64,000 nt of DNA, taken from the NCBI GenBank assembly GCA_963700065.1, contig CAVOWJ010000009.1, forward strand, positions 7,318-71,317. The letters are read 5' to 3'. This document shows, piece after piece, positions 1 through 64,000 of the stretch; positions within the stretch are counted from its first letter, which is position 1; every line of letters begins with the position of its first letter. This stretch comes from an uncultured Acidobacteriota bacterium. Its GTDB lineage: Bacteria; Acidobacteriota; Vicinamibacteria; Vicinamibacterales; JAKQTR01. Both the position numbers and the translations under genes were made by a program. The notes below the pieces were generated by a model that worked only from the letters and a program-made list of their open reading frames with translations, did no database searches and was not told the origin of the DNA.

Positions 1-1441
1 TCCGCGCCACCACCCCGGTCGCGACCGCAGTCGCCATGCTCGTGCCGCTCAGGCTGACATAGCACCGGGATTCCAGGATGCCGGTGCAGAACGGCTTGAC
101 GGTGATCACGCCCGAGAGCGTGCTGGCGGCGGGTACCGCTTCAATCTGGCGACGACCGGGCGCCACCAGATCGGGCTTGGCCTGCAAGTCGTACCACGTC
201 GGCCCGCGCGAGCTGAACGGCGCGACGACATCGTCAAGCCGGCTGTCGGTCCCCAGGGTGTCGACCGCGCCGATGGTGATGGCGGAGGGCGCGTTGCTGG
301 GCGAGTTGATTCCCGCGTACCCCACCTGGCCGCTGGCCGGGTCGGTGCCATTGTTGCCGGCGGAGGCGACCACGACGATCCCCGCAGCCACCGCCTTCTC
401 GACGGCCCGGACCAGCGGGTCGGTCGCGGCGGGCTCCCACACGGGGTGCCCGAGCGACAGGTTGATCACGTCGATGCCGAGCGTGATGCGATTCGCGACG
501 GCAAACTCGATAGCGCTGATGACGTCGCTGGTGCGGCCCACGCCGTTCTTGTCGAGGACCTTCAGGCCGATGAGCCGGACGCCCGGCGCCAGTCCGCCAT
601 ACGCGCCCGCCGTCTCGAGGCCCGGGTCGCTGATCTGCCCGGCGACGTGGCTGCCGTGTCCGTAATCATCGTACGGCTGCGTCGCGACGGGCCCGGTGCC
701 CATGGTGAAATCATAGAACGCGGTGACGAACCCGACCGTCGAGAGCAGGCCGGAATCGACGATCGCCACACCCACGTTGGCGCCGGTGAGCGACATGTCG
801 GTGATGCCCAGCGTGCGGTAGAGATGCGTCTTGGGCAGCAGCGTCGAATAGGACGACAGGCCTTGCAGCATGGCCGTCAGCGTCGCTGTCGGACTGAGCG
901 TGACGGTGTCCACCGCATCCGCGGTCGTTCCAGGTGTGGCCGGCCCCTTCGACGTCGTGGTGGACGTCGGCGTGGTGGCCGGGGTGCTCGTCGGTGCCGC
1001 CGTCTTGGCCGTGGGCTTCCTGACCTTCGCCTGCTTCGCGGGCGGCGTGTGCGACGACGACGAGATCGCTCCGTCGCTCGACAGGCCCGCCACCGCCGTC
1101 TTCGCCAGCAGCGCCGGCAGCAGACGAAGCTCCATGCGCGCCGTCAGCGCATTGATCAGCGGATGCTGCGCCAGCACCTGCCCTCCGAGAGCCTTGATGT
1201 CCTTGGCCACGGCAGGGAGTTGCCCGGGCTGCGCGCGGACAATCACGCGCACCACGCCGACGCGCCCCTGGGCCAGGGCGTCCCGCAGCACGCTATCCAT
1301 CGACTTGCCGGACAGCGTGGCGGCGGGTGGCTGCTGCCCACTCGCCAGCTCCGGGCTGAACGCCGACACGAGGGCCAGCGCCAGCAGCGCCAGTGCGGCC
1401 ACCAGGCCTCCGTGCCGCTTGGATTCAATGTGAGCCTTCAC
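1..1441 (-). CDS. Secreted subtilisin-family (S8) serine peptidase, paralog 1 of 4; the C-terminal part lies beyond the window start
   Basis: Not in the ORF track because no stop lies in the window. Hand translation of the minus strand from GTG (1441..1439) gives VKAHIESKRHGGLVAALALLALALVSAF (signal-peptide-like). It continues to VAIVDSGL, DDYGHGSHVAG, NLSLGH and SLSGTSMATAVATG, the Asp/His/Asn/Ser motifs of S8. The + ORF 78..665 is its antisense shadow. Confidence 0.8.
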   Translation of the reverse strand, partial: MKAHIESKRHGGLVAALALLALALVSAFSPELASGQQPPAATLSGKSMDSVLRDALAQGRVGVVRVIVRAQPGQLPAVAKDIKALGGQVLAQHPLINALTARMELRLLPALLAKTAVAGLSSDGAISSSSHTPPAKQAKVRKPTAKTAAPTSTPATTPTSTTTSKGPATPGTTADAVDTVTLSPTATLTAMLQGLSSYSTLLPKTHLYRTLGITDMSLTGANVGVAIVDSGLLSTVGFVTAFYDFTMGTGPVATQPYDDYGHGSHVAGQISDPGLETAGAYGGLAPGVRLIGLKVLDKNGVGRTSDVISAIEFAVANRITLGIDVINLSLGHPVWEPAATDPLVRAVEKAVAAGIVVVASAGNNGTDPASGQVGYAGINSPSNAPSAITIGAVDTLGTDSRLDDVVAPFSSRGPTWYDLQAKPDLVAPGRRQIEAVPAASTLSGVITVKPFCTGILESRCYVSLSGTSMATAVATGVVAR

Positions 1442-1472
1442 AGCAATGCACCTTCACAAGGAGAACGGTGGC

Positions 1473-3980
1473 CTACCTGATCGTGGTGAGCACGCTGAGC
1501 GACGCGCCGAATGCGCTGCTCAACGAGAGGTCGCCCCAGACGATGTTGGTGGCATCGCCCCACACGATGTTGTACGCATCGCCCCAGACGATGTTGTCGC
1601 CCCAGACGATGTTGTCGCCCCAGACGATGTTGTCACCCCAGACGATGTTGTCGCCCCAGACGATGTTGCGGGCGTTCGGCTGGACGAGGGTGTCGCCCCA
1701 GACGATGTTGGTGGCATCGCCCCAGACGATGTTCTGCGCCCAGGCGCCGCGGTTCTTGTAGATGGCATCGCCCCACACGATGTTGTCGCCCCAGACGATG
1801 TTGTCGCCCCAGACGATGTTCTGGCCGTCGATCGTGGTCGACTCCGGCACGCCCGTGACCTGCCACGAGCTGTTCACCGGCATGGTCGGGTTGATCGACG
1901 CCGCCAGCGCGATGGCGCCTGCGGTGTTCAGCGAACCGGCGCCCTGCGCGAGCACGTGATAGGGCTGGCCGCTGGCGTCCGTCATCGGGAGCGCCGAGGC
2001 CATCAGCATCGCCTTGATGGCGTTGGGCGTCGGCTTGACGCCGAATTCGGCCTGCGCCGCCTCGATCATCAGTGCGACGGATCCGCTGACCACTCCGGCC
2101 GCCATGCTCGTGCCGCTCAAACGCATGTACCGGCGATCACCGACCATCGGCGCGCGCAGCGCCGGGTAGTTGAGATAGAGGTACTGCGAGTCGGTGGCGA
2201 AGGCCGCCAACCGATGGCCGGGCGCGACGAGGTCCGGCTTCGCGAAGCCGTCATACCAGCTGGGCCCGCGCGAGCTGTAGTCCGCGATCACGTCGTCGGT
2301 GCGGGCGGTGGTGTCGTTCGTCTTCACCGCACCGACGGTGATGGCCGACGGCGCATTACCGGGCGAGGTGATGCCGCCGTAGCCGACCAGGCCGGTGGAC
2401 GGCTTCACGCCGACATTGCCGGCCGAGGCGACGACCACGATGCCGGCGCGCACCGCCGCCTCGACGGCCTGGACGAGCGGGTCGGTCGCGGCCGGCTCGT
2501 GGATCGGGTGGCCGAGCGACAGATTGAGCACGTCGATGCCGTAGGTGGCCCGGTTATTCACCGCCCACTGAAGCGCATTGATGACGTTGCTGGTCTGGCC
2601 CTGGCCGTTCGCGTCAAGGACCCGCAAACTGACGTAGTAGACGCCCGGGGCTACGCCCCTGATCTCGCCATCGGTTCCGTTGCCACCAGCCAGCCCGGCC
2701 ACGTGCGATCCGTGTCCGTACGGATCGGTCCAGCTGATCGGCGAAGGGTTGGCGACGCCGCCAGTGAAGTCGCGCGTCGTCCGGATGCGGCTCGGGTTGC
2801 CGGTGCCGTCCTCATAGAGCCCGGAGTCCACGACGGCGATCGCCGAACGGTAGCCCGTCAGGGCCGTCGCCGGCGTCGCCACCGGAACCGACGCCGGCCT
2901 GAGGCACGTGGCAACCAGACCCCAGGCCTTCGAGGCGCCCAGCGTCCAGCCCACGGTCACCGTCCCGCCGCCGGACCGGGTCGCCGACGCCCCGCGGACG
3001 TTGGAACTCGAGGTGCCCGTTCCGTCAACCCACAGGTCGCTCCCGCTCCCGGTCAGGCTCAGCGTCTTCGCATCGCCGTTCGCGGCGACCGCGGCGAGGA
3101 CCACCTGGCCCACCGCGCTGGGGAGCGACACCGACGCCGTGGCGCTCGTCATCCCGCCCGCCGCCCCGGGCGTGAACGGCGTGGTCTGATCGACACCCAT
3201 GAACGTCGTGGCCGACGCCGCGACGTCGGCCGACGTGCTCATCGTGACCACGACGGAAGCCGTGCCGACCGGCGGGTTCACCAGGTACCACAGCCCTACA
3301 CCACTTCCCTTGTCTCCCGTTCCCCCTCCCGCGCCCATCCGGAGCGAGAGCGGGAGGCCGCGGTAGGTCACCGTCGAGACCGACTTCGTGAGGTCCTTGT
3401 GGGCCGTGGCGACGATGAGGATGCGGTTGGCCCCGTCGGCGACCGTGTGCGTCCACGTGATGCTCGATTTCTTCACGCCCGTGGCGCGGGTGGTCGTGTC
3501 GAACGACCCGGCAATCGTGGCCGTCCCGAAGGTGGTCTGGTCGAGGCCGAGCGTCGCCCGCAGTGTGTACGGCGTGGCGAGCGCCGTCCCGGTGACGGTG
3601 CTCGAAATGCCGGACGATGTCACGTCGTCGTCGTAGGAGATGGCGACCACGTCTTTGTCCTTCTCCAGCTGCCGGATCAGCTTCGCCGGCAGCTGTCCGG
3701 CCACCGCCTCGATGAGGGTGAAGTCGTGGCTGACCTCGACGCCGTGGGCGCGCAGCTTGGCGAGGAGCCCTTTTCTGGCTCCCGGCGCCAGCGTGAGGAT
3801 CACGCGAACGCGGGCGTCGTCTCGGGCCGCCGCAATGCCTGCGCGCACGACCTTGTCGAGTTTGCCGCGCACCGGCTGCGCCTGGGCGGCGCCGAGCGTG
3901 ACGCCGAGGAACGCCAGGACGAGAGCGGCCACGGCGAGCCGTGAACCCCAGTGTCGGCGTGTGGTGAAGGACTGAATCAT
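1473..3980 (-). CDS. Secreted S8 serine peptidase, long paralog (835 aa): signal peptide, I9-like propeptide, ~230-aa inserted domain, S8 catalytic domain, C-terminal NIVWGD hexapeptide repeats
   Basis: ORF track 1473..3980. N-terminus HWGSRLAVAALVLAFLGVTLGAAQA. Catalytic motifs AVVDSGL, YGHGSHVAGLAGG, NLSLGHP, LSGTSMAAGVVSG. RBS gggaga 5-6 nt before the ATG. Confidence 0.9.
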   Translation of the reverse strand: MIQSFTTRRHWGSRLAVAALVLAFLGVTLGAAQAQPVRGKLDKVVRAGIAAARDDARVRVILTLAPGARKGLLAKLRAHGVEVSHDFTLIEAVAGQLPAKLIRQLEKDKDVVAISYDDDVTSSGISSTVTGTALATPYTLRATLGLDQTTFGTATIAGSFDTTTRATGVKKSSITWTHTVADGANRILIVATAHKDLTKSVSTVTYRGLPLSLRMGAGGGTGDKGSGVGLWYLVNPPVGTASVVVTMSTSADVAASATTFMGVDQTTPFTPGAAGGMTSATASVSLPSAVGQVVLAAVAANGDAKTLSLTGSGSDLWVDGTGTSSSNVRGASATRSGGGTVTVGWTLGASKAWGLVATCLRPASVPVATPATALTGYRSAIAVVDSGLYEDGTGNPSRIRTTRDFTGGVANPSPISWTDPYGHGSHVAGLAGGNGTDGEIRGVAPGVYYVSLRVLDANGQGQTSNVINALQWAVNNRATYGIDVLNLSLGHPIHEPAATDPLVQAVEAAVRAGIVVVASAGNVGVKPSTGLVGYGGITSPGNAPSAITVGAVKTNDTTARTDDVIADYSSRGPSWYDGFAKPDLVAPGHRLAAFATDSQYLYLNYPALRAPMVGDRRYMRLSGTSMAAGVVSGSVALMIEAAQAEFGVKPTPNAIKAMLMASALPMTDASGQPYHVLAQGAGSLNTAGAIALAASINPTMPVNSSWQVTGVPESTTIDGQNIVWGDNIVWGDNIVWGDAIYKNRGAWAQNIVWGDATNIVWGDTLVQPNARNIVWGDNIVWGDNIVWGDNIVWGDNIVWGDAYNIVWGDATNIVWGDLSLSSAFGASLSVLTTIR
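1530..1821 (-). repeat. Coding tandem repeat: 12 NIVWGD hexapeptide units (18-bp DNA period) with short linkers
   Basis: Protein reads ...NIVWGDNIVWGDNIVWGDAIYKNRGAWAQNIVWGDATNIVWGDTLVQPNARNIVWGD(x5)AYNIVWGDATNIVWGDLSLSS. The + strand shows repeated gccccagacgatgttgtc. Confidence 0.9.
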
Positions 3981-4451
3981 CGTCGTCTCCCAATGGTCGC
4001 AGGGATACGCCCCCGCGCCATCCTGCAGCGCAAGACCTGGTCCAAGGAGCTGTCAACGAGGCAAATTGTTGGAGCAGAATGTGTTGCGTCGATTGGGCCC
4101 GGTGCGGCTGCGCTCCCCTTCTGCCGCGATTCGAGGCATGTGTCCGGATGGCGAGGCACGAGCCAGCTCAGCGCCGCGCAGGCCCGGCGACGGTGCCCAC
4201 CGTCCGAGCGGCAGAACGGCGGCCTGACGGAGCGACCAGGGGGGCCGGAGGATGAAACGGGAAGCGCGCGCAGGGCGGCGAAGCGGAAGCGGAGGCCGGG
4301 GCTCCTGAAGAGGTCCGCCGCGGCGACGAGCGGCGCGGGCCGGACGTCGCCACGGCGGGAGAGGGTCGAGCTCGGCGGACCGGCGGTCGCCGGTGTGACT
4401 GGTGCATACCTGGCCCCGTGTGCGTGATGGCCGCGCGGCGCGCCGCGCTCG

Positions 4452-6357
4452 CTACTGAATCAGCCCCAGGGAGAAGAGGGACTGGCTGAGATCGCCCCAA
4501 ATGACGCGGTCACCCCAGATGACGCGATCGCCCCAGATCACCCTATCGCCCCAGAGCACGCCTTCGCCAGTGTCGTAGCCGATGAGCGCGTCGCCCCAGA
4601 CGATGCGCGTGGCCCAGGCGGACGGGTCGCTCCAGACGAGGCTGTCGCCCCAGATGACGCGGTCGCCCCAGATCACCCGGTCGCCCCAGATCACGCGCTG
4701 GGCCCAGGCAGGATCGTTGACAAACAGCGCATCGCCCCAGATGACGCGGTCGCCCCAGATGACGCGCGACGACCAGGCATAGGTCGTGGTCCCAATCGTG
4801 GAGCAGGCCGGGCCCACCGTCGGGCTGGCCCACCACGCCTCGACCGGCGCGCGCGTGTCGATCGCCGCCGCGAGGCGGACCGCCCCCTCGCCGTTCAGTG
4901 CGCCGGCGCCCTGCGTCAGCGTGTCGTAGCCGGGCATGTCCACCGCGGTGTACTGCAGGATCGCTTTCACCGCGTTGGGCGACAGGCCCGGCGCGACGTT
5001 CGCGCCATTGCGGCCCCAGCCCTTCGTCAGCGTCTGCCGGTTGGCGTCGAGCAACTGCGCCACGACGCCGGTGGTCACGGCCGCCGCCATGCTCGTCCCG
5101 CTGAACCGCATGTACGCCGCTCCGTCCTTGTCTGTGATGGTGTCGATCACGAGGTTCGGATTCGCCAGGTAGAGCGAGGAGCTGCTGCTGACGGCCGCCA
5201 CCAGCTGCGCCCCCGGCGCCACCAGGTCGGGCTTCTGAAAGCCGTCGAACCATGTCGGCCCCCGCGACGAGAAGTCGGGGATCACATCGTCAGCCCGTGT
5301 CGTCGTCTGCCAAGTGTCGATCGCGCCGACCGTGATCGCCGACGGCGCGTTGCCGGGAGAGGTGAGGCCGCCGTACCCGACCATGCCCGTCTCCGGGTTG
5401 CGGCCGAGGTTGCCGGCCGAGGCCACCACCACGATCCCGGCGCGCACCGCGCGCTCCACCGCCTGCACCAACGGGTCCGCGGCGGCAGGCTCGAAAATTG
5501 GATGACCCAGGGACAGGTTGATCACGTCGATCCAGTACTTGTCCTTGTTGGCCACGCAGAAGTCGATCGCGCGAATCACGTTGCTCGTGAGGCCCCGGCC
5601 CTCCCCGTCCAGCACCTTCAGCCCGTAGAGCGTGATGTACGGCGCCACGCCGCGGTAGACGCCCTCGGCGAAGTTGCCCTTGTTGGCGATCAGACCGGCC
5701 ACGTGGGTGCCGTGCCCGTAGTCGTCGTAGGGCTTGCTCTTCTTCGGCGCGACCGGGTTCCCGGCCGCGTCCGTCCGCGTGAAGTCCCAGAACCCGGTCG
5801 TCCACTTGAAGCTCGAGTTCGCGGCGAGCCCGGAGTCGATGACGGCCACCCCGATTGACGCGCCGTTCCAGACGCTGCGGGTCAGGCCCAGGGTGTCCAC
5901 CAGATGATTGGACGTCCCGATGCCCGCCGGGACGTCCCCGTGCGACCTGACCACCGCGTCACTCGAGACGTGGGCGATGTCGGGGCGGCTGGCGAGTTCG
6001 GCGAGCTCATCGCCCGACACCGTCATCGACAGCAGGTCCTGCGCTGCTGCCGACCTGGTCCGCCCTGCGGCCCTTCTTGCGGGCGGCGTCCGCCACCGCC
6101 GGGCCGGCGCCGGGCGCCGCCTGCACGATGACGCGCTGGGCGCTCTTGTCAGCCTTCTGCAGCATCGCCTGCAAGTGCTGGTCGAGCTTGCGCGTGGACG
6201 CATCCTGCGGGCCGGCCGCGGCCGGCATCGCGACAAACGCGAGCGACACCAGCACAAGAGCCGCGACGAGCCCGGTACGCCAGCGCCATGTGTTCGACCT
6301 GGCCCGACCCGGGGCTATGCGTGACATGAAGTTGAAGTTGGTGTTCATGGCCTTCAT
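4452..6357 (-). pseudogene. Secreted S8 serine peptidase, short paralog 3, interrupted by an apparent 1-nt frameshift (length 1906 nt = 3n+1)
   Basis: ORF 6007..6357(-) encodes a signal peptide and I9-like propeptide (MKAMNTNF...LVAALVLVSLAFVAMPAAAG...RVIVQAAPGAGPAVADAARKKGRRADQVGSS). ORF 4452..6257(-) becomes plausible only from ...AAQDLLSMTVSGDELAELASRPDIAHVSSD. It then carries VAVIDSGL, YGHGTHVAGL, NLSLGHP, FSGTSMAAAVTTG and RVIWGD repeats. Good RBS aagggga before the ATG at 6357. Confidence 0.8.
4491..4766 (-). repeat. Coding tandem repeat: ~10 clear R[VI][IV]WGD hexapeptide units plus degenerate units
   Basis: Protein reads ...RVIWGDRVIWGDALFVNDPAWAQRVIWGDRVIWGDRVIWGDSLVWSDPSAWATRIVWGDALIGYDTGEGVLWGDRVIWGDRVIWGDRVIWGDLSQSLFSLGLIQ. 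Confidence 0.9.
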
Positions 6358-6397
6358 CTGGTCCCCTTGAAACTGTCGCTATCCACGTCCCTTCAAC

Positions 6398-8866
6398 TCA
6401 CTGCACGCTATCCGGCTCCGGCGCCGGGCTCATGATCCCCGACCCGCACGACGCACCCGCAGTCAGCGAGCCGAACACCTCGAAGTCGGTGAAGAAGTCG
6501 CCCCAGACGATGTTGTCGCCCCACACGATGTTGTCGCCCCACACGATGTTGTCGCCCCACACGATGTTGTCGCCCCACACGATGTTGTCGCCCCACACGA
6601 TGTTCGACGCCGACGTCAACGTGCGCAGGCTGTCGCCCCAGACGATGTTGTCGCCCCAGACGATGTTGCTGGCCCACGACGCGCGGTTCGTGTAGATCGC
6701 ATCGCCCCAGACGATGTTGTCGCCCCACACGATGTTCTGGCCCCACGCGATCGTCTGGCCGTCTACCAGTGTCGCCGGCGCCAGGCTCGACACCAGCCAG
6801 GAGGACCCCACCGGAAGCCTCGGGTCGATGGCGCCGGCGAGGCCCGACGCGCCCCCGGGGTTCACGGCGCCCGCGCCCTGCGTCAGCACGTCGTAGGCCA
6901 CGCCGCAGCCGTCGGTCAGCGTGAACGCGGTGTGCTGCAGCATGGCCTTGAGCGCGTTGCCCGTCGGCGCCACGCCGAACTGGTTCCGTGCCTGCTCGAT
7001 CATGAGCGCCGCGGTGCCCGTCACGACACCTGCCGCCATGCTTGAGCCGCTCAGGTACATGTAGGCGCGGCCGCCATAGGCCGGGCCGCGGTAGGCGGGG
7101 AACATCTCGTAGAGGAACTGGCCCGCAGCGGCCGCCCCGAGCAGGTGATGCCCCGGTGCCACGACGTCTGGCTTCGCGTAGGCGTCGTACCAGGTCGGCC
7201 CGCGGGAACTGTAGTCGGCCACGGCGTCGTCGGTGCGGGTGTTCGTGTCCTGCGGCCGGGCCGACCCGACGGTGATGGCCGACGGCGCGTTGCCCGGCGA
7301 AGTGATGCCGGCGTAGCCGACCGTCTGCGTGTCCGGATTGAACCCGATGTTCCCGGCCGAGGCCACGACGACGATCCCGGCGCGCGAGGCCGCTTCGACG
7401 GCCTGCACCAGCGGATCGCTCGCCGCCGGCTCGAAGATCGGGTGGCCCAGCGAGAGATTGAGCACGTCGATGCCGTACGCGTCCCTGTTCGCCACCGCCC
7501 ACTGGATCGCCGCGATCACGTGGCTCGTGTAGCCGGTGCCGATGCTGTTGAGCGCGCGCAGGCTGACGAAGGACACGCCGGGCGCCACGCCCTTCACCTC
7601 GGCCTTGTCGCCCCCGATGAGGCCGGCAACGTGCGTGCCGTGGCCGTAGCCGTCCACCGGCGCGACGTGCGGCGGGTTCGGGCTGCCGCCGGTGAAGTCG
7701 CGCGTCGTCTTGATGCGGGCCGAGCCGCCGCCATCCTGCAGCATGCCCGAATCGACGATGGCCACCGTGACGCCCGCGCCGGTCAGCGCCGACTCGGACT
7801 TCGCCGCGTTGACCGGCACCGCGATCTGCGACCATTCCTGGGTGCTGTCGGCCGGGGTCCACTGCATCGCGACCGACGACGACCCCGCCTCCTCGCTGCC
7901 GCCGGCGGTGATCTGCGTGTTCGTCTTCGCGAAGACCGACGTCTGGCCCGCGCCCGCCGTGACGCTGCCGCCCAGTTCCCGGGCCACCGTGTCGAACACG
8001 AGGCCGTCGATGTCGGAGACGACCTGGACACTCGGGCTACCGTTGACCGCGTTCGCCGAGGCGGCGGTGCCGAGTGGCGCGCTCTGGTCGACGCCCGAAT
8101 AAGTGACAGCGCCGATGATCATCGACTTGGCCGCGCCGTTCAACGTCACCTTGAGGCTGGCGCTCCCGGCCGGCGGGTTCGTCAGACGCCAGAGCTCCAC
8201 GCGTGTCCGGGCGTAGGCGTCCATCGAGGACGCGACGCGCGTGAGGTACAGGCTGCCATAGGTCACGCTCGTGGCTGCGCGCGAGGCGTTGCCATCGGGG
8301 TGCATCGCTACGGCAACCAGCATCAGGCGGTTGGAGCCTGCGCCGCTCGCGTACGTGAACGTCGCCGTAGAACCCTTTCCATACAACGCGCTCGCCGCTC
8401 CCAGGCGCGTGACGCGCTCGACGGAAGCGAGGCCCAGCGTGCGGCGCAGGGTGAAGGCGCTCCCGATCGCGGTTCCCGTGACGCCGCCGCTGACGCCGTC
8501 GCCCTTCACCATGGCGTCGGTGGAGATGGAGACGACGTCCTTGTCCTTGGCCAGGCTGCGGATCAACCCCGGCGGCAGTTCGGCAGCCTGCGCCTCGATG
8601 ATGCCGAGGTCGGCGTTGACCCTTGCGCCGTGGGCCCGGAGCTTGGCATACATCCCCCGTCTCGCGCCGGGCGCCACCCTGATGATGACGCGGAGCGGCG
8701 ACTCGTCTCGAGCCGCTTGAATCAACTCGGCAACGCCTCTGTCGAGCTTGTCGCGCACGGGCTGGGCCTGGGCGGCACCGGGTGTGACGCCGACGAATGC
8801 CAGGACGAGAGCGGCCACGGCGAGCCGTGAACCCCAGTGCTGGCGTGAACCCAAGAGTGTGCGCAT
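6398..8866 (-). CDS. Secreted S8 serine peptidase, long paralog 4 (about 822 aa; the longest ORF starts at 8914)
   Basis: ORF track 6398..8914. I prefer the ATG at 8866 (MRTLLGSRQHWGSRLAVAALVLAFVGV). It aligns with the start of paralog 2 and is preceded by gggagatgagg. Motifs AIVDSGM, YGHGTHVAGLIGG, NLSLGHP, LSGSSMAAGVVTG; NIVWGD repeats at the C-terminus. Confidence 0.88.
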   Translation of the reverse strand: MRTLLGSRQHWGSRLAVAALVLAFVGVTPGAAQAQPVRDKLDRGVAELIQAARDESPLRVIIRVAPGARRGMYAKLRAHGARVNADLGIIEAQAAELPPGLIRSLAKDKDVVSISTDAMVKGDGVSGGVTGTAIGSAFTLRRTLGLASVERVTRLGAASALYGKGSTATFTYASGAGSNRLMLVAVAMHPDGNASRAATSVTYGSLYLTRVASSMDAYARTRVELWRLTNPPAGSASLKVTLNGAAKSMIIGAVTYSGVDQSAPLGTAASANAVNGSPSVQVVSDIDGLVFDTVARELGGSVTAGAGQTSVFAKTNTQITAGGSEEAGSSSVAMQWTPADSTQEWSQIAVPVNAAKSESALTGAGVTVAIVDSGMLQDGGGSARIKTTRDFTGGSPNPPHVAPVDGYGHGTHVAGLIGGDKAEVKGVAPGVSFVSLRALNSIGTGYTSHVIAAIQWAVANRDAYGIDVLNLSLGHPIFEPAASDPLVQAVEAASRAGIVVVASAGNIGFNPDTQTVGYAGITSPGNAPSAITVGSARPQDTNTRTDDAVADYSSRGPTWYDAYAKPDVVAPGHHLLGAAAAGQFLYEMFPAYRGPAYGGRAYMYLSGSSMAAGVVTGTAALMIEQARNQFGVAPTGNALKAMLQHTAFTLTDGCGVAYDVLTQGAGAVNPGGASGLAGAIDPRLPVGSSWLVSSLAPATLVDGQTIAWGQNIVWGDNIVWGDAIYTNRASWASNIVWGDNIVWGDSLRTLTSASNIVWGDNIVWGDNIVWGDNIVWGDNIVWGDNIVWGDFFTDFEVFGSLTAGASCGSGIMSPAPEPDSVQ
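6497..6736 (-). repeat. Coding tandem repeat: 10 NIVWGD units; the last six are encoded by near-identical 18-bp units (6497..6604)
   Basis: The + strand carries gtcgccccacacgatgtt five times exactly plus one 1-mismatch copy. Protein reads NIVWGDNIVWGDAIYTNRASWASNIVWGDNIVWGDSLRTLTSASNIVWGD(x6)FFTDF. Confidence 0.92.
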
Positions 8867-9204
8867 CCTCATCTCCCAATCGTCACGGGAACACGACCCC
8901 GCGCGTTGCTTCATAGCAAGACCTGGTCCGAGGGGCTGTCAGCAAGGCAAGTTGTTGTAGTAGAACGTGTTGCGCTGTTTGCGCCCGGTGCGCCGGCGCT
9001 CCGCGCCTGCCTCGATGCGCGGCACGCGTCTGCACGACAGGACACGAGCCTCCGCGGCGCCGCACGCGACGCGAAGGCGTGGATGTCGGGGATCGCTGCG
9101 CGAGACCCGTGAGCGTGAGGCCGGCAAAGAAACAGACGGTGGCGTCGAAAGCGGCGGCGGCGGCGGACTTGGCAGGATTCCGCGATCGTGATACTTGTGA
9201 CCTC

Positions 9205-9963
9205 GTGCCGTCAGCCCGATTGCAGCACGTGCTCGAGCAGTGGCGCCTCGGCAACGTCGCCCGGGAGGCGGCGTTTGCCGCCATCGACGACGAGTCGCGC
9301 GCCCAGCCGTTCGAGGACCTGGGCTTCGCACGGGTGGACCATCACCGCAGCGCCCGCAAAGGGTTTCCGGAGGTCGTGTTCGGGGAAGGCAAGACGCCAT
9401 CCCAGGTCGCGGCCATCGCCGGCCGGATTGTCGCGCACGGCCACACGCTGCTCATCACCCGGACCGGCGCCGAGGCCTTCGCCGCCGTCCAGCAGGCCGT
9501 GCCGGACGCAGTCTTCCACGAGCAGGCGCGCATCATCGAGCGCCGCGCCGGCGAGATCGCCCCAGGGACCGGCACCATCCTGGTCGCCGTGGCGGGCACC
9601 TCCGATCTCGCGGTGGCCGAGGAGGCCGCCATCACCGCCGAGGTGATGAACAACCCGGTCGACCGGCTGTTTGACGTCGGCGTGGCCGGCCTGCACCGTC
9701 TCTTGAGTGAGCGGGAACGCCTCGACGCCGCGCGGGTCGTGATTGTCGTGGCGGGCATGGAGGGCGCGCTGCCGAGCGTCGTCGGCGGCCTGGTCCGGGC
9801 ACCGGTGATCGCCGTGCCCACCAGTGTCGGCTACGGCGCCAGTTTCGGCGGTCTGGCGGCGCTGCTCGGCATGCTGAACTCCTGCGCTCCCGGCGTGGCG
9901 GTCGTCAACATCGACAACGGGTTCGGCGCAGCCTGCATCGCCAGCCAAATCAACCACTTGTAG
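9205..9963 (+). CDS. larB: Nickel-pincer cofactor biosynthesis protein LarB (PurE/AIR-carboxylase-like); start uncertain (longest ORF from 9079; candidates GTG 9205, TTG 9220)
   Basis: [80 protein letters not shown]. The N-terminal 40 aa of the longest ORF overlap the duplicated protease leader and look non-coding. Confidence 0.8.
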
Positions 9964-10022
9964 CGTTTTCTGCTTGACAGAGATCCCTCCGGGGAGCATA
10001 TTGGAAGGTTGCAGCCCTTTGT

Positions 10023-12563
10023 GTGTACAGCCGGCGTCCGGCTGCACGCGGCCTCTCCAGCGGCGACCCCGACCGGTATGCAGACAGCCGTATCCAGGCC
10101 CTCGAGTTCACGCACATCGTCGATGTGCTGCGCGGGTGCGCCGTCACCCCGCTGGGGGCGGAGCGCCTCGCGGCCCTGCGGCCGTCGGCCGACCCGCGGA
10201 AGGCGGCGCACCTGCTGGCGGCCACCTCCGAAGGCGTGCGGTTCAACGAACTGGCGGGCGGCTTCGCCCTGGCGGCGCCGCCGGACCTGCCGGCGATTCT
10301 CGGCGGCCTGGCCATCGAGGGCCGGGCGCTCGAGCCGCTGCGTCTGCTCGGCCTCGCCGACTATCTCGAGTCGGTTGAAGAGACGCGGGCCGCGATCCGC
10401 CGGACCGATCATCCGTTTCCAATCCTGAAGGCGCTCGCGGAGAGCGGCGCGTCGTTCCGCGGCGAGATTGCCGAGACGCGGCACAAGATCGAGCCGTCGG
10501 GCGAGGTCGCCGACGCCGCGAGCCCCGAGTTGAAGGCCGTGCGCGAGCGCCTGCGGCGGCAGCGGACGCGGCTGAAGGGCACGCTCGAGTCGTTCCTCAG
10601 GAACCGCGACACGGCGAAGTATCTGCAGGACCAGGTGGTGACCGACCGGAACGGCCGGTTCGTGCTCGTGGTGCGCGCCGAGCACCAATCGGCCATCCCC
10701 GGCATCGTGCACGGCAGTTCGTCGAGCGGCGCCAGCCTGTATCTCGAGCCGCTGAGCACGGTCGAGATCAACAACGATATCGTGGCCCTCGAGCAGCAGG
10801 AGGCCGAGGAAATCCGGCGAATCCTGCTGGCGCTGACGGACCAGTACCGCCGCCGCGCGCTCGACCTGCAGCGCACGATCGAGTCGGCCACCGAGTTCGA
10901 CGTCATCCAGGCCAAGGCCCGGCTGTCGGCGATCGTGGGAGGCGTCGAGCCCACGCTCTCCGCCGACGGGGCGTTCGAGCTGCTCGCGGCGCGGCACCCG
11001 CTGCTCATTCCCGCCATTGCGCAGCGGCTGTCCGACGCACGGACGGCCGGGGAACGGGCCGGCGACGGCGGCTCGCCGCCGATCATTCCCGACAAGGGCC
11101 CGGTCCCGGTCGACGTCAGGCTCCTGCCGGGCACAACCGTGCTCGTGGTCACGGGGCCCAACACGGGCGGCAAGACAGTGGCGCTCAAGACGGCCGGCCT
11201 GCTGGCGTTGATGGCGCAGGCCGGGCTGCACGTCCCGGCGGAGCACGGGTCGCGGGTGCCGGTGTTCCGGTCGGTGTTCGCGGACATCGGCGACGAGCAG
11301 TCGATTGCCGCGAGCCTCAGCACCTTCTCGTGGCACATGTCGAACATCGTCCAGGTGGACCGGACGCTGGCGCTGCCGGCGCTGGTGCTGCTCGACGAAG
11401 TGGGCGCGGGCACCGATCCGGTGGAAGGCGGCGCGCTCGGTCTGGCGATTGTCGACCATCTCCGCCGGCGCGGCGCCCACGTGGTGGCCACCTCGCACTA
11501 CGAGCCGCTGAAGTCGTACGCCTCGACCACGCCGGGCGTGGCGTCGGCGGCGTTCGGGTTCGATCCGGAGACGTTCGCCCCGACCTACGCGCTGAAGTAC
11601 GGCACGCCGGGGCGCAGCCTCGCGCTGGAGATCGCGGGGCGGCTGGGGCTCTCCCCGGCGATCCTCGACGAGGCGCGGCGCAACGTGTCGGCGCGGGAAG
11701 CGCAGCTGGCGGAGCACCTGGCGAAGATCGACGCGGATCTGCGGACCCTGGACCACGAGCGCCGCCTCGTCACGCGCGAGCGCGAAGCGCTGGGCGAATC
11801 GGAAGCGCGGATGAAGGCGCGCGAGCAGGCGCTGCGCGAGAAGGAAGAGCGCCTGCGCCAGCGGGCCGACGAGGAGATCGCCTCGCGCGTCCGCGAGGCC
11901 AGGGAGGACATCGACAAGGTCGTCGGCGAGCTTCGGCGCGACGTGGAGCGGCTGACGGCCGAGGCGAACCGCCGGGCGCTGCACGGCCGGCCGCTGTCGA
12001 CCGGCGAAGCGGGCGAGGCCCGCGCGCAGGCGAAGGCGGCCCTCGAGCAGGTGGCCGGTCGGGTGCAGTCGCCAGGCCGCGCGGCCGAGGCCGCGCCGGC
12101 CGCGGAAGGGCCGGCGGCGGCGGTGGGCGACCGCATCCTGCTCCGCTCCCTCGGCATGGAGGGGCGCGTGGTTGCCCTGCAGGCGGGCGAAGCGGACATC
12201 GAGGTGCGCGGCAAGCGGCTGCGCGCGCGGCTGGCGGAGCTGCAGGTCCTGGGCCGGGCCGCCGACGCCGAGCCGTCGAAGGTGAACGTCAACCTGATGG
12301 TGACCGCCCGTGACGGGTCGGCCACCGAGATCAACGTGATCGGCTGCTCGGTCGACGAAGCGCTCGGGCGCATCGAGCGGTTCCTCGACAACCTGCTGCT
12401 CACCGACGAGCGCCAGATCCGCATCATCCACGGGTTCGGCACCGGGCAGCTGCGCCGGGCAATCGGCGAATACCTGGACCGGCATCCCCTGGTGGCCACG
12501 CACCAGGCCGCGCCGCACGATCACGGCGGCGGTGGCGTCACGGTGGCGGAGTTGAAGGACTAG
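10023..12563 (+). CDS. mutS2: Endonuclease MutS2 (MutS ATPase domain plus C-terminal Smr domain)
   Basis: Walker A VTGPNTGGKTVALKTAGL, LLDEVGAGTDPVEGGAL, long coiled-coil region, C-terminal Smr INVIGCSVDEALGRIERFLD...IRIIHGFGTGQLRRAI. Confidence 0.93.
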   Translation: MYSRRPAARGLSSGDPDRYADSRIQALEFTHIVDVLRGCAVTPLGAERLAALRPSADPRKAAHLLAATSEGVRFNELAGGFALAAPPDLPAILGGLAIEGRALEPLRLLGLADYLESVEETRAAIRRTDHPFPILKALAESGASFRGEIAETRHKIEPSGEVADAASPELKAVRERLRRQRTRLKGTLESFLRNRDTAKYLQDQVVTDRNGRFVLVVRAEHQSAIPGIVHGSSSSGASLYLEPLSTVEINNDIVALEQQEAEEIRRILLALTDQYRRRALDLQRTIESATEFDVIQAKARLSAIVGGVEPTLSADGAFELLAARHPLLIPAIAQRLSDARTAGERAGDGGSPPIIPDKGPVPVDVRLLPGTTVLVVTGPNTGGKTVALKTAGLLALMAQAGLHVPAEHGSRVPVFRSVFADIGDEQSIAASLSTFSWHMSNIVQVDRTLALPALVLLDEVGAGTDPVEGGALGLAIVDHLRRRGAHVVATSHYEPLKSYASTTPGVASAAFGFDPETFAPTYALKYGTPGRSLALEIAGRLGLSPAILDEARRNVSAREAQLAEHLAKIDADLRTLDHERRLVTREREALGESEARMKAREQALREKEERLRQRADEEIASRVREAREDIDKVVGELRRDVERLTAEANRRALHGRPLSTGEAGEARAQAKAALEQVAGRVQSPGRAAEAAPAAEGPAAAVGDRILLRSLGMEGRVVALQAGEADIEVRGKRLRARLAELQVLGRAADAEPSKVNVNLMVTARDGSATEINVIGCSVDEALGRIERFLDNLLLTDERQIRIIHGFGTGQLRRAIGEYLDRHPLVATHQAAPHDHGGGGVTVAELKD

Positions 12564-14326
12564 TGGCCCTGTTCCCTGCGGCCTTCGTCGAGGATCTGCG
12601 CGCGCGCGCGGACATCGTGCAGGTGGTCCAGGAGTACGTGTCGCTGAAGAAGGCCGGCACGAGCTACAAGGGGCTCTGCCCCTTCCACGGCGAGAAGACG
12701 CCGTCGTTTCACGTGAACCGCGAGAAGGGCTTCTTCCACTGCTTCGGCTGCGGCGTCGGCGGCGATGTCATCAAGTTCGTCGAGATGCAGGAGAAGGTCG
12801 GCTTCACCGACGCCGTGCGCCAGCTGGCCCGCAAGTTCGGCCTGACCGTGCCCGAGACCGGGCCCGACGGGACCGAGGTGGACCAGCGCGACCGCGAGAC
12901 GCTGCTGAAAATCCACGAGGTGGCGGCGGCATGGTTCCGCCAGCAGCTGGCCGGGGCGGCCGGGGCGCGTGCCCGGCAGCAGCTGGACGGGCGCGGCATC
13001 ACGGCCGAGACGATCGAGGCGCTGGGGCTGGGCTACGCGCCGCCGTCGCGCGACCTGCTGCTCGCCCACCTGCGGGAGCAGGGGTTCCAGGCGCCGCTGC
13101 TTCTCCGCAGCGGCCTGGTCGTCGAGCGCGACAACGGCCAGGTGGTCGATCGGTTCCGGAACCGTCTGATCGTCCCGATTGCCCGCGACTCGGGTTCGAT
13201 TGTCGCCTTCGCGGGCCGGTCGATGGACCCGGATCAGGTGCCCAAGTACCTGAATTCCCCCGAAACGCCGATCTACTCCAAGAGCCGCACGCTCTACGGC
13301 CTGAACCACACGAAGCCGCTGTTGCGTAAGTCGGGGTTCGTCGTGCTCGTCGAGGGCTACTTCGATTTCGCGCAGGTGCTGCAGGAGTGCCGGCTGCCCG
13401 TCGTGGCGACGTGCGGCACGGCCCTGACGCCGCAGCAGGCCCAGCTGCTCCGCCGGTTCGTCTCGAAGATTGTCCTGAGCTTCGATCCCGACGCGGCCGG
13501 ACAGAGCGCGGCAGTGCGGTCCTGCGACCTGCTGGTCTCGGAGGGGTTCCAGGTGAACGTGGCGGTGCTGCCGGGCGGGGACGATCCGGACACCTTCATC
13601 CGCAACCGGACGGGCCGCCAGTATGCCGCCCAGCTCCAGCAGTCGAAACCGTACCTCGACTACCTCCTCGACCGGGCGGCCGGCGTCCACGATCTGAGAA
13701 CCGACGACGGGCGGCGGGCTTTCCTGCAGGAGATGCTGGCGGTGGCGGCGCGGATCCCGGACGCGGCGGCGCGGGACCAGTTCGCGGACCGGATCGCGCA
13801 CCGGGCGCGCATTACCGAGTCGGTGGTGCGCGACGAGATCCGGAAGGCGGCCGTCGAGCGGCGCACCGAGGTCAGCGCGCGGGAGATGCCGGCGCTGGGC
13901 CAGCTGAAGATGGCCGAGCGCGGCCTGCTCTGGGCGCTGATGAACGAGCCCGACGACGCGGCCGACGCCCTCGGGGCGCTCGACGGGCGCGACCTGGAGG
14001 GGCTCGCCTCCGGCGGGATCCTGCAGGAGGCGGTCCGGGCGCAGACCTCGGGGGCCGCCCGTTCACCGGTGGCCTTCCTCGCGCGTCTAAGCAAGGAGGA
14101 GGCCCATCTGGTGACGGGCATCGCCTCCGCCCCCGCCCCCCCGGCGCCGGCGCACGCGTGCGCGCTGGAGCTGAAGCGGCTGCGCCTCGAGCGCGAGGGG
14201 GCCGCCGTGCAGCAGGAAATCGACCGCGTCCAGCAGTCGGGGCGCGCCAACGACATCGACCGGCTGTGGCAGCAGAAACACGAACTGCTCCGGCGCATCG
14301 CGGCGCTGGAGATCACGGGCACCTGA
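12563..14326 (+). CDS. dnaG: DNA primase DnaG
   Basis: CHC2 zinc finger [35 protein letters not shown]; TOPRIM region VVLVEGYFD...[11 protein letters not shown]. The GTG start overlaps the mutS2 stop by 1 nt. Confidence 0.93.
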
Positions 14327-14337
14327 GGGAGGACGCC

Positions 14338-16023
<1,686 letters not shown>

Positions 16024-16031
16024 GCTTATGC

Positions 16032-16107
16032 GGGCCCATAGCTCAGCGGTAAGAGCCGCCGGCTCATAACCGGCCCGTCCCAGGTTCGAATCCTGGTGGG
16101 CCCACCA
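16032..16107 (+). tRNA. tRNA-Met (anticodon CAT), elongator type (tRNA-Ile2/lysidine cannot be excluded), CCA encoded
   Basis: Hand-folded cloverleaf. Acceptor GGGCCCA/TGGGCCC. D arm GCTC-AGCGGTAA-GAGC. Anticodon arm GCCGG-CTCATAA-CCGGC. Variable loop CCGTC. T arm CCAGG-TTCGAAT-CCTGG. Discriminator A plus CCA. Confidence 0.9.
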
Positions 16108-16113
16108 CACACT

Positions 16114-16854
16114 ATGCATCCTGATCTCGAACGGGTCATCCACCTCCAGCAGATCGAGGACGCCGCGGAGCGGGCGCGCCGGACCATCGCCGACGAGCCC
16201 GCCCGCCAGCAGCGGTTCGCCGCGGCGCTGGACGCGGCGCGCCTGGCCCTCGAGCACGAGCGCGCGCGCCTGGCCGCCAACCAGGCCGCGCGGCGCGAGG
16301 CCGAGAAGGAGCTGGCCATGCAGCAGGCCCGGCTCTCGAAGTTCCGGGACCAGCTCATGGAGGTGAAGACCAACCGCGAATACCAGGCGATGCAGAAGGA
16401 GATCGAAACTGCCCAGCACGAGATCCGGAAGCAGGAAGACCGCCTGCTCGAGCAGATGATCGAGTTCGACGAGGTGACCGGCCAGGTGAAGCAGGCCGAG
16501 CAGGCGTTCGCGCGGGAGCAGGCCGCGATCGACGCCGAGCGGGCGGCGCTCGCCGCGCAGCTCGCCGAGGCCGGCGCCGCCATCGGCACGCTGGCGGCCG
16601 AGCGCGCCGCCCTGGCGGCCCGGATCAGCCCGCCCATCCTCGCCCTGTTCGAGCGCGTGCTGAAGTACCGCAAGACCGCGGCCGTCACGCCCGTCCGCGC
16701 GGGCCGCTGCTCCACCTGCCAGATCCTGGTCCGGCCCCAGACCGTGAACGAGCTTCGCCGCAACGAGATCATCTACCAGTGCGAGAGCTGCCTGCGCATC
16801 CTCTACTACGAGGACGCGCCCCAGACCGCCGACGCCGCCCGCCCCACGGAGTAG
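16114..16854 (+). CDS. Coiled-coil protein with a C-terminal C4 zinc ribbon (COG1579/DUF164-like)
   Basis: Long heptad-rich region followed by CSTCQILVRPQTVNELRRNEIIYQCESCLRILY. I take the ATG at 16114 because the track start 16096 overlaps the tRNA. Confidence 0.8.
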   Translation: MHPDLERVIHLQQIEDAAERARRTIADEPARQQRFAAALDAARLALEHERARLAANQAARREAEKELAMQQARLSKFRDQLMEVKTNREYQAMQKEIETAQHEIRKQEDRLLEQMIEFDEVTGQVKQAEQAFAREQAAIDAERAALAAQLAEAGAAIGTLAAERAALAARISPPILALFERVLKYRKTAAVTPVRAGRCSTCQILVRPQTVNELRRNEIIYQCESCLRILYYEDAPQTADAARPTE

Positions 16855-16861
16855 CCCGCGC

Positions 16862-17290
16862 ATGATCGCGAACATCGACGGCGGATCCCGGGGCAACCCG
16901 GGCCCGGCCGGGTACGGCGTCCGCTTCACCGGCCCTGACGGGTCGGTGGTCGCCGAGTTCGGCGACGCCATCGGCGTCGCCACCAACAACGTCGCCGAGT
17001 ACCGCGGCCTGCTGGCCGCCCTCCGGTACGCGAAGGAGCGGGGCTACACCAACCTCACGGTCCGATCGGATTCGTTGCTCCTGGTCTGCCAGATGCGCGG
17101 CGAGTACAAGGTGAAGAACGCCGGCCTGCAGGCGCTCCACGGAGAGGCGCGCCGACTCGTCTGGGAGCTGGGCCGCGTGCGCTTCGAACACGTGCGGCGC
17201 GAGCTCAACACCGACGCCGACCGCCTGGCGAACGAGGCGATGGACGGGAAGAAGAGGACAGAAGGGGGAACTGACGATGGTCAGAAGTAA
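16862..17290 (+). CDS. Ribonuclease H (type 1, RNase HI-like)
   Basis: IDGGSRGNPGPAGYG, TNNVAEYRGLLAALRYA, VRSDSLLLVCQMRGEYKVKN, RELNTDADRLANEAM. Pairing of a zinc-ribbon gene with an RNase H gene is a known conserved arrangement. Confidence 0.85.
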   Translation: MIANIDGGSRGNPGPAGYGVRFTGPDGSVVAEFGDAIGVATNNVAEYRGLLAALRYAKERGYTNLTVRSDSLLLVCQMRGEYKVKNAGLQALHGEARRLVWELGRVRFEHVRRELNTDADRLANEAMDGKKRTEGGTDDGQK

Positions 17291-17391
17291 GTAGCAAGAA
17301 GGGCTCACTGACGATTGTCAGAAGCAAGAATAAGACAAGCCGCACCGGTGGATGTGCTTCTTGCTTCTTGCTTCTTGCTTCTTGCTTCCCA
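17260..17391. repeat. Structured intergenic repeat element A: two tandem copies of a 25-nt AGAAGGG..ACTGACGAT.GTCAG motif, a GCCGCACCGGTGG core, and a (GCTTCTT)x4-5 heptamer array
   Basis: Motif copies at 17260..17284 (inside the RNase H 3' end) and 17297..17321. Each contains the small palindrome CTGAC-N4-GTCAG. Core at 17339..17351. Heptamers at 17356..17390, partly complementary to gaagcaagaataagacaagc (17321..17340). Confidence 0.7.
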
Positions 17392-18573
17392 TCACACGAC
17401 GTGTCGTTCCGCCGCCTGCGTGCCGGCGGCGAAACGCTCGAGGGCAAACGGCGACACGTCGAGGCCGGGATCGCGTCCGGTGACGAGATCGGCGAGCACG
17501 CGCCCGGCCGCGGGCGAGTGCTGAAAGCCGTGGCCGCTGAAGCCCGCGATGACGTAGAAGCCGTCGCAGCCCGGCGCGGAACCAATGATCGGCATGGCGT
17601 CCGGCGTCATCTCGTAGAGCCCGGCCCACGCGTGCGACACGACGGCGTCGGCCAGGGCCGGCAGCCGCGCCACCCCGGCTTCGACCACCTCGGGAAGGAA
17701 GTCCCACCGTACGGTCGTGTCGAACCCCGCCCGTTCGGCGGGATCACCCATGCCGAACAGCAACTGCCCTCCATCGCGGTGGAAGTAGAACGACGTGGTG
17801 AAGTCGATGACGAGGATGCGCGTGGCGGGAACCTGACCGCGATGCGGCGTATCGTCCCATGACGCGCCGGCCGCCGGCTGCGCGAAGAAGATGTGCCGGC
17901 GCAGCGGGCTCACCGGCACCTCGAGCCCCGCCATCCCGGCGACCTGTCCCGCCCACGCGCCTGCGGCGTTCACGACGATTCCCGTCGCAACGGTGCCGTC
18001 CGTCGTACGCACGCCCGCGACGCGCCCGTTCACGACGTCGATGCCGGTCACCTCGGTGGCGCGCACAATCTCCACGCCGGCGTCGCGTGCCGTCCGGGCG
18101 AATCCCATCGTCACGCTGTTGGGATCGGCGATTCCATCCTTCGCGCAGTAGGTCGCGGCGATCACGCCGTCCACGGACACGCCAGGGGCGAGGCGGGCGG
18201 CCTCCCCCGCCGTGAGCCACTCGACCGGCACTCCCAGGCGGCGCTGAAGATCCACGCTCGCCCGGAACGCCTCGATGTCGGCTTCACGGGAGAGCAGGAA
18301 CAGGTAGCCGTCCTGGTGCAGATCGATGCTGGCGCCGATCTCCGTTTCGAACCGCTCGAAGGCCGCGATGGACTCGATCGAGAGCCGGACGTTCTGCTCG
18401 GTCGAGAACTGGTGGCGGACGCCGCCCGCGTTGCGTCCGGTCGACCCGGCGCCCAACTGGGCTTCGCGCTCGACGAGCACGATGTCGGTGATGCCGCGGC
18501 GCGCGAGGTGGTACGCCACGCTCGCGCCCATGCACCCGCCTCCAACGATGACGACATCCGCGGTGTGGCGCAT
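17392..18573 (-). CDS. FAD-dependent oxidoreductase (DAO / sarcosine oxidase beta-subunit-like family)
   Basis: N-terminal dinucleotide fold DVVIVGGGCMGASVAYHLARRG, STGRNAGGVRHQF, C-terminal AGFSGHGFQHSPAAG. Confidence 0.85.
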   Translation of the reverse strand: MRHTADVVIVGGGCMGASVAYHLARRGITDIVLVEREAQLGAGSTGRNAGGVRHQFSTEQNVRLSIESIAAFERFETEIGASIDLHQDGYLFLLSREADIEAFRASVDLQRRLGVPVEWLTAGEAARLAPGVSVDGVIAATYCAKDGIADPNSVTMGFARTARDAGVEIVRATEVTGIDVVNGRVAGVRTTDGTVATGIVVNAAGAWAGQVAGMAGLEVPVSPLRRHIFFAQPAAGASWDDTPHRGQVPATRILVIDFTTSFYFHRDGGQLLFGMGDPAERAGFDTTVRWDFLPEVVEAGVARLPALADAVVSHAWAGLYEMTPDAMPIIGSAPGCDGFYVIAGFSGHGFQHSPAAGRVLADLVTGRDPGLDVSPFALERFAAGTQAAERHVV

Positions 18574-18600
18574 CAGGTCAGGACCGCGCTAGTGTAAGCG

Positions 18601-18757
18601 AAGCCAGAAGGGCCCACTGACGATTGTCAGCGGGTCACGCGCGGCTGACCGCGCGACTCGACATCCCAGAAACAGGCCAGAATCTGAGCTGTTTCTTAGG
18701 AGAAGCCAGAAGAAGACACGCCGCACCAGTCGGTCTTCTTCTGGCTTCTGGCTTCTG
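18601..18757. repeat. Structured intergenic repeat element B: 25-nt motif copy, three short hairpins, and a perfect 17-bp hairpin with a GCCGCACCAGTCG loop followed by CTTCTGG heptamers
   Basis: Motif agaagggcccactgacgattgtcag at 18606..18630. Stem cgcgcgg/ccgcgcg around 18635..18657. Stem agaaacag/ctgtttct at 18669..18696. Stem agaagccagaagaagac (18701..18717) pairs with gtcttcttctggcttct (18733..18749). Confidence 0.75.
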
Positions 18758-18765
18758 TCCTCAAC

Positions 18766-19611
18766 TCAATCCTGCCTCGCGCGAATGACGCCGATCATCC
18801 GACCCGCCCGTTCGCCGTCGACGCGGTAGGAATGAAACGTCTCCCTGTAACAGGACGTGCAGAGGCGCGACACGTGAATCTGCGACGGCGGCACGCCGGC
18901 GGCCCGCAGTTGATCGGTGTTCGCGGTCCAGGTGTCGAGGAAGCCGCTCGCGCCGCCGCTCGCGGCCGGGTCGGTGCCGGGCACGCCGCGCCTGGCCTCG
19001 GCAGTCGGCACGTCGCTGAACCAGGCGCTGAGCGAGCCGCCCCACCTCCCTGCCGATTCAAACGCGGCACGCACGTCCGGCCCGACCCGGTAGCAGCACG
19101 GGCCGATGCTCGGCCCGATGGCCGCGACGATGTCGGCCGGCGCCGCACCGAAGCCGTCGGCCAGGGCTTCCACGGCCGCCTGCGAGGCGCCGGCGGCCGT
19201 GCCGCGCCATCCCGCGTGAACGGCGGCCACGGCGCCCAGCCGCCTGTCGGCGAGCAGGATGGGCACGCAGTCGGCCACCTTCACGCAGAGGGCCAGGGCG
19301 GCGGCGTCGCTCGCCGCGATGTCGGCGACGTCCCAGTCGGGCGCCGCAGGGGGAAACGCCTGTTGCCGCTGGAGGCTCACGACGCGTGTCCCGTGCACCT
19401 GGCGCAGGCGCACGACGGAGCGGGCCGGAACGCCCATCGAGAATGCCACGCGGTGCCAGCCGTCGCCGGGCGTCGGCGGTCCCGTGCCGAGCACGGGTGC
19501 GCGCGTGGTGAAACAGTGATCGGCGACGGCCGCCAGCGGACGGCAGCGGATGGCCGGGCCCCAGGGATACCGGGCCCACTCGAACGCGTCGGGCAGGGGA
19601 ACTTCAGGCAT
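18766..19611 (-). CDS. pgeF: Peptidoglycan editing factor PgeF (YfiH/DUF152 laccase-domain protein)
   Basis: ADCVPILLAD, AAVHAGWRGTAAG, CCYRVG, CTSCYRETFHSYR: the conserved His/Cys metal-site motifs of the YfiH family. Confidence 0.85.
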   Translation of the reverse strand: MPEVPLPDAFEWARYPWGPAIRCRPLAAVADHCFTTRAPVLGTGPPTPGDGWHRVAFSMGVPARSVVRLRQVHGTRVVSLQRQQAFPPAAPDWDVADIAASDAAALALCVKVADCVPILLADRRLGAVAAVHAGWRGTAAGASQAAVEALADGFGAAPADIVAAIGPSIGPCCYRVGPDVRAAFESAGRWGGSLSAWFSDVPTAEARRGVPGTDPAASGGASGFLDTWTANTDQLRAAGVPPSQIHVSRLCTSCYRETFHSYRVDGERAGRMIGVIRARQD

Positions 19612-19622
19612 ACTGGAATCCT

Positions 19623-20006
19623 ATGACGATTCTGGGCATCGGCCTCGACGCCACGGACATCCAGAGGGTCGAGCGGGCCATCGCGCGCTACGGCGACCGA
19701 TTCCTCCATCGTATCTTCACCGACGCCGAGATCGCCTACTGCTCGTCCAAGCACCGGCCGGCACCGCACTACGCCGGCCGCTTCGCGGCGAAGGAAGCCG
19801 CCATGAAGGCGCTCGGCACCGGGCTCACCCGCGGCGTCACCTGGCGGGACATCGAGGTGGTCCGCGGCGGCGGCCCCCCGCGCATCGTCTTCCGCGGCGC
19901 GGCTCTCGCGCACTTCCAGCGGCACGGCGCGACCTCGTCGCTCCTGACGATTACCCACGCCGACACGCTCGCCCTCGCACAGGTGATGCTGGTCAAGGCC
20001 GACTGA
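19623..20006 (+). CDS. acpS: Holo-[acyl-carrier-protein] synthase AcpS
   Basis: ILGIGLDATDIQRVERAI, RIFTDAEIAYC, RFAAKEAAMKALGTG, LTITHADTLALAQVML. Confidence 0.9.
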   Translation: MTILGIGLDATDIQRVERAIARYGDRFLHRIFTDAEIAYCSSKHRPAPHYAGRFAAKEAAMKALGTGLTRGVTWRDIEVVRGGGPPRIVFRGAALAHFQRHGATSSLLTITHADTLALAQVMLVKAD

Positions 20007-20286
20007 CCTCGCGCGCGCAACCCCGGTTGTCGGAACGGCGCCGAGAGTCCCCTCCCGCCGCGACGGGCGGCCCGGAGCGGGCGGCATCTCACGGTCCTTC
20101 TGGCGTTTGAGCGCGCGCCGCGCGGGCGGCCCCGTGCGGCACCGGCCTTGCCCTGCTCACCCGCGTGTCGCGAGCCGGCTTCCAGCACGCCGCTTCCTGC
20201 GCCCGGGTCCACCGACCCCGCCGGCCCGCGACCACCCCGACTTCCGTCGGCCGGGCGCGGCAGGGACGCGGACCGAGGAGCACGTC

Positions 20287-20590
20287 ATGGTAGTCAAGTT
20301 CGCGCAGAACGACCGCGGGAACCCGCCAGGGAAACTCGCCGACGCCGAACTGCACTTCAGCGAAGGCACGCTCGACGGCCTCAAGCTGATCGGCTTCGCG
20401 ATCTGGGAGCGGAAGAACGGCAACGGCCGCAACGTCACCTTCCCCGCCCGCCAGTACTCGGTGAACGGCGAACGCCGCAGCTTCGCGCTGCTCCGCCCGG
20501 TGGTCGACGCGGCGGCGCAGGAGCGGGTGCGCGAGTTCATCCTGCAGGCGTACGCGGAGTACCGAGGAACAGCTCGTCACCGCGGAGTAG
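20287..20590 (+). pseudogene. SpoVG-family-like small protein whose 3' end is ambiguous; apparent 1-nt frameshift near 20562
   Basis: MVVKFAQNDRGNPPGKLADAELHF..LKLIGFAIWERKNGNGRNVTFPARQY..RSFALLRPVVDAAAQERVREFILQAYAEY resembles SpoVG (about 95 aa). The same frame has no stop until 21150 and would run 550 nt antisense through a clearly real gene. The +1 frame gives ..EEQLVTAE-TAG (20588..20590), 6 nt before the convergent gene's stop. Confidence 0.6.
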
Positions 20591-20596
20591 CGCTCG

Positions 20597-22423
20597 TCAG
20601 CGGGCCGCGGCCGGCTCGATTCGGTCGCGCGCGGTGGCCACGGGTTCGCCCGCCAGGAAGCGCGCGCGGTCGCGAGGATCGTAGAACCGCACCTTCACCG
20701 GCTGGCCGACCTCCGCGGCGGGCGGCCAGTCGAGAAGCCCCAGGGAGCTGTGCCGGGCGAACCGGTCGCGGAACTGGGCCTCTTCCCAGGCTTCGAGCAC
20801 GAAGTACGGTGGGCGGCCGATGCTGTCGAGGTGCCGGACAGCCGCGTCGAGGCCGGTCGGGCCGATGTAATCGAACCGCACCGTCGTGCGGCGGCCGTAC
20901 AGGCGCAGCGGTCCGCTCTGCTGCACGCTCAGCAGGACGGCGCCGGCCGGCAGGCGGTCGGAAGCCCATGCGCCGGCGGCGAGGTACCGGCTCTCGAAGC
21001 GGCGCAGGTCGAAGGCCTCCCGCCCGACGGCCGTCGACACGTAGAAGGCCGCCAGCAGTCCCACGCCGGTCACCAACAGCGGCGCGCGAACCACGGCTGG
21101 CGCGAACGACACGAGGCGGAGGCAGATCGAGGCAGACAGGACGAGCATGACCGCGATGGCCGGCAGCAGAAAGCGGAGGTACCACCACTCCTCGAACACG
21201 GCGTACGGGAGATAGCACGCGATGACCGCCGCCGCGAAGCCGAGCCCGATCCACGCATGCCGCAGCGGCATCGGCGCGGCCGTCGACGGCTTCGCGACCA
21301 CGCCGGCGAGCGGAGCGGCCAGGCCAAGCAGCACAAGGGGCGTGTGCGTCTCGATCAGCCAGCGGGCGTAGCGAACGGCGTTCGAGAAGACGTTGGCGGA
21401 CGAAAACAGCTCGGACGCGGCCCCGTAGCCCGACGCGAGCGGCGAGCCGTAGAGCCGCGTGTTCAGCCACGCGAGGAATGCCGCCGCCAGGATGATCGGG
21501 CCGACAAACAGCAGCGCGGCCCGGGCCCGGGAGCGAACGCCGGGCGTGCCGGAGCAGGGATGGACCAGCACCGCGAGCATGACCACGGCTGCCGCCGGGG
21601 CGAGGTTTGGCCGGGTCAGCACGGCGAGGGCGGCTCCGGTGCCGGCCACGAGCGGACGATGGGCGGCAGCGCCCCACAGCGCGAGCAGCCACCATGCGGT
21701 GACAGGCACGTCGCTCATCGGCTGCACCACCTGGTACAGGAACGCGGGGCTGGTGGCGAGCAGCACCGCGGCGGCAGCCCCGCTCGCGCCGTCCGCGCAC
21801 TGCCGCCCCGCGAGATAGACCAGCCACACGGCGGCGGCGCCGAGCAGGGGCACCACGATGAACACCGCGCCGGGCCCGCCGAGGGCTGCGGCGAGCGCCA
21901 TGGTCAGCGGCAGGCCGGGCGCATAGGTGGGCACGATCACACCAGCCTGGACGCCCGGCCGGTAGCCGAGCGGCGACAGGCTCCAGTCAGCCTGCGGCCA
22001 TGGCACTTCCGCCGCGAGCGGCTGGGGCTGGATCGGCACGCCCTCCAGCCACAAGAGCGCCTGGCTCACGTAGCCGTACGCGTCCGCGCCGCCGGCCACC
22101 CGGGTCGCCCACACGAGCCCTACGGCTGCCGTCCCCACCGCCGCCGCCGCGGCTGCGATGAAGGCGTGGCGATCACGGGCGGCCCACGCCTTTTCGAGCG
22201 CGCGTGTGAACCGCCGACCACCGAGCCAGGCCGACACGCCGAGCAGCAGGACGCCGGCCCCGATCAGGCGCCAGGGCTCATGGGCGCGGACGCGCAGCGG
22301 GCCGACGGCCCAGTCGGCGCCGCCGGTGGCGGCCACGGCGGCGCCGAGGGCGAGCAGTGCCGCGCCGACCGCGCCGGCCAGCAGCCACAGGGAACGGCCG
22401 GCTCGGGCTGGAGCGTCAGTCAT
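20597..22423 (-). CDS. Polytopic membrane protein, GT-C-fold (ArnT/PMT family 39-like) putative glycosyltransferase
   Basis: 608 aa with more than 10 hydrophobic segments. An early loop carries ADAYGYVSQALLWLEG (D-x-Y type GT-C loop). Soluble C-terminal domain of about 150 aa. Confidence 0.7.
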   Translation of the reverse strand: MTDAPARAGRSLWLLAGAVGAALLALGAAVAATGGADWAVGPLRVRAHEPWRLIGAGVLLLGVSAWLGGRRFTRALEKAWAARDRHAFIAAAAAAVGTAAVGLVWATRVAGGADAYGYVSQALLWLEGVPIQPQPLAAEVPWPQADWSLSPLGYRPGVQAGVIVPTYAPGLPLTMALAAALGGPGAVFIVVPLLGAAAVWLVYLAGRQCADGASGAAAAVLLATSPAFLYQVVQPMSDVPVTAWWLLALWGAAAHRPLVAGTGAALAVLTRPNLAPAAAVVMLAVLVHPCSGTPGVRSRARAALLFVGPIILAAAFLAWLNTRLYGSPLASGYGAASELFSSANVFSNAVRYARWLIETHTPLVLLGLAAPLAGVVAKPSTAAPMPLRHAWIGLGFAAAVIACYLPYAVFEEWWYLRFLLPAIAVMLVLSASICLRLVSFAPAVVRAPLLVTGVGLLAAFYVSTAVGREAFDLRRFESRYLAAGAWASDRLPAGAVLLSVQQSGPLRLYGRRTTVRFDYIGPTGLDAAVRHLDSIGRPPYFVLEAWEEAQFRDRFARHSSLGLLDWPPAAEVGQPVKVRFYDPRDRARFLAGEPVATARDRIEPAAAR

Positions 22424-22438
22424 GGGGTGGGCGCCCCG

Positions 22439-24184
22439 TCACGGCGCCATCGGAAGCAGGCGGACGTTCTCCGCCGCGCGCTTCGGCGGGAGCGTCCACT
22501 CCTCGCGGAGGCCCTTGTCGAACTCGGACCGGTAGAACGCCGACTTCGCCCCGCCGTCGATGATGTCCCACGGCAACACCGCGTCATGCGAGCGGTCCCT
22601 GAACACGTAGAACGACGGGTCGACGCCGGCCTCGGCCGCGGCGGCGCGCCACTGGCCGCCGTTGCGCTCGGCCGCCACGACGACGGGCGCCACGCGCCGG
22701 TCGCCCAGCGACAGCAGGGCCTGGTAGAACGCGTGCCGCTCCGACTTGATCGAGAAGTACACGTTGTCGATGCCCGCGGTGAGCGAGCGCAGCCGCGCGA
22801 TGGCGCGATCGATCGACGCGGGGTCGGCCATCGGCAGCCACTGGTAGGCCGTGCCCGGCTTCGGCACCAGCGGGTTCACGCTGGCGCTGATGCGCCCGAC
22901 CTGCCCGCGCGGCCGGCCGTGCGCCATCATGCGGTCCTTGATGGCGACGGTGAGGTCGCGGATGGCCACGAGATCCTCGTCGGTTTCCGTGGGCAGGCCG
23001 ATCATGTAGTAGAGCTTCAGGTTGTCGATGCCCGATCGGAAGATGAGATCGGCGCGGTCGACGATCTCGTCGTTGGTCATCGTCTTGTTGATCACCCGGC
23101 GGAGCCGGTCGGACCCGGTTTCGGGGGCGATGGTGAGCGAGCGCTCGCCGCTCTGGCGGAGCAGGCGCACCACGGGTTCGGTCAGGTCATCGAGCCGCAG
23201 CGATGCCGGGCTGATGGAATAGCCCAGGGCCAGCAACTCCGTGAGCAGGCGCTCGATTTCGGGATGATCGCAGAGCGCGATCGACACGAGGCCGATGCGG
23301 GTGGCGTGCGGCCGGGCGGCCCGGGCGATCTCGAGTATCCGGTCGGCCGGAAACGCGCGCACCGGCAGGTAGTTGTAGCCGGCCCAGCAGAACCGGCACA
23401 GATTGGCGCAGCCGCGCACGACTTCCACCAGCAGGCGCGAGCCGAACTCGGTGTCGGGCGTGAAGATCATCGTAGACGGCGGGTCGCCGCCCGCCGACGC
23501 GGCGAGCGCCGCCTTGCGCACGGGCAGCACGACGCCGGATCCTGGCGCGGGGACGAAGGCGTCGATGGTGCCGTCGGTCGCGTAACGCACGTCGACCAGC
23601 GACGGCACGTAGAACCCGCGTTCGCTGGCGAGCCCTTCGAGGAAGCTCCGCCGGTCCGTCGCGCCGGCGATGCGGCCGACGAGCGCGGGCACGAGCACCT
23701 CGCCTTCTCCCGCGGCCACCACGTCGGCGAACGGCGCCAGCGGCTCCGGGTTCACGAACGTCACCGCGCCGCCGATCACCACGAGCGGGTGGCGGGTGTC
23801 GCGTTCCGCGGCGAAGAGCGGCAGGCCGGCCAGGCGCAGCAGGCTGACGAGGTTGGTGTAGTCCCACTCGAACGACACCGAGAAGGCCAGCACGTCGAAG
23901 TCGCGGACCGGAGTGCCCGATTCCAGGGTGACGAGGGAACCGCCCCGGTCGAGCGCCGCCGCGAGCTCGCTGCGCCCGGGCAGGAAGACACGCTCGCACA
24001 CCACGTCGTCGAGGGCATTGAACAGGCGGTACACCGTCTGGAAGCCCAGGTTCGACATGCCGACGTAGTAGGTGTTCGGGAACGCGAGGGCCACGCGCAG
24101 GCGCCCGGCGTGGGGCTTGCGGACGTAGCCGACCTCGCGATCGAGGAGGGGTGATGCGGAAGCGCGGCGGGAGGTCCTGCCCAT
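22439..24184 (-). CDS. Radical SAM protein with N-terminal B12-binding-like domain (TIGR03960-like family)
   Basis: LRVALAFPNTYYVGMSNLGFQTVYRLFN, EVVRGCANLCRFCWAGYNYLPVR (CxxxCxxC-type cluster motif). Confidence 0.8.
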   Translation of the reverse strand: MGRTSRRASASPLLDREVGYVRKPHAGRLRVALAFPNTYYVGMSNLGFQTVYRLFNALDDVVCERVFLPGRSELAAALDRGGSLVTLESGTPVRDFDVLAFSVSFEWDYTNLVSLLRLAGLPLFAAERDTRHPLVVIGGAVTFVNPEPLAPFADVVAAGEGEVLVPALVGRIAGATDRRSFLEGLASERGFYVPSLVDVRYATDGTIDAFVPAPGSGVVLPVRKAALAASAGGDPPSTMIFTPDTEFGSRLLVEVVRGCANLCRFCWAGYNYLPVRAFPADRILEIARAARPHATRIGLVSIALCDHPEIERLLTELLALGYSISPASLRLDDLTEPVVRLLRQSGERSLTIAPETGSDRLRRVINKTMTNDEIVDRADLIFRSGIDNLKLYYMIGLPTETDEDLVAIRDLTVAIKDRMMAHGRPRGQVGRISASVNPLVPKPGTAYQWLPMADPASIDRAIARLRSLTAGIDNVYFSIKSERHAFYQALLSLGDRRVAPVVVAAERNGGQWRAAAAEAGVDPSFYVFRDRSHDAVLPWDIIDGGAKSAFYRSEFDKGLREEWTLPPKRAAENVRLLPMAP

Positions 24185-24304
24185 GCGTGTTGGTGCCGTC
24201 AGCCGGCGGTCCCGCGCCGCCGGCGCCCGCGCTGCGGAATCTCGCGCTCAGGCGACGGCGGTCGAGGATGCCGTGGATGTACGCACTGTACCACGTGGAC
24301 GAGG

Positions 24305-25585
24305 TCAGGCCTGCTTCACCCGCCGCATGAACGCGGGGACGTCCAGTTCGACCGCGGCCTCGGCGTCGGCCGGCGCGGCAATCTCGTCGGCCAGGGCGGC
24401 ATCGAGCGTCATCGCGAGCGGCGACGGGCCGGCCGGGGCGGCCACGCCGATCCCATGCCGCCGCGCAATCGTCAGCCGGGAGGCGCCCTCACCCTGCAGC
24501 CACGAGGTGTAGTTCTGCAGGTCGACCGGCGTCTGGCCGGCGCCGCCGGGCACGACGGCCTTCGACCCCGGCCGGTCGAAGCCGGTGGCAATCACGGTCA
24601 GCTTGACCTGGCCCTCGAGCCTCGGGTCGATGACGGCGCCGAAGATGATGTTCGCCTCCTCGTGGGCCGCCTCGTGGATGATCGTCGACGCCTCGTGCAC
24701 CTCGACGAGCGACAGGTCGGAGCCTCCGGTCACGTTGATGATGACGCCGCGCGCGCCGTCGATGGACGCGTCCTCGAGGAGCGGGCTCGAGATCGCCCGC
24801 CGGGCCGCGTCGACGGCACGGCTCTCGCCGCTCCCGACACCGGTCCCCATCACCGCCACGCCCATGCCCGTCATGATCGTCTTGACGTCGGCGAAGTCGA
24901 GGTTGATAAGCCCCGGCAGAAGGATGAGGTCCGAAATTCCCTGGATGGCCTGCCGCAGCACTTCGTCGACGGTCGCGAACGCGTCGAGCAGCGGCGTCTT
25001 GCGATCGATCGTGTTCAGCAGCCGCTCGTTCGGGATCGTGATGACGCTGTCGACGCAGTCGCGCAGCTCCTCGAGGCCCTTCTCCGCCTGGATCGCGCGC
25101 TTGCGGCCCTCGAACGTGAACGGGCGCGTGACCACCGCGATGGTCAGCGCGCCGAGCTCGCTCGCGAGGCTGGCGATGACGGGCGCGCCGCCGGTTCCCG
25201 TGCCGCCGCCGAGGCCGGCGGTGACGAACACCAGGTCGGCGCCGTCAATGGCCTGGATGAGCTTGTCGGTGTCCTCGAGCGCGGCGTGCCGGCCGACGGC
25301 CGGGTCGGCGCCGGCCCCGAGGCCCTTGGTCAGCTTCTCGCCGAGCTGCACCTTGATCGGCGCGGCGTTCATACGCAACGCCTGCACGTCGGTGTTCGCC
25401 ACGACGAACTGGACGCCCTCGAAGCCTTCGCGCACCATGCGGTTGACGGCGTTGCTGCCTCCGCCGCCGACGCCGATCACCTTGATGCGCGCGCCGGTGT
25501 GCGACCCGTCGTCCATGGTCATCCGGAACGGTGAGACGGACGGCCGTGAGGCGGCGGTGGGCCGGGTGTCGATCGGGTTCGGCAT
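24305..25585 (-). CDS. ftsZ: Cell division GTPase FtsZ
   Basis: [54 protein letters not shown]. An alternative start lies at the internal MTMDD, 21 codons downstream. Confidence 0.95.
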
Positions 25586-25689
25586 CGATGGTCTCCAGTT
25601 CTCCGAAGTCTATCGCGTGTCGACAGGCGGTTTCAGCGCCCGTTCTCGCGGCCCGTCTGAGCCGCCGCACGCAGGCGATGAAACCGGCA

Positions 25690-26937
25690 TCAAAGCAGTT
25701 CCTTGAACACGCCCTTGACGAGCTCCGTCAGGCGGCCGATGCCCCTGCCGGAGGCCTGCGTCATCTCGTGCGCGCGCAGCCGCTGCGCGCGCAGCAGCAG
25801 GCCGACGGCGGTGGCGAACGACGGGTTCCCGACGTGGTCGGCGAGCCCGCCGAGGCCGGCCGGCGCGCCCCGCCGCACGGGCATGTCGAAGATCTGCTCG
25901 GCGATCTCCGTCAGCCCGTCGAGGTTCGCGCCCCCGCCGGTGAGCACGATGCCCGAGTTGAGCGATTTCTCGTAGCCGGCCCGGTGGATCTCGTCCCACA
26001 CGAGGTGGCACATCTCCTCGGCGCGGGGCTGCAGCACCTCGGAGAGGATTCGCCGGGCCATCGTGCGCGGCGCCCGCCCGCCGACGCTCGCCACGTCCAT
26101 CGTCTCGTCGTCGCCGACGAGCGACGAGAGGGCGCAGCCGCAGCGCCGCTTCAGCTTTTCCGCCTCCGGGATCGGCATCCGCAGTCCCACGGCGATGTCG
26201 CTCGTGAAGTGATCGCCGCCGATGGGCACCACGGCGGTGTGCCAGAGGAACCCGCGCTCGAAGATGGCGATGTCGGTGGTGCCGCCGCCGATGTCGATGA
26301 CGGCGATGCCGAGCTCCTTCTCGTCCGGCGAGAGCACGGCTTCGCTCGCCGCCAGCTGCTCCAGCACGGATTCCTGGACGTTGACGCCGGCCTTGTTCAC
26401 GCACGCCACGATGTTCTGCGTCGTCGTGGTGCCGCCGGTCACGATGTGGACGTTGACCTCGAGGCGGGCGCCCGTCATCCCGATCGGGTTGCCGATGCCG
26501 TCCTCGTCGTCGACGACGAAGTCCTGGGGCAGCACGTGGAGAATCTCGCGGCCGCCGGGCAGGCTCACCGCCCGGGCCGCGTCGATCGCCCGCCGCACGT
26601 CGTCGCGCGTGATCTCCCGGTTGCGCCCCGCCACCGCCACCACGCCGCGGCTGTTGAAGCCCTTGATGTGCGTGCCCGACAGCGACACGTACGCGTTGTC
26701 GATCTCGATGCCCGCCGTCAGCTCGGCGGCCTCGACGGCCTTGCGGACCGAGTCGACCGCGGCTTCCTGGTTCACCACCGCGCCGCGGCGGATGCCCTGC
26801 GACTCGGCCACGCCCAGCCCGATGATCTCGACCTCTCCGTCGCCCATGACCTCGCCGACAATGGCCGCCACTTTCGACGTCCCGAGGTCGAGCCCCACCA
26901 GGTGCCGTTCCTTGCGTCCCACCAGTCCTCCCGTCAC
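25690..26937 (-). CDS. ftsA: Cell division protein FtsA
   Basis: HLVGLDLGTSKVAAIVGEV, VIDIGGGTTDIAIF, GIVLTGGGANLDGL. GTG at 26937 overlaps the ftsQ stop (GTGA). The track ORF extends spuriously to 27735. Confidence 0.88.
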   Translation of the reverse strand: MTGGLVGRKERHLVGLDLGTSKVAAIVGEVMGDGEVEIIGLGVAESQGIRRGAVVNQEAAVDSVRKAVEAAELTAGIEIDNAYVSLSGTHIKGFNSRGVVAVAGRNREITRDDVRRAIDAARAVSLPGGREILHVLPQDFVVDDEDGIGNPIGMTGARLEVNVHIVTGGTTTTQNIVACVNKAGVNVQESVLEQLAASEAVLSPDEKELGIAVIDIGGGTTDIAIFERGFLWHTAVVPIGGDHFTSDIAVGLRMPIPEAEKLKRRCGCALSSLVGDDETMDVASVGGRAPRTMARRILSEVLQPRAEEMCHLVWDEIHRAGYEKSLNSGIVLTGGGANLDGLTEIAEQIFDMPVRRGAPAGLGGLADHVGNPSFATAVGLLLRAQRLRAHEMTQASGRGIGRLTELVKGVFKELL

Positions 26938-27818
26938 CGCTGCGGCCGCTGGCCCGAATGGCGCGCGGGCACGGGCACGCTGCGCGGCTCGGGCCGCGCG
27001 CCGGCCGTCTGCGCGACGCCCACATACACGCGGTCGCCGAAGCGCACGTCCACGTAGTCGATGTCCGGCACGTGCGCCCGCAGCGTCGCCTGCAGGCCGA
27101 CGTACGACTCGAGACGCTCGGCGAACCGCGTCTCGCCGAGCCGCACCACCGCCGAGTCGCCGTCGAGGATGACGTGCACGTCGTGCACGTCGCCGGCATC
27201 GATCTGCGACACCCGCCGCGCCAGGTCCGGCCGCGTGCGCAGCTCCGACATCAGGCGCGACACCAGCTGGCCCCGCGCCCGGTCGACCGCCGGCGGCGCC
27301 GACACGGGCGTCACGATGAGACCGTCGATGATCGGCAGATCGCAGTCCGCGTAGCGCGGCCCGTACTCGTCGATCACCGTGCCGGCCGCGTCGACCAGAA
27401 ACAGGTCGGTGCCGGCGCGCGCGATGCCCATCGGCACGCGCTCGCGCACCTCGACGTCGATGGTGCCCGGCAGCCGGCGCCGCAGCGTCGCGTCGGCCAC
27501 CCACGCCGACGCGAACAGCCTCGACCGCCAGCGCTCGAGGTCTGCCGACACGAGACTCTGCCCGGTCATGCCCTCCAGCAACGCCGCGATCTCGCCCGCG
27601 TGCACGCGCTGGTTGCCGTGCACACGGATGTGCTGGACGCGCAGCCAGGGCAGGTCCGCCGCCGCCGCGGCGGCCCACCACGCCGCGCCGGCCAGCGCGC
27701 CCGCAACTGCCAGCACCCGCAGGGCGCGCCACCACGGGCGCGCCCGCAGGTGGCGCCGGCGCCCGGCGGGCAACTGACTGCGGAGAAAGCGGCGATCGGC
27801 CGGGGCGGTGACTGACAT
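26934..27818 (-). CDS. ftsQ: Cell division protein FtsQ (POTRA domain)
   Basis: One TM segment (WWRALRVLAVAGALAGAAWWAAAAAA), then a POTRA-like region VQHIRVHGNQRVHAGEIAALL..., VEVRERVPMGIA. The ATG at 27818 lies 1 nt from the murC stop; the track start 27911 overlaps murC. Confidence 0.8.
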   Translation of the reverse strand: MSVTAPADRRFLRSQLPAGRRRHLRARPWWRALRVLAVAGALAGAAWWAAAAAADLPWLRVQHIRVHGNQRVHAGEIAALLEGMTGQSLVSADLERWRSRLFASAWVADATLRRRLPGTIDVEVRERVPMGIARAGTDLFLVDAAGTVIDEYGPRYADCDLPIIDGLIVTPVSAPPAVDRARGQLVSRLMSELRTRPDLARRVSQIDAGDVHDVHVILDGDSAVVRLGETRFAERLESYVGLQATLRAHVPDIDYVDVRFGDRVYVGVAQTAGARPEPRSVPVPARHSGQRPQR

Positions 27819-27819
27819 G

Positions 27820-29250
27820 TCAGCGCGGCCCTCCGTCGCGGCGCCTGAGGGCGTCGAGCACCCTCGGGCCCGCGGTGCCAATCGATCCCGCGCCCAGCGT
27901 GATGACGGCATCGCCCGGCCGCGCCAGCCCGGTGACGACGCGCACGACCTCGTCGATCGAGGGCGCCAGGTGCAGCCCTCCCGGGAGAGACGGCCGGATC
28001 GCCTCCGCCAGCGCCTCGAGAGTCACGCCGGGAATGGGGTCCTCGCTCGCGGCGTAGATGTCGGCGAGCACGAGCTCGTCGGCCTGCGCGAGCGCCGGCC
28101 CGAAGCGGTCCATGAGCCGGGCCGTCCGCGAGTACCGGTGCGGCTGGAACGCGACGACGAGGCGCCGGCCGAGCGAAGCCCTCGCGGCGTCGAGCACCGC
28201 CCGGATCTCGGTCGGGTGGTGGCCGTAGTCGTCGATGACCAGCACACCGCCCGCCTCGCCGAGCCGCTCGAAGCGGCGATCCGCGCCGCGGAACGACGCG
28301 AGGGCGTCAGCCACGACGGCCGGTTCGATGCCCAGCTCGAGGCCGACGGCCACCGCCGCCAGCGCGTTCTGGAGGTTGTGACGGCCGGGGATCGGAAGCC
28401 GCAGCGTGCACAGCGGCGACGCGGGCGGCGTGTGGAGCCCGGCGGCGTCCTTGAGCCCCGGGCCCGGCACCACCTGGCACGACCACATGCCGTCCGCCTG
28501 CGCCACCTGCGTGCCGCGGACGTCGGCATCGGCCGGCCCGAGGCCGTACGTGATCACGCGCCGGGTCATCCGCGGCAGGAGCGCGCGCACGTGCGGATCA
28601 TCGGCGCAGGCAATCACGGCGCCGTAGAACGGCACCTTGTTGGCGAAGTCGAGGAACGCCTGCTGGAGATCCTCGAAATCGCGGTAGGCCTCGAGATGCT
28701 CTTCGTCGATGTTCGTGACGATGGCGACGGTGGGCGTCAGCCGGAGGAACGACCGGTCGCTCTCGTCGGCCTCGACGACCATGTACTCGCCCCGGCCGAG
28801 GCGGGCATTGCTGCCGAACGCGGAGAGCTTGCCGCCGATGACGGCGGTCGGATCGAGGCCGGCCCGTTCGAGGACAAGCGCCACCATCGACGTGGTGGTC
28901 GTCTTCCCGTGGGCGCCGGCGACGGCGATGCCTGAGCGCAGGCGCATCAGCTCGGCCAGCATCTCGGCGCGCGGGATCACGGGAATCCGCCGCCGGTGCG
29001 CGTCGGCGATCTCGGGATTGTCGGGCCGCACGGCCGACGAGTAGACCACCACGTCGGCGCCGCCCACATGGACGGCGTCGTGGCCCGCCGCCACGCGGAC
29101 CCCGAGGGACTGGAGGCGCGTCGTGACCTCCGACAGCTTCTGGTCGGACCCGCTGACGGCGTAGCCGAGGTTCGACAACAGCTCGGCGATGCCGCTCATG
29201 CCGATCCCGCCAATCCCGACGAAGTGGACGCGCTGCGTGCGGCCGAGCAC
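27820..29250 (-). CDS. murC: UDP-N-acetylmuramate--L-alanine ligase MurC
   Basis: VHFVGIGGIGMSGIAELLSNLGYAVSGSD, GAHGKTTTTSM, DDYGHHPTEI. Confidence 0.95.
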   Translation of the reverse strand: MLGRTQRVHFVGIGGIGMSGIAELLSNLGYAVSGSDQKLSEVTTRLQSLGVRVAAGHDAVHVGGADVVVYSSAVRPDNPEIADAHRRRIPVIPRAEMLAELMRLRSGIAVAGAHGKTTTTSMVALVLERAGLDPTAVIGGKLSAFGSNARLGRGEYMVVEADESDRSFLRLTPTVAIVTNIDEEHLEAYRDFEDLQQAFLDFANKVPFYGAVIACADDPHVRALLPRMTRRVITYGLGPADADVRGTQVAQADGMWSCQVVPGPGLKDAAGLHTPPASPLCTLRLPIPGRHNLQNALAAVAVGLELGIEPAVVADALASFRGADRRFERLGEAGGVLVIDDYGHHPTEIRAVLDAARASLGRRLVVAFQPHRYSRTARLMDRFGPALAQADELVLADIYAASEDPIPGVTLEALAEAIRPSLPGGLHLAPSIDEVVRVVTGLARPGDAVITLGAGSIGTAGPRVLDALRRRDGGPR

Positions 29251-29260
29251 CGTTCCTCCC

Positions 29261-30385
29261 CTAGGTTGTCGCCGACGCGCGCTGCGAGATGTTCAGCAGC
29301 ACGCCCATGCCGGCGAGGCTCATGATGAGCGACGACCCGCCGGCGCTGATGAGCGGCAGCGTGATGCCCTTGGTCGGCAGCAGCCCGAGCACCACGCTCA
29401 TGTTGACGAACGCCTGGATCCCGATCATCGCGGTCAGGCCCAGCGCGAGAAACGCCCCGAACCCGTCCGGCGCCCGCGAGGCGGTCCGCAGCCCGCGCCA
29501 CGTGATGATGCAGAAGCCCGCCAGCAGGACCGAGGCGCCGATGAGGCCGAGTTCCTCGGCAATCACCGCATAGATGAAGTCGGTGTGGGCGTACGGCAGG
29601 TACCCCAGCTTCTGCACGCTGTAGCCCAGCCCGCGGCCCGTCACGCCGCCCGAACCGACCGCGATGAGCGACTGGACGACCTGGTAGCCCGAGTCGGAAC
29701 TGTCGCTCCAGGGGTCCAGGAACGCGGTCAGCCGGCGGACGCGATACGGGTCGAGAATGGCCAGGACGGCCACGGTGGGCACGACCACGAGCCCGCCCTT
29801 CACGATGTGCCGCCAGGGCAGGCCGGCCGCGAACACCATCACGGCGACGATGGCCAGCAGCGCGACGGCGCTGCCGTAGTCCGGCTGCCAGAGAATCAGG
29901 GCCACCATCGGCACCAGCACGACGACCACCGGGCCGAGGGCGTACGTCGGCTCCCCGATTCGATCCATGCGGCGCTCGAGCACGGCGGCCGTGAAGAGGA
30001 TGATCGCGAGCTTGGCGAGCTCTGACGGCTGGATGCCCACGCCGGCCACGGCGAACCAGCGGTGGGTGCCGTTGATCTCGGGGCCGACGATCCTCACCGC
30101 CAGCAGGGCCGCGAGCGTCAGCCCCGTGATCCCGAGTATCACGCGGGGCTCGCGGTAGCGGGCGTAGTCGATCTTCATGGTTGCGAGCATCGCGATCAGG
30201 CCGGCCAGCGCGAACGCGCCCTGCTTGACGGGAAACGCATTGGGACGCTCGGCCGTCCCGGCCCCCATCAGGCTGGTGGCGCTGTACACCATCACGATGC
30301 CGACGGCCAGCAGCACGAGCGTCGTGAGGAACAGCCACTGGTCGAATTTCAGCTTGCGCGCCATGATCCTCGTATCACCCTGCAA
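29261..30385 (-). CDS. ftsW: SEDS-family peptidoglycan polymerase/flippase-like FtsW
   Basis: FtsW/RodA/SpoVE features: multi-TM, HTDFIYAVIAEELGLIG, PTKGITLPLISAGGSSL. A possible alternative start lies at MARKLKF (30364). Confidence 0.9.
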   Translation of the reverse strand: MQGDTRIMARKLKFDQWLFLTTLVLLAVGIVMVYSATSLMGAGTAERPNAFPVKQGAFALAGLIAMLATMKIDYARYREPRVILGITGLTLAALLAVRIVGPEINGTHRWFAVAGVGIQPSELAKLAIILFTAAVLERRMDRIGEPTYALGPVVVVLVPMVALILWQPDYGSAVALLAIVAVMVFAAGLPWRHIVKGGLVVVPTVAVLAILDPYRVRRLTAFLDPWSDSSDSGYQVVQSLIAVGSGGVTGRGLGYSVQKLGYLPYAHTDFIYAVIAEELGLIGASVLLAGFCIITWRGLRTASRAPDGFGAFLALGLTAMIGIQAFVNMSVVLGLLPTKGITLPLISAGGSSLIMSLAGMGVLLNISQRASATT

Positions 30386-30560
30386 GTGGTTTCGTCACCC
30401 GTGCTCGCGGCCTGTGTCAGCCGCCCTGCGCAGCAGATGAAATCGTCTCCCACGCCGGAGCGCACGTCGGTTGGTGACATTCGCCCCGGCTCACTAAAGT
30501 TCCGCGTCCGCCGCGCCGACACAGGAAGCGCCGCCCGACGATCCGGGCTCCCGGCCCGGA

Positions 30561-30690
30561 GTGTGAGCCGTCAGCAGTCATCAGTCGGTCCCTGGGCATG
30601 GACACCAGCTCCCCGCGCGGGGCCGCGCAGGGTCCCAGCAGCCAGCTCCATGCCGCGCAGAACCGACTGACGACTGCTCACGGCTCACAC
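30561..30690. repeat. 29-bp imperfect inverted repeat (27/29) flanking a 72-nt GC-rich self-complementary core, inside the 336-bp murD-ftsW spacer
   Basis: Left arm gtgtgagccgtcagcagtcatcagtcggt (30561..30589). Right arm accgactgacgactgctcacggctcacac (30662..30690). Inner pairings ggcatgga/tccatgcc and ccccgcgcgggg. Contains the ACTGACGA motif shared with the other intergenic elements. Confidence 0.8.
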
Positions 30691-30721
30691 GGCCGTCTAT
30701 GCGTTCCTCCGCCCCCTCCGG

Positions 30722-32083
30722 CTACCCTTCCCCGCGCCGCAGGGCCGCCACCTCGGCCTTGAAGGCCCGGCCGCGCGCGGCATAGTTCTCGAACATGTCG
30801 AAGCTCGCGCACGCAGGCGCGAGCAGCACGCTGCCGCCAGGCCCGGCCGCGGTCATCGCCGCCTGGACCGCCTCGGCCATCGTGGCGGCCACGCGGACGC
30901 CGGCCGCGCCGTCGAACGCCGCCTGGAGCAGCGGCGCCGCTTCGCCAATCGCCACCACGGACGCGCCCCGCGACGCGAGCGCCGGCCGCAGCGCACGGAG
31001 GTCGCCTCCCTTGAAGCGCCCCCCCATGATCACCACCAGCCCGCGGCCAAACGTCTCGATGGCCTGGCGCGCCGCGTCGACGTTGGTGGCCTTCGAGTCG
31101 TTGACGAACCGGACGCCCCCGATGTCGGCCACCAGCTCCATCGCGTGCTCGAGGCCGGTGAACGCCCGCACCGCCCCGGCAATCGGCTCGGGCCTCACGC
31201 CCGCCGCCCGGGCGATGGCCGCCGCAGCCAGCACGTCGGCCAGCAGGTGCGGTCCGATCAGCCGGACCTCGGCGACCGGCACCAGCGCGGTCTCGCCGCC
31301 GGGCCCCCGGTCGACAATCCAGCCGCCGGCCACCGTCACGCCCGCATCGATCCGCGCGTCGCGCGCGAAGCGCACGACCCGCGCGCGGCCCGCACCCGCC
31401 ATCGCCACGGACCGCGCGTCGTCGGCGTTGGCCACGGCGACGTCGGCCCCGGTCTGGCGGGCGAAGATGCGCGCTTTCGCCGCGGCGTATTCCTCGACGC
31501 TCGCGTGGCGATCGAGGTGATCGGCGGTCAGGTTCAGCAGGGCCGCGATCCACGGATGGAACGTGTCGGCGGTCTCGAGCTGGAAGCTGCTCACCTCGAC
31601 CACGTGCAGCGTCTCGGGCGTCGATGTCTCCACCTGGCTCGACAGCGGCGTGCCGATGTTGCCGCCAACCGCCACGGGCCGACCTGCCGCCTCGAGGATC
31701 CGGCCCGTCAGGGCGGTCGTGGTCGACTTGCCCTTGGTGCCGGTGACGGCGACGATGCGCCCGCGGAGCCAGCGCGAGGCGAGCTCCACTTCGCCGATGA
31801 CCGGCACGCCCGAGGCCCGCGCGGCCGCCACGGCCGGCTGGCCCGCCGGCACGCCGGGGCTGACCACGACGAGGTCCGCGCCCGTGAACAGGCCCTCAGG
31901 GTGGGCGCCCAGCTCGAGCGTCACGCCGATTGAGGCGAGGTCGCCGGCGGCGTCGAGCGCCGGCCGCAGGTCGGTCAGGGTGACGGCCGCGCCGCGCCCG
32001 ACGAGCAGGCGCGCGGCGGCCACCCCGCTGGCGGCGCCGCCAACGACCACCACCCGCTTCCCGCGTACGGTGAAGGCGCTCAT
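30722..32083 (-). CDS. murD: UDP-N-acetylmuramoylalanine--D-glutamate ligase MurD
   Basis: RVVVVGGAASGVAAARLL, VTGTKGKSTTT, NDSKATN. The ATG at 32083 overlaps the murF stop (ATGA). The track ORF 30722..33604 is a spurious 5' extension. Confidence 0.92.
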   Translation of the reverse strand: MSAFTVRGKRVVVVGGAASGVAAARLLVGRGAAVTLTDLRPALDAAGDLASIGVTLELGAHPEGLFTGADLVVVSPGVPAGQPAVAAARASGVPVIGEVELASRWLRGRIVAVTGTKGKSTTTALTGRILEAAGRPVAVGGNIGTPLSSQVETSTPETLHVVEVSSFQLETADTFHPWIAALLNLTADHLDRHASVEEYAAAKARIFARQTGADVAVANADDARSVAMAGAGRARVVRFARDARIDAGVTVAGGWIVDRGPGGETALVPVAEVRLIGPHLLADVLAAAAIARAAGVRPEPIAGAVRAFTGLEHAMELVADIGGVRFVNDSKATNVDAARQAIETFGRGLVVIMGGRFKGGDLRALRPALASRGASVVAIGEAAPLLQAAFDGAAGVRVAATMAEAVQAAMTAAGPGGSVLLAPACASFDMFENYAARGRAFKAEVAALRRGEG

Positions 32084-33492
32084 GCTCCGCCGGCCCTCAC
32101 CCGGTCTGCCACGATGTCGGTGCGGACACCTCGCGATCCCTTCACCAGCACGACGTCGCCGGCCCTCAGGCTCGGCACGAGAAGGTCGGCGGCCTCGGCG
32201 CTGGTCGCGGCGTGGTGCACCGACGCCGCGGGCATGCCGGCGGTCACCGCGGCGCCGGCCATCGCCCGCGCCGGCTCGCCGCCGACGGTCACGAGCATCG
32301 CCAGCCCGGCCTCGGCGGCCGAGCGGCCGCACGCCTCGTGCAGCGCGACCGCCTGCTCGCCAAGCTCGAGCATCTCGCCGAGCACCGCCACGCGCCGCGT
32401 GCACCCGCGCTCGGCCGCCAGGGCCTCGAGCGTGCGCTGCAGCGCGCGCGGGTTCGAGTTGTACGAGTCGTCGACCAGCGTCACGCCCGACGCGAGGCGC
32501 CACACCTCGCCCCTTCGCGCCGCGGGCGCCGCCGCCCCGAGCCGCGCGGTCATGTCGCCGAGCGGCACGCCGTATTCCCCGGCGATGGCGATGGCCGCGA
32601 GCGCGTTGCCGAGATGGCCGAGCCCCAGCAGCGGCAGGTCCAGCGCCGCCAATCCCCACGGCGTCGTCACCGCCGCCCGGGTGCCCGCCAGCCCGCGCTC
32701 GACGACGTCCTCGGCCCGCACATCCGCCGGCACGCCGATCCCGAAGGTGCGGAGGCGGGCCGGCGACGCGGTCACTCTCGCCATGACGCGCGGGTCCGCG
32801 GCGTTGGCGACCACCAGCGACTGCGGCGTGGCGCCCTCCAGGATCTCCGCCTTGGCGTCGGCAATCGCGTCGGTCGACGCGAAGAACGCCGCGTGCACTT
32901 CGGCCACCATCGTCCAGACGCGCACGTCCGGCTCCGCCAGACCCACCAGCGTGCGGATCTCGCCTGGGTGGTTCATGCCGAGCTCGACCACGGCAATCTC
33001 GGGGCCGTGACGCAACTCGATGAGCGACAGCGGCAGGCCGATGTGGTTGTTGAAGTTGCCGCGGTTGCGAAACACGCGGTACTGCGCCGCAAGCAGGTCG
33101 GCCGTCAGCTCCTTCGTGGTCGTCTTTCCCGCGCTGCCCGTGATCGCCACGACCTGGGCGCGCGACTCCCGCCGGATGGAGCGGCCGAGGCGCTGGAGCG
33201 CCCGGGTCGTGTCGTCGACCTGCACGACGACGACGCCAGGATCGGTCCCGGCGGGCACGGCGGACGGGTCCGACACGACCAGGCCTGCGGCCCCGGCGTG
33301 CAGGGCGCCGCCGACGAACCGGTGGCCGTCGAGCCGCTCGCCGACAATCGCGATGTAGACGTCGCCGGCCTGGAGGGTCCGCGTGTCGATGGAAAACCCG
33401 CCGAGCGCCGCGTCGGCCGGCCCGGCCAGCAGCGCGCCCGCCATCGCGGCGGCGGCCTGGGCGGCGGTGAGCCGCACGGCGACGGCGCTCAC
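32080..33492 (-). CDS. murF: UDP-N-acetylmuramoyl-tripeptide--D-alanyl-D-alanine ligase MurF
   Basis: ITGSAGKTTTKE, ELGMNHPGEI, DDSYNSNP. Confidence 0.93.
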   Translation of the reverse strand: MSAVAVRLTAAQAAAAMAGALLAGPADAALGGFSIDTRTLQAGDVYIAIVGERLDGHRFVGGALHAGAAGLVVSDPSAVPAGTDPGVVVVQVDDTTRALQRLGRSIRRESRAQVVAITGSAGKTTTKELTADLLAAQYRVFRNRGNFNNHIGLPLSLIELRHGPEIAVVELGMNHPGEIRTLVGLAEPDVRVWTMVAEVHAAFFASTDAIADAKAEILEGATPQSLVVANAADPRVMARVTASPARLRTFGIGVPADVRAEDVVERGLAGTRAAVTTPWGLAALDLPLLGLGHLGNALAAIAIAGEYGVPLGDMTARLGAAAPAARRGEVWRLASGVTLVDDSYNSNPRALQRTLEALAAERGCTRRVAVLGEMLELGEQAVALHEACGRSAAEAGLAMLVTVGGEPARAMAGAAVTAGMPAASVHHAATSAEAADLLVPSLRAGDVVLVKGSRGVRTDIVADRVRAGGA

Positions 33493-35037
33493 GACGCCCT
33501 CCGCAGCCGGCGGCGCGCGAGCGCCTCGCGCGCTTCGGCCACATCATCGAAGGGGAGGACGCGGTCGCGGATGACCTGGTACTTCTCGTGGCCCTTGCCG
33601 GCAATCACCACCACGTCGCCCGGCCCGGCCTCCGCAACGGCGCGATCGATGGCGGCACGGCGGTCGGCGACGCGCCACCAGCGGAGCCCGGCGCCCGTCG
33701 TGGCGCCGCCGCCGGCCTGTCGGCCGCGCTCCTGCGGGGGCGCCATGCCCAGCTCGATCTCGTCGAGGATCCGGTCGGGATCCTCCGAGCGCGGATTGTC
33801 GGAGGTCAGACCGACGGTGTCGCTCAGCCGCGCGGCCACGGCGCCCATCAGCGGGCGCTTGCTCCGGTCGCGATCGCCGCCGCAGCCGAACACCGTGATG
33901 AGCCGCGCGGCGGCGATGGGGCGCACGGCTTCCAGCAGGTTCTTCAACGCATCGTCGGTGTGCGCGTAATCGACGATCACGGTGACGTCGTCGCCCGGCT
34001 CCGTCACGATCTGCAGCCGGCCGGGTACCGACGCGAGGCTCGCCAGCCCGGCCTCGATCGCCGCGACGGGCAGGTCGAGCGCCACGCCGGTGGCCACGGC
34101 GGCGAGGAGGTTGTAGACATTGAAGCGGCCGGCGAGCTTCGACTGCACGTGCACCGGCCCTGCGGGCGTGCGGGCGACGAACGCGAGATCCACCAGCGAC
34201 GAGGGCAGGGCCTCGGGCGTGACGTCCGCGGGCCTGTCGACGCCATAGGTCACAGAGTGCGGCACCTCGCCGGCCAGGATGGCGCCGCGGCGATCGTCGG
34301 TATTCACCACGGCGGGCGCGGAGGCGGGCAGCAACTCGAACAGCCGGCGCTTCGCGGCGAAGTACCGGTCCATGTCTTCGTGATAGTCGAGGTGGTCGCG
34401 CGTGAGGTTGGTGAAGACGGCCGCGGCGAAACGCGTGCCGTCTACGCGCTTCAGCGCCAGTGCGTGCGACGAGACTTCCATGGCGCATGCCCCGCAGCCG
34501 GCGTCCAGCATCTCGCGCAGCATCTGCTGCACGTCCGGGGCCTCCGGCGTCGTCCGCGCGGCGTCGCGCACCTCGGCGCCGGTCCGGGTACTGCACCGTT
34601 CCCATCAGGCCGCAGCGCACACCGGCGGCCTCGACGGCGGCCTGCACGAGGTACGACGTGGTCGTTTTCCCGTTCGTGCCGGTGATGCCCACCACGCGCA
34701 TGCGGCGGCTCGGGTGGCCGAAGAACGCCGACGCCGCCAGCGCGAGGGCGAGCCGCCCGTCGCTGACCGTGGCCCATGGGACCGGGCATCCCGGCGGCGG
34801 GTCGGCCTCGGCCACCACCGCGATCGCCCCTCTCGACATGGCCTGGCCGGCGAACCTCGACCCGTCGGCCTGCAACCCCCGCAGCGCGACGAACACCGAG
34901 CCGGGCGCCGCGGCCCGCGAGTCGTAGGCGATCGAGGCCACGGCCGGGTCTGGCGCGGCGGCCGGGCCGGCCGACGACACCGGCCGCGTCAGGAGCCCGT
35001 TCTCGCGGAGCACGATGAGGAGCGCTGACAGGGTCAT
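33489..35037 (-). pseudogene. murE: UDP-N-acetylmuramoyl-L-alanyl-D-glutamate--2,6-diaminopimelate ligase MurE, split by an apparent 1-nt insertion in a GGG/CCC run (34586..34588); length 1549 = 3n+1
   Basis: The N-terminal part is in the frame of ORF 33544..37080: MTLSALL...VVGITGTNGKTTTSYLV...GLMGTVQY. The C-terminal part is ORF 33489..34571: (V)RDAARTTPEAPDVQQMLREM..MEVSSHALAL..FTNLTRDHLDYH..DNPRSEDP. Removing one C from cag-tac-ccg-gac restores ..GTVQYRTGAEVRDAARTTPEAP... Confidence 0.88.
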
Positions 35038-37080
35038 TGAGGCGGCAGCGACGGAGCGGGCGCCAGGACGACGCGATGGAGCCACAGCCGGCTCGGGCAC
35101 CCGGGTTCGAGCGCGGCGCCGGCGACGGGATCCTGGTCGATGACAATGCCATCGCCGGTGAGCCGGGGAACGAGGCCGAGGCGCGCGAGGCGGCGGGCCG
35201 CTTCGCGCGCGCCGAGGCCGCGGACGTCGGGCATGGTGGGCGGCCCGGCGAGGACGCTGATCTGCGGCGGGCCGGCCGTGGCGCTGGCCCGCACCAGGTC
35301 GGCGGCGGGCGCCTGGGCGCCCGCCGCCTGGAGCAGCACCGGCGGCAGCGGGTTGATCGTCGGGGCGACACCCGCGTGCCGGAGCGCCGCTTCGGCGATG
35401 CGCTTGAAGATGGGCGCCGCCACACTCCCGCCGTAGTGCTGGCCGGCGTGCGGCGAGTCGACCACCACCAGGATCGTGAACGCCGGCTGGCGCGACGGCA
35501 CGAACCCGACGAACGACGCGTGGTACTCGGTGTTCGAGTACCGGCCGTTCACGATCTTGCTGCGCGGTGCCCGTCTTTCCCGCGACGGTGAATCCGGGAA
35601 TCTGTGCCGACTTCGCCGTGCCGCGCTCGACGACCTGCTCCATGATGCCCGCCAGCACGGCGGCCGTTTCCCGCGTGATCACGCGGCGCACCTCGTGCGG
35701 CACGACCTCGGTGCGCGACGGCCCCCGCCGCAGCGCGCGCACCAGCCGCGGCTGCACAAGTGATCCGCCGTTGGCCACCGCCGACACGGCCGCCGCCATC
35801 TGGAGCGGCGTCACGCCGATCTCGTAGCCCATCGAGACCGACGCCAGCGTGCTCACGCTCCAGTTGCCCGACGGGGCCAGCTGCCCGCGCGTCTCGCCCG
35901 GGAGGTCGCCCGACGAGCGCTCGCCGAACCCGAACCGGCGCACGTACCGGCCGAGGCGCTCGGCGCCCACGCCGAGGCCGATCTTGATCGCGCCCACGTT
36001 GCTCGACTTGACGAGCACGTCGGAAAAGCTCAGGACGCCGTAGTTGTGGTTCTTCGCCTCGGTGACCAGGCGCGAGCCGCTGCGCCAGACGCCCGCGCTG
36101 GCGTCGATCATGTCCCCGGGCGAAAACACGCGCTCTTCCATCGCCGCCGACGCCGTGACGATCTTGAACGTCGACCCGGGCTCGTAGATGCCCTGCACCG
36201 CCCGGTTCATCCACTGCTCGGCTGGGAACTCGGCGTAGCGGTTGGGGTCCACCCGAGGAACGTTCGCCAGCGCCAGCACCTCGCCGGTGGCCGGGTCCAT
36301 GATGATGGCGGTGCCGCCGTCGGCCCGGTGCGCGGCGACGCCGCTCTCGAGCTCGCGTTCCACGATGTGCTGGAGCTGGGCGTCCAGCGTCAGCTCGATC
36401 GTGTCGCCCTGCACGGGCGGCCGCTCGACGCGCCTGTCGAAGACGACGCGCTTGCTGTCGAGTTCCACCATCACCGTGCCCGGCCTGCCGCTGATCTTCG
36501 AGTTGTACGACTGCTCGATTCCCGCCAGCCCCCTGTCGTGATCGATGCCCATGTAGCCGAGCACGTGCGCTGCCAGCCGGCTGTTCGGGTAGTACCGCTT
36601 GGGTTCCGACTCGGTGAACACGCCGGGCAGCTTCAGCGCGTCGATGCGTGCGGTGACCCGCGCCGCCTGCTCCAGCGGCACCTGGCGGCGGAGGAACGCG
36701 AACCTGCGCGACGTCTGCGAGAGCCGCTGCGCCGCCTGCTCGCGCTCTTTCGCCGTGCAGTCGCCGAGGGCCTCGCACACCGCCTGGAGCACCGCCGCCG
36801 GGTCGGCGACCTCCCTCGGGATCGCGCAGATCGACACGGCGTCGACGCTGGTGGCGAGCAGGCGGCCGTGACGGTCGACAATGTCGCCGCGCCGCGGCGG
36901 GATGCTGAACGTGCGGTCCTTCTGGGCGCTCGCTCTCGAGAGCATGGCCCGGTGCTGGAAGACCTGCAGCCAGACCAGCCGCGCCTGGATGCCGGCGGCC
37001 CACGCCGCGAACAGCACCGCCGCGATCAGGACGCGGCCGCGCAGGGCCCGCTGCCACGCCCTCGGGTCGGCTTCCTTCAT
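35034..37080 (-). pseudogene. ftsI: Peptidoglycan D,D-transpeptidase FtsI (class B PBP) with C-terminal PASTA domain, split by an apparent 1-nt insertion near 35559; length 2047 = 3n+1
   Basis: The N-terminal frame carries STFK (GSTFKIVTA), SSN (VKSSNVG) and KTG (AGKTGTAQ), then turns into Arg-rich nonsense. ORF 35034..35552 continues (KI)VNGRYSNTEYHASFVGFVPSRQPAFTILVVVD...YGGSVAAPIF and a PASTA-like MPDVRGLGAREAARRLARLGLVPRLTGDGIVIDQDP. Deleting one base in gcg-cag-c-aag restores TGTAQKIVNGRY. Confidence 0.88.
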
Positions 37081-37099
37081 CGTCGTCAGCTCCGCCGCG

Positions 37100-37513
37100 C
37101 TACCGCCGCGCCACGAGCGTGCGCGTCGGCGCTGCCGCCTCGCGCACCAGGTCCAGGACCACCGCTTCGGTCTGCGTCGGCGCCACCAGGTGGAGGTTCT
37201 CGATGGCCAGCGCCTCGATCCGGTGCGGGGCCCGGAGCGTCTCCAGTTCGAGCTTCAGGTGCCGGTGCTCGGCGTCGCTCGCAGCCATCGCCTGCTGAAG
37301 CCGCGTGGCCTCGTAGCCGGCGTCGGTCCACTGCGAGTGCTCCCACGCCACCAGGAGCAGGGCGCCGACGAGCAGCGACGCCCACGCCACCGAGCGCCAC
37401 ATCTCGCGTTGCCGCGCGCGGTCGACGTTGCGGACCGGGTGGTTCTGGATGTCTTTCGGCACGCTGAACGCCATTGCATCCGGCGCCGACGGTGGACGTC
37501 CCATCGCCATCAC
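37100..37513 (-). CDS. ftsL: Cell division protein FtsL-like (single TM plus coiled coil)
   Basis: Position between rsmH and ftsI. TM segment WRSVAWASLLVGALLLVAW followed by a coiled-coil-like LQQAMAASDAEHRHLKLELETLRAPHRIEALA. Confidence 0.75.
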   Translation of the reverse strand: MMAMGRPPSAPDAMAFSVPKDIQNHPVRNVDRARQREMWRSVAWASLLVGALLLVAWEHSQWTDAGYEATRLQQAMAASDAEHRHLKLELETLRAPHRIEALAIENLHLVAPTQTEAVVLDLVREAAAPTRTLVARR

Positions 37514-38388
37514 CCCACGCGCTCAATGGCCCGAAGCCGCGCGCTCCGCGCGCGCGGGTTCGAGCGGAGTTCCCCGTCGCCGGGCACCAGCGACTTCTTC
37601 GTCACCAGGCGGAACGCCCCGCCCTCGCCGGCCAGCGCCCGGAACGTGTGCTTCACGGGCCGGTCCTCGAGCGAGTGGAACGTCACCACCGCGAAACGCG
37701 CGCCGGCACGCAGCCGGGCGCACAGGGCGCGGAGGAAGAGGTCGAGCCCGTCGAGTTCGCCGTTCACCCAGATCCGGATCGCCTGGAACGTCCGCGTCGC
37801 CGGGTCGATGCGACCGTGGCGGCCCACCACCCGCCGCACGATTGACGCCAGCTGCGCCGTCGTCCGGAGGGGCGCCTCGCGGCGCGCCGCGACGATCGCG
37901 CGCGCCACCGCACGGGATCGCCGCTCCTCGCCGTAGCGGTAGATCACGTCGGCCAGATCCCGCTCGTCGACCTCGCCGAGCAGCTCGGCGGCCGTCGGGC
38001 CCCGGCTGGTGTCCATCCGCATGTCGAGCGCCTCGTCACGCTGGAAACTGAATCCGCGTCCCGCGCCGTCGAGCTGCAGCGACGAGACGCCGAGATCCGC
38101 CAGGGCCCCGTCGATCGCGTCGATGCCGCGCTCATCGAGGAACCGCGGCGCGTCCCGGTAGTCGCCGTGCACCAGGTCGACGCGGCCGCCCCACTCTTCC
38201 AGCGCCGCCGCCGCGAGGGCCAGCGCCGCCGGGTCGCGGTCGATCCCGACCAGCCGCGTCGCGCCCGCCGCCAGCAGCGCGCGCGCATGGCCGCCGAGGC
38301 CCACCGTGCAGTCCACGAACACGCCTCCGTGCTCCGGGTGCAGCGCCGTCACCACCTCGTCCGTCATCACGGGCACGTGGGCGGACAT
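37510..38388 (-). CDS. rsmH: 16S rRNA (cytosine1402-N4)-methyltransferase RsmH (MraW)
   Basis: HVPVMTDEVV, FVDCTVGLGGHA, DLGVSSLQLD, GFSFQRDEALDMRMD, FHSLEDRPVK. Confidence 0.95.
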   Translation of the reverse strand: MSAHVPVMTDEVVTALHPEHGGVFVDCTVGLGGHARALLAAGATRLVGIDRDPAALALAAAALEEWGGRVDLVHGDYRDAPRFLDERGIDAIDGALADLGVSSLQLDGAGRGFSFQRDEALDMRMDTSRGPTAAELLGEVDERDLADVIYRYGEERRSRAVARAIVAARREAPLRTTAQLASIVRRVVGRHGRIDPATRTFQAIRIWVNGELDGLDLFLRALCARLRAGARFAVVTFHSLEDRPVKHTFRALAGEGGAFRLVTKKSLVPGDGELRSNPRARSARLRAIERVG

Positions 38389-38409
38389 CGCGGCGGCTCC
38401 CCGGGGGCG

Positions 38410-38865
38410 TCAGATCCCGAACTCGGCCAGCGCCCGCGCGTCGGCGTCGGTATAGGGATCGTCCGCCAGCTTCGTCACGAATCGCTCGTGGTTCCAGACC
38501 TCGAGATGGTCATACTGCCCGAACACATCCACCTCGCCGGCCATCCCCGCCGACTCCCGGAGCCGCGGGTGAATGAGCACCCGGCTCTGGTTGTCGAACT
38601 CCGCGGCCTGTCCGTAGTAGTTGACGCGGCTGAAGAACCGCAGGCGGGCGGGATGCGTGGAGGGGATCTGCGCGAGCCTGCGCTCGATCTCGATCCACAC
38701 GGGCATCGGGTAGATGCGGACAGACTCGCCCGTCAGGCTCGTCACGAACAGATCGCGGCCGTACTGGGCCTCGACGACGGCCTTGAACGCGGTGGGAATC
38801 TTGAGTCGGCCCTTGTCATCAATCCGGGCCGGCGCATTCCCCCGAAGGACGGAAATCTGCTCCAC
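38410..38865 (-). CDS. mraZ: Transcriptional regulator MraZ
   Basis: Two SpoVT/AbrB-like halves: IDDKGRLKIPTAF and FDNQSRVLIHPRLR. First gene of the dcw cluster. GTG start with ggtggag upstream. Confidence 0.9.
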   Translation of the reverse strand: MEQISVLRGNAPARIDDKGRLKIPTAFKAVVEAQYGRDLFVTSLTGESVRIYPMPVWIEIERRLAQIPSTHPARLRFFSRVNYYGQAAEFDNQSRVLIHPRLRESAGMAGEVDVFGQYDHLEVWNHERFVTKLADDPYTDADARALAEFGI

Positions 38866-38885
38866 TTTGCTCCACCAGAGACCAC
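38862..38885 (-). promoter_or_regulatory. Putative MraZ operator: three GTGG boxes at exact 10-bp spacing between the -10 and the mraZ start
   Basis: The + strand has tCCACtttgc tCCACcagag aCCACtcgga (CCAC at 38862, 38872, 38882). MraZ is known to bind direct G-rich repeats with a 10-bp period near its own promoter. Confidence 0.5.
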
Positions 38886-38889
38886 TCGG

Positions 38890-38918
38890 ATGTTAGAGAA
38901 GCGGGCTGACCTTGTCAA
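38890..38918 (-). promoter_or_regulatory. Putative sigma-70 promoter of the mraZ/dcw operon: -35 TTGACA, 17-nt spacer, -10 TAACAT
   Basis: Minus strand reads TTGACA (38918..38913) aggtcagcccgcttctc TAACAT (38895..38890), about 25 nt upstream of the mraZ start. Confidence 0.6.
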
Positions 38919-38924
38919 CGTCAA

Positions 38925-38940
38925 AATCCTTGCAAGGATT
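38925..38940. promoter_or_regulatory. Perfect 16-bp palindrome AATCCTTGCAAGGATT immediately upstream of the -35; candidate dimeric regulator site
   Basis: Read directly; AT-rich relative to the surroundings. It lies in the mraZ/ychF divergent intergenic region. Confidence 0.4.
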
Positions 38941-39078
38941 GAAGTTGCGCCCGCCGGGTCTACGCTTTTGTTTCGCCTGTCGGGCGAAACTGGACGCACG
39001 GCGCCGCCGGGGCGCGTGCTAGCATTGGCTCTTCACGACGACACCGGGCTCCGGCCCGGCCACCGGGAAGACATCAGG

Positions 39079-40170
39079 ATGCTCCGCACCGCGCTTATCG
39101 GATACCCCGCGACCGGCAAGACCACCCTGTTCAGGCTGATGACGGAGGCGCACGACGCCCCGCGGGCGGCGCACGGCAAGCTGGAGGCGACGCTGGGCAT
39201 CGCCCGCGTGCCCGACGCCCGGCTCGACGTGCTGACGGCGATGTTCAACCCGCGCAAGCGGGTGCCCGCGACGGTCGAGTTCGCGGACATCCCGGGGCGC
39301 CCATCCGGCACGGGGGCGGACGCGCTGCTGGACGTCGCGGCGTACCGGAACGCCGATGCGCTGGTGCACGTCGTGCGGGCGTTCACCGATCCCGCCGTGG
39401 CGCACGCCGCAGGTTCGGTCGATCCGCGGCGCGACGCGCGGGCGATGGAAGACGAGCTGATACTCGCCGACCTCGCGGTGGTCGAAAAGCGGCTCGAGCG
39501 GATCGCGAAGGATCTGAAGAAGACGCGGACGGCGGAGCTCGAGAAGGAACAGGAGGTCCTGCTCCGCTGCAAGCCGCACCTCGAGCACGGCGCGCCGTTA
39601 CGGGTGCTGGATCTGCCGAGCGACGCTCGCCGCCGCCTGCGGGGCTTCCAGTTCCTGTCGGCGAAGCCGTTGCTGCTCGTGCTCAACGTCGACGAGGGCG
39701 ATCTGGCCGGCGGGCTCGACCCGCTGCTGGCGCGGCACGGCATCGCCGACCTCGCCGCGGGCCCGGACACGCGGGCCATGGCGCTGTGCGCGAAGATCGA
39801 GCTCGAAATCGCGCAACTGGAAGCGGCCGACGCGGCCGCGTTCCTTGCGGATCTCGGCCTCACGGCGTCGGGGCTCGATCGCGTCATCCGCGCGAGCTAC
39901 GAGCTGCTGGGCTACATCTCGTTCTTCACCGTCGGCGACGACGAGTGCCGCGCGTGGTCGATCCCGCGCGGCACGGCGGCCCAGGCGGCGGCCGGCGAGA
40001 TTCACACCGATCTGGCCCGCGGGTTCATCCGGGCGGAGGTCGTGGCCTACGACCGCCTCATCTCCCGCGGATCGATGGCCGGGTGCCGCGATCACGGGGA
40101 GGTGCGCCTCGAGGGCAAGGAGTACACGGTCCTCGACGGCGACATCATCAATGTCAGGTTCGCCACGTGA
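39079..40170 (+). CDS. ychF: Ribosome-binding ATPase YchF (Obg-like, C-terminal DUF933/TGS-like)
   Basis: IGYPATGKTTLF (P-loop), C-terminal ISFFTVGDDECRAWSIPRGTAAQAAAGEIHTDLARGFIRAEVV...LEGKEYTVLDGDIINVRF. ATG at 39079; the track ORF starts spuriously at 38167. Confidence 0.88.
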   Translation: MLRTALIGYPATGKTTLFRLMTEAHDAPRAAHGKLEATLGIARVPDARLDVLTAMFNPRKRVPATVEFADIPGRPSGTGADALLDVAAYRNADALVHVVRAFTDPAVAHAAGSVDPRRDARAMEDELILADLAVVEKRLERIAKDLKKTRTAELEKEQEVLLRCKPHLEHGAPLRVLDLPSDARRRLRGFQFLSAKPLLLVLNVDEGDLAGGLDPLLARHGIADLAAGPDTRAMALCAKIELEIAQLEAADAAAFLADLGLTASGLDRVIRASYELLGYISFFTVGDDECRAWSIPRGTAAQAAAGEIHTDLARGFIRAEVVAYDRLISRGSMAGCRDHGEVRLEGKEYTVLDGDIINVRFAT

Positions 40171-40187
40171 GGCGGTGAGCGGCGCGC

Positions 40188-41231
40188 ATGGCCGTGCGGA
40201 CCATCCTCGTCTGTGAAGCGCAGGTGCCGCTGGTGCGGGGCGGCGCGGAGATCCACGTGCGCCAGCTCGTGGACCGCCTGCGCGCGCGCGGCTACGAAGC
40301 CGACCTGCTCTCGGTGCCCTTCAAGTGGTATCCGAAGGACGAGATCCTCTCCCACGCGGCCGCGTGGCGCCTGCTCGATCTCTCCGAGAGCAATGGCACG
40401 CCCATCGACCTGGTCATCGCCACGAAGTTCCCGTCGTACTTCGCGCGGCACGCCAACAAGGTGGCGTGGCTCATCCACCAGTACCGGGCGGCCTACGAGC
40501 TGTGCGGCACGGAGTACAGCGACTTCGCCCACGCGGATCTCGACGTCGGGCTGCGGCGCCGGCTGATTGATCTCGATACGGCGATGCTCGGGGAGTGCCG
40601 GCGGATCTTCACCAACGCGCGCAACACGGCGTCGCGCCTCCGGAAGTTCAACGGCCTCGGCGCGGAACCGCTGTATCATCCCCCGAGGCTCGCCGATCGG
40701 CTGACGGCCGGGCCCGCCGGGGACTACCTCCTGTCGGTCGGCCGGCTCGAAACGGTGAAGCGCCACGACCTCGCGATCCGGGCGCTGGCGCAGGCCGGCG
40801 GCCCGCTGCGGCTGGTGGTGGTCGGCGAGGGCACGCAGGACGCCAACCTGCGCCGCCTGGCGGAGGACCTGTCGGTGGCCGGCCGCGTGCACTTCGAGGG
40901 CGCGGTCAGCGACGAGCGGCTGGTCGACCTGTTCGCCGGCGCGCTCGCGGTCGTGTACGCGCCGTTCGACGAGGACTACGGGTACGTCACGCTGGAGGCG
41001 TTTCTGGCCCGCAAGCCCGTCGTGACGGCCCGCGACTCGGGCGGCACGCTCGAGTTCGTCGAGGACGGCACGAACGGGTTCGTCTGCGAGCCGGATCCGG
41101 CGGCCGTCGCCGCGGCGTTCAGCCGGCTGCACGCGGACCGCGCGCGCGCCCGGTCGCTTGGCGACGCGGGGTACGATCGCGCGCGGCTGGTGACGTGGGA
41201 CGGGGTGATTGAGCGACTTGTGGGGGAATAG
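40188..41231 (+). CDS. Glycosyltransferase family 4 (GT-B, GT1 superfamily)
   Basis: VPLVRGGAEIHVRQLVDRL, LLSVGRLETVKRHDLAIRA, YAPFDEDYGYVTLEAFLARKPVVTARDSGGTLEFVEDGTNGF (E-x7-E region). Confidence 0.85.
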   Translation: MAVRTILVCEAQVPLVRGGAEIHVRQLVDRLRARGYEADLLSVPFKWYPKDEILSHAAAWRLLDLSESNGTPIDLVIATKFPSYFARHANKVAWLIHQYRAAYELCGTEYSDFAHADLDVGLRRRLIDLDTAMLGECRRIFTNARNTASRLRKFNGLGAEPLYHPPRLADRLTAGPAGDYLLSVGRLETVKRHDLAIRALAQAGGPLRLVVVGEGTQDANLRRLAEDLSVAGRVHFEGAVSDERLVDLFAGALAVVYAPFDEDYGYVTLEAFLARKPVVTARDSGGTLEFVEDGTNGFVCEPDPAAVAAAFSRLHADRARARSLGDAGYDRARLVTWDGVIERLVGE

Positions 41232-41310
41232 TAGCCAGTAGCCAGTAGCCAGTAGCCAGTAGCCAGTAGCCAGTAGCCAGTAGCCAGTAGCCAGTAGCCA
41301 GTAGCCAGTA
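41231..41310. repeat. Intergenic heptanucleotide tandem array (GTAGCCA) x about 11.4, beginning at the last base of the upstream stop codon
   Basis: Read directly: gtagcca repeated without a mismatch from 41231 to 41307, plus gta. Downstream segments gactggc and gactggctactgac (41331..41370) are complementary to the unit. Confidence 0.95.
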
Positions 41311-41379
41311 CAGTTGGACACCGTGCAGCGTGACTGGCATTCCTACTGAATACTGACGACTGGCTACTGACTGCTCTTC

Positions 41380-42381
41380 ATGATGGTGCCCGTGAAGAAA
41401 CTGATCGTCCAGATCCCGTGCCTCAACGAGGCCCAGACGCTGCCGGCGACGCTGGCCGACGTCCCGCGCGAGATTCCCGGCATCGGCGTGGTCGAGATCC
41501 TGGTCATCGACGACGGCTCGCGCGACGGGACGTCGGAGGTCGCGCGCCGCCACGGCGCGCACCACATCGTGCGGTTTCCGCAGCGGAAGGGCCTCGCGTC
41601 GGCATTCTCGGCGGGCATCGACGCCTGCCTCAAGCTCGGCGCCGACATCATCGTCAACACCGACGGCGACAATCAGTACGCCGGGGCGGACATTCCCAAG
41701 CTCATCGCGCCGCTCCTCACGGGGGAGGCCGACATCGTGATTGGCGATCGCGAGGTGCAGGACCTCGCGCACATGTCGGCCACGCGGAAGCGGCTGCAGG
41801 GGATCGGGTCGTGGGTGGTGCGGCAGGTCTCCGACACGAAGGTCCCGGACACGACCAGCGGTTTCCGGGCCTACACGCGCGACGCCGCGCTGCGCATGAC
41901 GATTGTGTCCGACTTCACCTACACGCTGGAGTCGATCATCCAGGCCGGCAAGCGGCGGATGGCCATTGCGCACGTGCCCATCCGCAGCAATCCCCGCACG
42001 CGGTCGTCGCGGCTGTTCTCGAGCGTGTGGACGTACGTCAAGGCCTCGGCGGCGACGATCATCCGCATCTATGCCATGTACGAGCCGCTCAAGGTGTTCG
42101 GCGTCATCGGCCTGCTGGTCTTTTCCGGGGGCCTCGCCGTGTCGCTGCGTTTCGTCTATTTCTTCCTCATCGGCGAGGGGCTCGGGCACGTCCAGTCGCT
42201 CATCTTCGCGGCCGTGCTGCTGATTGTCGGCTTCCAGATCGCGCTCATCGGCCTGGTCGCCGACGTCATCTCCGGCAACCGGAAGCTGCTCGAGGATCTC
42301 CTCTATCGCGTGCGGCGCATGGAACTGCGGCAGGGTGCGCCGGCTGACACGGTCCCGCCGGCCGGCGCGGACAGGAGCTAG
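41380..42381 (+). CDS. Glycosyltransferase family 2 with C-terminal TM helices (polyprenyl-phosphate sugar synthase, GtrB/DPM1-like)
   Basis: VQIPCLNEAQTL, VIDDGSRDGT, NTDGDNQY; C-terminal hydrophobic segments VIGLLVFSGGLAVSL and LIFAAVLLIVGFQIALIGLVADV. Confidence 0.85.
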   Translation: MMVPVKKLIVQIPCLNEAQTLPATLADVPREIPGIGVVEILVIDDGSRDGTSEVARRHGAHHIVRFPQRKGLASAFSAGIDACLKLGADIIVNTDGDNQYAGADIPKLIAPLLTGEADIVIGDREVQDLAHMSATRKRLQGIGSWVVRQVSDTKVPDTTSGFRAYTRDAALRMTIVSDFTYTLESIIQAGKRRMAIAHVPIRSNPRTRSSRLFSSVWTYVKASAATIIRIYAMYEPLKVFGVIGLLVFSGGLAVSLRFVYFFLIGEGLGHVQSLIFAAVLLIVGFQIALIGLVADVISGNRKLLEDLLYRVRRMELRQGAPADTVPPAGADRS

Positions 42382-42384
42382 CCC

Positions 42385-43245
42385 GTGGCGGACCCGTCAT
42401 CGGTCTCGATCATCGTCCCGGCGTTCAACGAGGAGCCTGCCATCGCCCCTCTCGTGCAGGCGCTGCGCGCGGGCGGGGCCTGGCACGAGATCATCGTCGT
42501 GGACGACGGGTCGTCGGATGCCACCGCGGAGAAGGCCCGCGGCGCCGGCGCGACCGTCGTGCGCCATCCGTACAACAAGGGCAACGGGGCCGCGGTGAAG
42601 ACCGGGATCAGGCGCGCCTCCGGCGATTTCGTCCTGATCGTGGACGGGGACGGCCAGCACCGGGCGGCCGACGCGGCCCGGCTCGTCTCGCATCTCGGCG
42701 AGTACGACCTCGTGATCGGCGCGCGATCGACAGACACGCAGGCCACGCACGCGCGGTTGTTCGGCAACGCGGCCCTCAACTGGCTCGCCAGCTACCTCAC
42801 GCAGCGGCAGGTCCCGGATCTCACATCGGGCTTCCGGGGCGCGCGCCGGTCGCTTCTCCGCGAGTTCATCCACCTGCTGCCCAACGGCTTCTCCACGCCC
42901 ACCACGACGACGCTCGCGTTCATCAAGGCGGGCTACAACGTCCGCTTCGAGCCGATCGACGCCGCCGCGCGTGTGGGGCAGTCGAAGATACGGCTGGCGC
43001 GCGACGGCGTGAAGTTCCTGCTGATCGTGATGAAGATCATCACGCTGTTCAGCCCGTTCCGCGTCTTCCTGCCGATCAGCCTCGCCTCGTTCCTCCTCGG
43101 CGCCGGCTACGCCGTGTGGACCATCGCCACGCAGTCCCATGTCACCAATTCGTCGGTGCTGCTGATCATGCTGGCGGTGATCGTGTTCCTGGTCGGCCTC
43201 GTGTCGGAGCAGATCGCCGCCATGCGCTTCGAGGGACGAACATAG
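42385..43245 (+). CDS. Glycosyltransferase family 2 with C-terminal TM helices (GtrB/DPM1-like)
   Basis: SIIVPAFNEEP, VVDDGSSDAT, VDGDGQH; C-terminal FLPISLASFLLGAGYAVW and LLIMLAVIVFLVGLVSEQI. Confidence 0.85.
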   Translation: MADPSSVSIIVPAFNEEPAIAPLVQALRAGGAWHEIIVVDDGSSDATAEKARGAGATVVRHPYNKGNGAAVKTGIRRASGDFVLIVDGDGQHRAADAARLVSHLGEYDLVIGARSTDTQATHARLFGNAALNWLASYLTQRQVPDLTSGFRGARRSLLREFIHLLPNGFSTPTTTTLAFIKAGYNVRFEPIDAAARVGQSKIRLARDGVKFLLIVMKIITLFSPFRVFLPISLASFLLGAGYAVWTIATQSHVTNSSVLLIMLAVIVFLVGLVSEQIAAMRFEGRT

Positions 43246-43291
43246 GGATGGTCTCAACACCTGCCCGCGGCGGCCCGAACGGGCCGCCAGC

Positions 43292-44536
43292 ATGGGTCGT
43301 GACACCACGTGCGGAGTGCGCGTGACGCCCCGGGTGCCCCGCGCGGTGTGGCTGGCGGTGGCCGTGGGGGTCGCGGCGCGGCTGGCGTTCGCGCTGGGAT
43401 ACTGGGTCGACAAGCCGCTGACCCACGACGAACGCGAGTATCTGCTTCTGGCGCGGAACGTCTCGGAAGGCCGCGGGTTCGTGCATGTCCAGCCGGACGG
43501 TACGCCCGCGCCCGGCGAGCATTTCGGGCGCGCGCCGCTCTACCCCACGTTCCTCGCCGGCGTGGTCCGCCTGACCGGCATGGCGGCCGGAGAGCACGTG
43601 GCCCTGCTTCGCGCCATCCGCGTCGGCCAGGCCCTGCTGGGCGGGGCGCTGGTCTGGCTCGTCGCCTGGCTCGCCGCGAGGGCGGCGGGCCCGCGGGCCG
43701 CCCCGGCCGCAGGCTGGCTGGCCGCCGTCTACCCTCCTCTCGTGTGGACGCCGGCGTTCATCTGGAGCGAGACGATTTTCAGCGTGCTGGCCCTTGGCTG
43801 CGTGGCCGTCCTCACGCTCGAGCCAGGCCGGCCCGGCCGATACGTGGCCGCCGGCGTGCTGGCCGGTCTTGCCGTGCTGACGCGCCCGGCCATGCTGTTC
43901 TTCCTGCCGCTGGCGGCGCTCTGGCTGGCCTGGCGGCGCGAATGGCGGGGCGTCGCCCTGCTGTCGATCACCTGCGCGCTGGTGGTCCTCCCGTGGACCG
44001 TGCGGAATGCGCGCGAGTACGGCCGCTTCGTGCTCGTGGCGTCAGAGGGCGGCATCACCTTCTGGACCGGCAATCATCCGCTCGCCGTCGGCGAGGGCGA
44101 CATGGCTGCGAATCCGCAACTCAAGCGCGAGAACGTGGCGCTGCGGGCCCGCCATCCGGGACTCACGCCCGAACAGCTCGAGCCGATCTACGTCCGCGAG
44201 GCGCTGCAGTTCATCCGCGATCAGCCCGGCGCGTGGGCGGCCTTGCTCGTGCGCAAGGCGTTCTACACCGTGGTGCCCGTCGGGCCGTCGTACCGGCTCC
44301 ACTCCTCGCTCTACTTCGGCGCCTCGGTGCTGTCGTACCTCGCCGTGCTGCCCTTCGCGCTGCTGGGCCTCGCGCGCCTGGCCCGCGCCCGGCGCCTGCC
44401 CGTCCCGCTGCTGCTGCTGGCGGCGTCGTCGCTCCTCGTGTGCCTGGTGTTCTTTCCCCAGGAGCGCTTCAGGATCCCGGTGGTGGACCCGACGCTCCTC
44501 GTGATGGCGGCCTCCTCGCGGGCGCTGCGGGCGTGA
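43292..44536 (+). CDS. Polytopic membrane GT-C-fold glycosyltransferase (family 39/ArnT-like)
   Basis: THDEREYLLLARNVSEGRGF (DE-x-Y loop after TM1), RAPLYPTFLAG, about 10 hydrophobic segments. Confidence 0.75.
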   Translation: MGRDTTCGVRVTPRVPRAVWLAVAVGVAARLAFALGYWVDKPLTHDEREYLLLARNVSEGRGFVHVQPDGTPAPGEHFGRAPLYPTFLAGVVRLTGMAAGEHVALLRAIRVGQALLGGALVWLVAWLAARAAGPRAAPAAGWLAAVYPPLVWTPAFIWSETIFSVLALGCVAVLTLEPGRPGRYVAAGVLAGLAVLTRPAMLFFLPLAALWLAWRREWRGVALLSITCALVVLPWTVRNAREYGRFVLVASEGGITFWTGNHPLAVGEGDMAANPQLKRENVALRARHPGLTPEQLEPIYVREALQFIRDQPGAWAALLVRKAFYTVVPVGPSYRLHSSLYFGASVLSYLAVLPFALLGLARLARARRLPVPLLLLAASSLLVCLVFFPQERFRIPVVDPTLLVMAASSRALRA

Positions 44537-44540
44537 CAGC

Positions 44541-45278
44541 ATGAAGGTCCTGATCATCATCCCGACCTACAACGAGCGCGAGAACCTCCCGGCGATCGTG
44601 CCGCAGATTCTCGAGCCGCATCCGTACCAGATCCTGGTCGTCGACGACCAGTCGCCCGACGGCACCGGCGCGGTTGCCGATGCACTGGCGCAGCAGTACC
44701 CCGGGCGCCTGCACGTGCTGCACCGGACGGGCCGGCGCGGGCTGGGGTTGGCGTACATCGACGGCTTCCGCTGGGCGCTCGAGCACCAGGCCGACCTCGT
44801 CTGCCAGATGGACGCGGACCTGTCGCACGACCCGAAGTACCTCCCCGATCTCGTCCAGGCGGCCGGGACGTACGACCTCGTGCTCGGCTCGCGCTACCTG
44901 AACGGCGTCAGCGTGATCAACTGGCCGCTGAGGCGAATCCTGCTGAGCTGGTTCGCGAACCGGTACGTGCGCGCCATCACCGGGCTGACCACCTGCGACA
45001 CCACCAGCGGATTCCGCTGCTGGCGCCGCGACGCCCTGGCGAAGCTGCGCGTCGAGCGGTTCATCTCCCAGCGTTACGCGTTCACGGTGGAAACCGTCTT
45101 CGAGGTGGCGCGACACGGGGGGCGGGTCGGCGAGGTCCCGATCATCTTTGTCGAGCGTCGCGTCGGGGCATCGAAGATGTCCGGGCCGGTGCTGCTCGAG
45201 TCGATGCTCATGCCGTGGCGCCTCGTGTGGCGGAACCGCGGGCGCGTGCGCCGCCCCGTGGAGGGCCAGGATCAGTGA
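44541..45278 (+). CDS. Polyprenol-phosphate mannose synthase-like GT2 (Ppm1/DPM1 catalytic-domain type, soluble)
   Basis: LIIIPTYNERENL, VVDDQSPDGT, QMDADLSHDP, GFRCWRRDAL. Confidence 0.85.
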   Translation: MKVLIIIPTYNERENLPAIVPQILEPHPYQILVVDDQSPDGTGAVADALAQQYPGRLHVLHRTGRRGLGLAYIDGFRWALEHQADLVCQMDADLSHDPKYLPDLVQAAGTYDLVLGSRYLNGVSVINWPLRRILLSWFANRYVRAITGLTTCDTTSGFRCWRRDALAKLRVERFISQRYAFTVETVFEVARHGGRVGEVPIIFVERRVGASKMSGPVLLESMLMPWRLVWRNRGRVRRPVEGQDQ

Positions 45279-46531
45279 CGCACCGCCACGTGGTCGTGAT
45301 GCTCACGACCTCGTACCCGCGCTTCCCCGGCGACACCATCGGCACCTTCATGGAGCCCATCGCCAGGGGCATCGCCGCACGGGGCCACCAGGTCCATGTC
45401 GTCCTGCCCTGGCACCCCCGCCTGGCCAGGGGCCCCGTCGAGGATGGCGTGCACTTCCACCCGTTCCGGTACGCGCCGCATCCAAGTCTCAACGTGTTCG
45501 GATACGCGGCCGCGCTCCAGGCTGACGTCAACCTGCGCGCGGCCGCCTGGGTCTCCGCGCCGCTGGCGCTGGCCGCGTCCTGGCGCGCGGTGCGCCGCGT
45601 CGCGGCGCAGGTCTCCGCCACGCTGCTGCACGGCCACTGGATCATCCCGAGCGGCGCGGTGGTCACCGCCGCCGGTGGCGGGCTGCCGGTGGTCGTCAGC
45701 CTGCACGGGTCGGACGTGTACGTGGCCGAGCGGCACGCTGCCGCGCGCGTCGCCGCGCAGGCCGCCCTGCGCCGCCTCGACTGGCTGACGGCGTGCAGCG
45801 ACGACCTCCGGGATCGCATGATTGCGCTGGGCGCCGACCCGTCCCGGGCCACGACGATTCCCTACGGCGTGGACGCGCAGCGGTTCCGGCCCGACGCGGC
45901 GCTGCGAGCGGAGGGGCGGCGGGCCATGGGCGCCGGCCCCAGCGACCCGGTGGTGTTCACCGCGGGGCGGTTCGTCCGCAAGAAGGGATTCGAATACCTG
46001 ATCGACGCCGTCGCGGGACTGGCGCCCCGATGGCCCGGGCTCCGGCTCGTCATCGGCGGGGGAGGCGATCTCGAGGCCGAACTCCGCGCGCGCGCCGTCG
46101 AGCGCGGCATCGCCGCACGCGTCAGCCTTCCCGGCGTGCTCGCCCAGGACGAGGTCGCCGCCCACCTCGCCGCCGCCGACATCGCCGTCGTGCCGTCGGT
46201 CCGGGACGAGGCGGGGAACGTGGACGGCCTGCCGAACACCGTCATGGAGGCCCTCGCGTCCGGCACGGCCCTGGTCGCGACGCGCGTCGGCGGGATTCCC
46301 TCGGTCATCGAGCACGGGCGCACGGGCTGGCTCGTCGCGGAACGCGACGCCGGCGCTCTCGAGTCGGCCCTCGACCAGTTGCTGGCGGATCGCCATGTCC
46401 GCGCCGGGCTCGGCTCGGCGGCGCGGACCGACGTCCTGCGCCGGCGGACCTGGGAGATCGTCGCCGAGGCGTTCGAGCAGGTGTACAATCGGGCCGCCGA
46501 TCGGGCTGACGGCCGGCGCAAGACAGACTAG
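45275..46531 (+). CDS. Glycosyltransferase family 4
   Basis: VMLTTSYPRFPGDTIGTFMEPIARG, FTAGRFVRKKGFEYLI, VPSVRDEAGNVDGLPNTVMEALASGTALVATRVGGIPSVIEHGRTGWL. GTG at 45275 overlaps the upstream stop (GTGA). Confidence 0.85.
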   Translation: MTHRHVVVMLTTSYPRFPGDTIGTFMEPIARGIAARGHQVHVVLPWHPRLARGPVEDGVHFHPFRYAPHPSLNVFGYAAALQADVNLRAAAWVSAPLALAASWRAVRRVAAQVSATLLHGHWIIPSGAVVTAAGGGLPVVVSLHGSDVYVAERHAAARVAAQAALRRLDWLTACSDDLRDRMIALGADPSRATTIPYGVDAQRFRPDAALRAEGRRAMGAGPSDPVVFTAGRFVRKKGFEYLIDAVAGLAPRWPGLRLVIGGGGDLEAELRARAVERGIAARVSLPGVLAQDEVAAHLAAADIAVVPSVRDEAGNVDGLPNTVMEALASGTALVATRVGGIPSVIEHGRTGWLVAERDAGALESALDQLLADRHVRAGLGSAARTDVLRRRTWEIVAEAFEQVYNRAADRADGRRKTD

Positions 46532-46541
46532 AATCTCGAAG

Positions 46542-47294
46542 ATGCCTGCATCCGCGACGACACCCGGGCTGACCGTCTTCTTCCCGGCCTATAACGACAG
46601 CGGCACCATCGCGAGCATGGTGGTGAGCGCCGTGCTGGCCGCGAGCCGCCTGACCGCGGACTTCGAGGTCATCGTCATCAACGACGGCAGCCGCGACGCG
46701 ACGCCGCTCATCCTGGACGAACTGGCCCGCGTGTACCCCCAGGTGCGGGTCGTCCACCACCAGGGCAACCGCGGGTACGGCGGCGCGTTGCGGAGCGGGT
46801 TCGCGAACGCGACGAAGGAGTGGATCTTCTACACCGACGGCGACGCCCAGTACGACCCGTGGGAGATGGCGGTGCTCTGGGAGCGCAGGGCGCCCGGCAT
46901 CGACCTGGTGAACGGCTACAAGATCAGCCGCTCCGACCCGTTCCACCGCATCCTCATCGGCCGCCTCTACCACAACGCGGTCAAGCTGCTGTTCGGGCTG
47001 AAGGTCCGCGACGTCGATTGCGATTTCCGCCTCATGCGGCGCGCGATCTTCGACCGCGTCATGCTCACCAAGAACAGCGGCGTCATCTGCCTCGAGATGA
47101 TGACGAAGATCCAGCATGCTGGCTTCACGATCGCCGAGGCCCCGGTCCATCATTACCACCGGGCGTACGGCAAGTCGCAGTTCTTCAACGTCCCGCGTGT
47201 CACCCGGACGGCCGTCGACGTCATGAAGCTGTGGTGGGAGCTCATCGTGCGCCGCCAGTCCCCGCCGCAGGCGCCGCGCGGGCCGGGAGCGTGA
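46542..47294 (+). CDS. GT2, ArnC-like (polyprenyl-phosphate aminosugar/sugar transferase-like)
   Basis: TVFFPAYNDSGTI, VINDGSRDAT, YTDGDAQYDP, APVHHYHRAYGKSQF (compare the ArnC IPVHHAEREFGESKY region, from memory). Confidence 0.8.
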   Translation: MPASATTPGLTVFFPAYNDSGTIASMVVSAVLAASRLTADFEVIVINDGSRDATPLILDELARVYPQVRVVHHQGNRGYGGALRSGFANATKEWIFYTDGDAQYDPWEMAVLWERRAPGIDLVNGYKISRSDPFHRILIGRLYHNAVKLLFGLKVRDVDCDFRLMRRAIFDRVMLTKNSGVICLEMMTKIQHAGFTIAEAPVHHYHRAYGKSQFFNVPRVTRTAVDVMKLWWELIVRRQSPPQAPRGPGA

Positions 47295-47296
47295 GC

Positions 47297-48319
47297 ATGG
47301 ACCACGAGGCCTTCTATCGCGGCCGCCCGGTCATGATCACGGGCGGAGCCGGGTTCATCGGCAGCAACCTCGCGCACCGGCTGGTCGCCCTCGGTGCCGA
47401 CGTCCTGCTGGTCGACTCCCTGATTCCCGATTACGGCGGCAACCTGTACAACCTGAAGGGCATCGAGGACCGCGCCCGGATGAACATCGCCGACGTGCGG
47501 CAGGAGAGCACCATGAGCTACCTGGTGCGGCACGTGGACGTCATCTTCAATCTCGCGGGCCAGGTCAGCCACATCGACAGCATGCGGGATCCCTACACGG
47601 ATCTCGAAATCAACTGCCGGAGCCAGTTGTCCATCCTCGAGGCCTGCCGCCGCAACAACCCGGGCGTCAAGGTGGTGTTCGCCGGCACGCGCCAGGTCTA
47701 CGGCAAGCCCGAGTTCCTGCCGGTGACCGAGCAGCACCTGGTCAGGCCGACGGACGTGAACGGCATCAACAAGGTGGCCGGCGAGTACTACCACCTCGTC
47801 TACAACAACGTCTTCGGCGTGCGGGCCTGCTCGCTCCGCCTCACGAACATCTACGGGCCCCGGCAGCTGGTGAAGCACAACCGGCAGGGCTTCATCGGCT
47901 GGTTCGTCCGGCTGGCCGTCGAGGGCCGCGAGCTGCAGATCTACGGCGACGGCTCGCAACTGCGCGACTTCGTGTTCGTCGACGATGCGGCCGACGCCTT
48001 CCTGAGAGCGGGAGCGTCCGACGCCTGCAACGGCGAGGTGTTCAACGTCGGCGGCGCGGAGCCCACCAGTCATCGCGACCTGGTGCATCTCCTGCTCGAG
48101 GTGGCCGGCACCGGGAGCGTCCGCCATGTGGAGTGGCCGGAGGAGAAGAAGGCGATCGACATCGGCAGCTTCTACGCCGACTCCGCGAAGCTCAGGGCCG
48201 CCACCGGCTGGCAGCCGCGCGTCAGGCTGCGCGAGGGGCTCGCCCGGACCGTGGCCTACTACCGGGAGCACCTGGCCCACTACCTCGACCCGCTCGACAC
48301 CGGACCGACCGCACCATGA
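47297..48319 (+). CDS. NAD-dependent sugar epimerase/dehydratase (extended SDR)
   Basis: ITGGAGFIGSNLAHRL, YGKPEFLPVTE, NGINKVAGEYY (Y-x3-K). Confidence 0.85.
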   Translation: MDHEAFYRGRPVMITGGAGFIGSNLAHRLVALGADVLLVDSLIPDYGGNLYNLKGIEDRARMNIADVRQESTMSYLVRHVDVIFNLAGQVSHIDSMRDPYTDLEINCRSQLSILEACRRNNPGVKVVFAGTRQVYGKPEFLPVTEQHLVRPTDVNGINKVAGEYYHLVYNNVFGVRACSLRLTNIYGPRQLVKHNRQGFIGWFVRLAVEGRELQIYGDGSQLRDFVFVDDAADAFLRAGASDACNGEVFNVGGAEPTSHRDLVHLLLEVAGTGSVRHVEWPEEKKAIDIGSFYADSAKLRAATGWQPRVRLREGLARTVAYYREHLAHYLDPLDTGPTAP

Positions 48320-49416
48320 CCACACTCCGCGTCCCGTTCATGCGCCTGGTCCCCGGGGACGACCGTCCCGCCATCGACGCCGCCATTCGGCGTGTCATCG
48401 ATCGCGGCTGGTACGTGCTCGGGCCCGAGGTTGAGGCCTTCGAGCAGAGCTTCGCCGGCGCGTGCGGCGCGGAGCACGCCGTCGGCGTCGGGACCGGGAC
48501 CGACGCGCTCGCGGTCATCCTTCGCGGGCTGGGGATCGGCCCGGGCGACGAGGTGATCACGACGCCGGTCTCGGCCGCGTACACCGCGCTGGCGTGCATG
48601 ATGGTGGGCGCCAGGCCGGTCTTCGCCGACATCGATCCGCACCGGCTGACGATCAGCCCGGCGGCGATCGAGGCCGCCATCACGCCGCGGACGGCCGCGA
48701 TTCTCCCGGTGCATCTCTACGGCCAGCCCGCCGACATGCGCGCGATCGTGGCCGTCGCGGAGGCGCGCGGCCTCGCGGTTGTCGAGGACTGCTGCCAGGC
48801 TCACCTGGCGACATGCGACGGCAGGCCCGTGGGTTCGTTCGGCGTGGCAGCGGCCTACAGCTTCTATCCCACGAAGAACCTCGGCGCCCTCGGCGACGGC
48901 GGCGCGATCACGACGCGCGACGCCGCGCTCGCCGCGAAGATGAAGCGGGTCCGCAACGGCGGCCAGACCGACCGGTACCACCACGGCGAGATGGGGGTGA
49001 ACAGCCGCCTCGACGAGATGCAGGCGGCGATCCTCGGTGCGCGGCTGCCGTTTCTGCGGGGTTGGACCGAGGCCAGGCGGACGCGCGCCGCGCTCTACCG
49101 GCGGCTGCTGGACGGCGCCGCCGTCGAGGTGCCGGCCGAGTGCGATCCGGGCCATGTCTACCACTTGTTTCCCGTCCTCTCGGCCGAGCGCGAGCGCCTG
49201 CGCGCGCGGCTGCTCGAGCAGGGGATCGAGACGCTGATCCACTATCCCGTCCCGATCCCCCTCCAGCCGGCGGTGCGGAGCGAGCAGCCCGCCGACTGCC
49301 CGGTGGCCGACCGGGTCTGCGCCCAGGTCGTGTCGCTGCCGTTGCACCCCGGCATGCCGGACGCCGACGTCCACACGGTCGCGGCGGCCGTCCGGCGCTT
49401 CGGGACGCAGGCCTGA
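48316..49416 (+). CDS. DegT/DnrJ/EryC1/StrS-family PLP aminotransferase (ArnB-like sugar aminotransferase)
   Basis: GWYVLGPEVEAFEQSFA, GTGTDAL, SFYPTKNLGALGDGGAITT (PLP-Lys region). ATGA overlap with the upstream gene. Confidence 0.9.
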   Translation: MTTLRVPFMRLVPGDDRPAIDAAIRRVIDRGWYVLGPEVEAFEQSFAGACGAEHAVGVGTGTDALAVILRGLGIGPGDEVITTPVSAAYTALACMMVGARPVFADIDPHRLTISPAAIEAAITPRTAAILPVHLYGQPADMRAIVAVAEARGLAVVEDCCQAHLATCDGRPVGSFGVAAAYSFYPTKNLGALGDGGAITTRDAALAAKMKRVRNGGQTDRYHHGEMGVNSRLDEMQAAILGARLPFLRGWTEARRTRAALYRRLLDGAAVEVPAECDPGHVYHLFPVLSAERERLRARLLEQGIETLIHYPVPIPLQPAVRSEQPADCPVADRVCAQVVSLPLHPGMPDADVHTVAAAVRRFGTQA

Positions 49417-49441
49417 ATCCACGAACAGGAGACGCTGACGT

Positions 49442-50416
49442 ATGCGCACGTTGATTACGGGTGGGGCGGGGTTCATCGGGTCTCACCTCGCGGATCGGCT
49501 GCTGGCAGCGGGGCATACCGTGTTCGTCCTGGACGACCTGTCGACGGGCTCCTTCGAGAACATCGCCCACCTGAAGGGCCGCCCGGGATTCCAGTACACG
49601 ATCGACAGCGTCGTCAACGAGCCTGTGCTCGCCGAGCTGGTCGACCAGTGCGACACCATCTACCACCTGGCCGCCGCCGTCGGCGTCAGGCTCATCGTCG
49701 AAGCACCGGTGCGCACCATCGAGACCAACGTGCATGGCACCGAGGTGGTGCTGAAGCAGGCCGCGAAGAAAAGCAAGCTCGTGCTCGTCGCCTCCACGTC
49801 CGAGGTGTACGGAAAGAGCTCAGACGTGCCGTTCCGGGAGGACGGCGACCTGGCCCTTGGCGCCACCAGCCGCCATCGCTGGGCGTACGCCTGCAGCAAG
49901 GCGCTCGACGAGTTTCTCGCGCTCGCCTACTGGAAGGAGAAGAAGCTGCCCGTCGTCGTCGTGCGGCTGTTCAACACCGTCGGCCCGCGGCAGACAGGCC
50001 GCTACGGGATGGTGGTGCCGACGTTCGTGCAGCAGGCCCTCGCGGGCGAGCCCCTCACCGTGTTCGGGGACGGCACACAGACGCGGTGCTTCACGGACGT
50101 GAGCGACGTCGTGTCGGCGCTCGTGTCGCTGCCGCAGGAGTCCGGGGCGGTGGGAGGCGTGTTCAATGTCGGCAACACGGAGGAGGTCACGATTCTCCGG
50201 CTCGCGGAGCGCGTGAGGACGCTGACCGGCAGCCAATCGCCCATCATCAACGTCCCCTACGACGAGGCGTACGAAGCCGGCTTCGAGGACATGCCGAGGC
50301 GCGTGCCGGACATCTCCAAGCTCGCCGCGCTCATTGGATACCGGCCGCGAGTCGACCTGGACGAGACGCTCCGGCGGGTCATCGAGTTCTATCGTGGCCG
50401 TGAGCCCCGAGTGTAG
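49442..50416 (+). CDS. Extended SDR resembling the ArnA C-terminal UDP-glucuronate decarboxylase domain / UXS
   Basis: ITGGAGFIGSHLADRL, STSEVYGKSSDVPFRED, RWAYACSKALDEFLALAY, RLFNTVGPRQ, GDGTQTRCFTDVSD. The pattern parallels ArnA-Cterm as I remember it. Confidence 0.8.
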   Translation: MRTLITGGAGFIGSHLADRLLAAGHTVFVLDDLSTGSFENIAHLKGRPGFQYTIDSVVNEPVLAELVDQCDTIYHLAAAVGVRLIVEAPVRTIETNVHGTEVVLKQAAKKSKLVLVASTSEVYGKSSDVPFREDGDLALGATSRHRWAYACSKALDEFLALAYWKEKKLPVVVVRLFNTVGPRQTGRYGMVVPTFVQQALAGEPLTVFGDGTQTRCFTDVSDVVSALVSLPQESGAVGGVFNVGNTEEVTILRLAERVRTLTGSQSPIINVPYDEAYEAGFEDMPRRVPDISKLAALIGYRPRVDLDETLRRVIEFYRGREPRV

Positions 50417-50545
50417 GCGGAACCGCAGGCGGCGCGACGTGTGCGCGCGGTGCGCGTGGCGTCAGTACGCCGCCCGGTTCGAAGGCCTCTACGACCACGC
50501 CGCGGCCCGCGGTTCCGCCGGTCCCCAGGCCGAGGGGCCCGGATA

Positions 50546-53029
50546 ATGGTCAGGATGCTGGCTGCGCTGGCGCTTGTCGGGTATCTGCCCGGCGCCCTGA
50601 TGTTCCGCTGGCCGTCGGCAGGCCGCCCGGCGCGAGCCGCACTGCCGGCCGAAGAACGTGCCTTCTGGGCGGTCATCTTGAGCCTGGCGACGTCCTGCAT
50701 GCTCGCCCTCCTCCTGGGCGCCCTTGGCCAGTACACCTTCAGCCGGCTCCTCTGGGGCCTGGGCGCAGCCTGCGCTGCGCTGATCGTCGGATCGCGATTC
50801 AAGCTCCGCCTGGGACCGTGCGCGGCACGGCCTGGGTGGACGGCACTCATCCCGTTGGCCTTCATCGCCCTGGGTCTGTGGCTGTTCTTCCCGCCGGCCG
50901 AGTGGGTGCTCGGCGGGCGCGATCCCGGCGTCTATACGAACGAAGGTGTACGACTCGCGCAGCGCGGGTCGCTCAACCCGACTGACGAACTCGTCGCGTC
51001 GCTACCGCCCGGGGCGGTGGATCTGGTGTTGCCTCCGGCCCAGGAAGGGTACCGGCGTCGATTCATGGGGTTCCTGGTCGAAGATTCGAAGACGGAGACG
51101 GTGATCGGCCAGTTTCCGCACTTCTACCCGGCGTCGATGGCCATCGGCTACGGGGTCGACGGGTTGACCGGCGTGCGCCGCACCACGGGCGTGTGGGGCA
51201 TCCTCGGTCTGCTGGCGGTGTACTTCGCGGGATCGCAGTACTTCGGTCGGGCGGCGGCCGCCGCCGCGGCCGGCCTGCTTGGCGTACACGTTGCGCAGGT
51301 GTGGTTCGCGCGCACGCCGAACGCCGAGCTGCCCATGCAGACCATGATCTTCGCCGCGCTGCTCGCCTACGCCCGCATGGAATCGACCGGGTCGCGGTAC
51401 TTCGGCCTGGTGGCGGCGAGCCTTGCCGGGATGATGCTGTTCCTGCGCGTCGATGCGATGATCGTCATCCTCACGATCGCCGGCGCGTTCCTGCTGGAGT
51501 TCGCCGTCGGCCGGCGGGTCCGCTGGTACTTCGTCGTCGCAGTCGGGCTCTGGACGAGCCTGGGCTCGGCGTATCTCCTGGCGTTCGTGCGGCCGTACAT
51601 GCAGATGCCGATCGGGTTCGTCGAGAACCTCACGCCGCTGCACTGGGCGTTCAGCGCGCTGGGCCTGTCGGGACTGGCGCTGCTTGTGGCGTGGCTGCGC
51701 CGGCGTCGCATCTCCCCGCCCGGCTGGCTGCCCGTGGCCATCGTGCTGGCCGTGCTGGCGGCGGCGGGGTATGCCTACTTCCTCCGCGAGCCTGGCGGCT
51801 CGCTCGCGCCCCATGATGCGTACGCCCTGCGCTCGTTCACGGTGAACTACTTCACGCCGTACCTGCTGGCGGCGGCGCTTGCCGGGTTCGCCATCTGGGT
51901 GCCCCGCGCTTTCTGGGCGCACCCGTGGATGCCGCTGCTGGTCAGCGTGTTCTGCGCCTTCTTCTTCTACAAGATCCGCATCGTCGCCGAGCACTTCTGG
52001 GTGGCGCGACGGTTCCTGCCGGTGATTCTGCCCTCGATGCTGCTGTTTGCCGGGGCGGCCGCGTTCTTCCCGCCGTGGCGGGCGACGCAGGGAGGGCGGG
52101 GCTGGCTCGCACGCGGGCGGCAGGCGGCCGGGGTGGCCGTATTGCTGGCGGCGGGCTGGCACTTCGTTCAGCAGACCAGGCCGATTCTGCCGCACATCGA
52201 GTACGCCAACGTCATTCCGCGCCTCGAGGCGGTCGCGGCGCAGATACATGACGACGACCTCGTGATCATCGAGTCGCGCGGTGCGTCCGACGTGCACACG
52301 CTCGGACTGCCGCTGGCGTACATCTACGCGAAGAACGTCGTCGTGCTGGGCACGGACCTGCCGGAGACGGCCGCCGTCACCCGGTTCGTCGACTGGGCGA
52401 TGCAGCGCTTCTCGCGGGTGATCTACATGGGCGGCGGCGGCTCGCGGCTCCTGAACCGGACGCTTGACGCCCGGGTGCTCGGGGAGGAGGTGATCCGGGT
52501 CCCCGAGTACGAACGGTCCTGGGGCCACTTCCCCGCTGCCAGCCGGTGGAAGTCCTTTGTGTTCACCCTGTTCCAGTTGGTGCCGTTCAGCCGACTTCCC
52601 GAAGAGGCCCGCGTCGACGTGGGTGTGGCCGACGAACTCGCGGTCACGGGCTTTTACACCCGTGAGCGGGACAGCGAGCGACGCTTCCGTTGGACGGGCA
52701 AGAGATCGTCTGTCAGCCTCAGGCTCCCCGCGAAGCGGATTTCCATGCTCACGATTTGGATGGGCAACGGGGGACGGCCCGCCAGCGCTCCCCAGGCGCG
52801 GGTCGCCGTGTTCGCGGGAGGCCGCCAGATCGGGTCGGCCCTGGTGGCGACCTCGAGTATTGACGCATACGAGTTCCCGCTTCCGCTGGAAGCGGTCGAC
52901 GAAGCTGCCGAAGGTGAGGGGTTCCTCCTGGTCCGGCTCGAGACGCCGACATGGAATCCCCGTGACACGCTCGGCACGACCGATGATCGAAACCTGGGTG
53001 TGATGGTCACGCGCGTGGAACTGCGCTGA
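50546..53029 (+). CDS. Large (827 aa) polytopic membrane protein, GT-C-like, with a C-terminal soluble beta-rich domain
   Basis: At least 12 hydrophobic segments, an early periplasmic-loop-like GGRDPGVYTNEGVRLAQRGSL, and a C-terminal ~170 aa non-membrane region. ATG at 50546 (MVRMLAALALVGYL) preferred over the track start 50441. Confidence 0.7.
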   Translation: MVRMLAALALVGYLPGALMFRWPSAGRPARAALPAEERAFWAVILSLATSCMLALLLGALGQYTFSRLLWGLGAACAALIVGSRFKLRLGPCAARPGWTALIPLAFIALGLWLFFPPAEWVLGGRDPGVYTNEGVRLAQRGSLNPTDELVASLPPGAVDLVLPPAQEGYRRRFMGFLVEDSKTETVIGQFPHFYPASMAIGYGVDGLTGVRRTTGVWGILGLLAVYFAGSQYFGRAAAAAAAGLLGVHVAQVWFARTPNAELPMQTMIFAALLAYARMESTGSRYFGLVAASLAGMMLFLRVDAMIVILTIAGAFLLEFAVGRRVRWYFVVAVGLWTSLGSAYLLAFVRPYMQMPIGFVENLTPLHWAFSALGLSGLALLVAWLRRRRISPPGWLPVAIVLAVLAAAGYAYFLREPGGSLAPHDAYALRSFTVNYFTPYLLAAALAGFAIWVPRAFWAHPWMPLLVSVFCAFFFYKIRIVAEHFWVARRFLPVILPSMLLFAGAAAFFPPWRATQGGRGWLARGRQAAGVAVLLAAGWHFVQQTRPILPHIEYANVIPRLEAVAAQIHDDDLVIIESRGASDVHTLGLPLAYIYAKNVVVLGTDLPETAAVTRFVDWAMQRFSRVIYMGGGGSRLLNRTLDARVLGEEVIRVPEYERSWGHFPAASRWKSFVFTLFQLVPFSRLPEEARVDVGVADELAVTGFYTRERDSERRFRWTGKRSSVSLRLPAKRISMLTIWMGNGGRPASAPQARVAVFAGGRQIGSALVATSSIDAYEFPLPLEAVDEAAEGEGFLLVRLETPTWNPRDTLGTTDDRNLGVMVTRVELR

Positions 53030-53057
53030 CCGGGCGGGTGGCCGCGGACGGAGTCCG

Positions 53058-54233
53058 GTGTTCGACGACCTGCAGATTTACGACGCTCGAGAGCGATGGG
53101 CCGTCGGCCTTGCTGACGCCTGGCTTCGCCTCGCCACGGCGCCCGCGCGCATGCGGCGTGCTCCCCGGCCCGGCGCGCCGCCCCGGCGGATTCTCGTCCT
53201 GCGCCTGGAGCGGATCGGCGATCTCCTCATGACGTTCGGGGCACTCGCCGACCTGCGCGCGCGTGTCCCTCACGCCGAGATTGATCTGTGTGTGGCCAGC
53301 TGGAACGAGTCGCTGGCCCATGCCCTGGCAGTTGCCGATCGCGTCGACGTCCTCGATCCGCCGTGGCTCGCCAGAGATCAGCCTGGCGCATCGTGGTCGC
53401 GTCTCCGGGATCACGCACGCGGGTGGCGGCGGAACCGCTACGATCTCGCGATCAACCTCGAGCCCGATATCCGCAGCAATCTCCTGCTCTGGTGGTCTGG
53501 CGCGGTACGCCGGGCGGGGTATTTCACCGGCGGCGGCGGGCCGCTGCTCACGGATCCGGCGGCGTACAACCAGGCGCTCCACACGCACGACAACGCGAGG
53601 CGCCTGATCGCGCTGGCGGCGCCCGCCAGCGCGGACGCGCTGCCCACTCGGCCACGACTGCGCGTGCCCGACGCCGCCCGCGAACGCGCGTGCGGCCTCC
53701 TCGCGCCCGCAGCCGGCGCGGTGTGCGTCGGCATTCACGCGAGCGGCGGGCGCCCGGTGAAGCAGTGGCACCCGGGCCGGTTCGCGGAAGTCGCAACGGC
53801 CCTCGGCCGCGAGTACGGTGCGACGATCGTGCTGACAGGCGCCCCGGCGGACGCCGCCATCGTCCGGGAGGTTGAAGCGGGTATTCCAGCCGGCGTGCGC
53901 GTGCTGAACCTGTGCGGGCAGGGCGGCGTGCTCGACCTTGCGGCGGTACTCGAGCGGATCGCGGTCTTCGTCACCGGCGATACCGGTCCGATGCACCTCG
54001 CGGCTGCCGTCGACACGCCGGTGGTGGCGCTGTTCGGGCCGTCGGTCCCGGCCCGCTATGCTCCGCTCACGACCGCGAGCCGCGTGGTACGCGTCGACCT
54101 CCCGTGCAGCCCCTGCAATCGCATTCGGCTTCCGCCCGACCGTTGCCGCGGGCACGTGCCGGATTGCCTGGACGGCATCGGCGTCGATGCGGTGCTTGCC
54201 GCCGCTCGGGAATTGCTGGACTCCGGACGATGA
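53058..54233 (+). CDS. Glycosyltransferase family 9 (ADP-heptose:LPS heptosyltransferase-like)
   Basis: RILVLRLERIGDLLMTFGAL, VFVTGDTGPMHLAAAVDTPVVALFGPS. Confidence 0.85.
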   Translation: MFDDLQIYDARERWAVGLADAWLRLATAPARMRRAPRPGAPPRRILVLRLERIGDLLMTFGALADLRARVPHAEIDLCVASWNESLAHALAVADRVDVLDPPWLARDQPGASWSRLRDHARGWRRNRYDLAINLEPDIRSNLLLWWSGAVRRAGYFTGGGGPLLTDPAAYNQALHTHDNARRLIALAAPASADALPTRPRLRVPDAARERACGLLAPAAGAVCVGIHASGGRPVKQWHPGRFAEVATALGREYGATIVLTGAPADAAIVREVEAGIPAGVRVLNLCGQGGVLDLAAVLERIAVFVTGDTGPMHLAAAVDTPVVALFGPSVPARYAPLTTASRVVRVDLPCSPCNRIRLPPDRCRGHVPDCLDGIGVDAVLAAARELLDSGR

Positions 54234-55675
54234 CGACGGACAACGATCAGGATCGGAGCGAGCGGGCAGAACCGGCCGACGATGGGACGGCCGGCGAACT
54301 GACTCGCACGCGTCTGCGGGATGTGCCGGCGTCCGCGCTTCGGGCGGCTGAAGCCCGGCCGGCGGCCGCGTTCACCCTGGTCGGGTTCGCGTTCGCTCTT
54401 GCCTATCTAGCCGGCGTGCTGGTGTTTCCTTCTGGTTCCGGGCGCATCATCAACGGCGACGCGATCCAGTACTTCGCCTACCTCCAGTCGGTCGTCGTCG
54501 ACGGCGATCTGGACCTCTCGAACGACTACCGCCAGCTCTACCGGACTGCCGATCCCGAGACCAACGTCTGGCTGCGCAGCCGGACGCCGATTGGACGCGT
54601 GCCGAACATGATGTCGGTGGGCCCGGCCATCCTGTGGTCGCCTTTCTACGTGGGCACGCGAGTTGTCCTGAGAGCCTGGGCACCGGGAGAGCGGGCCGAC
54701 GGAATCCTGTACGCCAGTGTCGGTGTGGCGGGCATCTTCTACGCCACGGTTGGAGCGTGGCTGACGTTTCTGGCCTGCGCGCTGCTCTTCCCTCGCAGGG
54801 CGGCGTTCTGGGCCACGCTCGTCGTGTGGCTGGGCGGCCCCGCCCTCTACTACTCGTCCGTGTCACCGGCCTACTCGCACGCCACGTCCCTCTTCGCGGT
54901 CTCGCTCTTCGTGTATGTCTGGCTCCGCACCCGCGGCAAGACTGGATTCGCGAGGACGCTCCTTCTGGGTGCAGTGGCTGGCCTCGTGACCCTCGTCAGG
55001 TGGCAGGACTCGCTGGTCCTGCTCTTGCCTGTCGTGGAAGCGCTCGCCGTGCTGGGGCGGCGCCAGGCGAGCGTCGCGGCGGTGACCATGAGGCTCGGGT
55101 TGCTGTGTGTCGCGGCGGGGATCGTGTTCGCCCCGCAGTTCCTCGCGTGGCAGGCCATTTACGGCACGCCGGTGGTCATGCCGCAGGGAGCCGGCTTCAT
55201 GCTGTGGACCAGCCCCGCCGTTCTCAGCGTGCTGTTCTCGCTGAAGCGGGGTTTGTTCTCGTGGGCGCCGGCGTTGCTGCCGGCCGTGGCGGGACTGCCC
55301 CTGCTCATCAGGCGCGACCGGCTGGTGGGCTGGGCGACGGTGGCGGTGCTGGCCGCCTCCGTCTACGTGAACGCCGCCGTGCGGGACTGGTGGGCGGGTG
55401 AGGCGTTCGGTGCGCGGCGGTTCGTTGGCGACGGTGTGTGCTTCGCGCTCGGCTTGTCCGCCCTCATGGCGCTGCCGCAGCTGGTCAGGCGCCCGGGTGT
55501 CGTGAAGTGGCTCAGCGCCTCTGCCATTACCTACAACGTGCTGTTTCTCTTCCAGTACCAGTTGTTCATGCGTGGCATGCGGGACCTCGTGCCGTACCCG
55601 GAGACCGCCAGGCAGATCTTTCTCGACCGGTTGTGGCTGCCATTCCAGTTTCTGTGGCGGTGGATGTCGGGGTGA
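54230..55675 (+). CDS. Polytopic membrane protein, GT-C-like putative glycosyltransferase
   Basis: ATG at 54230 (ATGA overlap with the GT9 gene). First loop GDAIQYFAYLQSVVVDGDLDLSNDY; about 11 hydrophobic segments. Confidence 0.7.
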   Translation: MTTDNDQDRSERAEPADDGTAGELTRTRLRDVPASALRAAEARPAAAFTLVGFAFALAYLAGVLVFPSGSGRIINGDAIQYFAYLQSVVVDGDLDLSNDYRQLYRTADPETNVWLRSRTPIGRVPNMMSVGPAILWSPFYVGTRVVLRAWAPGERADGILYASVGVAGIFYATVGAWLTFLACALLFPRRAAFWATLVVWLGGPALYYSSVSPAYSHATSLFAVSLFVYVWLRTRGKTGFARTLLLGAVAGLVTLVRWQDSLVLLLPVVEALAVLGRRQASVAAVTMRLGLLCVAAGIVFAPQFLAWQAIYGTPVVMPQGAGFMLWTSPAVLSVLFSLKRGLFSWAPALLPAVAGLPLLIRRDRLVGWATVAVLAASVYVNAAVRDWWAGEAFGARRFVGDGVCFALGLSALMALPQLVRRPGVVKWLSASAITYNVLFLFQYQLFMRGMRDLVPYPETARQIFLDRLWLPFQFLWRWMSG

Positions 55676-55752
55676 TGCCCCGTCCTCGATCCGCCCCCCG
55701 CGGGTGAGCGGCCAGGACGTTGTCCCCCCCGGATGGCAGGGAGTCCGATCGC

Positions 55753-57147
55753 TTACGGCGTCAGGAAGTACTTTTCGGGAACGAATGCGCCCCCGTCCTC
55801 AATCACGCCGACTCGTCCCTGCCGCCGCAGGTCGCGCTCCCAGCGCTTGAAGTCGAAGGTGTCGTCCACGATGCCGAAGCGGGCCAGCGCGGCCCTGGTG
55901 GCGCGCTCACGGTCCGGCGGGATGCTCGAGAAGCGTATCCTGCTGTACACCGCCTGCCAGTCTCGGAAGATGTGATCAGACGACATCGGATGCAGCGCGA
56001 GCTGTTCGAGCCGATTCGCTCTCACTGACACGCCCGCCGCAATCGCGAGGATCATCAGGGCCACGGCTGCAGCCGCCCGCGACGATCGCGCGATGCCCGC
56101 GACAACCAGCACGACGAAGATGGCGTAGAACGAGATCGGAAACAACAGGAGGTTCGCGCGCATTCGGACGGCACCTGGCAGGCAGGCGATCGCGGCCAGC
56201 GCCAGCCACATCAGGCTGTGCAGCCGCTGGGTGCGAGGGAGGAACATCGCAGCCACGCAGAGGATGGCACAGGCCGCCACGAACCAGTTCGGCGCCGCCC
56301 CGGCCTGGCCGGACAGGCACACGGTCCAGTGAACGTGCGTCAACAGCCCGTCGACAACCAGCCGGTTGACTCGGAAATTCGGCGCGCTCGGCACCGTCAT
56401 GAGACGCCATCCCCAGATCAGCAGGAACGTGACCGCGAGCAGCCCCGCGTACCGCGCCAGGCGCACGTAGGCCTCGCGAGGCCGCCCGACGAAATGAAGG
56501 TACGCGACGCCGATGACGACGAGCGCCGGGTACAGCGCCAGCGAGTCTTCGCGTGCGGCGAGGGCCAGCAGCATGAGCACCGCCGACAGCGCGGCGAGCG
56601 CTCTGGCTCCACGATCCAGATAGGCGAGCAGCAGGTGGGCGGCGGCGACGAAGGCCAGCGCCGGCAAGAGATGAATGCCGTCGGCGATCCAGACGTAGTG
56701 ATAGAAGCTGTTCTTGCTGCACAGCGTCAGGATGCCCGCCAGCAGGCCGACCCACCAGGGCCCGCCGAGCCGGCCGACCAGCGCGCCGAGCGAGACCAGG
56801 TAGATCGTGAACAGGAGCGCCAGGAACACGCGATGCCCGCGGACCGATTCGCCGAACAGCCGCGCGCGAATGTCGTTGAAGACGACGGTGCCGGGCCGGA
56901 ATCCTTTCGTTTCGATGTTGTCGGGATCCCATGTTCCGACGAGAGACTTCGCAACCTCGACTGCCGAATAGGGGCGGACGAGATGCAGGTCGTCCCAATG
57001 CCACTCGTAGTCGAGCGACCGCCACCCGATGCCCAGCGCAACCGCGGCCAGTACGGCGGCGGCGAGCACCGACCGGAGTGCCGTCATGGCCCGAGGGGCG
57101 ATCGTCATGCGTGCGCTGGACTCCTCCGCAGCCACGACCCTCTTCAC
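55753..57147 (-). CDS. Polytopic membrane protein, PMT/TMTC-like putative glycosyltransferase
   Basis: EWHWDDLHLVRP loop after TM1, more than 9 hydrophobic segments, short soluble C-terminus. Confidence 0.65.
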   Translation of the reverse strand: MKRVVAAEESSARMTIAPRAMTALRSVLAAAVLAAVALGIGWRSLDYEWHWDDLHLVRPYSAVEVAKSLVGTWDPDNIETKGFRPGTVVFNDIRARLFGESVRGHRVFLALLFTIYLVSLGALVGRLGGPWWVGLLAGILTLCSKNSFYHYVWIADGIHLLPALAFVAAAHLLLAYLDRGARALAALSAVLMLLALAAREDSLALYPALVVIGVAYLHFVGRPREAYVRLARYAGLLAVTFLLIWGWRLMTVPSAPNFRVNRLVVDGLLTHVHWTVCLSGQAGAAPNWFVAACAILCVAAMFLPRTQRLHSLMWLALAAIACLPGAVRMRANLLLFPISFYAIFVVLVVAGIARSSRAAAAVALMILAIAAGVSVRANRLEQLALHPMSSDHIFRDWQAVYSRIRFSSIPPDRERATRAALARFGIVDDTFDFKRWERDLRRQGRVGVIEDGGAFVPEKYFLTP

Positions 57148-57160
57148 CCTGTGTCGACAG

Positions 57161-58564
57161 TTACGCCCGGAGAAACACGCCGGAGTTCGCGCGGTGCGGG
57201 TCCCGATACGTGGTCTCGCTCACACCGCCGACAATGAAGTCGGCCCATTCGACGCCCTGCATGAAGCTGTGGTCCTGGTTCGACACTTCGTACTTCCAGC
57301 CGCCGAACCGTCCTCTCGAGAACACCCGTCTGGCTTCGAGCGCGGGAAGGACCTGATCGAGGACCAGATCTCTCCCGAGGAAAGGCGTGGGATACCCGTG
57401 GCTCGCCCGGCCGTGCCAGAAACTGACAACGTCTGTACCGGCCGGGAGCAGGCCGTCTCGCCTCATCGCGGTGAGCACCGTCTCCTGCAGCCGCTCTGCC
57501 TCCACCGGCTTCTTCGGTGACTCGCACACTTCGGCCATCAACGACCAGTAGGTGTCGCCTTCCGGCACGTTACGGGGCGAGTAGTTTGAGAACACCGTGA
57601 CCCGGTAATACGGGCTGTGACTCTCCGGGAAGTACATCCAGCACTTCGTTGCGAGCTCGTCCGGGCGAGGCCCGCGGAGCCCGACGCCCAGCACGTGCAC
57701 CGTGCTGTAGCGGAGCGACTGGCTGGCCTGTCGGACTTCGGGCGCCAGCGGCCCGGCAATGGCGGTGAGGAGGTCGAGCGGCATGGTCGACAGGAGCACG
57801 TCGAACCGGTGCTGCCGCCCGTCCTCGAGCCGGACCAGACGCGCGTCGAGATCGATCCGGGCGACCCGTTGCCCGAAGTTGAGGCGTTCAGCGGGCAGCA
57901 GCCCGGCGACCCCACACCAGATCGCGCCGGTGCCTCCCTCGGAAGGAAACCTGAACCGGCGGTTCGGCCCCCACGAGACATCGTCGCGGCCCTGGGCGAT
58001 GTTGTCCTTGATCCGATCGAGGTCCGGCAGCGCAACGCGGTCGTCTATCCAGCCCGCATCGAGCTCATCGAGCGGATACCCCCACACCTTGAAGTTGTAG
58101 GGATGCATGAACATCCCCGCGATGCCGTCTCCAAAGGTCTGATTGATCCAGGAGGCGAAGTTGGCTGGCCGGCCCGTTCCCTCCCGCCTCGACCGGGCCT
58201 GCTCCAATCCGCCCAGCGCGCGATCGCGGTCGGCCGGGTCGAGCCTGTGAATGTTGTTCTGGAACGGATAAGGCACGAACCGGTTCCTGATCCGGATCCA
58301 CGATTCGCGCTCGTGCCACAACCACCGATCGCCGAGCGCCTTGTCCAGCACCCGGTCGTAGTATGAATAGTGACTGAACTGGACGTGGCCGCCCATGTCC
58401 CACGTGAACCCGCTGGTGTCGACATGGCTGGCGGCCAGGCCCCCGGGCGTGGATTCTGCCTCGAGAACGACGAAGTCCCCGACGCCCAGCTCGTGGAGGC
58501 GGTAGGCGGCGCCAAGGCCTGTCGGCCCGGCGCCGATGATCAGCACCCGGCCGGGATCAGTCAT
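57161..58564 (-). CDS. UDP-galactopyranose mutase, eukaryote-type (fungal/kinetoplastid-like long form) flavoenzyme
   Basis: End-to-end motif agreement with fungal UGM as I remember it: IIGAGPTGLGAA, TPGGLA, GGHVQFSHYSYYD, VPYPFQNNI, HPYNFKVWGYP, WGPNRRFRFPSEGGTGAIW, STVHVLGVGLRGPRP..KCWMYFPE..PYYRVTVFSNYSP, YWSLMAEVCESPKKPV, HGYPTP, SRGRFGGWKYEVSNQDHSFMQGVE. Start taken at MTDPGRVLIIGAG (58564); the track ORF extends to 58777. Confidence 0.85.
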   Translation of the reverse strand: MTDPGRVLIIGAGPTGLGAAYRLHELGVGDFVVLEAESTPGGLAASHVDTSGFTWDMGGHVQFSHYSYYDRVLDKALGDRWLWHERESWIRIRNRFVPYPFQNNIHRLDPADRDRALGGLEQARSRREGTGRPANFASWINQTFGDGIAGMFMHPYNFKVWGYPLDELDAGWIDDRVALPDLDRIKDNIAQGRDDVSWGPNRRFRFPSEGGTGAIWCGVAGLLPAERLNFGQRVARIDLDARLVRLEDGRQHRFDVLLSTMPLDLLTAIAGPLAPEVRQASQSLRYSTVHVLGVGLRGPRPDELATKCWMYFPESHSPYYRVTVFSNYSPRNVPEGDTYWSLMAEVCESPKKPVEAERLQETVLTAMRRDGLLPAGTDVVSFWHGRASHGYPTPFLGRDLVLDQVLPALEARRVFSRGRFGGWKYEVSNQDHSFMQGVEWADFIVGGVSETTYRDPHRANSGVFLRA

Positions 58565-59393
58565 CGCCGCGCCCGGCGGAAACCGCTCGACGCCCGGCCG
58601 CGCGTTCGCGACGTGCCACCGACGCCGTCTCGGTCGCGCAGCGAAGCGCCGTCCGCCACTGCCGCCATCCGGCAATCGAGGCGGTTCCCGCCCGTCGCGC
58701 CTGGTGAGGGACCCTGACCTGATAGACGCGCAACCCGTCGCGCACGGCAAGTCCCGACATGATGACGTTGGGGGCAAACGCGCGAGCCGGGATTCTGGTC
58801 AGCATCGCCGCAAGCGCGGATCTCCGAATGAGTCGATACGGCGTGTTGACGTCCCACAGGCCTGCGCCGAACAGCAGCCTGACGGTGGTCCGCGACCCGA
58901 AGCTGATGAGGCGGCGGGCGGCGGTGGAACTTCGATCCTGGCGGCAGCCGAGAAGCAGGTCGTAGGCCGCCCGGCGAGTCCAGAGCTGCTCGAACGCGGG
59001 CGGGCTCATTTCGTCGTCGCTGTCGACCTGGAACACCCACGCCCCGACCGCCTCCCGATAGCCTCTCCAGATCGTCGGCCCGTGCCCCATGTTCGCGTGG
59101 CTCCTCACAGCGACCTGGCGCCTCTCGCTCGCGATCTGGCGCAGGACATCAGCCGTACGATCGCGGGAGCCGTCGTCGTAGACGAGAAACTCGTAGCGGA
59201 TCTTCAGGCGGTCCAGTTCTTCGATCCAGGCCGACACCACCGGTCCGACGGCGTCAGCCTCGTTGTAGACCGGCATCACGACCGACAGTTCGAGTTCACT
59301 CCTGGGAGTGGTGATCATCCCCTCCGGGGCGCCCATGATGGTCGCGATCATAACAGTGAAGCAGGCTTCGTTGTCCAGGCAGACGGTTTTCAC
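58557..59393 (-). CDS. Glycosyltransferase family 2
   Basis: LSVVMPVYNEADAV, VYDDGSRDRT, QVDSDDEM. The true start may be an internal Met (MITTPRSE). Confidence 0.82.
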   Translation of the reverse strand: MKTVCLDNEACFTVMIATIMGAPEGMITTPRSELELSVVMPVYNEADAVGPVVSAWIEELDRLKIRYEFLVYDDGSRDRTADVLRQIASERRQVAVRSHANMGHGPTIWRGYREAVGAWVFQVDSDDEMSPPAFEQLWTRRAAYDLLLGCRQDRSSTAARRLISFGSRTTVRLLFGAGLWDVNTPYRLIRRSALAAMLTRIPARAFAPNVIMSGLAVRDGLRVYQVRVPHQARRAGTASIAGWRQWRTALRCATETASVARRERAAGRRAVSAGRGDD

Positions 59394-59468
59394 GGTTCCG
59401 CGGCACGCCGCTGGGGCTGCCGCAGGGAGCCGAGTACCTGTGGTGGGCTCGTGATCGCGTGCGGGCCG

Positions 59469-61046
59469 TCACGTCGTCGGCCCCGACCGGTCCGACGGGC
59501 CGAACAACCGCGAACTGCGCGGGTCGCGGCCGCAGCGTCGCCACAGGGCCAGCGCCAGCGCCGCGGCGACGAGCATGGCCGCTCCAAGAGCCCCCAACGC
59601 GACCGGCGCGGAGATGGCGCGAGCGTGGAACAGGTAGAGCCACCAGAAATCCAGGCTGAAGGCGAATTGCTCGGCGAAATCGGTAGCTCTGTACTCGGCC
59701 GTCCGGATGGCCGGACGGGGCCGGCTGCCGGCGAGGTACTCCACGTTGAGCGGGATCAGCCTGGCCGCCGCCTGCGCGTTCAGGGTGAACCCTGAGCCTT
59801 CCCAGGTCCAGAGCCGCCGTTGATAGTTGAGGTGAGCCTGCTCGGGCCGGTAGCCGGCTTTGGAGAAGTCCACGAGCACGCCTGGCGCCTGCGCAAGCAC
59901 ACTCACGAGCACAACGGCCAGGAGCAGGCGCCGCCGCGCGGACTTCGGCGGCAGGTCGAACCATGGCGCGAGCGGCAGGCAGAGGAACGGGAGGAGAGGC
60001 ACCAGGTAGCGCGGGCCGTATGATCGATCGGCGTCCCAGTAGAGGTTCGACGCGTAGAAGAGCGTGAGGACGGCCACCGTGCCGACGAGCAACACGGCCG
60101 TCGCACGGTCCCGCCGCCAGAGCGACGGGAAGGCCGCGAGGCCAAGCGCCGTGACTGGCGCGAACAGAAACAACGACCGGCCCGGACTGGCCACGAAGCC
60201 CGCCAGGCCGGCCCACACCGGCCCGAACGCCGCGGTGCTGTCGCGGAGATAGCCGGTATCCAGGACGTTGCCGAACCTGACGTGGTTGTAGTAGAGCGTC
60301 AGCAGCAGGGCAGCCGCCACAGGGACGGCCACGGGAACGATCCGCCTGATCGCGGCTCGCACGTTCCCCCGCGATTCGATCAGGACCCAGAGCCCCGCCG
60401 GCAGTGTCGCCAGAACGAGTTCATGGCGCACGAGCATCGCGCAGCCGAAGCCGACGCCGCTCAGCCAGAGCATCGCCGGGCGCGCATCTCTGACCCCCGT
60501 CCAGGCCAGATACACGCCCCAAAACAGCGTCAGGGCCGCCACCGGCGCGTTGAAGCCCATCTTGGCGTACGGCCACAACAAGGTGCCGAACCCGAGGGCC
60601 AGCGCGGTTGCCGCCGCCGCGCGCGCAGAAGCGCCTAGGCGCAGCGCGAAGAGGCAGGTCAGCCAGACCGTCGCGGCGGCCGCGAACGCGCTGCCGATGA
60701 CGAAGAAGGCCTTGCGGATCGCCTCGGGCTTGCCAACCCCAAGCCCCGTGACCGCTTCGGCGGCTCGCCCGGCCAGGTAGAATGGCACGGCGTACAGCGG
60801 GTGCCCGAGGCCGTACGGCGAGTAGTACCTCCCATCGACGCCACGATGGGCGTCCATGTCGTGCACGTTGAACGACATGGCCACAGACCCGTGCTCGGCG
60901 ATGCTCTTGGCCACTTCGTAGGACATGATGTCGGTCGCCATGCTGCCGCCGGTCGTGGCCAGATAGAGGACGAGGGTCAGCAGGAACACCAGGAGCGCGT
61001 CGATGCGATGGCGGTCCGACGAGGGTCGCTTCACGTGTCTGTCCAT
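59469..61046 (-). CDS. Polytopic membrane GT-C-fold glycosyltransferase (ArnT/family 39/83-like)
   Basis: Start taken at MDRHVKRP (61046). LTLVLYLATTGGSMATDIMSYEVAKSIAEHGSVAM, YSPYGLGHPLYAVPFYLAG, more than 11 hydrophobic segments. Confidence 0.72.
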   Translation of the reverse strand: MDRHVKRPSSDRHRIDALLVFLLTLVLYLATTGGSMATDIMSYEVAKSIAEHGSVAMSFNVHDMDAHRGVDGRYYSPYGLGHPLYAVPFYLAGRAAEAVTGLGVGKPEAIRKAFFVIGSAFAAAATVWLTCLFALRLGASARAAAATALALGFGTLLWPYAKMGFNAPVAALTLFWGVYLAWTGVRDARPAMLWLSGVGFGCAMLVRHELVLATLPAGLWVLIESRGNVRAAIRRIVPVAVPVAAALLLTLYYNHVRFGNVLDTGYLRDSTAAFGPVWAGLAGFVASPGRSLFLFAPVTALGLAAFPSLWRRDRATAVLLVGTVAVLTLFYASNLYWDADRSYGPRYLVPLLPFLCLPLAPWFDLPPKSARRRLLLAVVLVSVLAQAPGVLVDFSKAGYRPEQAHLNYQRRLWTWEGSGFTLNAQAAARLIPLNVEYLAGSRPRPAIRTAEYRATDFAEQFAFSLDFWWLYLFHARAISAPVALGALGAAMLVAAALALALWRRCGRDPRSSRLFGPSDRSGPTT

Positions 61047-61218
61047 GCGATAGCGGCTTCCCGGGGTTCGTTCGAGGGCGCCCCGATGGCTGGCGCGCTG
61101 TTCTTTAGAATACCTCGACCATCGGCCTTCACGGGCACCCGGCACAACCGCGGCACGGGATGTCCGCCGGTCAGCGCCGGCGCCACGTGGCCGGCATTTT
61201 GGCTCCACGATCGGCCTG

Positions 61219-61224
61219 TATAAT
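61219..61224 (+). promoter_or_regulatory. Perfect TATAAT -10 hexamer 6 nt upstream of the flippase ATG (possible leaderless transcript)
   Basis: ggcctgTATAATcgtccgATG read directly. No RBS fits in the 6-nt gap. The -35 is weak (attttg/ttttgg). Confidence 0.4.
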
Positions 61225-61230
61225 CGTCCG

Positions 61231-62716
61231 ATGTTCGACAACGTGCGTCGGGTGTCACGGCAGCTCATCGCCTACGGCACCGCCGACGTTTCCATCCTCG
61301 CCATCAATTTCCTGCTGCTGCCGATCTACACGCGCGTGCTTTCGCCCGTCGAATACGGCGCGCTCACCCTGCTGCTCGTGTTCGAGGCGTTTCTGAAACC
61401 GGTTCTCCGTTGCGGCCTCGACGGCGCGTACTCTGAGGCAGTACTTCGACGAATCATCCGAGGCAGGACGGAAGTCCCTGGCCGCGACGATCCTGCTCGT
61501 TGTCCTCGCGCTGAACGGCGCCGCGCTGGCCCTGCTGTGGCCAGCCAGCCCGTGGATGACGGCGCTGCTGCTCGGCACCGGGGAGTACGTGGCCGCGTTC
61601 TGGCTGGTTGCCGTCAACACGGCCCTGGCGAACCTGCTGTTCCTGCCGACGGGCCTCTTCCGGGCGCAGGAGCGTTCTTCGCTCGTCGGCACGGTCAGTT
61701 TTCTCCGCTCGCTTGCCACCATCGTCACCAGACTCGTGCTCGTGGTTGGGCTCCAGAAGGGTGTGTACGGCTTGGCGCTGGCCGATGTCCTCGTCACCCT
61801 GGTCTTTGTGGCGGTCCTCTCGCCGACGCTGTGGCGGATGACCAGCGGGGGTGCCTGGTCTCGAAGCCGCGCGGACGCGGCGTTGCACTATGGTTGGCCG
61901 CAGGTCCCTGCCGGCGTGCTCGGACAGACGATGGCGATGACAGACAGGTACGTGCTGGGTCTCTACCTGTCGTTGCAGGACGTGGGCGTCTACTCGATCG
62001 CCATCACGATGGCGTCGGTCCTCAAGCTGTTCCCCGTGGCGTTCGCGTCGGCCTGGATGCCGTTCGCCTTCAGTTCGCTCGGCCGGGCCGACGCGCCTGC
62101 CATGTTCGCCCGGCAGGCGAGCTATGCGTTTGCCGTGATGTGCTTCGCCGCGCTCGGTGCGGCGGCGTGTGCCGGCCCGCTGGTGGAGCTGGTCCTGCCG
62201 CCTGCGTACCACCAGGCCCCATTCGTGATCCCGGTCCTGGTGCTCGGGATCACGATTCAGGCCACCACGAGCTTCGTCAGCACATCATTGAACGTGGCGC
62301 GACGCACGTCGAGGATTCCGCTGGCGGCAGGCATGGGGGCAGCCGGGAGCCTGCTGGGCAGCCTGCTGCTCGTCCCCCGCTTCGGCGTCATGGGGGCCGC
62401 CTATGGCGTGCTGTGCGGCCAGATCGTCTTTGCCGTCTCGACGGCATGGCTTGCGCAGCTGAGCTTTCCAATTCCGTACGAGTCCGGTCGCCTCGTGAAG
62501 GCCGCCGTCGCCGCCGTGCTCCTGTTCGGACTGGCGATGGTCCTGCGAAGAGGGGCGCCGGTGGCCGATCTGTCCAGCTCGGTCGCGGTCACGCTGTCGT
62601 ACCCGGCCCTCCTGTGGGCCTGGCGGTTTCTGACTCCCGCCGAAATGGCATCCGTGCGCCACGCCGTTCGCCTGCTGGCGGCCAGGATGAGAGCAACGCC
62701 GACAGCCCGTCAGTGA
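61231..62716 (+). pseudogene. Wzx-like polysaccharide flippase (MOP superfamily), split by an apparent 1-nt insertion near 61432; length 1486 = 3n+1
   Basis: Frame 1: MFDNVRRVSRQLIAYGTADVSILAINFLLLPIYTRVLSPVEYGALTLLLVFEAFLKPVLRCGLDGAY, then nonsense. The frame of ORF 61556..62716, read back without stops, gives LRQYFDESSEAGRKSLAATILLVVLALNG... and about 12 TM segments in total. Skipping t61432 restores ..LDGAYLRQYFDE... Confidence 0.82.
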
Positions 62717-63882
62717 TGGCGTCTGCCGAACGTGTCCAGTGCGGCGGCGTAGACCTCGCGGTAGGCCTGCGCGCAAGCGGCGGGCGTGAATGTCGAGGCA
62801 ATCCGCGCGTGCGTCCGCGGGCTCACCCTCCGCGGCGATTCAAGCGCACGTTGCACCGTCGCAGCCAAGGCCTCAGCATCCTCCAGAGGCGTCAGCTGGA
62901 GATCCTCTTCAAAGAACCCCTGGGCCTCCACGGCCCCGGCCGTGGCCGTCGCGACCACCGGCGTGCCGCAGGCCAGCGCTTCGAGCATCACGGTGCCCCA
63001 TGACTCCAGCCGCGAGGGCAGGACGAACAGGTCCGCTGCAGCGTAGTAGCCGGGGAGCTCGCGGTTGTCGACCAGCCCGAGAAAGCGGACGCGCGACGCG
63101 ATGCCGGCCGCCTCGGCCTGGCGTTCGAGTTGCGGCCGCAGTTCTCCGCTTCCGGCGATGAACAGTCGGGCGTCGGGCACGCGCGGTGCCAGGACCGCGA
63201 ACGCTCTCAGGAGGACGTCGTACCCCCCCACGGGATGCAATCGCTTGACGGTCAACAGGGTGGGCCCGCTGATGCCGAGGGCCCGACGGGTCGCCTCCCG
63301 TGCGTCGTCTGCCGGCGCCGTGAACATCTCGTCGACCGGCGCGTACACAACGGGATCCTCCGGCGCGGCGAGCCCAAGTTCGACCGCACGGTGACGGAGA
63401 GCCCGGCTGTAGAAGACGCGCCCGGCGGCTTCGCGCACGACGGTCTCGAACCGCCTGTGGCGCGCCGCGTCGAAGTGCCAGATGTCGGTCCCGTAGAGCG
63501 TGATGACGCTCGGGCGCTTCAGGAGGGCGGCCGCCCAGCCGGCCACGTCGACGATGAACCCGTTGCTGTGAAGGTGCACGAGATTGACGCCGCGAAACGC
63601 CATGGCGGCCGCCACGCCAATCCTCGCTGCCGTGGAGACGGCCCCGAGCGGCGAACGCGCCAGCGCGCCCCGTCCTCGCCGCCTCACGAACACCGTTCCA
63701 GCGGGCGCCGGACGCGGTGATCCCTGCGCCGCGTGCGTCAGGAAGGTCGTGCGGTGGCCGTCACGGGCGAACTCCCGGGCGAGCACCGAGGGCAGCAGCG
63801 CATTGGCCGCCTGTTCCGGCGGCATGTGCGGGGTGACCATGCATACGTGCACAAAGACCTCGACGTGAACGGACCCGCTCAT
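62710..63882 (-). CDS. Glycosyltransferase family 4
   Basis: MVTPHMPPEQAANALLPSVLAREF, LLTVKRLHPVGGYDVLLRA, LPSRLESWGTVMLEALACGTPVVATATAGAVE. Start uncertain (63882 MSGSV.., or MVTPH 63840; track 63978). Confidence 0.82.
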   Translation of the reverse strand: MSGSVHVEVFVHVCMVTPHMPPEQAANALLPSVLAREFARDGHRTTFLTHAAQGSPRPAPAGTVFVRRRGRGALARSPLGAVSTAARIGVAAAMAFRGVNLVHLHSNGFIVDVAGWAAALLKRPSVITLYGTDIWHFDAARHRRFETVVREAAGRVFYSRALRHRAVELGLAAPEDPVVYAPVDEMFTAPADDAREATRRALGISGPTLLTVKRLHPVGGYDVLLRAFAVLAPRVPDARLFIAGSGELRPQLERQAEAAGIASRVRFLGLVDNRELPGYYAAADLFVLPSRLESWGTVMLEALACGTPVVATATAGAVEAQGFFEEDLQLTPLEDAEALAATVQRALESPRRVSPRTHARIASTFTPAACAQAYREVYAAALDTFGRRHH

Positions 63883-64000
63883 CTTATACCCGTGCGGCGG
63901 CGGCCGGAGCCCGCCGGCGCGAACGGGTATAATCGCTGGACGACGTCCACTGCAGGTCAGCGTGAGAACGGTCAACAACGAAGCGATTCGGGCGCACGGC

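Follow-up and report, generated by a model that had tools for sequence, protein, structure and literature searches.

Among secreted proteases, the parallels for a calcium-binding beta-roll at the C-terminus are the RTX C-terminal domain of the serralysin-type metalloproteases and the Ca-binding C-terminal domain of the subtilase Tk-SP. Some secreted subtilases from diderm bacteria are known to lose a C-terminal extension as they mature. Modules for general binding or anchoring tend to be found on a wide range of enzymes, and the choline-binding repeats of Firmicutes likewise occur on many different enzyme types. Finally, in the extracellular S8 peptidase Vpr, C-terminal 'assembly domains' mediate the formation of active fibrils (PMC10657474).

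The S8 peptidases described here are encoded in a 64,000-nt stretch of DNA (the window; GCA_963700065.1, contig CAVOWJ010000009.1, positions 7,318 to 71,317, forward strand) from an uncultured Acidobacteriota bacterium (Vicinamibacteria; Vicinamibacterales; JAKQTR01). Three neighbouring S8 proteases in the window (p1, p2 and p3), and probably a fourth, bear arrays of short Trp-containing units. A preliminary description had reported three S8 paralogues ending in WGD hexapeptide arrays, and the open reading frames and array positions on the minus strand bear this out. The features are as follows.

1..1441, minus strand: fourth S8 paralogue, cut by the left window edge (Peptidase_S8 E=6.4e-40)
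1473..3980, minus strand: p1, S8 (subtilisin-family) peptidase of 835 aa (Peptidase_S8 E=5.8e-43)
1476..1529, minus strand: C-terminal 18 residues of p1, LSLSSAFGASLSVLTTIR (AlphaFold2 pLDDT below 50)
1530..1820, minus strand: p1 array, 12 x NIVWGD
1734..1766, minus strand: p1 Trp linker AIYKNRGAWAQ, part of the conserved 'head'
4452..6357, minus strand: p2, S8 peptidase without the insert (Peptidase_S8 E=6.1e-46)
4491..4766, minus strand: p2 array, 11 units (8 RVIWGD, RIVWGD, GVLWGD, SLVWSD)
4698..4730, minus strand: p2 Trp linker ALFVNDPAWAQ
6398..8914, minus strand: p3, S8 peptidase of 838 aa (open reading frame, Peptidase_S8 match, catalytic motifs)
6497..6754, minus strand: p3 array, 11 units (a degenerate TIAWGQ and 10 x NIVWGD)
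6668..6700, minus strand: p3 Trp linker AIYTNRASWAS

All four genes pass the gathering score of PF00082 (cutoff 21.8 bits), with 143-158 bits for p1, p2 and p3 and 137.7 bits for the fourth paralogue, whose C-terminus and any tail lie out of view because the window edge truncates the gene. The catalytic and oxyanion motifs D-S-G, H-G-[ST]-H, N-L-S-L-G and S-G-[ST]-S-M are present in p1, p2 and p3; those of p1 are AVVDSG, HGSHVAG, NLSLG and SGTSMA, at residues 382, 423, 486 and 622. The GC3 of 0.91 on the minus-strand frames favours the S8 genes over long spurious plus-strand open reading frames. The p1 protein is laid out as an N-terminal signal-like segment, a propeptide, an unassigned insert of ~240 aa, the catalytic domain and the repeat tail, an architecture shared by p3 (53% identity to p1). 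Signal-peptide-like N-termini are found in p1, p3 and the upstream open reading frame of p2, and comprise, in p1 and p3, a basic region, a hydrophobic stretch and AQA. The main open reading frame of p2 covers 4452..6257 (601 aa), and its signal peptide and early propeptide are read in another frame, at 6007..6357, which therefore places a frameshift near 6070; the cause is a true lesion of a pseudogene or a mistake in the assembly. The S8 cluster is flanked by housekeeping genes, with no genes for a partner, an anchor or secretion nearby, and genes of a type I secretion system (T1SS) are absent among the 10 neighbouring genes scanned.

The arrays agree largely with the preliminary description. 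Its twelve NIVWGD units in p1 are confirmed, with the array ending one base earlier than the 1821 then given; in p2 the coordinates hold, and the units number 11 rather than about 10; in p3 the ten NIVWGD units at 6497..6736 stand, to which the TIAWGQ at 6737..6754 is added. The three 11-aa Trp linkers do occupy equivalent positions, as had been observed. A chance origin of twelve identical hexapeptides is impossible, and six-frame translation of the 64,000 nt reveals no other occurrence of the motif in the window. The p1 units are arranged in blocks of 3, 1, 1, 5, 1 and 1, separated by the linker and by spacers of 2 to 8 aa. The period of six residues, previously regarded as strict, is not maintained over whole arrays: the distances from Trp to Trp are 6,6,17,8,14,6,6,6,6,8,8 in p1, 6,17,6,6,6,12,15,6,6,6 in p2 and 6,6,17,6,15,6,6,6,6,6 in p3. 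At the DNA level, 7 of the 12 p1 units share one 18-mer, AACATCGTCTGGGGCGAC, and p3 contains the five consecutive exact 18-bp copies at 6515..6604 already noted, while the 11 units of p2 have 10 distinct DNA sequences, with RVIWGD units that differ synonymously. The short hydrophobic tails said to follow the arrays exist (18, 12 and 32 residues in p1, p2 and p3), the third being only mildly hydrophobic. The p1 end resembles that of a relative, locus L001, which closes with xFGxSLxVLT.

The arrays are a genuine lineage-restricted domain, which forms the C-terminal extension in a single clade of Acidobacteriota subtilases exported by Sec. In an exhaustive search, the array was found in 509 protein clusters at 50% identity (E<=1e-3), 113 of them at E<=1e-10, and a genome scan returned at least 118 loci with the pattern in metagenome-assembled genomes (MAGs), 109 of which are labelled Acidobacteriota. 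The array is thus conserved well beyond the source genome, and is not the peculiarity of one genome that the preliminary description had allowed for. It had also asked which catalytic domains carry such arrays elsewhere, and the answer is S8: the domain lies directly upstream in 102 of the 132 repeat open reading frames, the remainder being short, truncated or frameshifted pieces, and Peptidase_S8 is carried by 65 of the 71 longest matches. Array-bearing S8 genes are often tandem paralogues. Apparent carriers outside S8 were all discarded. The sole non-S8 match of the exhaustive search (P0297, 2283 aa) is spurious and has a different repeat; L040, L023, L043 and P0246 are explained by read-through into the following gene or by frameshifted fragments; and L065 is a normal S8 protein overlooked by an ad hoc HMM.

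The conserved unit is not x-[IV]-[IV]-W-G-D, as first proposed. Over 1468 units, the consensus of the family reads D-N-I-V-W-G (N 89%, I 87%, V 91%, W 100%, G 96%), D or E precedes Asn in 61% of units, and the residue after Gly varies (T, N, S, E, D and others). The spacing of units ranges from 6 to about 13 residues across the family and is fairly uniform within most proteins. The first units and the Trp linker form an invariant 'head', in which the Trp of the linker and those of the flanking units are invariant or nearly so (102-sequence alignment); beyond the head, the number of units differs from array to array. Cysteines in the spacers are paired (90 spacers with two, 8 with one). After the array, many relatives have additional segments, acidic or rich in Thr, and end in GG[LFV].

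Purifying selection on the array is evident in its DNA. Adjacent units differ on average by 1.65 nt but only by 0.59 aa, only 21% of them are identical in DNA, and most differ at synonymous sites; selection therefore acts on the peptide. Between p3 and L001, the tails are 86% identical and the catalytic domains 71%. Unit number differs between relatives, from 3 to 22, and it is this comparison that would support the unstable copy number suggested earlier. Concerning variation between strains, no sequencing run shares more than 37% of the sampled words, the exact p1 protein is not on record, and at the syntenic site the S8 cluster is missing from the contigs of DnaG orthologues with 84-91% identity. 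Contigs assembled from short reads end within the repeat, where only very high word depth is seen.

The claim that the tails lie outside named families holds: against Pfam-A, NCBIfam and PDB sequences, the window tails give no family match even at E<=10. With Pfam and NCBIfam, whole proteins and tails alone return S8 plus noise only, and PDB sequence searches with the tail, a tail-family profile and a period-6 profile return S8 ends or nothing. A candidate assignment of the p2 tail to TIGR04275, a beta-propeller repeat, was rejected (19 bits against a cutoff of 85). Literature searches with the motif strings and topic terms yielded nothing relevant.

AlphaFold2 predicts beta structure, with confidence only for the first 3-4 units and the linker; pLDDT is below 50 over most of the array. 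The head is modelled as 4-residue strands with 2-3-residue turns, at a block-mean pLDDT of 84-92 when the tail is modelled alone and, for its strands, of 82-91 when the catalytic domain is included, almost as confidently as the preceding catalytic domain itself. The p1 Trp linker is modelled as two short helices (block-mean pLDDT 73-77). Foldseek returns nothing at E<=0.001 for the tail model (best E=1.8 in PDB, 0.45 in BFVD) and only subtilases for the catalytic domain with the tail. A super-period of 2 or 3 units, which would be a clue to coil size, is absent from 32 arrays, in which similarity drops monotonically with lag. An excess of runs of 6 and 9 units is also seen; it is not independent evidence.

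We tentatively favour, at somewhat less than an even chance, a reading in which the tail is an extracytoplasmic beta-repeat module with Trp/Ile ladders that serves in binding or retention. The extracytoplasmic location is supported by the signal-peptide-like N-termini and the paired spacer cysteines. Each D-N-I-V-W-G unit would form one short beta-strand, the first units and the Trp linker acting as a fixed head and the remaining units as an extension of variable length. Judging from the register with the beta-roll families of the longer-period relatives, Val (and Asn) would point into the core, and the surface would carry ladders of Ile and of the invariant Trp. Such an aromatic and aliphatic face may bind an extracytoplasmic partner, for which a polymeric substrate, the extracellular matrix or the cell envelope are candidates, and so may keep the enzyme attached to its target or close to the cell, with unit number tuning avidity or reach. 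The range of 3-22 units is as found in binding or avidity repeats, and the head strands of AlphaFold2 and the two relatives that pass beta-roll thresholds (P0350 and P0303) are consistent with such a structure. However, Foldseek gives no analogue, which leaves the fold and the in/out register conjectural, and the low pLDDT over most of the array, together with the lack of any beta-roll match in the window tails, also weighs against it. A dozen exposed Trp residues would make the surface prone to aggregation, the neighbourhood offers no partner, anchor or secretion genes, and the confinement of the array to one protease clade argues against a generic anchoring module.

This same confinement suits the main rival, in which the tail would be a Ca2+-dependent beta-roll acting as stabiliser or chaperone of the exported protease, with the D/N/G-rich turns as putative Ca2+ sites, since strict coupling to one clade resembles an integral stabilising domain. 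A relative with spacing 9 (P0303) reaches 49.8 bits with HemolysinCabind and its tail matches CyaA and PrtC, the Asn found in 89% of units aligns with the RTX Ca-ligand Asp6 and follows D or E in 61%, and the nearest solved homologue, Tk-SP (3afg), also has a C-terminal extension. Nevertheless, 6-residue units leave ~3 turn residues, fewer than the 6-residue GGxGxD Ca site needs; the family as a whole does not conserve an Asp after Gly; the window tails have no RTX match at E<=10 and belong to proteins with Sec-type signal peptides, unlike the RTX substrates of T1SS; and large variation in copy number is unusual for an obligatory folding domain. On balance, we judge the Ca2+ roll rather unlikely. 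More improbable is self-association, in which the hydrophobic strands of different molecules would associate into an intertwined beta-helix or fibrils, giving an oligomeric or filamentous extracellular protease. The low monomer pLDDT of a conserved, strongly order-promoting sequence would fit a partner-dependent fold, but it may simply come from poor repeat alignment. Similarly, Vpr provides a precedent, and its structure (PDB 8jmw) is among the top structural matches of the catalytic domain, yet its assembly domains are unrelated in sequence and the tail-family profile met 8jmw only through the S8 end.

A cleaved C-terminal pro-sequence, which would aid passage across the outer membrane or folding as in aqualysin-type subtilases, seems to us slightly less probable again. 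The maturation-removed extensions of diderm subtilases and the acidic or Thr-rich segments with terminal GG[LFV] past the array of many relatives are in its favour; however, very strong conservation of the candidate surface residues combined with variable length is atypical of a pro-sequence, no cleavage motif was found, and strands of 4-5 residues are too short for a membrane beta-barrel. The near-perfect 18-bp repeats of p1 and p3, and the frequency with which repeats are mis-assembled or frameshifted in MAGs, could suggest a non-functional low-complexity expansion by DNA slippage or an assembly artefact. This has almost no probability left, since it conflicts with the conservation data: hundreds of clusters retain one and the same peptide despite synonymous divergence, the head architecture is conserved, and the p3 and L001 tails are more conserved than their catalytic domains.

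Acidobacteriota are among the most abundant bacteria of soils and sediments, and are mostly uncultured; how they use their extracellular proteases has a bearing on the turnover of nitrogen and carbon. The tail marks a large clade of their subtilases (the 509 clusters) and is in no domain database. Its definition as a domain would improve the annotation of thousands of proteins now called 'S8 family peptidase' or 'hypothetical', and would explain the frequent fragmentation of such genes in MAGs. If the Trp-ladder model were true, the tail would represent a new minimal repeat fold or binding module, usable in protein engineering. A bolder form of the proposal, which we regard as a long shot, is that the DNIVWG array could be a previously unseen minimal beta-solenoid or single-layer beta-ribbon with continuous Trp/Ile ladders. 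It would then be a novel type of module, binding polymers, surfaces or itself, by which soil and sediment Acidobacteriota would attach their subtilases to particles of organic matter or build extracellular arrays of them.

In comparison with known repeat families, the window tails do not fit the definitions of the left-handed beta-helix (LbH) hexapeptide, RTX or choline-binding repeats, as the preliminary description held. The choline-binding repeats (PF01473) are C-terminal, aromatic-rich beta repeats of secreted enzymes with variable copy number, a likeness that is a functional analogy only; their GW-type units have ~20 residues and another consensus, against 6 in the window, where no match occurs at E<=10. 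The LbH hexapeptide (PF00132 / PS00101) shares the six-residue period, and the register W-G-D-N-I-V puts Gly on [GAED]. However, W stands for [LIV] and I for [STAV], so that the best register fails 2 of the 3 defined positions of [LIV]-[GAED]-X2-[STAV]-X, and the spacing of the array family extends from 6 to 13. The Hexapep HMM matches neither the window tails (E<=10) nor 71 relatives, the period-6 profile finds no LbH chains in PDB, and Foldseek returned none with the low-confidence tail model as query. The B-type monocot mannose-binding lectin motif, QxDxNxVxY, was considered and rejected, the window units having no Q and Y, a different spacing and no Pfam match; the only signal of this kind is that of P0350 against putidacin L1 (E=8e-5, PDB sequence search).

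For the catalytic domain, the nearest solved structure is Tk-SP of Thermococcus kodakarensis (3afg, 9ues; E=1e-30, 32% identity), likewise an S8 enzyme with an additional C-terminal domain. The alignment stops at query residue 293 of 465, before the tail, and the additional domain of Tk-SP is not built from short tandem repeats.

Two beta-roll families also resemble the tail, and lend indirect support to the earlier guess of a beta-solenoid-like structure: relatives with 8- or 9-residue spacing pass the Pfam threshold of one family or the other, and the window tails pass neither. The RTX beta-roll (PF00353) likewise consists of short G/D/N-rich units in tandem on the C-terminal side of a secreted protease, with one short x-U-x strand per unit. 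P0303 (spacing 9, WGSAADNVV) exceeds the HemolysinCabind cutoff of 23 bits, matches the RTX region of CyaA at E=3e-15 and the serralysin-type protease PrtC at E=6e-5, and is in register with the CyaA and serralysin RTX blocks, with N on D6, V on U8 and W on x9. In contrast, the window units have 6 residues instead of 9, without the GGxGxD turn or an HMM match at E<=10; the invariant Trp of the family sits where RTX varies; and the Sec-type signal peptides differ from the T1SS route of RTX substrates, which have none. In the ice-binding beta-roll of the grass Lolium perenne (PF21300, PDB 3ULT), x-D-N-I-V-W-G fits xxNxVxG exactly. P0350 (spacing 8, GDTVVWGE x14) scores 32.8 bits with LbR_Ice_bind (cutoff 30) over profile positions 3-93 of 97 and matches 3ULT at E=0.0017 in the PDB sequence search, and P0258, P0246 and P0337 remain under the cutoff at 16.7-22 bits. 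Apart from the lack of an LbR_Ice_bind match in the window tails, the differences lie in the coil, which would have 12 (or 18) residues and not 14-15, in the would-be surface Ile and Trp, as opposed to the small Thr/Ser/Val of the ice-binding face, and in the setting, a bacterial protease versus a plant antifreeze. The 6-residue form of the window belongs to neither beta-roll family, the grass antifreeze nor RTX.

The C-terminal hexapeptide-repeat arrays (tails) of p1, p2 and p3, three neighbouring S8 (subtilisin-type) peptidases, represent a real, widespread and undescribed repeat domain that is specific to Acidobacteriota subtilases. The proteins belong to a cluster of at least four subtilases, with the following genes and arrays:

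1..1441, minus strand, fourth tandem S8 paralogue (Peptidase_S8), its C-terminus cut off by the left window edge
1473..3980, minus strand, p1, complete gene, Peptidase_S8
1530..1820, minus strand, p1 array, 12 x NIVWGD
4452..6257, minus strand, p2 ORF, Peptidase_S8
4491..4766, minus strand, p2 array, 11 units of the R[VI][IV]WGD type
6398..8914, minus strand, p3, complete gene, Peptidase_S8
6497..6754, minus strand, p3 array, TIAWGQ and 10 x NIVWGD

The S8 frames were chosen over long antisense ORFs because of their GC3 of about 0.9, and the Asp/His/Asn/Ser catalytic motifs are intact in p1, p2 and p3. In p2, the signal peptide and the early part of the propeptide lie in another frame (6007..6357, versus 4452..6257), the shift near 6070 being either a real frameshift (a pseudogene) or an assembly error. 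An insert of about 240 residues separates the propeptide from the catalytic domain in p1 (residues ~130–370, 2871..3593) and in the equivalent part of p3; it is absent from p2 and has no match in Pfam or NCBIfam. A long repetitive Gly/Asn-rich insert occupies this place at another genome locus (L010), and some other relatives bear a CBM96 or 'DNRLRE domain' label, which may lie elsewhere in the protein.

Tandem Repeats Finder detected the 18-bp period, and an 11-residue Trp linker (AIYKNRGAWAQ, ALFVNDPAWAQ and AIYTNRASWAS) occupies an equivalent place in all three arrays. The units and linkers of the preliminary description hold, as do its five exact 18-bp copies at 6515..6604; its end for the p1 array (1821) was one base off, and its strict six-residue period was wrong, the arrays being broken by spacers of 2–9 residues. 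The Asp that it regarded as invariant after W-G is the Asp of the following unit at zero spacer length, as revealed by a logo of 1468 units, [G]-D-N(89%)-I(87%)-V(91%)-W(100%)-G(96%)-[T/N/S/E/D], from which the conserved unit is DNIVWG. The distance between successive Trp residues is fairly uniform inside most proteins, with 6 residues in 27% of cases, a broad peak at 10–12 and further classes at 8, 9 and 13. A 102-sequence alignment has little or no variation in units one and two, in the linker Trp and in the unit after it; the tail therefore consists of a constant head and, behind it, an array that ranges from 3 to 22 units.

The p1 tail had 179 metagenomic matches in a word-indexed search. 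When 1.84 billion representatives were searched exhaustively with phmmer, 509 clusters reached E ≤ 1e-3 and 113 reached E ≤ 1e-10, the tail match being C-terminal in full-length proteins of 550–830 aa. A degenerate DNA pattern of three spaced NIVWG units was found at at least 118 loci of a species-representative genome set, 109 of them labelled as Acidobacteria/Acidobacteriota, Vicinamibacter-, Bryobacter-, Solibacter- or Terriglobia-type MAGs. Of 132 ORFs with the repeats, 102 have the S8 domain immediately upstream of them, the others being short, truncated or frameshifted pieces, and Peptidase_S8 is present in 65 of the 71 longest exhaustive-search matches. The single large outlier of the exhaustive search was rejected as a non-S8 carrier, its repeat being a different one.

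In numerous gene calls from metagenomes and in long-read MAGs (e.g., P0089, P0090, P0118, L043, L059, L076 and L081), the array is split into out-of-frame pieces such as RRRQHRLG or TTSSGA, which correspond to its two remaining frames; annotation of the repeat is therefore fragmented by frameshift errors. In sediment metagenomes (runs X1, X2, X3 and X7), the assembler word depth reaches hundreds to thousands over the repeat DNA (1572..1673 and 1776..1843) and about 5–20 in the flanks, so in those samples the 18-bp repeat is shared among many different genes or organisms.

Identical 18-mers occur in runs within p1 and p3, while the 11 units of p2 comprise 10 different DNA sequences, eight units encoding the same peptide. 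In 32 period-6 arrays, neighbouring units have the same DNA sequence in only 21% of cases, and the mean difference per unit is 1.65 nt versus 0.59 aa. Moreover, p3 and the related locus L001 share 86% identity in the tail, including non-repeat spacers, versus 71% in the catalytic domains. Unit DNA that has diverged more than its peptide, together with the retained p3/L001 tail, shows that the repeat peptide is under purifying selection, and meaningless expansion is ruled out by the conservation data. The last block of L001 has one unit fewer than that of p3, so copy number changes between relatives.

The genes flanking the cluster, AIR carboxylase (AIRC), MutS2, DnaG and other housekeeping genes, give no clue to tail function. 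The window is acidobacterial, since its DnaG is closest, among named relatives, to those of Acidobacteriota MAGs (74–79% identity) and Vicinamibacterales (65%). Three loci with DnaG 84–91% identical (L119, L120 and L121) keep the AIRC–MutS2–DnaG order, with a glycosyltransferase upstream of AIRC and, in the longer contigs L119 and L120, additionally LepA, signal peptidase S26 and an M28 peptidase. All three lack the S8 cluster at the syntenic site, so the cluster is lineage-specific there. A GNAT-type acetyltransferase gene, read through in stop-to-stop ORFs, closely follows the repeat-bearing S8 gene in L023, L043 and P0246; it may be a recurrent neighbour of such genes, and is not present in the window. 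Elsewhere in this 70% GC genome, a perfect heptanucleotide repeat (AGTAGCC x 11.6) lies between two plus-strand genes at 41230..41310, and smaller perfect 7-mers at 17355..17388 and 18738..18757 are likewise intergenic.

Against Pfam-A and NCBIfam, whole p1–p3 matched the S8 domain only, and the tails alone reached a best E of about 0.04–0.1. Searches of all PDB chains (phmmer and two profile searches) matched nothing except the S8 end of the profile, and the motif strings were absent from 8.3 million full-text papers save for one unrelated abbreviation. The earlier view that the tail fits no named family is borne out for the window sequences in Pfam-A, NCBIfam and PDB chains, and these tails appear to belong to no known family.

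AlphaFold2 modelling of the tail alone (69-sequence alignment) gave a mean pLDDT of 68. The first ~50 residues are predicted to form 4-residue strands with 2–3-residue turns between them (block means 84–92, and 78 at 51–60); later units reach 64–73 and the middle falls below 50. A model of catalytic domain plus tail (102 sequences, pTM 0.83) contains four head strands (residues 344–366) in blocks of mean pLDDT 82–91 and two linker helices (367–378) in blocks of 73–77, and is below 50 throughout past construct residue 386. The predicted DSSP pattern is compatible with an antiparallel hairpin meander and also with a tight parallel roll, and Foldseek found no analogue of the tail model in PDB and BFVD.

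Paired spacer cysteines (two Cys in 90 spacers, one in 8) and signal-peptide-like N-termini point to an extracytoplasmic, disulfide-forming location. In many relatives (e.g., L014, L037, L052, L064 and L086), the array is followed by an acidic FDDP...F segment, often with a Thr-rich stretch, and the extreme C-terminus is typically G-G-[L/F/V]; this ending, a possible signal for sorting or processing, is absent from p1, p2 and p3.

We tentatively favour the reading of the tail as an extracytoplasmic module that displays Trp/Ile ladders and serves in binding or retention, because the predicted-exposed residues are invariant, the unit number is variable and the context is secreted. A Ca-dependent stabilising beta-roll would account for the strict confinement to a single protease clade and for turns rich in D/N/G, and is a less likely explanation; the RTX Ca2+ turn and 14–15-residue coil are impossible with the 6-residue unit of the window. 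Self-association, for which the Vpr fibril is a precedent (PMC10657474), seems improbable, and a cleaved C-terminal pro-sequence slightly more so.

Among 71 relatives scanned, four matched Pfam LbR_Ice_bind, the grass antifreeze beta roll with the motif xxNxVxG, and one matched HemolysinCabind (RTX). P0350 (GDTVVWGE x14, spacing 8) covers nearly the whole LbR_Ice_bind profile (32.8 bits, cutoff 30) and matches PDB 3ULT at E=0.0017. P0303 (WGSAADNVV, spacing 9) reaches 49.8 bits for HemolysinCabind (cutoff 23), and its units align in register with the RTX blocks of CyaA (E=3e-15) as well as with serralysin-type proteases. Both registers place Asn and Val inward (Asn ladder or Ca ligand, and hydrophobic core) and Ile and Trp outward. 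These scores, summed over many short repeats in a sister subclade of the window proteins, support a beta-roll-like architecture of the tail rather than family membership. Extension of a secreted protease by C-terminal beta-repeats is a known theme, of which the tail would be a variant with motif-level kinship to beta-rolls.
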